Source: a virus
Taxonomy: Duplodnaviria; Caudoviricetes
Virus record (IMG/VR): IMGVR_UViG_3300020045_004900
Span: 1-30,178 of that record
DNA: 30,178 nucleotides
Reading direction: 5' to 3' (one strand)
The translations under genes and the position numbers were made by a program. Below are positions 1 through 30,178 of this stretch, piece after piece. The first letter of the stretch is position 1. Each line of letters begins with the position of its first letter. Below the pieces are notes generated by a model. The model made no database searches. It saw only the letters and a list, made by a program, of their open reading frames with translations, and was not told the DNA's origin.

Positions 1-123
1 GAAATAGAAGTTTATAAAGAAGCGTTAGAAAAACTTGCAAGACTTGGTAATGGTGATAACTATGGGAACAGCATTGGCAATGACATTGCTATTGAGGCAC
101 TAAGAAAGGCACAAGAGAAATAA
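1..123 (+). CDS. 3' end of a hypothetical phage protein (truncated by window)
   Basis: Frame 1 is open (EIEVYKEALEKLARLGNGDNYGNSIGNDIAIEALRKAQEK*). Its TAA overlaps the next ATG (TAATG). Confidence 0.7.
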   Translation, partial: EIEVYKEALEKLARLGNGDNYGNSIGNDIAIEALRKAQEK

Positions 124-449
124 TGGAATTTGACCCACACGACAGCATCAATTTTATTTACACTACTGCTCCTGAATACGCCAAAGCAAAAGGACAATTG
201 GCTCAGTTAGAAGCCTACAAATCAAGCCTTAAATCCATAATGATGAAAAAGTCTAACGAAAATTCAGTTACGGCACAAGAGCGTGAAGCCTATGCAAGCC
301 AAGAGTACCAAGACCTGTGCGTAGCCATTGGAACGGCAACGGAACAGGCAGAAGCATTAAAGTGGAAGATTACAGCCGCTACCATGCGTTTTGATGCGTG
401 GCGTACCGAACAAGCAAGTAACCGCAACCTAGAAAAGATGACACGATGA
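123..449 (+). CDS. Hypothetical phage protein, helical/coiled-coil (108 aa)
   Basis: ORF track. Translationally coupled on both sides (TAATG, ATGA). Confidence 0.8.
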   Translation: MEFDPHDSINFIYTTAPEYAKAKGQLAQLEAYKSSLKSIMMKKSNENSVTAQEREAYASQEYQDLCVAIGTATEQAEALKWKITAATMRFDAWRTEQASNRNLEKMTR

Positions 450-610
450 AATTAGCTGAAGAACTTTTAATCCTTAAAACACTTATCAAAATGTACGAAA
501 CAGCAATGGCAAAAGGTGATCCTGTCATTATGTTGCAGATTAGCGTTGATATTGCTGAATCCGCTGAAAAGCTGGAACAACATACCTGCGACCACGCAAA
601 TGGCCACTAA
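446..610 (+). CDS. Small hypothetical protein (54 aa, MKLAEELLILKTLIKMYET...)
   Basis: Not in ORF track; translated by hand. ATGA overlap with the upstream gene, and it fills the gap to the next gene. Confidence 0.7.
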   Translation: MKLAEELLILKTLIKMYETAMAKGDPVIMLQISVDIAESAEKLEQHTCDHANGH

Positions 611-881
611 GCATGAGAAAGAAATTTACAGGCGAACCGCTGAACTGGGATGCTCATTATGTAGGCATCAAGGCAATGAGGGAACGCCAGCAGAATTGCA
701 TCACATTAGAAGAACTGGTAAAAGAAGTAATGCCCCTGTTATCCCGTTATGCCCCTACCATCACCGAGGCTCAAATACCAGTATTCACGGCATGGGTCGA
801 AAACGCTTTGAAAGGGAGTATTCTGTCACGGAAGAAGAATTACTGGTACAAACCGAGGAACTCCTAAATGTTGGTGCTTAA
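600..881 (+). CDS. Ref-like / HNH-type Zn-binding nuclease (93 aa)
   Basis: CxxC...ELHH...IPLCPYHHR...IH motif. Start moved to ATG 600 (MATKHEK). Confidence 0.75.
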   Translation: MATKHEKEIYRRTAELGCSLCRHQGNEGTPAELHHIRRTGKRSNAPVIPLCPYHHRGSNTSIHGMGRKRFEREYSVTEEELLVQTEELLNVGA

Positions 882-1245
882 CCTGCCATTACCGCCATCG
901 GTAAACCATTACTGGGGTACACACGGCCACCGCAGGTATGTCAGTAAAGCTGGCGTACAGTTTAAAGAGCAGGTACAAGATTATGTGATTGAGTACAAAG
1001 TGCCAAAGCTGGGTGCGGCAAGAATTGAAATGCAAGTTACGCTATACCCTAAAGACAGACGCAAACAAGATATTGACAATAGAATCAAAGCATTATGGGA
1101 TGCACTAGCTGACGCTGGTGTATTTGACAATGACGAACAAATTGACATCTTGATGGTTCAGCGTGGTGAAATAAAAAAAGGCGGTGGATGCCTTGTAATG
1201 ATTGATATTCTTGATAAAATCGAGGAAAATGATCCCATAACTTAA
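868..1245 (+). CDS. rusA: RusA-family Holliday junction resolvase
   Basis: LPLPPSVNHYW start and the catalytic DIDNRIKALWDALADAGVFDNDEQI motif. Confidence 0.93.
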   Translation: MLVLNLPLPPSVNHYWGTHGHRRYVSKAGVQFKEQVQDYVIEYKVPKLGAARIEMQVTLYPKDRRKQDIDNRIKALWDALADAGVFDNDEQIDILMVQRGEIKKGGGCLVMIDILDKIEENDPIT

Positions 1246-1253
1246 GGATTTAT

Positions 1254-1610
1254 ATGGAAAATTGTGCTTTATTTGCCGCAACGATGCTTCATTCAGCTAC
1301 GAATACGCATTTTTTCCATTGGTCTACTGACAGTTATGCCAAACACCAAGCACTTGCTGAATACTATGACGAAATTGTTGAGTTAACCGACAGTTTTGTT
1401 GAATCCTACATGGGTAAATACAGCAAAATTACCAAATTCCCATCTGTATATCACCAGCCAAAAGACCCAATTCAGTATTTAAAGTCGCTACAAGGCTTTG
1501 TTGGTGATGCCCGTAAAGATTTGCCCCAAGATTCTGAATTGCAAAATATCATTGATGAGATTGCAGATTTAATCAATACTACAACCTACAAACTTATTAA
1601 CCTTAAGTAA
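1254..1610 (+). CDS. Ferritin/Dps-like four-helix protein (phage DUF5856-like)
   Basis: HFFHW...YAKHQALAEYYDEI...DSFVE pattern resembles the Dps ferroxidase-site helices. AAGGA RBS. Confidence 0.7.
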   Translation: MENCALFAATMLHSATNTHFFHWSTDSYAKHQALAEYYDEIVELTDSFVESYMGKYSKITKFPSVYHQPKDPIQYLKSLQGFVGDARKDLPQDSELQNIIDEIADLINTTTYKLINLK

Positions 1611-1619
1611 AGACACATC

Positions 1620-1814
1620 ATGCCATTAGATAAATCAGGTACAGAAGCATCGGTCGGCAAGAACATGAAGGCCGAAATGAAAGCTGGTAAGCCTAAAAAA
1701 CAGGCACTTGCTATTGCCCTTAATGTTGAGCGTGATAACGCCAAAGGTGACCGCAAAGCTACCCTTGAAGAAGCCTATGGCCGTTATTTGGGCAAACGGG
1801 ATGCTGAAGAATGA
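1620..1814 (+). CDS. Small basic phage protein (MPLDKSG...GKPKKQALAIAL family)
   Basis: ORF track. The motif type is often seen near phage packaging/head genes. Confidence 0.75.
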   Translation: MPLDKSGTEASVGKNMKAEMKAGKPKKQALAIALNVERDNAKGDRKATLEEAYGRYLGKRDAEE

Positions 1815-1960
1815 AACCAATGAGCCGCAAGTACAAGCCTGAAGATGCAATGCTACGCCCACACAAGCAATCTACGCTTGAAAAGCAACAAGCTGACCGC
1901 ATTGCCCGTAGAAAGATGATTGCCAATAAACTTAAAGACTTGGATAAAGAAGTCCTGTAA
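1811..1960 (+). CDS. Small basic hypothetical protein (49 aa, MKPMSRKYKPEDAMLRP...)
   Basis: Translated by hand. ATGA overlap upstream; its stop abuts the next start. Confidence 0.65.
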   Translation: MKPMSRKYKPEDAMLRPHKQSTLEKQQADRIARRKMIANKLKDLDKEVL

Positions 1961-2674
1961 TTGGAAATTAGCACCCTTTGGATTGAACGACTGTTAAAAA
2001 AACCATTTCACAAGCACAGCCTGTGGGGTGATAAGAAGTTCTACGATCCGCAACTACATCCAATCACGCAAGAACTGGAAAGCAACTTCCCAGCTATACA
2101 AGCTGAAATCAAGGAATTGCTCAAGCGGTACGATGAGTTTGCTAACTTTCAAAGCATCAGCCCCGATCAGACTTACATAAGTAACGATAACCGCTGGAGA
2201 ATGTTTTTTTTCAAAGCCGCAGGTGTGAACTTTGGCAAAAACAAGCAATACTGCCCAGTAGCCATGTCAATTGTTGATAAGCACAAAGATGTCATTTCAG
2301 CTTATATATCGGTACTTGGCCCACGCAAACTGCTAAACCCACACGAAGGCCCTTGGAGTGGAATTTTGCGGATGCACTTAGGGGTGGTAGTACCTGAACA
2401 CAAAATGTGCTCATTACACAATGGTGGTGAGGTGTACTTTTGGGAAGAAGGCAAGTGCGTTCTGTTTGACGATACTTACACCCACATGGCACTAAATGAC
2501 ACAGACAGCATAAGAGCCGTACTGTTCTTAGACATCATGCGACCACTACCCCAGCCTTGGAAATTCATTAACTGGGCAATACTCAGACTATCAATACTGT
2601 TCCCGTATATATGGATTCCTTACTTTCGTCACAAGAAATGGGAGAAGGCGTTTTACAAACAACAGGTTAGCTGA
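1961..2674 (+). CDS. Aspartyl/asparaginyl beta-hydroxylase family Fe(II)/2-oxoglutarate dioxygenase (AspH/LpxO-like)
   Basis: PHEGPWSGILRMHLG...WEEGKCVLFDDTYTH...RAVLFLDIMRP, plus a hydrophobic C-terminal stretch. TTG start is uncertain. Confidence 0.9.
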   Translation: MEISTLWIERLLKKPFHKHSLWGDKKFYDPQLHPITQELESNFPAIQAEIKELLKRYDEFANFQSISPDQTYISNDNRWRMFFFKAAGVNFGKNKQYCPVAMSIVDKHKDVISAYISVLGPRKLLNPHEGPWSGILRMHLGVVVPEHKMCSLHNGGEVYFWEEGKCVLFDDTYTHMALNDTDSIRAVLFLDIMRPLPQPWKFINWAILRLSILFPYIWIPYFRHKKWEKAFYKQQVS

Positions 2675-2691
2675 TAAACTTAATGTATCTT

Positions 2692-2704
2692 AATCAACCA
2701 CTTG
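2692..2704 (+). promoter_or_regulatory. IHF consensus site upstream of the ParB-MTase/terminase genes
   Basis: AATCAAccacTTG matches WATCAANNNNTTR exactly and lies in a short intergenic gap. Confidence 0.4.
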
Positions 2705-2711
2705 GTTAAAT

Positions 2712-3827
2712 ATGAAAATTCAAGAAGTTGCTGTAGATAAGCTAATACCTTATGCAAAAAACAGCAGAACGCATAGCCCTGAACAGGTGGCTCAAATTGC
2801 CGCAAGCATTAAAGAATTTGGCTTTCGCAACCCAATCCTTGTTGACGGGGTAGGCATTATTGCTGGGCATGGCAGATTAATGGCTGCTCAAAAGTTAGGT
2901 TTAGACCAAGTACCCACTATTGATTGCTCTGATATGACTGAAAGCCAAAAGAAGGCTTACATCATTGCTGATAATCGTTTGGCATTAAACGCAGGGTGGG
3001 ATGTTGCAATGCTAAATATTGAATTGCAAGAACTTGAAGATGAAGGCTTTGACATATCAATTACAGGCTTTGATACAACAGAATTAGACGCATTGTTAAA
3101 TCCAACTGTAGAAACAGAGGGTTTAACCGATGAAGATGCTGTGCCTGATGTGCCAGCAGAGCCAAAAACTAAGGTTGGTGACATATATATCCTTGGAAAT
3201 CATAGGCTTATGTGCGGTGACAGCACAATGTTGCATGATGTTGAAAAGCTAATGGTTGGTACATATCCTGATTTGATCCATACAGACCCACCATACGGCA
3301 TGAACGCTGTAAGTAAATCATCGGTATTAAAGGCAAACTATGGCACAGACATTATGGGTGACGATAACCCTGATGTGGCTAAAGACGCATTTAACCTAAT
3401 TTATGGCTTATATCCTGATGCCAAACAAATATGGTGGGGTGCAAACTATTACTGTTCCGTATTGCCTGACAGCGAATGTTGGCTTGTTTGGGATAAAAAC
3501 AATGGGCAATCAGACCAAACCGATTGTGAGTTGGCATGGGCTAACTTTAGAAGCGTTGTGCGTCAATTTACCCAAGCATCAGAAAAGACCAATAGAGTAC
3601 ACCCAACACAAAAGCCTGTTTCTTTGATGGAATGGATTATTAAACGATTTAATTTATCTTCCAAGACCATTGCTGACTTCTTTGGAGGTTCGGGATCAAC
3701 CCTTATTGCGGCTGAAAAGAATGGATTGCAAGCGTTTATTATGGAATTTGACCCAAAATTCTGTGATGTAATCGTTCAGCGTTGGGAAGAATTTACTGGC
3801 AAAAAAGCTGTTTTATCGGAGTTATAA
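2712..3827 (+). CDS. ParB/Srx N-terminal domain fused to a beta-class N6-adenine/N4-cytosine DNA methyltransferase
   Basis: N-terminal LIPYAKNSRTH...IIAGHGRL...IADNRLA. C-terminal HRLMCGDS, TDPPYG (motif IV), HPTQKP, DFFGGSGSTL (motif I). Confidence 0.93.
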   Translation: MKIQEVAVDKLIPYAKNSRTHSPEQVAQIAASIKEFGFRNPILVDGVGIIAGHGRLMAAQKLGLDQVPTIDCSDMTESQKKAYIIADNRLALNAGWDVAMLNIELQELEDEGFDISITGFDTTELDALLNPTVETEGLTDEDAVPDVPAEPKTKVGDIYILGNHRLMCGDSTMLHDVEKLMVGTYPDLIHTDPPYGMNAVSKSSVLKANYGTDIMGDDNPDVAKDAFNLIYGLYPDAKQIWWGANYYCSVLPDSECWLVWDKNNGQSDQTDCELAWANFRSVVRQFTQASEKTNRVHPTQKPVSLMEWIIKRFNLSSKTIADFFGGSGSTLIAAEKNGLQAFIMEFDPKFCDVIVQRWEEFTGKKAVLSEL

Positions 3828-3829
3828 AA

Positions 3830-4195
3830 ATGGCAGAAAAAGGCAGACCTCCACACAAACCCACAAAAGAGAGCCAAGAACAGGTTAAACGCCTGTCAGC
3901 GTTAGGTTGCCCCCATGAGGACATTGCCACACGCCTAAAGATTAGTGCTGATACGCTGGTCAAGTATTACAAAGATGAACTTGACGAAGGGCGTATTGAT
4001 GCCAATGCCGCTATTGCTGGTACTTTGTTTAGCCAGGCCAAAAAAGGTAATACTGCGGCCGCAATTTTTTGGTTAAAAACAAGAGCTGGATGGCGGGAGG
4101 TGCAGAGAGTTGAGCACGGAGTTGAGGACACATTGCGGGCATTGTTGAGAGACATTGCTGACAAAAATACGGGGCTTCCGCATGATAACCCCTGA
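3830..4195 (+). CDS. terS: Terminase small subunit
   Basis: GRPPHKPT start, HTH region, AAIFWLKTRAGW motif; directly before TerL. Start moved to ATG 3830. Confidence 0.8.
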   Translation: MAEKGRPPHKPTKESQEQVKRLSALGCPHEDIATRLKISADTLVKYYKDELDEGRIDANAAIAGTLFSQAKKGNTAAAIFWLKTRAGWREVQRVEHGVEDTLRALLRDIADKNTGLPHDNP

Positions 4196-5678
4196 ATGCC
4201 TGGCAGATCCGTTGTGGCGCTTAAATAATCTCTATTACATTAAAGACAAGGCTGGCAATAGAACGCTGTTTAAGCTCAACTGGGCACAATCAGCCCTGTA
4301 CTTCGGCATGTGGTATCTGAACATAATTCTCAAGGCGCGACAGCTTGGGATAACAACATTTATTCAAATTTTTATGTTGGATCGTTGCTTGTTTAACACC
4401 AATATCAATGCTGGTGTAATAGCGCACAATAGGGAGGATGCGCAAAAGTTTTTTAAGGATAAAATTAAATTCGCTTATGATAATTTGCCGGAATTGTTGC
4501 AACGCGCCATATCAGCAACCAACGATTCAGCGGGCGAGCTGTCATTTTCAAATGGGTCTAGTATTCGCGTTGGCACATCGTTGCGCTCTGGAACATATCA
4601 ATATTTACACATTTCAGAACTTGGTAAATTGTGTGCAAAATTTCCAGATAGGGCGCAGGAGGTTGTTACCGGGGCGCTCAATACAGTGACATCCGGGCAA
4701 TTCATTTTCATCGAGAGTACGGCAGAGGGCGCATATGGCCACTTCTTTGACCTCTGCAAAATCGCTGAGGAAAACCAGCTTTCTGGTACAGAGCTGACAA
4801 AAATGGATTATAAATTCTGGTTTTTCCCTTGGTGGAAGCACACGGATTATTTCTTGGACGCTAATGTGTTGGCCACCCCAGCACAGGACAAATATTTTTT
4901 AGACCTGGCGCACAAGGGTATTACTCTGAGCGATGGACAAAAGGCCTGGTACATAAAAAAAGAAAACGAGCAGCGCACAAAAATGAAACAGGAATACCCA
5001 TCAACGTCACTAGAGGCGTTTGAGCAGGTGTCAGAATATGCAGTGTATGGCGAGCAAATCGGCCAGGTTATTGCTGAGAATCACTTGTGTGAACTGCCTG
5101 TAAACCCTAATAGGCAGGTTGATTTGTTTTTCGATCTTGGTAAGAGCACAAAGACCGAGACAACCTGTGTCTGGTTTATGCAACACAATGATCCGTGGCA
5201 CGATTTCATTGACTACTATCAGGCGTCTCTGCAAGTTGTCGGCGCTTATGTGCGCGATATTGAGACAATCGCAAAAGAGAGAAAATTTTCTCTCGGCAGG
5301 TGGTTTTTACCCCACGAAGGAGATAGTCATAAAGATTACGATATAGAGACGTTTAAGACTCGGCTGATAAAAGCAGGAGTTGAAGAGGGGAAAATAGTTA
5401 TCGTGCCTATGGTGTCTGATTTGCGCATTGGTATTGACATGCTAAAAGAAAAATTTCCCAGTTGCCGCTTTGACAAAGAGCGCACCCAAAAAGGCTGGTT
5501 GGCAGTGTGTTCTTATCGTTACGAATGGGACGAAAAGCGCTCGATGATGGGAGCGCCAATACACAATTGGGCATCACACCCCAGCGATGCGCTGAGACAG
5601 TTTGGTCAGGGCTATTATCCGGTGGTTTCTGTTGGCTGGAAACCGTTAAAACACACCGATAGAATCGGGGTTGTGTAG
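4182..5678 (+). CDS. terL: Terminase large subunit
   Basis: Walker A ILKARQLGITT, Walker B YLHISE, coupling motif IESTAEG, nuclease FDLG and HPSDALR. ATG 4182 preferred. Confidence 0.95.
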   Translation: MITPECLADPLWRLNNLYYIKDKAGNRTLFKLNWAQSALYFGMWYLNIILKARQLGITTFIQIFMLDRCLFNTNINAGVIAHNREDAQKFFKDKIKFAYDNLPELLQRAISATNDSAGELSFSNGSSIRVGTSLRSGTYQYLHISELGKLCAKFPDRAQEVVTGALNTVTSGQFIFIESTAEGAYGHFFDLCKIAEENQLSGTELTKMDYKFWFFPWWKHTDYFLDANVLATPAQDKYFLDLAHKGITLSDGQKAWYIKKENEQRTKMKQEYPSTSLEAFEQVSEYAVYGEQIGQVIAENHLCELPVNPNRQVDLFFDLGKSTKTETTCVWFMQHNDPWHDFIDYYQASLQVVGAYVRDIETIAKERKFSLGRWFLPHEGDSHKDYDIETFKTRLIKAGVEEGKIVIVPMVSDLRIGIDMLKEKFPSCRFDKERTQKGWLAVCSYRYEWDEKRSMMGAPIHNWASHPSDALRQFGQGYYPVVSVGWKPLKHTDRIGVV

Positions 5679-7738
5679 TGAAATCAGAAGCAGAGCGGTT
5701 AACTCTTTTAAAAAACCTGTTGGGCGACACAACCAAATATGCCAACAACAAATTTGAATCTAACAACAATGCGTTACTGGATTCCTACAATCAACAGCCA
5801 TACGGAACCGAGGAGGAGGGGCGTAGTCAGGTGGTTTCGTCAGACCACTACGACATGGTGGAAAGCGATATGCCATCGTTGGCAAGAATATTTCTAGGAG
5901 CCAACAAGGTATTGGAGTTTAAGGCGTTTGGGGCACATGATGCGGAAGAGGCCAGGCAAAAAACAGAATACGCTGACTACTTAATTCGTCAGCAGAGAAA
6001 TTCGTTCAAAATTTTATGCGATTTTATAAAAGAGCCTGGATTTGCCAAATGCTCTGCGATTAAGTTTTTTTGCGAGGAAAAAGAGCAATCAGAGTATGTT
6101 TATTATAAAGGCTTATCAGAAGACGAAACTACGCTGGTGTTATCGGATTTAGAGGCCGGTGACAACGTCTCTCAGGTCGCCATAGACTCGAAGTCAGAAC
6201 AAGGAGCTGGCATTTATGATATTAAATTTCGTGTAACCAGAGCGGTTAAGCGGATTGCTCTGGTAGGTGTGCCCGCTAATTCGTTGATTATCACCAGGGG
6301 CGCGACAGATAAAGAGCTTGCCCCGTTGGTCGGTGATGAATGTATCAAGCGCAAATATGAATTAATTCAGGATGGGTTTGATGCGGCGCTTGTGCGGTCG
6401 CTTATGCCAACCCAATCAGGACACAGAGATTTATCCAGGAGGTTTGCAGAGCAAGGCGGGTGGGACAGCAAGTCAGGGTATCACTGGCACTTTGATGAGG
6501 TGGTTGTTCAAAATCTCTACGCGCTGATGGACAGTGACGAAGATGGCATTCCCGAACGCCGGTACATCATGAAATGCGGCGAAAAGATCATTAAAGATGA
6601 GCCTTATGGTATTGTGCCATATGCTATTTGTTCCCAAGTACCCATACCGCATGCGTTGATCGGAAAGTCCAGGGGCGAACAGGCTGCTAGATATCAAAAA
6701 GAAAAGACCGCACTCAAGCGCGGCATTCTGGACAACATCTATTCGGTAAATCGCACCGGCTTTGCTGTTGATGGTAGTAGCGGGAGAATGGGCGGGTCGG
6801 CAGTGGATATTGACGAGCTGCTTACCGAACGTATCAAACGAGTTGTGCGCACAGACGGCAATCCTTACGAAAAGATTATGCCCCTGACAATGGATTATAT
6901 CGGCGATCGAGCTTTGCAGGTTGTGCAATATGTCGATCAAGAGAAAGCTGGTTCGCTTGGTGCGCAGTTGAACAATCAGGGCTTGGCATCTGATAAATTT
7001 TACAAAGAAACTGCAACGCGCTTTGAGGGGGTTGCAGAGGCTGGGCAGGCAAAGATAGAACTGGTTGCGAGGGTATACGCAGAAACCGGATGGCGGGACT
7101 TATATGAGGGAGTGATATGGACGGCTCAGCACTATCAAGACAGCGAAACCGAAATCATGGTATTGGGCAAGCCGCTTATTGTCGATCCCAGGAAGTGGAA
7201 ATATGAACATTACGCTCAATCTTGTGTTGGGTTGGGGAGCGGTGATTCTGCGGATGCTATTGAAAGCTTGAGCTCTATGTTTCAAACGCAGATGCACTTG
7301 AAGCAAGTCGGCAGTACGCTTGTTGATGACGCTAAGATATATACGACTATGAGCGACATTATTAGAGCGTTAGGTAAGCCCGATGTATCGCGTTACTTCA
7401 ACGACCCAGCTATACCGGAAGCCATGCTTATGCCGATGCTAGAACAAATGGCCGCCAAGGTGGAGGCCCTGCAGCAGCAAGCCCAACAAAACCCGCTGGC
7501 AGAAGCCGAGCTTGTTAGAGCACAAGCACGGATGGTAGAGGTTCAGGGCAAAGAGACAAATTCCATGCGGCAATTTATGTTAAAAATGGCGCAACAAGAC
7601 GAGCAATTTAGAGCAAAAATGAGTCTTGAACTTGCAAAGCTTGAAAAAAGCGGCGATGAATTTATCAAATCTCTAGCGCGGGATCTAACGGATCTGGAGT
7701 TAGAGTACAAAAAGAACGTGCCGGGGTCGTATGTATGA
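5678..7738 (+). CDS. Portal protein (P22-like podovirus type, long C-terminal helical barrel)
   Basis: 686 aa after terL. EEEGRSQVVSSD...AEEARQKTEYADY motifs and a Gln-rich coiled C-terminus. Confidence 0.88.
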   Translation: MKSEAERLTLLKNLLGDTTKYANNKFESNNNALLDSYNQQPYGTEEEGRSQVVSSDHYDMVESDMPSLARIFLGANKVLEFKAFGAHDAEEARQKTEYADYLIRQQRNSFKILCDFIKEPGFAKCSAIKFFCEEKEQSEYVYYKGLSEDETTLVLSDLEAGDNVSQVAIDSKSEQGAGIYDIKFRVTRAVKRIALVGVPANSLIITRGATDKELAPLVGDECIKRKYELIQDGFDAALVRSLMPTQSGHRDLSRRFAEQGGWDSKSGYHWHFDEVVVQNLYALMDSDEDGIPERRYIMKCGEKIIKDEPYGIVPYAICSQVPIPHALIGKSRGEQAARYQKEKTALKRGILDNIYSVNRTGFAVDGSSGRMGGSAVDIDELLTERIKRVVRTDGNPYEKIMPLTMDYIGDRALQVVQYVDQEKAGSLGAQLNNQGLASDKFYKETATRFEGVAEAGQAKIELVARVYAETGWRDLYEGVIWTAQHYQDSETEIMVLGKPLIVDPRKWKYEHYAQSCVGLGSGDSADAIESLSSMFQTQMHLKQVGSTLVDDAKIYTTMSDIIRALGKPDVSRYFNDPAIPEAMLMPMLEQMAAKVEALQQQAQQNPLAEAELVRAQARMVEVQGKETNSMRQFMLKMAQQDEQFRAKMSLELAKLEKSGDEFIKSLARDLTDLELEYKKNVPGSYV

Positions 7739-8022
7739 CAGAGGAAGAGCGGCTAAAGCAGGCCATCGCAGAGGGGAAAGACGCAGACCAATGGCTTAAT
7801 CACCCAGCATTCAAACATGTGCTTACCCTTCTGCGGGCGGAGTATTTTATTCTGTTTGAAAAAACCAAGTTCGACCAAAAGGAAATCCGTGATGAAATTT
7901 GGCGTAAAATGCAGGCATTAACCGCAATTGTGAACGACATGGAGCGAATCATTAATGACGGCACGCGAGCGGAGGTCTCTTTAGGTGAAAGAATTAAAAA
8001 CAAAATTAGGACCATAATGTAA
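7735..8022 (+). CDS. Small conserved head-module protein between portal and scaffold
   Basis: ORF track, ATGA overlap, syntenic position. Confidence 0.75.
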   Translation: MTEEERLKQAIAEGKDADQWLNHPAFKHVLTLLRAEYFILFEKTKFDQKEIRDEIWRKMQALTAIVNDMERIINDGTRAEVSLGERIKNKIRTIM

Positions 8023-8052
8023 CGTAATCGGAACAACCCAAGAGGATTCCAA

Positions 8053-8886
8053 ATGCACGCGGTACAAAATGAACAACAAAGCGCAGACTCGAACTCTGAT
8101 GAAACCATTGGAGCAATTGGAGCAATCGAAGCTGCCGAACAGGAGCCGGTAAAAACGGCAGATATGGATATCAGCCAAGCTGATGCAGATGAGGAGACCG
8201 CAGCCGGACTTGAAGAAGTTGCCTATGAAATAGGCGACATCCAAGCAACCGCGACTGAGATTAAATCATGGCAAGAGGCATATGAAACAAAGCAATCGAA
8301 GGATAAAGACTACACCCAGAAAACCCAAAAACTTGCAGAAGACCGCAAAGCAGCAGAAGGACTTCGTGAAAAACTGGAGCAAGAACAAGAGTTCTTCAGT
8401 TCTATCGGTGAGGAAATAGATGAGCTGTTGTTAGGCGACCTTAAAGATGTGGATCTTGCGGAACTGATCGAGCGCGATCCGGCGCAGTACGAACGTACCA
8501 AGCAGAAGATCGAGCACCGCAAACAGTGGAAGCAGGCATATCAAGCAAAACTGGAAGCCAGGTTAAACACGGTTGTAGCAGAAGCACAGCAAGTGTTGTT
8601 CGCAGATTTGGGCTGGGTTGGAAATAATGAAAAATACCAGGCGGATACAAAGTCAATTTTAAAATATGTTGCCGAATCAAAGATCAGCAATAAGTCATTT
8701 GCCAAGATCAATGATCCTAAAATTATGGCAGCATTATTAGATGCGGCGAAGTACCGCGAATTACAGGCTAAGAAACCCACAACGACCAAGCTTATTAAAA
8801 AGGCTCCGACTATTGCCAAGCCAAGCACGGCAGTAAGTCAGGCCCCCAAAAGTCTGGCGGAGCGGATGTTTCCCAACATGAAATAA
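8053..8886 (+). CDS. Capsid scaffolding protein
   Basis: Acidic disordered N-terminus, DYTQKTQKLAEDRK motif, basic C-terminal tail; directly before the capsid gene. Confidence 0.85.
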   Translation: MHAVQNEQQSADSNSDETIGAIGAIEAAEQEPVKTADMDISQADADEETAAGLEEVAYEIGDIQATATEIKSWQEAYETKQSKDKDYTQKTQKLAEDRKAAEGLREKLEQEQEFFSSIGEEIDELLLGDLKDVDLAELIERDPAQYERTKQKIEHRKQWKQAYQAKLEARLNTVVAEAQQVLFADLGWVGNNEKYQADTKSILKYVAESKISNKSFAKINDPKIMAALLDAAKYRELQAKKPTTTKLIKKAPTIAKPSTAVSQAPKSLAERMFPNMK

Positions 8887-8900
8887 AATGAGGTGTCACA

Positions 8901-9914
8901 ATGGCTACTATAGGAACATTAAAAACTCTATTTGATTGGGCGAAAGCGACAGCGCCGGAAGGCTCTGTCTCAGCAGTTGCCGAATTGCTGAGTCAAAAAA
9001 ACCAAATCATTGATCAAATGATGTTTAAACCCGGGAACCTGCCAACAGGTGATCGTCAAACAATTCGCACAGGCCTTCCAACTGTGTACTGGCGCATGAT
9101 GAACGCCGGTGTCCCTGAGTCTAAAGCAACTTCTGCGCAGATTACTGAGCAGTGCGCACAAGCCACAGCACGGTCCCAAATAGACGCATCGATTGCCCGT
9201 CTAAACAACAATACAGCGGAGTATCGCCTAAATGAAGCTTCGGCTTTTATTGAGGCGATGGGCCAGGAAGTGGCGGCTACGATGTTTTACGGCTCTGCGG
9301 CCAACCCGGAGGAGTTTGTGGGTCTGGCCAATCGCTATACAGCAACCACAGACGGCAACGGAGAAAATATTTTGCTTGCTGGCGGTTCTGGCTCGGACAA
9401 TACATCAGTGTGGTTATTGGGTCTTGGTGATAACTCGATTTATGGGCTTTTCCCCAAGGGATCAACTGCCGGGCTCAACCACGAAGATCTCGGGTTGGGT
9501 GATGCATTTGACGCATCAAACGATCGCTTCCGCGCCTATATGGATTATTACGAGTGGAACGTTGGTCTGATGGTTAAAGACTGGCGGTATGGCGTGAGAA
9601 TCGCGAATATCGACATATCCGAATTGGCAGGATTAAGCGGTGCTCAAGAAGTAGCTGATTCAACGTTTTTGCCGAAACTGATGGCACGCGCTATTGATCG
9701 ACTGCCAGACATTCAAAGCGTGAAGCCAATATTTTGCATGAATCGTACCGCCGCATCTTTGCTGCGTGTTGCGGCCATGGAAAAGTCAACCTCTGCGGTA
9801 ACCATCGAAGAGGGGTTGAATCAATTCGGCCAAAACATTCATCAATTGAAATTCCTCGGTATTCCGGTCGCTATAAACGACGCTATCACCAATGCCGAAA
9901 CACTTGTGGCTTAA
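8901..9914 (+). CDS. Major capsid protein (epsilon15 gp7 / BPP-1 Bbp17-like)
   Basis: ELLSQKNQI...GNLPTG...IRTGLPTVYWR...WNVGLMVKDWRYGVRIANID...FLGIP. GAGGTG RBS. Confidence 0.9.
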   Translation: MATIGTLKTLFDWAKATAPEGSVSAVAELLSQKNQIIDQMMFKPGNLPTGDRQTIRTGLPTVYWRMMNAGVPESKATSAQITEQCAQATARSQIDASIARLNNNTAEYRLNEASAFIEAMGQEVAATMFYGSAANPEEFVGLANRYTATTDGNGENILLAGGSGSDNTSVWLLGLGDNSIYGLFPKGSTAGLNHEDLGLGDAFDASNDRFRAYMDYYEWNVGLMVKDWRYGVRIANIDISELAGLSGAQEVADSTFLPKLMARAIDRLPDIQSVKPIFCMNRTAASLLRVAAMEKSTSAVTIEEGLNQFGQNIHQLKFLGIPVAINDAITNAETLVA

Positions 9915-9926
9915 TAGGAGACAGAC

Positions 9927-10403
9927 ATGTTTATTGATGCAGAAGCTTTATTTTCAAACGCCCAGGCAGTTACCGCTGATGCCGTGGGAACCAATGTTAT
10001 CAACCTGTCTGTTGCACGCGCAATCAGTAATGGCGAACCCATGGCTGTTGTGTTCGTGGTGGATGTTGCCGCAGATCAAACAACTGGGGATGAGGATTAC
10101 ACCTTTGACGTTGAGTTCGCCACCAACGCAGCACAAACTACCGGGCGTCAGTTAGTCGGGCGCAGAGTGTTTGAGTCTGGTACACCAACAGCCCCGGCGC
10201 AGAATGCCGATTTGTTGGTTGCCGGGTTCCAATTCTCAATCCCAATCCCCAATGTTTCGGATGACGAGGATGAGCAATATCTTGGTATTCGCTACGACGT
10301 AACAGGCACCACGCCAACCATTACGTGTACGGCGTATCTATCACCCATTAGCATGATCCAGGATCCACAGGTTGCGTATGCTAACGGTTACACTATTGTT
10401 TAA
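9927..10403 (+). CDS. Capsid cement/decoration protein (Bbp16-like)
   Basis: MFIDAEALFSNAQAVTA...TNVINL...YLGIRYDVTGT; directly after the capsid gene. AGGAG RBS. Confidence 0.8.
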   Translation: MFIDAEALFSNAQAVTADAVGTNVINLSVARAISNGEPMAVVFVVDVAADQTTGDEDYTFDVEFATNAAQTTGRQLVGRRVFESGTPTAPAQNADLLVAGFQFSIPIPNVSDDEDEQYLGIRYDVTGTTPTITCTAYLSPISMIQDPQVAYANGYTIV

Positions 10404-10415
10404 CGGGGGTATCTT

Positions 10416-10643
10416 ATGAAAGTATGTGCGAAATTCGCAGCCAATAAGTTCGGCTTTTATGGCGGCAAACGTCGCTATGATAAAGACGAATTTGTCTTGG
10501 AATCTGCCGCCCACTTTTCTGATAGATGGATGGAGCGGTGTGAACCGGGGGAAAAGACAGGAACCGGGAGAAAAGCAGGCAAAAGTGGCGGCGGGTTGTT
10601 TTTAAAACCAGAAACATTATGTGAAGGAGAAGGGGCTGAATAA
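10416..10643 (+). CDS. Small head-associated hypothetical protein
   Basis: GFYGGKRRY...F...WME motif; position after the cement protein. Confidence 0.7.
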   Translation: MKVCAKFAANKFGFYGGKRRYDKDEFVLESAAHFSDRWMERCEPGEKTGTGRKAGKSGGGLFLKPETLCEGEGAE

Positions 10644-10650
10644 GCCCCTT
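10630..10650 (+). promoter_or_regulatory. 8-bp stem hairpin between capsid and adaptor genes
   Basis: AAGGGGCT-gaata-AGCCCCTT ends 5 nt before ATG 10656. No U tract follows. Confidence 0.45.
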
Positions 10651-10655
10651 ATACC

Positions 10656-11276
10656 ATGACGGCAATCACGAATTACGCAAGTCTCAAACAGACTTTACTG
10701 GACTATAGTAAGCGGCAGGATGCCTTGGATATGCTGGATCTGTTCATTGATTTGTGCGAGGCGGATATTGCCCCAGTGTTGCGGGTGCCTGAGATGGACA
10801 CCTCTGCCTCTGGCGCTACCAGCACAACCGTTCGTTATGCCAGTCTGCCAACCAGAATGGCAGAGATGCGTCAGGTATTAATTACTGTTGACGATGTGCA
10901 GTTGGAAATGGATGCCTCTAACATAAATGATATGCGGATTTGTGAATCAGCAGGAGTGCCGACCGAATATGTTATTACCAGTCGTTTTGAGTTTAATAGG
11001 GTATCTGATCAGGCGTACACATTAACGTATCAATTTTACCAAAACCCGGTGCCGTTGGACAACACCAACTCTACACACACAGTATTGACTACGTATCCAA
11101 TGCTTTATTTATCAGGATGCCTGAGGCATTTGTTCCATTGGGCCAAAAATACAGAGGATGCTCAATACTGGGGTGGAGTTTTTGCCTCAGAATTGGCTCG
11201 AGCCAATTGGGGTGCAAGCCGCAAACGGCATCCGTCTGGGCTAACAATGCGCAGTCATGGAGGAATGGTTGTTTGA
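10656..11276 (+). CDS. Head-tail adaptor protein
   Basis: AITNYASLK...FIDLCEADI...LRVPEM...LTTYPMLYLSGCL pattern; position. Confidence 0.75.
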   Translation: MTAITNYASLKQTLLDYSKRQDALDMLDLFIDLCEADIAPVLRVPEMDTSASGATSTTVRYASLPTRMAEMRQVLITVDDVQLEMDASNINDMRICESAGVPTEYVITSRFEFNRVSDQAYTLTYQFYQNPVPLDNTNSTHTVLTTYPMLYLSGCLRHLFHWAKNTEDAQYWGGVFASELARANWGASRKRHPSGLTMRSHGGMVV

Positions 11277-12688
11277 GTGCTGCCCCTTATGACTTCCCTC
11301 TTGCGATAGGTGGGCACAAGGCCAAGCAAGCCAGCCCAGCAGACCTGAGGAACATCTATCCATCACGGTCAGAAGCCAATGGGCGCGTAATCTGGAACAG
11401 CTTTCCAGGTCTTAAACTGCGCACCACCGGCAGCGGGGTTGATCGTGGAGATCATACAACGTCGGCAGGAGTACGATATGTGCTTAACGGCATTACTTTA
11501 TACAAAGAGGGGGCTACCGGCACACGCACCAGCATGGGAACCATTCTCGGCAATGACCGGGCGATATTTGCCGATGACGGCTCTACAGTTGGTATTGTGG
11601 CAAATAATACGCTATATCGCTGTAACGGCACGGCAGTATTCACTGTAACGCAATCTGTAATCACCAATCCATCTGCAATTGATTTTATCAACAATCAATG
11701 GATTTTATCCGGGGATAACCAGCAATTTGCAGTGTCTGATGTCGGTGATATTACAACATGGGATGCGCTAAATTTTGCAACAGAAGACAGTCGTGGCGAC
11801 GCGCTGCTGCGTCCATATGTGTTTAATCAGTTGGTTTACATGATCGGCACGCGCTCTATTGTGCCATGGTTTAACACTGGTGTTGGCAACCCGCCATTTG
11901 ATCGCCAGGACACAGGACTGATTAACACGGGAGCTGCTGGCAAATACGCAGTAACCAATTCAGATGAATATTTGTATCTATTGAGTGATGATCGCAAATT
12001 TTATCGTGTTATTGGTGGATCGCGGCAGGAAATTCAAACAACGGGCATAGCACACATTGTCAGCAAGTATGATGTCATTGATGACTGTGTAGCATCGTCT
12101 TTTGTGTGGGATGGGCAAACGTTTGTATTATTTAGGTTTCCGTCTGAAGGTGATGCGCTGTTGTATTCAGAAACAGCCAATTTATGGATGACATTGTCTA
12201 GCGGAGTGGATGCACTGGCAAGACGATCGTGGTTCGGCAGTGCGGTTAGTTTTGCGCATGGCAAATGTTTAACAACCGATTACCGCAATGGCAACACTTA
12301 TGAGCTGGACGCAGAGACTTATACCGACAACGGGGAAACGCGCCTACGCTTGATTGTTGGCAACCCAATCACTAGCGATGTGTTTGGCGTGCCAGGGCGC
12401 AGCGTTACGGTGGGGCGGCTAACGCTCACCATGGCAGTAGGTGTCGGCTTGGAGTCAGGGCAAGGATCAAATCCTGTGGTGATGTGTGAGTGGTCTTCTG
12501 ACGGCGGGCATAATTATCATGATAAAATACCGGTATCAATCGGGGCAATGGGTGGGTTTACTGAGCGCGTTAATTTCGATCAATTTATTACCGGCAGAGA
12601 GCTGGTGCCGAGGATCAGTATTTCTGATCCGGTGAGTTTTACGCTGTACACTGGATCATCTGTCGAAGTGTTTGACGGTGGTTATTGA
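11273..12688 (+). CDS. Packaged-DNA stabilisation / tail hub protein (P22 gp10-like)
   Basis: Beta-rich, about 470 aa, with WDALNFATE...D, YTDNGE and WSSDGGHNY motifs. TTG start at 11273 overlaps the adaptor stop. Confidence 0.82.
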   Translation: MSAAPYDFPLAIGGHKAKQASPADLRNIYPSRSEANGRVIWNSFPGLKLRTTGSGVDRGDHTTSAGVRYVLNGITLYKEGATGTRTSMGTILGNDRAIFADDGSTVGIVANNTLYRCNGTAVFTVTQSVITNPSAIDFINNQWILSGDNQQFAVSDVGDITTWDALNFATEDSRGDALLRPYVFNQLVYMIGTRSIVPWFNTGVGNPPFDRQDTGLINTGAAGKYAVTNSDEYLYLLSDDRKFYRVIGGSRQEIQTTGIAHIVSKYDVIDDCVASSFVWDGQTFVLFRFPSEGDALLYSETANLWMTLSSGVDALARRSWFGSAVSFAHGKCLTTDYRNGNTYELDAETYTDNGETRLRLIVGNPITSDVFGVPGRSVTVGRLTLTMAVGVGLESGQGSNPVVMCEWSSDGGHNYHDKIPVSIGAMGGFTERVNFDQFITGRELVPRISISDPVSFTLYTGSSVEVFDGGY

Positions 12689-13233
12689 TGTTGCGCATTG
12701 ACAATATTAACGAGCGCACTATGGACGAGATTGCTTTTGCCGCCAATCTCAAGGCTGTGTATCGGCCTGTCAAACACCTGTTTGATATTTGTAGACAACT
12801 TGCGCTGGTTGCGAATAACGCGCAGGTTGTAAGCGGTACGTGGTCAGGCGCGGTGACCTCGGGTGCCGCTCCTGGCATTGTGTGGTCTGGAATGCCATCA
12901 GGCAAGGCCACATGGCTGCACTCATCGGCAACGCTGACCGGAGATGCAAATCTGTTTGTCTCAGTGTACGGTGTTAATCGGGCGCGGCTTTACACCGCCG
13001 TTCAGGTGGCGGGCGCGGCGGCCAATACAGCTCTTGGTGTTGATTACAGCGCAGACGACACAACATGGAATGAGCTGATAACGCTGACGATCGGCAATAC
13101 AACCGGAATTAAGGATAGCGGCTGGCAAACGATTGGCGGCATTACCGGCGAACTGCACTTTAGACTATTCGGAGAAAGCGGCAATGGGGCAGCGTCTCCA
13201 CGCTTTTCACCAGTCACTTTATTGCTTGGTTGA
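12688..13233 (+). CDS. Tail-associated hypothetical protein (tail needle position)
   Basis: TGATG coupling. Beta-rich C-terminus; lies between the gp10-like and ejection genes. Confidence 0.6.
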   Translation: MLRIDNINERTMDEIAFAANLKAVYRPVKHLFDICRQLALVANNAQVVSGTWSGAVTSGAAPGIVWSGMPSGKATWLHSSATLTGDANLFVSVYGVNRARLYTAVQVAGAAANTALGVDYSADDTTWNELITLTIGNTTGIKDSGWQTIGGITGELHFRLFGESGNGAASPRFSPVTLLLG

Positions 13234-13247
13234 TGGAGATTTATTAA

Positions 13248-13910
13248 ATGGCTGGTTTTGGTGAGACTTTCAATCAAGTTAGCGACCCACTGGATTTGTT
13301 CGGGGGGCAGGCATCACGAACAGCGTCTAAATTGCAGCTCGATTTAGGAAAGCTGGGGCTTCAGATCCAACAAGAGTTTTTCAACCAGTTGCGTGCGGAT
13401 ACGGAACCGGTTAGAGCGACCCGTAATGCCGCTATTGGGGCCATACAAGGGTTAGACCGGGGCGGGACGTTACCAACGGACCCGGTTCTTGGGTATCAAA
13501 TTGGCCAAGCGCAAGATAAGATTCGCGCTGGGGCTGCGGCTAGGGGTAAATTCAATTCCGGCGGGCGCTATATGGCAGAACAAGACACTGTGGCTGGCCT
13601 GACATCGCAAGACCTAAGCGCCAATATGAACCGCCTTTTGAACCTGGCTGGATTTGAGACTTCAGATCTAATCAACTCGAACCAATTATTGCAGCAGAAT
13701 GTCAATCAGCAGGCGACACAGATGGGAAACTTAGGTGCTATAGAGGCGTCAGGGATTATGGGGCAACAAAATGCGTTTAGTAACATGCTTGGGAACGCGG
13801 CGGGGTTTGCTGGGATGTATGCCTCCAGTAATAGAAAACCCCAGCCCGAAACCCAGTTTGATTATGGAGCGCCCGCTTATAACGCCAATACCTATGCGGG
13901 GTATGTCTAA
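13248..13910 (+). CDS. DNA ejection/pilot protein (P22 gp7-like), copy 1
   Basis: Gln/Gly/Ala-rich, AAARGKFNSGG and NRLLNLAG motifs; position. GGAG RBS. Confidence 0.7.
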   Translation: MAGFGETFNQVSDPLDLFGGQASRTASKLQLDLGKLGLQIQQEFFNQLRADTEPVRATRNAAIGAIQGLDRGGTLPTDPVLGYQIGQAQDKIRAGAAARGKFNSGGRYMAEQDTVAGLTSQDLSANMNRLLNLAGFETSDLINSNQLLQQNVNQQATQMGNLGAIEASGIMGQQNAFSNMLGNAAGFAGMYASSNRKPQPETQFDYGAPAYNANTYAGYV

Positions 13911-14677
13911 TGGGGTTCCTAAGTGGTATAAAAAAGATGCTGCCTGGCGGGGAAGCGGAATCTGCCGCTGGTAAACAAGTAGATCAATCCAAGAAGGCGC
14001 TGGCACTTCAACGCCAGATGTTCAATGCCATACGTGACGACGCCGCGCCCTTGAGGGCGTTGCGCGATACGACCCTTCCGCAGTTATTAGCTACACAGGG
14101 AATTGGCAGAGATGTTGACCGATCGCGGTTTATGGTTTCTCCGGAATACCGGCAGACTTACGGCGCGGCGTCCTCCGTGGCCGACAATTTACCAGGCACC
14201 GCCCCGCCTGGGTTGAGAAATGCGCTGCTTGATCGAGCTGGAAACATTGCTTTAGGGGAGTACGAGAACTTCTACAATCGGCTGGCTAATATTGGCGGTT
14301 TTAGCTCTAAAGGGATAGGCCTTACTAATAACCAGCTGCAGGGTAATATCGATGCACAGACGGGCCTGTTGAACGACGCTGGGGCCGCAGCAGCTTCCGG
14401 CATCATGGGTGCCGCACAAGCCAGAGGGAGTGCAGCGGGAGCTGGTGCCTCCCTGCTGGGCGCGTTCATGTCGGATGCTCGAGTCAAGGAACACATTCAT
14501 GTTCTCGGCAGCGATCAATACGGGCGCATTGTTCGGTTTAATTATTGCGGGGACAGCGTGCAATACATTGGCCGCATTGCACAAGATTTGCTTGAAACCG
14601 ATCCAGCAAACGTTATTAAAAGCGATTTAGGCTTGTTGATGGTGACTGAAAAACATAAACCCATGAGGCTTTCGTAA
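13910..14677 (+). CDS. DNA ejection/pilot protein copy 2 with C-terminal intramolecular chaperone (peptidase S74-like) domain
   Basis: Aligns by eye with 13248-13910. C-terminal SDARVKEHI...FNY...GRIAQDL...P..V......LMV. Confidence 0.7.
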   Translation: MGFLSGIKKMLPGGEAESAAGKQVDQSKKALALQRQMFNAIRDDAAPLRALRDTTLPQLLATQGIGRDVDRSRFMVSPEYRQTYGAASSVADNLPGTAPPGLRNALLDRAGNIALGEYENFYNRLANIGGFSSKGIGLTNNQLQGNIDAQTGLLNDAGAAAASGIMGAAQARGSAAGAGASLLGAFMSDARVKEHIHVLGSDQYGRIVRFNYCGDSVQYIGRIAQDLLETDPANVIKSDLGLLMVTEKHKPMRLS

Positions 14678-15873
14678 TGCCAATCCAGTTGCCCGCCCTA
14701 ATGGTGCAAGACCCGAACATATTCGGACGATTCGCGCAGGGTCAGCAGGTCGCCAATCAGAACCGCATGCTGGATCTGAATGCGCAGAATCAGGAATTCC
14801 AGCAAAACCGAGCGACTGCCGACGATCAGTTTCAGCGTGAGCAATTCACCGCCCAGCAGAAGCAGATTATGCAGCAGGCCGAGGGCACATTTTACGGACG
14901 TGTAGGCGAGATGCTGGCTACCACCACTGATCCCGCACAGCGTCAAGAGATATGGCGAAACGCCCGTATTGTGGGTGAGCGGATAGGCATACCCGATATT
15001 CAGGAGATGGATGACCTCGACGTTACCGACGACAGAAACGTTCAGGGAATTATGGCGCAGGCGGAGGCTTATGGATACGGAAGGCCACAAGGTGCTAGCT
15101 CAAAAGCATTCGCCCCGGTTCCAATGGCCGATGAAAGTGGAAATTTTATTGGCTATGGCATGCCTGTTTTCGATCCAGCAACCGGACAATCTTCACTTCA
15201 GCCAGTTCAGGCTCCAGTCGGTAGCGGATTTATCAATCCAGCAACGCTGGCAGGGCAAAAATCCTTTTCCTCCGAATCAGGAAAACTCACCGCGCAGGCT
15301 GGACAAAAGCCGACTGTAGAGGCTGATGTTATGCGGGCGAAAACAGGCGCAAAACTTGATGTAGAGCTGCAAAAGGCCCCCCAGGTGGCAGCCGCAATAA
15401 AACAGGCAGAGGCGCAGGCCGCAGCGTTTGTTAATGAGGGCCAGACGCAGAAAAAAGATGCTGCTGCTTACAGTGTTTATCTGGCCGGGATGACCGGATT
15501 AATTGCCGGCCTTGGAGGCACAGAAACCGGCCCAATTGCTGGCCGGCTCCCCGCCGTTACCACCAGTCAACAAATTGCCGAAGGCTCTGTTGCAGCAATG
15601 GCACCTATACTTAAATCCATGTTTCGGGTTGCCGGTGAGGGCACGTTTACCGATAAAGACCAGGAACTGCTGATAGATATACTGCCGACTAGAAAGGATA
15701 CGCCGGATACGATTGCATCAAAAATTTCTAACATCGACGCTATAATCCGCGCCAAGTTAGGCCAAACCAATAACCAGCCACGCGGAAATCAGCCCAAAAC
15801 CAGCGCAGGTAGCGCAGGTAACAAAAGTCTAGATGACGAAATCCGGCGGCTGGAAGAGAAAGTTGGGCTTTAA
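14677..15873 (+). CDS. DNA ejection protein (P22 gp20 position)
   Basis: Gln/Ala-rich 398 aa with C-terminal LKSMFRVAGEGTFTDKDQELL. TAATG coupling. Confidence 0.65.
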   Translation: MPIQLPALMVQDPNIFGRFAQGQQVANQNRMLDLNAQNQEFQQNRATADDQFQREQFTAQQKQIMQQAEGTFYGRVGEMLATTTDPAQRQEIWRNARIVGERIGIPDIQEMDDLDVTDDRNVQGIMAQAEAYGYGRPQGASSKAFAPVPMADESGNFIGYGMPVFDPATGQSSLQPVQAPVGSGFINPATLAGQKSFSSESGKLTAQAGQKPTVEADVMRAKTGAKLDVELQKAPQVAAAIKQAEAQAAAFVNEGQTQKKDAAAYSVYLAGMTGLIAGLGGTETGPIAGRLPAVTTSQQIAEGSVAAMAPILKSMFRVAGEGTFTDKDQELLIDILPTRKDTPDTIASKISNIDAIIRAKLGQTNNQPRGNQPKTSAGSAGNKSLDDEIRRLEEKVGL

Positions 15874-15971
15874 TCTGCGGCTGGTAGCAACCGAAAAGCA
15901 AAACCGTGCTCTAATTCCCTGTTTGAACTCACTAAGGGGGATGTTACAAATGCTCTATTGGGGTTATTTTA

Positions 15972-18062
15972 ATGGCCGTTGATGTTGAAAGAGCTGACAA
16001 CCTAGATCGTCTTTATGCTCTATGCAAACAAAAGGGGGATAAAGAGGGTCAGCTAAAAGTATTGCGGGCAATGGATGCTATGCAGGACCAAGTAATGGGT
16101 GCACAGCCACAATCCACGATTGCAGACAGTGCTGTTGATGTTGCGGGCAATGTGCTGGCTGGCGGTGTGCGCGGCGCGGGCTCTATAGGAGCAACGGCAA
16201 ACCCGGCATCCGTGGGCCTAATGGCCCGGTCACAACAGTCCAGCGCCCGCAGAGAGAGAGAGCTGGCCCAGCTGCGGCAGGCCTCAAGCCAAAAAGGCGC
16301 TCCGTTCGTGCGCGACCTGCCAGAAATTGGATCCGCTCCAGAGCTGAATGAGTTCAGCCTTAAATCGGGGCTTGCCTCTGCCGGCGCTATGTTTACCTAC
16401 GGCGACGAGGAGGTCGGCAGCATTCTGACGGAGCAGCTGGGGGCAAAAATAGGCCAAGACGCAGAAGGCAACTATTTTGCCTCTCTGCCATCCGGTAATT
16501 ACGCGATCAACAAACCTGGGTTCAGCGGTCAGGATGTCGCGAAATTAATTAGCTCCATTGGTGCGTTTACTCCCGCCGGCAAGGCTGCATCGATTACAGG
16601 AATGGCCGCCGGCGGCGCAATAACACAGGCAGGCATAGAGGCCGGGCAATCTGCCCTAGGTGGCGAGGTTAATCCTGATGATGTTGTCGTAGCCCTGGCT
16701 GCCCCTGTTGTGCTTGGAGGTGCTACAAACCTTGCAAAACTGGCAATATCGCCATTGAAATCACGGGCACCGGCAGTGACCCAGTATTTTGATGATCTTG
16801 CTAATCAAGCCGACAATGCACCACCAGCCGGCGTTTCGCAGCAAGCTGATGAATTGTCGCTCCAACCCATTGAGGCCACGCGGTCAAGAACTCCGTTTGG
16901 CAATCTGAGGCAGGCTGACATCAGAAAGGCCGTCCAGGAGGGTACAGTGGAGTCCGCAGGCTGGCGGATAGATTCCAATACTGGCAGGGTCCTTCCCGAC
17001 AAGGTTGGCCGTGATCTGTTAGATATGGGCGTCAGCGACAAAGTGGTATCGGCGCCCAACGCCATGACCCGCGCCGACAAGATCGCCGGGAAAAGGATGT
17101 TAAAGAAGGCGGAAAACATTATTCGCGGCGTCAAGGGGTCTGAAACCGATTTGCCCCAGAGCGTAATTGGCGAGAGTGCCATGAGGCGTTTTGAGACCAT
17201 AAAAAAAGCGCAAATTGACGCCAGCAAACGCATTGGTGACGCTGTAAATTCTCCGGAGATAAAAGGCAGGGCCGTCAATATACAGGATGTCGTCGACGAT
17301 TTTACTGATGATTTGGGTCAACTTGGCGCAAAGGTTGGCGATACCGGCAAGTTGGATTTCTCACAGTCCCTTATCCAGCGCAGCAACACAACCCCATTAA
17401 AAGACGTTTATTCCCGCCTCAGGACTAGTTATGACGATGCTGCCGATTTGCACGACTTTAAGCGGTACATCTCCAAGTTGATCGATTACGACAAAAAGCC
17501 AGGCGTTGTCAGGGTGCTAGACGATGATGCCGAGGCCGCACTTAAGGCCGTGCGATCAAAAGTCAACGATAAGCTGCGAGGGATGTCTGATCGGTACGCA
17601 CGGGCCAATGATGAGTTCTCGGAGGCCGCACAGACATTAGTTCCTTTTGCAAAAGAGATGGGGCGGCGTTTTGACCCGGCATCGGATCGAGTTGAGTCGT
17701 TTGTTGGCCAGGAGCTAAGAAAAACGATTACCAATTACGGCAAATCTGAAGATTTAATTATCGCTCTGGACAACCTGGACAAAACTGCCCGGCGTTTTGG
17801 TGGCGATTACGCTGACGATATCATGACTCAAATTATGTTTAACAGTGAGCTGGAGCGCACGCTAGGTTCCTTCAAGCCGGGATCGTTTCAGGGGCGCATT
17901 GAGGGGGCCATAACCGCCGTCAGAGGTGGCGGCGAGGGTGGGGCAACGGAGCGGTTGGCCAAGGCTGGCTTTAATGCTGCCAAGGATCGTTTGATCGTCA
18001 AGCAGCCCAGCAAGGAAAAGTTGGAGCTAATCAAAAAGCTGGATGAATTGCTTAGCCGCTGA
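15972..18062 (+). CDS. Large DNA ejection protein (P22 gp16-like)
   Basis: 696 aa. DLPEIGSAPELN...QDAEGNY..LPSGNYAINKPGFSGQD motif and Ala/Gly hydrophobic segments. Confidence 0.72.
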   Translation: MAVDVERADNLDRLYALCKQKGDKEGQLKVLRAMDAMQDQVMGAQPQSTIADSAVDVAGNVLAGGVRGAGSIGATANPASVGLMARSQQSSARRERELAQLRQASSQKGAPFVRDLPEIGSAPELNEFSLKSGLASAGAMFTYGDEEVGSILTEQLGAKIGQDAEGNYFASLPSGNYAINKPGFSGQDVAKLISSIGAFTPAGKAASITGMAAGGAITQAGIEAGQSALGGEVNPDDVVVALAAPVVLGGATNLAKLAISPLKSRAPAVTQYFDDLANQADNAPPAGVSQQADELSLQPIEATRSRTPFGNLRQADIRKAVQEGTVESAGWRIDSNTGRVLPDKVGRDLLDMGVSDKVVSAPNAMTRADKIAGKRMLKKAENIIRGVKGSETDLPQSVIGESAMRRFETIKKAQIDASKRIGDAVNSPEIKGRAVNIQDVVDDFTDDLGQLGAKVGDTGKLDFSQSLIQRSNTTPLKDVYSRLRTSYDDAADLHDFKRYISKLIDYDKKPGVVRVLDDDAEAALKAVRSKVNDKLRGMSDRYARANDEFSEAAQTLVPFAKEMGRRFDPASDRVESFVGQELRKTITNYGKSEDLIIALDNLDKTARRFGGDYADDIMTQIMFNSELERTLGSFKPGSFQGRIEGAITAVRGGGEGGATERLAKAGFNAAKDRLIVKQPSKEKLELIKKLDELLSR

Positions 18063-18273
18063 AGTGTCTTCGCCTCATGATCAGGTTTTTTTGGCCTAAA
18101 TGAGCCTGATGATTGTCTTCTGTAATCAGAAAATGAAGAACAATGGCTGTTCCAATAACGGAAAGCGGCATTGCGGTTGTATCTGCAAAATTATGGAAAA
18201 AAAACCAAGAAGGCATGCATAGCGGTATTGAAAAAATAAGGTAGGTTTTGGCTTTTATCCACCAGAATTTCAT
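18052..18273 (-). CDS. Small membrane protein antisense to the virion operon (possible superinfection exclusion moron)
   Basis: 73 aa with two hydrophobic segments, AT-rich, fills the gap between ejection and tail genes. Confidence 0.5.
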   Translation of the reverse strand: MKFWWIKAKTYLIFSIPLCMPSWFFFHNFADTTAMPLSVIGTAIVLHFLITEDNHQAHLGQKNLIMRRRHFSG

Positions 18274-18310
18274 TAATTAACCAATCCAGATCTTTAATTG
18301 AGGGCTTATT

Positions 18311-19390
18311 ATGCCAGCATACGCTAAATTTGAAAACTGGCCAGGCAACTTAAACAACGCTAATGGCGACCCGTATGCCAGCGGCACATTAACCTTTGTT
18401 GTAGCGGGTACGTCAACACCGGCGGCGGTTTATTCTGATGACGCAGGAACCGCTTTATCAAACGGCGTTACTGTTGGGGTGGTCAACCTGAATATTAGAG
18501 GTGTTCCGAAAACATCCGGCGGGACAAATTGTGAAATATACGGAAATACCTCTGTTGTTTATGATATGACGCTGAAAGACTCAACCGGCGCAGTGGTCAG
18601 TCAATATGATAGTCTGCGTCCAATATCAGCCCCTGAAGAGCCGCTATTGGCGGATACGGGTTCGGCGAATTCATACGTTATCAACCCAACGCCACCGCTA
18701 ACTAGTTATGGATCAGGGAACAGATATTCATTTATTGCTGCAAATACCAATACCGGTGCATCTGTTATCCAGGTCAGCGGATTAGGAAATATTGATCTTG
18801 TTTATCGTGATGGGTCGCCGCTCGATGCGGGCGCTATTGTTGCCGGACAGCACATGGAAGTGGTGTGCGACGGCACAGATATGTTTTTATTGAGCCCGGT
18901 TTTACAGCCAAGCATCAAAGCGTATGTGGACGCATCAATTCCAACGGGCACCACTATTCTGTGGGATGCGAGCGCCACACCTCCAACGGGTTATTTGGAA
19001 AAAGATGGTTCGGCCATATCGCGCACAACCTATGCCGCACTGTTTGCGCTGTACGGTATAAAATACGGTGCTGGCGACGGCAGCACAACGTTCAATCTGC
19101 CGGATCATCGGGGCAGGTTTTATCGGATCTGGGATCATGCCGCTGGTGTTGATCCAGATGCAGCGGCCCGTACTGATCGTGGAGATGGCACAACTGGCGA
19201 TAACCTGGGCACCAAGCAGGACCACGTCTTTGCTGCGCATACTCACACCTACGGCAACATCATAAGCAACGTTACAGCTACCGCATCAACCCAGGTTATT
19301 AGCACCGGAAGCGGTACAAATACCGGGTTAACCGGAGGCAACGAAACCAGACCGGTTAACATATACATCATGGCCTGTGTTAAATATTAA
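18311..19390 (+). CDS. Tail fibre protein (head-binding N-terminus, tail collar domain, short tip)
   Basis: N-terminal G.P...GTL.F..AGTSTP. Collar PTGYLEKDGSAISRTTYAALFA...GDGSTTFNLPD.RG.F. Tip HTHT...ETRPVNI. Confidence 0.9.
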   Translation: MPAYAKFENWPGNLNNANGDPYASGTLTFVVAGTSTPAAVYSDDAGTALSNGVTVGVVNLNIRGVPKTSGGTNCEIYGNTSVVYDMTLKDSTGAVVSQYDSLRPISAPEEPLLADTGSANSYVINPTPPLTSYGSGNRYSFIAANTNTGASVIQVSGLGNIDLVYRDGSPLDAGAIVAGQHMEVVCDGTDMFLLSPVLQPSIKAYVDASIPTGTTILWDASATPPTGYLEKDGSAISRTTYAALFALYGIKYGAGDGSTTFNLPDHRGRFYRIWDHAAGVDPDAAARTDRGDGTTGDNLGTKQDHVFAAHTHTYGNIISNVTATASTQVISTGSGTNTGLTGGNETRPVNIYIMACVKY

Positions 19391-19405
19391 TCATTTGGAG
19401 GTGGT

Positions 19406-20119
19406 ATGAAAATCTACCAGCATCATCCTGTTACGAAAGAGCTCATTGGTCACAGAACGGCCCATGTCGATCCATTATCATCCAAAGAGGCTGGAGAGCC
19501 CGTCTACCTAGTGCCCGCACACTCAACAACGATATCGCCGCCAGATATAGCGCTCAAAGAAGCCGCTATTTTTAACATCAACACACAGTCATGGGATGTG
19601 GTGGCAGATTATCGCAATGACACATGGTACAACACAAACACAAAACTCCCTTTTGAGATTAAAGATCTTGGTCAGCCTCCATCATGGTTGACGCCAATCC
19701 AACCCCAAGCATATGACGAATGGGTTGGTGGTGCCTGGATGCACGACCCTGGTTTGGCCCTGAAGAGCGTGAAGAAAAATAAAACCGACCAACTAGCAAT
19801 TATAGCAGACAACAAAATTGCATCTGAATTTACCAGTGCGGCGCTAGGCGATAGCTTTATTTATCGCAACGCGATGGCAGACCAGATAAATCTAATCGGC
19901 GTCGTAATGGCAGGGATTGATGTGGTGTTGGCGTGTCGAAATAGTGGAGGTATTTGGGCGTTACGGCCACATACTGCAAAGCAGGCTCAGCAGGTGCTGC
20001 TTGACTGCGTCGCTCGCAGCCAAAGTATAGAAATTATCAAACGGGCGCTACAGGATGTAATTGATGCAACTGATGATGTGGAGGATGCGCTTGACATAGA
20101 GATAAAAATCGACGTTTGA
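19406..20119 (+). CDS. Tail fibre assembly protein (Tfa-like N-terminus, DUF4376-like C-terminus)
   Basis: LVPAHSTTISPP...WDVVADYR...EIKDLG..P, then FTSAALG...DQINL...HTAKQ. GGAGGT RBS. Confidence 0.8.
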   Translation: MKIYQHHPVTKELIGHRTAHVDPLSSKEAGEPVYLVPAHSTTISPPDIALKEAAIFNINTQSWDVVADYRNDTWYNTNTKLPFEIKDLGQPPSWLTPIQPQAYDEWVGGAWMHDPGLALKSVKKNKTDQLAIIADNKIASEFTSAALGDSFIYRNAMADQINLIGVVMAGIDVVLACRNSGGIWALRPHTAKQAQQVLLDCVARSQSIEIIKRALQDVIDATDDVEDALDIEIKIDV

Positions 20120-20148
20120 TTAGGATTGCGGCGCGTGTAGTTTTATAT

Positions 20149-20382
20149 TCAGCACGCGCAAGCATTGGCAGGGCACCGGCAGTCGTAGCACCAGCCTGGC
20201 GGCGTGCCGGCTTTGATCAAAAACAACTCCCAGACCGCAAGGTCTATCTCAATATCTCCAGCCTCGGCCATCTGCCAGATACGCGCCTTGCGATGTACCA
20301 GTGCAGCGGCCTGAGCTTGCGTTAACCCAGCATCGCGCCGGGCCTGCCTGATCTGCTGCGGGGCGGGGGCTACTGCACCCAT
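20149..20382 (-). CDS. Small XRE/HTH regulator, Aca-like (resembles Aca10 as recalled)
   Basis: PAPQQIRQARRDAGLTQAQAAALVH...WQ..EAGD......WELFLIK. Last gene of the operon; start moved to ATG 20382. Confidence 0.8.
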   Translation of the reverse strand: MGAVAPAPQQIRQARRDAGLTQAQAAALVHRKARIWQMAEAGDIEIDLAVWELFLIKAGTPPGWCYDCRCPANACAC

Positions 20383-20873
20383 TGCCCAGCCCACTCTGTA
20401 TAATCCGCACACTCTCCCAGATTTTTAAATCCGGCCAGCTTTTTACCGTCTGACCAAAAATGCCGGGTTGCCAGGGCCAGAGTAAACAACATAGACTGAT
20501 CACCGCGCAGTGACTCCAGCCGCCCCACGAACGTATCGGGCAGCGCGATATCCCATTTTTCCAGCTCGCCGCCATAGTTGTTTCCGGAGGAGTCAATCAG
20601 GCTAAACAGCATGGAGTCCAGAGCGCTGGTGACGCTCACAGAGTCCGGCGTTTTAAACTCCGTCATCTGAGCGCCGCCGTTGAGTATGTCGCAACAGAAA
20701 AGCAGCTCGTTTGCCGTCAGGTTTAGCGGGCGCGTTGGCATGCACTGCTGGATGCACAGGTTTACGGCTGATGACAACGTTAAATTAATGTCGTCGCCGT
20801 GACTGCCCGCGATTATTGCTAGCAGCTCCAGCGAGCTGTCGGCCAGGTGGATTGATAGTTTTTTAGATGTCAT
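20370..20873 (-). CDS. Hypothetical protein (167 aa) with a ribbon-helix-helix-like N-terminus
   Basis: GAGGA RBS before ATG 20873. KKLSIHL strand-helix-helix pattern. Confidence 0.7.
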   Translation of the reverse strand: MTSKKLSIHLADSSLELLAIIAGSHGDDINLTLSSAVNLCIQQCMPTRPLNLTANELLFCCDILNGGAQMTEFKTPDSVSVTSALDSMLFSLIDSSGNNYGGELEKWDIALPDTFVGRLESLRGDQSMLFTLALATRHFWSDGKKLAGFKNLGECADYTEWAGQWVQ

Positions 20874-20898
20874 AAATCCTCGCTTATTAGTTATGTTG

Positions 20899-21114
20899 TT
20901 AAAAATCAGCAGCCCAGGTATGCAGAGATTGCAAATTTGCCAGCTGCCAATCTGATACCCGCTCGCTGCGGCCATCTCGCCAGACTATGCGGTTAAACCG
21001 TTCCGCAACCTCGATCAGCCGGAAGTCAGCGCCCTGTTTTTGTGCGTCCAGTTCAGTTGGATTGTAGGTGCCCATCGGCTGAGCGCTCTGGGTTTTTATT
21101 AGCCTAATGTTCAT
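20899..21114 (-). CDS. Orphan 71-aa protein (candidate anti-defence)
   Basis: ORF track. GGGG RBS; overlaps the upstream small gene. Confidence 0.7.
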   Translation of the reverse strand: MNIRLIKTQSAQPMGTYNPTELDAQKQGADFRLIEVAERFNRIVWRDGRSERVSDWQLANLQSLHTWAADF

Positions 21115-21274
21115 TTTTTAACCCCGACGCGTGAATGATTTTGATGTCGTGCTGGGATACTCGGATATACCTCATTTGACTGCGCCGGTAGTACCTGCCG
21201 TTTTTGTATGCGCAGTTAACGATCTTGCCGGCGAATATCGCTTTAAATTCTGTGCCCGCAAAGTTGGGGTTCAT
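21104..21274 (-). CDS. Orphan basic 56-aa protein (MNPNFAGTEFKAIFAGKIVNCAYKNGRYYRRSQMRYIRV...)
   Basis: Translated by hand. GAGGA RBS; fills the operon gap. Confidence 0.7.
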   Translation of the reverse strand: MNPNFAGTEFKAIFAGKIVNCAYKNGRYYRRSQMRYIRVSQHDIKIIHASGLKNEH

Positions 21275-21329
21275 TTTTTAATCCTCACTGGTTTGTTTGG
21301 GCGTCCTTGCCCGTGGTGGTTATTCGTCG

Positions 21330-21734
21330 TTATTCGCCGACATATAACGGCGAAATTAGTCTTTCATACTCAGCTTTTGCTGCACTCCACGCTTTTTCTT
21401 GCAGAGCGTCTAGTACAGACGCGTCGTAATCACAAAACCTCTTAAGTTTTGCTGATTCGTCCGCATCATAGCCGTACTTTGACGCTGTCGTAATATCGTA
21501 ACCTGAATAAGCTTTAATGCGGTTTGTGCGCTCTTCCGGCTGATAAGCAACTGTAAACGACTCTGTTTCCCCGTTTTGATTTGTCACCCGGACTTCAAAC
21601 TGATAAGTCCAGTCGCCGAGCCCAAACTCTCCTTCTTCGCCGCTGCAACCGCCAAGGGCGGTCAGGGAACGAACGTTCCCGTACCACTGTGCGTCGAACT
21701 CCTCTTCACTGACAATTAAAAATTTGATATTCAT
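21330..21734 (-). CDS. Orphan acidic 134-aa protein (candidate anti-CRISPR/anti-defence)
   Basis: GAGGAG RBS; about 24 D/E versus 13 K/R; first gene after the strong promoter. Confidence 0.8.
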   Translation of the reverse strand: MNIKFLIVSEEEFDAQWYGNVRSLTALGGCSGEEGEFGLGDWTYQFEVRVTNQNGETESFTVAYQPEERTNRIKAYSGYDITTASKYGYDADESAKLKRFCDYDASVLDALQEKAWSAAKAEYERLISPLYVGE

Positions 21735-21812
21735 CTTTGATTCTCCTCGCGGCCTCGTTTCCGGGCGCTTTTGGGTTTGGGGATATAGAGCGTTTATTGA
21801 CTCTATGCATGT

Positions 21813-21840
21813 AGTATACGCAATAATTGCGCAATTGCAA
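21813..21840 (-). promoter_or_regulatory. sigma70 promoter with palindromic operator in the spacer
   Basis: Minus strand TTGCAA-16 bp-TATACT. The spacer holds CGCAAT-a-ATTGCG (21819-21831) and AATTGCGCAATT (21825-21836). Confidence 0.75.
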
Positions 21841-21941
21841 GACTTATTTTGATTTAAATCGTAAATATTTCGCGAATTTCTATCCCAACTTTATGCCCAC
21901 TTTCGGGAATCACTATGCATTGCTATACCCTAGTAAAACTT

Positions 21942-21954
21942 TAACGCATTGATT
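21942..21954 (-). promoter_or_regulatory. IHF consensus site in a non-coding, att-like interval
   Basis: TAAcgcaTTGATT is the exact reverse complement of WATCAANNNNTTR. Confidence 0.45.
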
Positions 21955-22040
21955 TGCATACATATTAGGCCACAGTTACAACTCTGTAATCCGCCTATTC
22001 GGGGTGTAATACCCATTCGTCCGGCTTTTTGTTAGTCATT

Positions 22041-22226
22041 TTATTTATCCCCCTGCACTGCGCGGAACATATCGTTCGATCCATCAATATACGAGTCTGA
22101 CATCACCTTGCGCATAGCGGCACGCATATCCTCTAACACTTTCGGCATTGTGTAATGCCTCAGCGATGATCCGCTGGCCCTGAGCACAGAATCTAGCGCC
22201 GCGTCTATTCGTTGTTCTGCTGTCAT
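22041..22226 (-). CDS. Hypothetical protein (61 aa)
   Basis: ORF track. GAGGA RBS. Confidence 0.7.
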   Translation of the reverse strand: MTAEQRIDAALDSVLRASGSSLRHYTMPKVLEDMRAAMRKVMSDSYIDGSNDMFRAVQGDK

Positions 22227-22241
22227 TTTATTTTCCTCAAC

Positions 22242-22376
22242 TCAAACATCTTTTGTCTGCAAATAAAGCTCAATAACTGCCATCACCGCAGCTCTGTCCC
22301 GCTCAGACAAGAGCAGATATTTGCCGTAGCAGATATAAAACTGTCCGAGCGAAATGCGTTCAATTTCCAGTTTCAT
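22242..22376 (-). CDS. Hypothetical protein (44 aa, MKLEIERISLGQFYICY...)
   Basis: Translated by hand. GGAG upstream; fills the gap. Confidence 0.5.
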   Translation of the reverse strand: MKLEIERISLGQFYICYGKYLLLSERDRAAVMAVIELYLQTKDV

Positions 22377-22472
22377 TTTTATTCGTTCTCCGGCATGGTT
22401 TTAAAATAGCAGATCGTTGTCCGGGCGGCGTCTATTGTCATGCAAGCTTCGGCGTGCATCCACCCCAGGGCT

Positions 22473-22691
22473 TCAGGTCTTACGGTTTCGGTCGTTTCCG
22501 GGCGTCACGCTCACGAAGCCCCGTTTGAGCATGTGAATCTCCATATCCTTACGCTCAAGAACCAGCCTCACCAGCGTTGCCGGTGGCGTGCCAAGCGGGC
22601 CATGTTGTTCCATCATGCAATCTGACAAATCTAATGCGTTCACCACGTCTTCAAGCATGTTTTCTAGCTCTTCCTTCGTCCAGCAGCTCAT
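22473..22691 (-). CDS. Hypothetical protein (72 aa)
   Basis: ORF track. Purine-rich RBS (GAGGGGCAGGA). Confidence 0.7.
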   Translation of the reverse strand: MSCWTKEELENMLEDVVNALDLSDCMMEQHGPLGTPPATLVRLVLERKDMEIHMLKRGFVSVTPGNDRNRKT

Positions 22692-22917
22692 TCCTGCCCC
22701 TCAATTCATCAATTAAACCGTCAAATCTCTGTCCGGTGTGCGTGCACACCGTCCATGCGGCTTGAAATTCGCTCGGGTTCATGCGCCGCACATATTCATA
22801 GCGGTCATGGCCTGTGCGTAGACTCTCTAGCTGCCCGATTATCTCCACTGCGCTCTGATGGGCCTGGCCATCGACCGAGTCGATATACTGTTGTTGGAGT
22901 GGTGTATATGTGGTCAT
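22651..22917 (-). CDS. Hypothetical protein (88 aa)
   Basis: GGAGGA RBS before ATG 22917 (MTTYTPL). Confidence 0.7.
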   Translation of the reverse strand: MTTYTPLQQQYIDSVDGQAHQSAVEIIGQLESLRTGHDRYEYVRRMNPSEFQAAWTVCTHTGQRFDGLIDELRGRNELLDEGRARKHA

Positions 22918-22921
22918 TTTA

Positions 22922-23197
22922 TTAATCCTCCATTGCCCGTTCGACAAAGCTGGATACCGTCCTGCGGCGTTTGCGGGCTGCCAGCTCCAGATGATCTTTG
23001 GTGGCGCAATATTCTTGCTTATCTGCCTCTGTAAATTTCAGCAGCTCCTGGGTTAAAATTGTGTTCTCGGCCTCAAGCTGCACAATAACGCTTTCCGCAA
23101 GGGCCAGATCTTCGCGTACTGTGGCGTAGTATGGCGCTCGTTGCATTGCTACTAGCGTGTTCAAAATTAGCGCATGTGCGCTTTTTGTTTTGCTCAT
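22922..23197 (-). CDS. Hypothetical coiled-coil protein (91 aa)
   Basis: ORF track. GGGGA RBS. Confidence 0.65.
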   Translation of the reverse strand: MSKTKSAHALILNTLVAMQRAPYYATVREDLALAESVIVQLEAENTILTQELLKFTEADKQEYCATKDHLELAARKRRRTVSSFVERAMED

Positions 23198-23365
23198 TTA
23201 ATTAATCCCCAAAATGGTTGTCACCCCAACACAGCCGCCACCAAGCACGACACCTGCAAGAGTCCATGCCACCGGGTTAGGGTGGCGCATGTGGTGCAGA
23301 TCATCGAGCAGGCCCAGAAATAAAACCGCGTAGGTGATAGCTAACAGAAGGATTGTGTTAGTCAT
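23198..23365 (-). CDS. Small membrane protein (55 aa, two hydrophobic segments)
   Basis: Translated by hand: MTNTILLLAITYAVLFLGLLDDLHHMRHPNPVAWTLAGVVLGGGCVGVTTILGIN. Fills the gap exactly. Confidence 0.6.
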   Translation of the reverse strand: MTNTILLLAITYAVLFLGLLDDLHHMRHPNPVAWTLAGVVLGGGCVGVTTILGIN

Positions 23366-23654
23366 TTAGCTTGCTCCCTGCTCCCTGCACTCTGTAACCA
23401 GGGCACCCGCTGTCGTAATTAAACCCGGAGCAGCCTTCATCCGTATGCGCACATGGATTTCCACAGTGTGAGCTACACGGCACGACCCTATGCCCACTAG
23501 CTAGTTCCGCTTGTAGATATACCCGCGCCTCTTCAGGGCTCATCATGGTGCCGTCATCGTGCTGAAAAATATCGTACCCCTGAGGGAATTTGTTACTACT
23601 CAAAAATCCCTTAATGTTTAGGCAGGTGTGTCTTTTTGTCCAGGTGGTTTCCAT
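23358..23654 (-). CDS. Cys-rich hypothetical protein (98 aa)
   Basis: ORF track. C-terminal C..C...C.GF.Y..GCPG. Confidence 0.75.
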   Translation of the reverse strand: METTWTKRHTCLNIKGFLSSNKFPQGYDIFQHDDGTMMSPEEARVYLQAELASGHRVVPCSSHCGNPCAHTDEGCSGFNYDSGCPGYRVQGAGSKLND

Positions 23655-23678
23655 ATTTTCCCCCGTCGGGTGGCGTCA

Positions 23679-24479
23679 CTACGGCGCAAATCTGCCAATA
23701 TAAATATCGGTTTTTTTAGTATCGATCATGTCGCGCAGCGTCTCTTTAAAATCCTGTGCTATCTGCTCAACGGCAGTATCGGCCTGCTGGATTTTCAGGC
23801 ACAACAGCGGGGCTGTCTCACCTGTGATCAGGCTCAGGCGCAGGATAAACGTGTGCTCTGACAGCGCCTCATAGGGGAGACAACTGAAGGAGATGAACGG
23901 GGGCAGTTCGGCGTCTGCCCCTTTAGCGTCGATGCTCTCCAGTGCCGTGCGACTGCTGCCGAAATTCCCCTCCAGTCTGGTCTGCTCGGCTTTTGCGGTG
24001 ACCGTCAACCGCCGTATAGCGGCGATCATTGGTTTTATCTCCTCCGGCGCATCGTATTGCAGGCAATCCCGCCATTCCTCGAGCCATTCGGCCAGCTCGC
24101 GCTGGGTGAGCCGTGCAGAGTTTATCTTCAACAGTGCCCGGTATGGTGCCGACTGCTGGAGGGTGAGGGCCGCCCGGTGGTCGCAATGCCCCGGCATGTC
24201 CTGTGTGCCTTGGTTTATGATGCTGATCGCTGTCATATTCTCGGCGTCGATGTAACAGGCGTCGGCATCCCATACGCTGGTGTATTCGGCGAAATCGGTG
24301 AGTGACGTGGTGGAGAACTGGCCGCGATAGCGGTTCCTGGTAGACTGGTAGGGCTCCAGACTGTGTATGGCAAAATCCTTTGGCAATATGGCGATAGGAC
24401 AGTCTGTTTCTGTCAACCTCTGCGTGAGTGCCGCAGCCAGGGCGGTGGTCTGAATTTGCTCTATGGCGCTCTTGTCCAT
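23679..24479 (-). CDS. DUF2303 / YfdQ-family phage protein
   Basis: SLEPYQ..RNRYRGQF.T.SL.DF..Y, GT...PGHCDH.A.L, QRELAEWLEEW. Confidence 0.85.
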   Translation of the reverse strand: MDKSAIEQIQTTALAAALTQRLTETDCPIAILPKDFAIHSLEPYQSTRNRYRGQFSTTSLTDFAEYTSVWDADACYIDAENMTAISIINQGTQDMPGHCDHRAALTLQQSAPYRALLKINSARLTQRELAEWLEEWRDCLQYDAPEEIKPMIAAIRRLTVTAKAEQTRLEGNFGSSRTALESIDAKGADAELPPFISFSCLPYEALSEHTFILRLSLITGETAPLLCLKIQQADTAVEQIAQDFKETLRDMIDTKKTDIYIGRFAP

Positions 24480-24482
24480 CGG

Positions 24483-24827
24483 TTAGCTCCTGTTTGATTC
24501 GGCGATGTCGCCGGTTTTAGTAAACATCTGTTCCTGGTTTTCCGGGAACAGGGTTAATCTGCCACCGGTGCCGACGTGCATTGGCGTTTCGGTGGTATTT
24601 TCCTCGCTGACCTTGCCCTTAGATGTGGGCCTGGTGAATGTCAACTTGTGCCGCACCGCCACTTGATAGCTGCTGCCGATCCGTTTGAGTTTGAGCGTGA
24701 TATTGATCGCGCCCTCTTTATCGTGATCGATCACGCTGCCGGCAACGTCGGATAGAGCGCGTGCAAGCTTTTGTTCAAACGCGCCTCCGTCCAGGTCGCT
24801 GAAAAATTCGGTTACGTCGGTTGTCAT
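24483..24827 (-). CDS. YfdP-like phage protein (partner of DUF2303)
   Basis: TDVTEFFSDLDGGAFEQKL...HKL....PT..G...E..T.ETPMHV..GG.L. AGGAG RBS. Confidence 0.8.
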   Translation of the reverse strand: MTTDVTEFFSDLDGGAFEQKLARALSDVAGSVIDHDKEGAINITLKLKRIGSSYQVAVRHKLTFTRPTSKGKVSEENTTETPMHVGTGGRLTLFPENQEQMFTKTGDIAESNRS

Positions 24828-24885
24828 GATTATCTCCTGTCAGTTGTTGATTGTCGGTGGTCGCCTTCATGCTCGCCCAGTGGTT

Positions 24886-25875
24886 TCATGGTTTTAGTTC
24901 CTCAGCGCTGGCTTCTGATTTTTGCTGCTCGATCAAGTGCCGGAGCTTTGGAGCCTCGCCTTTCGACAGCTCCTCCCACTGCGGCAGGTTGTCGATGGCC
25001 TCGAAATCGGCTAGCGTGTTGGCCATGCTGATTAGTTTTTCTATTTCGGCGCATGGTTTGGAAGCTGCCCGTTCCTCCTCGGGTTTTGGCTTGTTGTCCA
25101 GCTTGTTGTCATCAGTGTCATCATCACCAGTAATTACAATAAAATCACCATCAAGCGCAGCCTGCTTGCCGTCAGATACCGCGTCATCTATTTGTATCGC
25201 GCTTTGAAACTCAATCGACATAGGGAGATAGTTAGCCATGCGCCGGATTAGTGTTTTCCGAACCATTTGCTCATAGTCCGTCACCCACGGGCCGGAGCCA
25301 GACGCCTTGGATCGAGCGCGAATCTTGTTAACATCGGCGATAGACATCCATTCAAGATGATGCCCGCCATCTTTAAATTTAGCGACGCCATAGACAAGGC
25401 GGGGCTGGCCGCGATCACTGTCCAACTGCGGCTTGTGACGCAAATTTGAATCAATACCCAGCACTAAATCAAATTCGTCATTCTCATAAACAATATGAGT
25501 TTCGATGCTGCTTACCTCGCCGGAGCGGCGAGCCAGGGAAATCAAACCCTTGTAGCCAGGGATAAACTGGGCTTCCGTTGTGTTGGTTTTGTTGTTTCTG
25601 TACGGCACAAGGTACGCCTGACCCAGAACACCAACTTCCAGGCCCAACTGCGAAGCCTGAATGATTGCCCCAAATACGGAAACTTGCGTGCATTTTTGCA
25701 ATGCCGGGTTTTTTGAAAACTCAGTACACGCTAGCCGAATCATTCGATCCGGGCTGATGTGGCTGGGCAGCGCCGCAGCCATTTGTCTTTTTTGTTTCTC
25801 CAAAAATACCCGAAACATCGCGACGGGATTTTGTTCTTTATCAGTTGTTGCATCTCTTAGTTCTTGCGCACTCAT
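24886..25875 (-). CDS. recT: RecT-family single-strand annealing protein
   Basis: LPSHISPDRMIR...LGLE...GQAYLVPY...GYKGLISLARRSG...GPW.TDYEQM.RKT.IRR...YLP.S. Confidence 0.95.
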   Translation of the reverse strand: MSAQELRDATTDKEQNPVAMFRVFLEKQKRQMAAALPSHISPDRMIRLACTEFSKNPALQKCTQVSVFGAIIQASQLGLEVGVLGQAYLVPYRNNKTNTTEAQFIPGYKGLISLARRSGEVSSIETHIVYENDEFDLVLGIDSNLRHKPQLDSDRGQPRLVYGVAKFKDGGHHLEWMSIADVNKIRARSKASGSGPWVTDYEQMVRKTLIRRMANYLPMSIEFQSAIQIDDAVSDGKQAALDGDFIVITGDDDTDDNKLDNKPKPEEERAASKPCAEIEKLISMANTLADFEAIDNLPQWEELSKGEAPKLRHLIEQQKSEASAEELKP

Positions 25876-25901
25876 AATAATACCCTCAATTGTTTGTTTA
25901 A

Positions 25902-26801
25902 TTATTTAATTCTAAAAACTCGTGATTCAGAAACGGTTTTGAATTGCTCGAACAGTTCCGGTTGTGCGGCCTTGAAAGCCGACTGATCAAATCTGTTAGA
26001 TGATTGCTGCTTCCATGTTGCCAGTGTTGCGCCCCGCAGAGTCAGGTTTGCGGCGTCTTTCATGTACATTTGTATTTTTTCCTTGTGCTGTTCGAGCAGT
26101 TTTTCTAGGGGTTTTATTTGCTCGTTGAGCGACTTCATGGCCAGCCATGACGTTTCTATTTCATCGTTAACTTCGACGCTTGTGCCCGCGTCTTTGGTAC
26201 CGTACAGCCTCGTCACGTCTCTGACTGTTGTTATATCTGGGGGGTTCAGTGTTTGTATCCGTTCCCAGAATTCCAGCTCCTTTTTTCGGATGCTGGTAAT
26301 TATTTCGTCGTCGCGCTCTACGCGATAAACCCGGAAATCGTCGCCACCTATCAGCACGCCCATTACACACAGATTGCGACCTGTGACCATCAGGCCGTGC
26401 ATAATCTGGGCGGTGTAATGGACGGGTACTTCATCGGTTTGCTGTTCGCCCCACTCCTTAGCCTTAAACGGAGACACGGTTTTTATCTCAATGTTTTCTG
26501 TTGCGGTTTCTGCATCAATTTCTGCTGCCAAAAAACCGTACTCCGGATCTATGTAACGGTTCCCACGCGCCATAATGTTCAAGCCTTCTTCCTCGGCCAG
26601 CAGGTCAATAATGTACGGCTCCATGCGAGTTCCGCGCCGGAACAGCTTTTCTTTTTCTGGCGTGACAGTCTCGCGCCCAACTGTTTTATCCAGATAAACA
26701 TCAAGCCGCGTTTTCCATGGGCTGATACCCAGTATTCCCGCCACATCAGAGCCGCCGATGTATTTATTCCGATCCATGTTTTTGTTGATTGCCTCACTCA
26801 T
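25902..26801 (-). CDS. YqaJ-like viral recombinase exonuclease (lambda Exo/RecE type)
   Basis: R...IGGSDVAGILG.SPW.T...VY..K, A.ID...EIKT, VP.HY.AQ. Adjacent to recT; start at 26801 or 26843. Confidence 0.93.
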   Translation of the reverse strand: MSEAINKNMDRNKYIGGSDVAGILGISPWKTRLDVYLDKTVGRETVTPEKEKLFRRGTRMEPYIIDLLAEEEGLNIMARGNRYIDPEYGFLAAEIDAETATENIEIKTVSPFKAKEWGEQQTDEVPVHYTAQIMHGLMVTGRNLCVMGVLIGGDDFRVYRVERDDEIITSIRKKELEFWERIQTLNPPDITTVRDVTRLYGTKDAGTSVEVNDEIETSWLAMKSLNEQIKPLEKLLEQHKEKIQMYMKDAANLTLRGATLATWKQQSSNRFDQSAFKAAQPELFEQFKTVSESRVFRIK

Positions 26802-26991
26802 TTGTGTCGTCTCCGAAAATTCCGTTATCTGCAAACAGGTCATTTGTCTTTAAATGATCCAAATATTGATCAACCTGCCGTTCCAAGCGCTTGCTTAATT
26901 GCAGCGCCACGAGGCTTTTTGTTTTAAAAAAATCCTTCTGTGCGGCCCGCATTGCTCGCACCAGATCGATAAACCCGCTACCTGCCCACAT
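26794..26991 (-). CDS. Hypothetical protein (65 aa)
   Basis: GGAGG RBS before ATG 26991. F..LV..MR.AQK.FFKT motif. Confidence 0.7.
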   Translation of the reverse strand: MWAGSGFIDLVRAMRAAQKDFFKTKSLVALQLSKRLERQVDQYLDHLKTNDLFADNGIFGDDTNE

Positions 26992-27097
26992 GGGTATAAC
27001 CTCCGGACAGTGGTTTAAATTGATCCTCATAGTCCATCCGGGACACGATCAAAAACAGCGTGATGATCAGCAGCAGACGTATCGTGTTAGCGTTCAT
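26978..27097 (-). CDS. Small single-TM protein (39 aa, MNANTIRLLLIITLFLIVSRMDYEDQ...)
   Basis: Translated by hand. AGGAGGT RBS. Confidence 0.65.
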   Translation of the reverse strand: MNANTIRLLLIITLFLIVSRMDYEDQFKPLSGGYTHVGR

Positions 27098-27218
27098 GGG
27101 GCACCTCCTGTGGCGCGATGCAGATCAGGGTATACCTACCCCTGCCGTCAGGCCGAATCATCCAATCTGACGGGCTGGGCTTCGCCTCGCGGGCGAATTT
27201 GGCTTCGTAGTCGCTCAT
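27087..27218 (-). CDS. Small hypothetical protein (43 aa, MSDYEAKFAREAKP...)
   Basis: Translated by hand. GAGGAG RBS and ATGA overlap. Confidence 0.55.
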   Translation of the reverse strand: MSDYEAKFAREAKPSPSDWMIRPDGRGRYTLICIAPQEVPHER

Positions 27219-27532
27219 AAATCCAACTCCTCTCTGGCTAATTTTTCCGCGTAACGCATTACCGCTTTTTTAAATAATTTTCCGACCGTGGCGTCATTGT
27301 GCCAGTGGGTGGACATCAGCAGCCAGAATTCCCGGTCAGTGCCGCACTCCAGCGCTTCCAGGGCTGTGCTGACTAAGTTGCGTCCGTCGACCAGCTCAGT
27401 AGCACGCGCCGCTGCCTGCACATACAGTGCATTGACCTCGGCATCAGTGGGGCCGGGCTTGCCGTAGTAGCCGCCGTCATAGGCTATTTCGGCCAGGTCG
27501 GCGGGGATTGCTGATGACATGATGCCGCTCAT
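27215..27532 (-). CDS. Hypothetical protein (105 aa)
   Basis: Start moved to ATG 27532 (GGAG RBS, ATGA overlap). Confidence 0.7.
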   Translation of the reverse strand: MSGIMSSAIPADLAEIAYDGGYYGKPGPTDAEVNALYVQAAARATELVDGRNLVSTALEALECGTDREFWLLMSTHWHNDATVGKLFKKAVMRYAEKLAREELDL

Positions 27533-27663
27533 AGGGCTCTCCCTGGCACAAAATGCCCGTCTACAACGGCGTACTGGCACAGGCCGCCTTCGCGCTGGGC
27601 CTTGTCGTAGGCTCTGGGGTCGGCCAGGGCTCTGATGATAGATTTGTATGATTCTGGGTTCAT
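27529..27663 (-). CDS. First gene of the PL operon (44 aa, MNPESYKSIIRALADPRAY...)
   Basis: Translated by hand. AGGAGGAG RBS just downstream of PL. Confidence 0.65.
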   Translation of the reverse strand: MNPESYKSIIRALADPRAYDKAQREGGLCQYAVVDGHFVPGRAL

Positions 27664-27684
27664 GGGTGGCTCCTCCTAGCGCTA

Positions 27685-27713
27685 AATATCGCACATAGCG
27701 TTATACATGTCAA
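27685..27713 (-). promoter_or_regulatory. PL-like promoter with operator
   Basis: Minus strand TTGACA-17 bp-GATATT. It overlaps the 19-bp near-palindrome ATATCGC-acata-GCGTTAT (27686-27704). Confidence 0.75.
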
Positions 27714-27765
27714 CACAAAGCGCGATATTATTTGCGATATTTTTATTATCAAAATCCAATTCGTG

Positions 27766-27794
27766 TTGATTTGTATCTCAATATGCGTTATTTT
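27766..27794 (+). promoter_or_regulatory. PR-like promoter with operator
   Basis: TTGATT-17 bp-TATTTT. It overlaps the related operator GTATCTC-aatat-GCGTTAT (27773-27791). Confidence 0.65.
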
Positions 27795-27817
27795 ATAAAT
27801 CACACTGAGGATCAACT

Positions 27818-28081
27818 ATGAACCACATCGAGCAATACCGAAAACAGGCCAACTTGACACAACAACAAGCGACAGAAAAGGCTGGTTGGCGCTACCAAAG
27901 TCGCTGGTCAGGCTATGAGCGCGGAGTGCGCACCCCTGATGTGCATGATGCTCAGATTATTGTGCAGGCGCTCAATGCCTGTGGGGTTGTCTGCACTGTC
28001 GAGGATGTTTTCCCGATAGGCCTTCAGATTCAACCAACTCAAGCCCAGGCAGCACGATTGTTATTCGAGGATTCTGAGTGA
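27818..28081 (+). CDS. Cro-like XRE HTH regulator
   Basis: IEQYRKQANLTQQQ.....GW...SRWSGYERGVRTP...I..ALN..GV.CTVEDVFP. First gene after PR; GAGGA RBS. Confidence 0.85.
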   Translation: MNHIEQYRKQANLTQQQATEKAGWRYQSRWSGYERGVRTPDVHDAQIIVQALNACGVVCTVEDVFPIGLQIQPTQAQAARLLFEDSE

Positions 28082-28155
28082 TGAACTTTTATTCTTTTCA
28101 CATCGGAGACTATGCGGCGCACACGCGGAATCTGATATGGAGGGCGGCTGCATGA
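28081..28155 (+). pseudogene. 24-codon remnant of a second YdaU/DUF1376 allele
   Basis: MNFYSFHIGDYAAHTRNL.. versus MNFYQFHIGDYIKQTVHL.. of the downstream gene. Confidence 0.75.
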
Positions 28156-29063
28156 ACTTCTACCAGTTCCATATTGGGGACTACATCAAGCAGACGGTTC
28201 ACCTGACGCCGATGGAGGATATTTGCTATCGGCGTTTGATCGATATGTATTACGAAACCGAGCAGCCAATCCCAGCAGAAACCGACCGGGTTTCCCGTAG
28301 GTTACGGCTGGATACCGAACTGGTTGATTCGGTGCTTAAAGAGTTTTTCACCTTGACTGAAAACGGGTGGGAAAACGCACGCTGCAACAAAGAAATTGAC
28401 GCCTACCACGTCAAGGCTGACACAGCACGATCCAACGGAATGCTAGGCGGGAGGCCGAAGAAAACCCATCCGGTTTCTGATGGGAACCTACCGGAAAGCG
28501 GATCGAAAGCTAACCAAGAACCAAGAACCAAGAACCAAGAACCAATAACCAAGATCAAAACCCAGTGTGAGAGTTTGTACCGAGATTCCAGCCCCCCAGG
28601 CCCGGATAAAACCCGACAACCCACTCACAAAAAAATTCTTGATCCTCCGGATTCGCCAGGTTTGACCACGATCGAACCACCCCCGGACGGCCCGTGGGAA
28701 CTCCCGGAGCCCGGAAAAATCCCTGGCCCCAGCCGGGGCATGGCCCAAAACATCGCGATAAAACTCAACTGGCAGCCTCCCGAGGAAATTCTCAGCGCGG
28801 TCTGTTTGGTCATGGGATTTGACCGGCAACGCATCACTCCGGAAATCGTCGGGGCGTTCACAAGTTATCACTGCGACGCCGAGAAATATCACAACCTGCG
28901 GCAGTGGGTTACCAAACTGGTCAACTGGGCAAAAACAGAAAAATCCGACACGCACCCACGGCATAGTCAGCCATTTTTTACTATCCGCACCCCGGTATTC
29001 GTTATCTCCGCGCCGCCTGGCATTGCCCACCGCTACGCTTTTGTTGTAACACGAACGGCATAG
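28152..29063 (+). CDS. Replication initiator: YdaU/DUF1376 N-terminus plus DnaT-like C-terminal domain; C-terminus after 28950 altered by inversion
   Basis: YQFHIGDY..T.HL...E...YRRLID.YY.TE.P...W.N.RC..EI; WQP...F..YH......QW..KL..W. Confidence 0.85.
   Translation: MNFYQFHIGDYIKQTVHLTPMEDICYRRLIDMYYETEQPIPAETDRVSRRLRLDTELVDSVLKEFFTLTENGWENARCNKEIDAYHVKADTARSNGMLGGRPKKTHPVSDGNLPESGSKANQEPRTKNQEPITKIKTQCESLYRDSSPPGPDKTRQPTHKKILDPPDSPGLTTIEPPPDGPWELPEPGKIPGPSRGMAQNIAIKLNWQPPEEILSAVCLVMGFDRQRITPEIVGAFTSYHCDAEKYHNLRQWVTKLVNWAKTEKSDTHPRHSQPFFTIRTPVFVISAPPGIAHRYAFVVTRTA
28512..28553 (+). repeat. Six tandem heptamers AACCAAG (one AACCAAT) in the initiator linker; probable origin region
   Basis: Read directly from the sequence. 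Confidence 0.85.
28934..28950 (+). repeat. Left arm of a 17-bp inverted repeat, AACAGAAAAATCCGACA
   Basis: Exact reverse complement at 29975-29991. Confidence 0.95.
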
Positions 29064-29138
29064 GCTGGTGCGTTTTTTTAATTCCAGATCACGCGGGGTG
29101 CCGCATTTGCTGCATGTTGTGCTGATCAATTTAGGCAT
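28951..29138 (-). CDS. Zn-finger (CxxC...CxxC) hypothetical protein, 3' end broken at the inversion junction
   Basis: MPKLISTTCSKCGTPRDLELKKRTSLCRSCYNK... runs into antisense ydaU sequence past 28950. Confidence 0.6.
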
Positions 29139-29439
29139 GGTGCCCGGCCCCATAGCGCCTGGTTTGAGCTAGATATTCCAGCGGGTTCGCCTCCCGCCAT
29201 TCGCGTTCCGAGTCGGCCTTGGCCATGTAGTGATCGGCGCAGTACGAGTCAAACCGGATAAACCGGGTGTCATTCTGCTCTTCCAGCGGGCGCTTTACAT
29301 TGCCGTAGCTGTCGGCTTTAAACACATCAGACGCCGGGCCGCACTTGTATTTATTGCCGTGTTGGTATTGCGTCAAAACGATCTGTGCTGGCAGCTCGCA
29401 GCGCATACAACGCTCGGGTAATTTAATTAAGTCGAGCAT
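29131..29439 (-). CDS. Hypothetical Zn-binding protein (102 aa)
   Basis: ORF track. CMRC...CADH; GGAG RBS; overlaps both neighbours. Confidence 0.7.
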   Translation of the reverse strand: MLDLIKLPERCMRCELPAQIVLTQYQHGNKYKCGPASDVFKADSYGNVKRPLEEQNDTRFIRFDSYCADHYMAKADSEREWREANPLEYLAQTRRYGAGHHA

Positions 29440-29875
29440 GGGTGTTCTCCAACTTTCGCTGTAGCGATTTTTGATTCAGCGCGTGTTGTATTTTTTGATC
29501 GGCGGAAGCTGTGCGCCAGCGGGCTAGATTTTGCTCTACCCAAATTTTGCGCCTGCCGGCACGTTGCGGGATAGTTTCGCGCTGTTGGTCAAACGTGGGG
29601 AGGCCGTCGCAGCCGGGGTCGTCGTCGAAGGCGATTCCATAGCGAGCCTCGGCATCCGCTTCAGTGCCGATGATGTGTTTCAGCACGTGGGCGACAGTCG
29701 GGAAAAACCTCCCTTCGTCTGGGTCGTCGATATGGGCAGACAGTGCGTAGACAAACGCCTCTGTCGGTAACGTGCTAAATCGTGCATACCACAGTGTTAC
29801 CAGATTATCGGTTATATCCCTGTTGTAATTGACCTGTATAATTTTCATCCCTTCCGCCAGTTCGGTCTTGTTCAT
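29423..29875 (-). CDS. Replication-associated protein (helicase loader/inhibitor-like N-terminus)
   Basis: MNKTEL...LWY..F..L....F..AL..H..DP..GRFFPT.A. GGAG RBS; normally follows the initiator gene. Confidence 0.65.
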   Translation of the reverse strand: MNKTELAEGMKIIQVNYNRDITDNLVTLWYARFSTLPTEAFVYALSAHIDDPDEGRFFPTVAHVLKHIIGTEADAEARYGIAFDDDPGCDGLPTFDQQRETIPQRAGRRKIWVEQNLARWRTASADQKIQHALNQKSLQRKLENTHARLN

Positions 29876-29974
29876 TCGTTTTTTCTCCGCTGGTACCGTT
29901 GAGAAATGCTTGCAAAGTTTTGTTTGTTTTTTCGTCGATAATGTCGGATTTGGTTTTAAATTCCCTGTGTGGCT

Positions 29975-29991
29975 TGTCGGATTTTTCTGTT
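29975..29991 (-). repeat. Right arm of the 17-bp inverted repeat
   Basis: TGTCGGATTTTTCTGTT is the reverse complement of 28934-28950. Confidence 0.95.
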
Positions 29992-30178
29992 GCGGTTTCT
30001 GCATCAATTTCTGCTGCCAAAAAACCGTACTCCGGATCTATGTAACGGTTCCCACGTGCCATAATGTTCAAGCCTTCTTCCTCGGCCAGCAGGTCAATAA
30101 TGTACGGCTCCATGCGAGTTCCGCGCCGGAACAGCTTTTCTTTTTCTGGCGTGACAGTCTCGCGCCCAACTGTTTTAT
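29983..30178 (+). repeat. 196-bp direct copy of 26494-26689 (internal yqaJ), one substitution
   Basis: Compared base by base. C26568 versus T30057 is a synonymous Ala codon change; the copy runs to the window end. Confidence 0.95.

Follow-up and report, generated by a model that had tools for sequence, protein, structure and literature searches.

We found that the five leftward genes between 20149 and 21840 of a tailed-phage contig, the last of which encodes an Aca10-family HTH, probably make up a modular cassette that operates as a self-repressing anti-defence operon. The contig was analysed at its full length of 30,178 bp and this whole stretch is called the window here. The cassette offers four candidate anti-defence proteins behind a recognisable Aca10 switch. 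It also presents what appears to be a natural, selected variant for studying how Aca10 reads its operator centre, with Ile44 and ATTAT in place of Arg44 and C-A-W-T-G. This bears on whether co-infecting elements avoid each other's repressors.

Contig Setting and Cassette Layout

Family scans showed that the whole 30,178-bp contig belongs to a tailed phage with an SU10-type portal, a GP7 capsid and a tail collar, and that its leftward operon contains RecT, YqaJ, an HTH and a replication gene. On one side of the cassette are the rightward tail-fibre genes, ending at 20119, and on the other the leftward RecT/YqaJ early operon. These scans confirm the position between tail genes and early operon that the initial annotation had given, and the five co-directional ORFs of 134, 56, 71, 167 and 77 aa were indeed found at the claimed place on the minus strand. 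The features are as follows.

21813..21840, minus strand: sigma70-type promoter TTGCAA-N16-TATACT (motif scan and likeness to the P. citronellolis aca10 promoter)
21816..21834, no strand assigned: predicted operator, an inverted repeat between -35 and -10 (palindrome and register comparison)
21735..21812, minus strand: leader with a 7-bp hairpin and a second hairpin ahead of the RBS (RNA fold)
21330..21734, minus strand: 134-aa acidic cargo protein, pI 4.45 (ORF, homologs)
21104..21274, minus strand: 56-aa basic cargo ORF, pI 10.1 (RBS, intact copy in a related contig)
20899..21114, minus strand: 71-aa cargo protein (homolog clusters)
20370..20873, minus strand: 167-aa protein, pI 4.59, with its ATG behind GAGGA (RHH-like N-terminus and helical domain)
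20149..20382, minus strand: 77-aa Aca10-family HTH (7XI5 match)

Reading the operon from the sequence, the HTH is the last gene of a small-gene operon behind a sigma70-type promoter, and it overlaps the stop of the 167-aa gene. A purine-rich RBS precedes the four upstream genes, for which the initial annotation had claimed one; the HTH gene has no clear one. Because the minus strand shows no terminator-like site from the upstream operon to the cassette promoter, read-through from that operon is possible. Elsewhere in the window, positions 2712-3827 encode a ParB-like domain joined to an N6/N4 DNA methylase; this fusion precedes the packaging genes.

The Terminal HTH

Judged by its sequence matches, the terminal HTH is an Aca10 homolog. 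Its best PDB match is 7XI5 (E 8e-13, residues 1-61), which is Aca10 according to the accessible text of PMC9410881, followed by a next match at E 0.08 and by HigA2 at E 0.96. The Aca10-like assignment is thus right at the family level, and the clustering with HigA/MqsA-type antitoxins that would have spoken against it was not seen (HigA2 at E 0.96, MqsA at 16.4 bits versus a cut-off of 61.8). What had been overlooked are the exchange of Arg44 for Ile and the changed operator centre. The window HTH keeps Q22, R34 and Q37 of Aca10, while R44 is replaced by Ile. Arg44 is reported in the same accessible text (PMC9410881) as the most critical DNA-binding residue of Aca10, and the R44Y variant lost binding. 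Because this residue is critical in Aca10 and is Ile here, the window HTH may bind poorly. Across 36 Aca10-like loci, position 44 is Arg in 30, another residue in 4 and affected by insertions in 2; since four of the 36 other Aca10-like proteins also do without Arg there, R44 is not strictly family-defining.

The HTH core is covered by three related contigs from two public runs, with identities of under or about 90%. Among the holders of the sequence that were listed, none was RNA. Silent changes account for 13/17, 10/15 and 6/7 of the changed HTH codons in these contigs, counts which rest on the listed differences (23/28, 22/29 and 8/15, with the gapped stretch excluded). Residues 32-33, where the recognition helix begins, are among those that differ in amino acid, and codon 44 shows no change among the listed differences. 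Because the changes are mostly silent and codon 44 is unchanged among the differences listed, we regard Ile44 as a maintained state and not as a sequencing error; the codon pattern indicates that the HTH with Ile44 is under purifying selection.

The C-terminus of the HTH (window 20149-20199) forms a 16-residue tail with five cysteines, which is absent from all aligned homologs. A supposed Gluconobacter counterpart of this Cys-rich tail was rejected, as it is not a shared tail. Also discarded was the VC1465 Xer activation factor (NF040522), matched at 23.6 bits versus a cut-off of 70 and at positions 1-45 only of the 111-position model.

Promoter, Operator, and Leader

The near-consensus promoter of the initial annotation, TTGCAA-16-TATACT, is present at 21840..21813 and scores 9/12 against the sigma70 consensus. 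Its hexamer match alone is, however, not above chance, such sites occurring at chance frequency (6 found versus 7.8 expected in 5.5 kb). According to the available part of PMC9410881, the P. citronellolis aca10 promoter is TTGCAA-N16-TATTCT with a 10-1-10 repeat across the spacer. By hand count the window promoter is identical to that published sequence at 19/28 bases, including 11/12 in the hexamers, and the window palindrome is centred on the same base as the published repeat. It is the 11/12 common hexamer bases together with the palindrome in the same register that make the promoter credible.

The predicted operator consists of a perfect 6-1-6 core, CGCAAT-T-ATTGCG, with 7/9 pairs in the 9-1-9 Aca10 register, and occurs in one copy in the contig. 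Hence the proposed operator-containing promoter held up: an inverted repeat lies in the register of the published Aca10 operator (IR2). For comparison we used 36 fetched loci with an Aca10-like gene, some of them near-duplicates (L012 and L040 are one contig). A promoter and palindrome layout like that of the window was found upstream of 11/36 loci, which were chosen by eye from the scan for a clear promoter-embedded palindrome; the other 25/36 dropped out as duplicates, for want of a clear site or because the upstream DNA was too short. The operator centre of these 11 loci is CA(A/T)TG in ten and CGTTG in one, and all 11 encode Arg44. The window centre, ATTAT, is unlike all 11 of these sites. 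When a matrix was built from the 11 other loci, the window site came second of 60,298 window positions, the first one lying inside a coding region.

Further loci were read individually. Three with Arg44 (L043-L045) contain CAATG one base off the register used. By hand reading, the locus with Ser44 (L004) has an A/T operator centre and that with Val44 (L032) a weak GTTAT site, and the same locus scan gave no operator site in L018 and L048. The apparent covariation of residue 44 with the operator centre is suggestive only, resting on few cases with kinship uncorrected. We consider it rather likely that the variant HTH still represses the cassette promoter, with Ile44 and the A/T-rich centre being a matched change of specificity.

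A related contig of run X4 covers the promoter; among the changes listed, the core has none and the outer arm one. When viral contigs were scanned for another promoter bearing the variant operator, one match came up, which we attribute to chance because no HTH or 167-aa-family gene lies nearby. The leader at 21735..21812 folds with -16.5 kcal/mol (a value without shuffle control) and is kept in relatives carrying a different first gene. The 12 bp at window positions 21826-21837, AATTGCGCAATT, form a perfect palindrome that overlaps both the main repeat and the spacer at its -35 end, and further short palindromes, GATTTAAATC and TTCGCGAA, are found upstream of -35. From their sequences, these palindromes could provide a second binding site.

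The 167-aa Protein and Its Family

The 167-aa protein has 18 close homologs, and an exhaustive search returned 16 clusters at E 0.001 or better. The merged family profile, A5, matches CopG at E 0.0055 over positions 2-43, and we therefore describe the start of the protein as RHH-like. The homolog of L012 matches RHH_7 at E 0.0023, and an RHH Pfam match, a weak one, was obtained for 1/25 family members. The structural model (pLDDT 81) is nearly all helical, the RHH strand not being formed in the monomer; Foldseek of this model against PDB and BFVD gave no match at E 0.001, and no relatives were found in GTDB genomes or plasmids. Binding of DNA by the 167-aa protein is an assumption that we slightly favour. 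The gene had been listed as an orphan, and its RHH-type start had been overlooked; from its sequence, the protein may be a second regulator rather than plain cargo. The label 'orphan' fails for three of the four upstream ORFs, which have homologs and mostly form small families.

The family profiles were run over 2,875 ORFs of the fetched loci. Family members were located upstream of Aca10-like genes in 3/35 HTH-fetched loci, namely L040 (the L012 contig), L049 and L020. In L012, an unrelated phage contig, a homolog with 41% identity immediately precedes a canonical Aca10 gene; the operator there is canonical too, and the cargo is different. One family member (P0043) is fused to a C-terminal Aca10-like HTH, and three others (P0029, P0041 and P0045) are N-terminal HTH fusions with weak likeness to KorA/TrfB or other HTH models. 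Indeed, the window subfamily travels with HTH repressors.

The distal family members frequently come last or late in small cassettes, and on sequence grounds they look like RHH-type Aca proteins. Two phage cassettes (L049:2550-3888 and L055:2400-3399) differ in cargo and end in genes for 78% identical RHH-family proteins, and their promoters share TATTAC-N4-GTAATA around -10; in L055 the family gene is present without any HTH. In L051:2649-3450, on a Xanthomonas fragariae plasmid (NZ_LT853883.1), an AcrIF9-like gene (7bb5, E 0.0028) is followed by an RHH-family gene beside mobC. The L051 promoter has ACC-TT-GGT repeats, and CACCTTGGTG is common to the L051 and L052 promoters. Neither family motif (TATTAC-N4-GTAATA or CACCTTGGTG) occurs in the window promoter. 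The gene content of L051 makes it likely an acr operon with an undescribed RHH regulator. The check for homologues beside aca or acr genes came out positive for the 167-aa family, which adjoins Aca10-like genes and has a distal member behind an acrIF9-like gene. In the literature outside subscription papers, as far as accessible, no description was found of the RHH family beside aca10; supplementary cluster tables could list it.

Several other loci deserve a record. In L049 the Aca10-like gene after the RHH-family gene looks disrupted at its start. In the Ser44 locus (L004:1800-4190) a single Aca10-like gene is preceded by two promoters whose palindromes resemble each other, and the cargo includes a small HD-domain hydrolase related to RelA/SpoT. 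An LPD29 polyvalent-protein domain is found in an Aca10-like operon at L036:2986-3723. A by-eye impression that a cargo gene of L033 is AcrIF9-like was not confirmed on checking.

Probable Relation to AcrIE10

As far as the accessible text of PMC13530269 describes it, AcrIE10 combines an RHH with five helices; it binds Cas7 and also acts, via the RHH, as a repressor of its own promoter. The available parts of PMC11317147 and of bioRxiv 10.1101/2025.05.07.652737 describe it from Enterobacterales elements. A wide fold search with the 167-aa model placed AcrIE10 (8ji9_D) first of 48,161 chains; because of its Z of 3.9 and rmsd of 9.8 (107 aligned), we treat this fold match alone as noise. Profile comparisons were more informative. 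HHalign scored the window family against the distal subfamily A6 at 98.4% over 118 columns, and A6 against AcrIE10 at 91.4% over 102 columns, with 0.1% for the reversed control. Compared directly, the window subfamily and AcrIE10 gave 0.8-4.5%, which is not significant (reversed control 0.9%). For AcrIE10 we used WP_004152758.1 (116 aa), which contains the stretch printed for this protein. The distal profile A6 lists AcrIE10 at E 0.06 among 177,635 sequences, and the merged profile A5 did not list it at E 10 against the PDB. Because the direct comparison is not significant, the link is transitive and likely, not proven. Taking these profiles together, we consider membership of the 167-aa protein in the AcrIE10 superfamily, whose plan is an RHH dimer with a helical domain, to be likely. 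That it also inhibits a Cascade subunit as AcrIE10 does is conceivable, if unlikely.

The family member of L020 has 2,404 plasmid matches, 2,307 of them in Klebsiella and mostly at ~36% identity. This locus (L020:2890-3300 and 3554-4186, from a Methylococcus MAG) encodes an AcrIE10-like protein (36% to Klebsiella AcrIE10, E 1e-7), and the gene sits two genes upstream of an Aca10-like HTH. By its sequence L020 is a candidate AcrIE10-aca10 operon outside Enterobacterales. AcrIE10, known from Enterobacterales plasmids, may have distant relatives in phage and plasmid cassettes. Such relatives could serve as bait for anti-defence operons, and they could form a series tracing how a repressor gains or loses Cas7 binding.

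The Other Upstream Genes

The 134-aa protein belongs to a small family with 10 homologs at 53-77%. Its model has a pLDDT of 66 and a best fold Z of 4.8; AcrIF10, which came up at rank 10 (Z 4.1, rmsd 4.6, 83 aligned), was rejected as a common arrangement. Neither the 134-aa nor the 167-aa protein, nor the close profiles of either, found a match in PDB sequence searches. Scans of the four upstream ORFs against Pfam, PHROGs and NCBIfam returned nothing significant (YPYG reached 13.8 bits versus a cut-off of 30), and the ESM Atlas provided leads under 0.9 only. In L011 (= L013) the 134-aa homolog is followed by an 81-aa gene that is HTH-like by eye and has no Pfam match. In L015 a fused form of the 134-aa protein precedes a gene with an RHH-like-looking start, which is ended by the contig edge. 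No regulator is visible beside the 134-aa homologs of L014, L016 and L017. At L017:786-2412 a gene of the 134-aa family is broken and borders on opposite-strand genes that are ThiF/E1- and JAB-like by eye; ThiF/E1 and JAB are CBASS-type ancillary genes.

For the 71-aa protein we found three homolog clusters at 59-92%, one of them from Cupriavidus sp. UYMU48A, and no relatives in viral contigs or GenBank phages. In relatives of the gene, 6/8 listed changes fall at third codon positions, as read by hand. The 56-aa ORF is intact without gaps in one related contig and is absent from the protein collection searched; it is the least supported gene of the cassette.

Cargo is exchanged between acr loci, and the relatives of the window show the same. 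In contigs of runs X1 and X4, position 21271 is joined to 20867, 21269 to 21108 and 21723 to 21311, each join being read from a single contig with sides of 34-49 bases. Several of these contigs diverge at 21738, at the first start codon, among the matches listed. Related contigs of the two runs skip or replace the 134-aa, the 56-aa or the 56- and 71-aa genes. Since these contigs join and diverge around the cargo genes, we conclude that relatives exchange cargo and keep the leader and the last two genes.

The upstream ORFs had been put forward as candidate new Acr or other anti-defence proteins. As stated then, none is a named Acr, and the connection to AcrIE10 is transitive; no Acr is recognisable among them by sequence. 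We infer that the acidic 134-aa and 167-aa proteins are the best candidate anti-CRISPRs. We regard the presence of one or more anti-CRISPRs among the four upstream proteins as a real possibility, though a slightly doubtful one.

Proposed Mechanism and Alternatives

On entry of the DNA, the promoter would fire and give a burst of cargo proteins, which would act early. Next, a dimer of the Aca10 variant would occupy the palindrome in the -35/-10 spacer and shut the promoter off. These steps of firing, acting and occluding are modelled on Aca10 as far as described in the accessible text of PMC9410881 and PMC9410906. A bolder and rather unlikely version would make AcrIE10 one branch of a wide, so far undescribed RHH-plus-helical superfamily that serves phages and plasmids as repressor, as anti-CRISPR or in both roles. 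The 167-aa branch would be a new Cascade inhibitor whose repressor duty has passed to a partner HTH, which would account for the pairing with Aca10 and for the HTH fusions. That partner would be an orthogonal Aca10 in which residue 44 has changed in step with the operator centre, so that resident Aca10 proteins would no longer cross-repress it.

The same Aca10 switch could also autoregulate cargo that serves host takeover, superinfection exclusion or lysogen fitness. Pfam, PHROGs and NCBIfam identify no cargo protein as a known Acr, Pfam named only the HD hydrolase and the LPD29 protein among 30 proteins from Aca10-like and RHH-family loci, and the accessible text of PMC9410906 states that aca-like genes need not accompany known acrs. 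Blanks from Pfam and NCBIfam say little, however, because both also missed the AcrIF9-like protein of L051. With the transitive link of the 167-aa protein to AcrIE10 and the acrIF9-like neighbour of a distal family member pointing to anti-defence, we hold a role other than anti-defence to be improbable and retain the anti-defence operon.

A different division of labour would leave repression to the RHH protein, the Ile44 HTH having lost or moved its target and the palindrome having drifted to the RHH dimer. Such an arrangement would fit the critical role of R44 in Aca10, the distal members that are last genes with promoter palindromes of their own, L055 without any HTH, and AcrIE10, which represses its own promoter through the RHH domain (PMC13530269, accessible text). 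The window palindrome, though, keeps the Aca10 register and the outer CGC...GCGTA and is unlike the RHH-family motifs; in L012 the closest RHH subfamily accompanies a canonical Aca10 and a canonical operator; and the HTH appears to be under purifying selection with Ile44. Repression by the RHH protein in place of the HTH is therefore quite improbable, and we keep the Aca10 variant as the likely repressor. Lastly, a type II toxin-antitoxin pair, with a HigA/MqsA-like antitoxin after its toxin, is barely credible: gene order, weak HTH matches to MqsA (16.4 bits, cut-off 61.8) and HigA2 (E 0.96) and the structural similarity of Aca10 to HigA2 (PMC9410906, accessible text) would suit it, but the Aca10 match is twelve orders of magnitude better, the 167-aa protein is nearly all helical with an RHH-like start and not of the RelE/HigB fold, and its family occurs without any HTH in L055.

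Comparison with Known Systems

The closest named system is the acrIC7-acrIC6-aca10 operon of P. citronellolis (Aca10, 7XI5), as far as it is described in the available text of PMC9410881. Both operons end in an Aca10-family HTH with small cargo genes upstream, and both have a TTGCAA-N16-TAT(A/T)CT promoter with a palindrome in the same register between -35 and -10. The window protein differs from P. citronellolis Aca10 by R44 to I, Q38 to M and a recognition-helix start of HRKAR instead of HSSLR. Its operator has the centre ATTAT in place of CATTG and an imperfect outer arm. Furthermore, the window has the Cys-rich tail, unrelated cargo and an RHH-type gene directly upstream of the HTH.

With AcrIE10 of K. 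pneumoniae plasmids (8JI9, 9M71; PMC11317147 and PMC13530269, accessible parts) the 167-aa protein has in common an RHH-like start, a putatively related helical domain and the place near the end of a small-gene operon. At 167 aa versus 116 aa, the window protein is larger in its middle and has additional sequence at the C-terminus, and in contrast to AcrIE10 its family is co-encoded with HTH repressors, to which some homologs are fused. Finally, Aca14 of Pasteurella multocida (PMC13551039, available text) is likewise RHH-type and part of a putative anti-defence operon. It is set apart by its description: Aca14 has ~60 aa, as taken from a cloned fragment, and a TGTATATG-type repeat at -10, whereas the window protein has a further ~120-aa domain and stands behind a promoter without a TGTATATG-type repeat.
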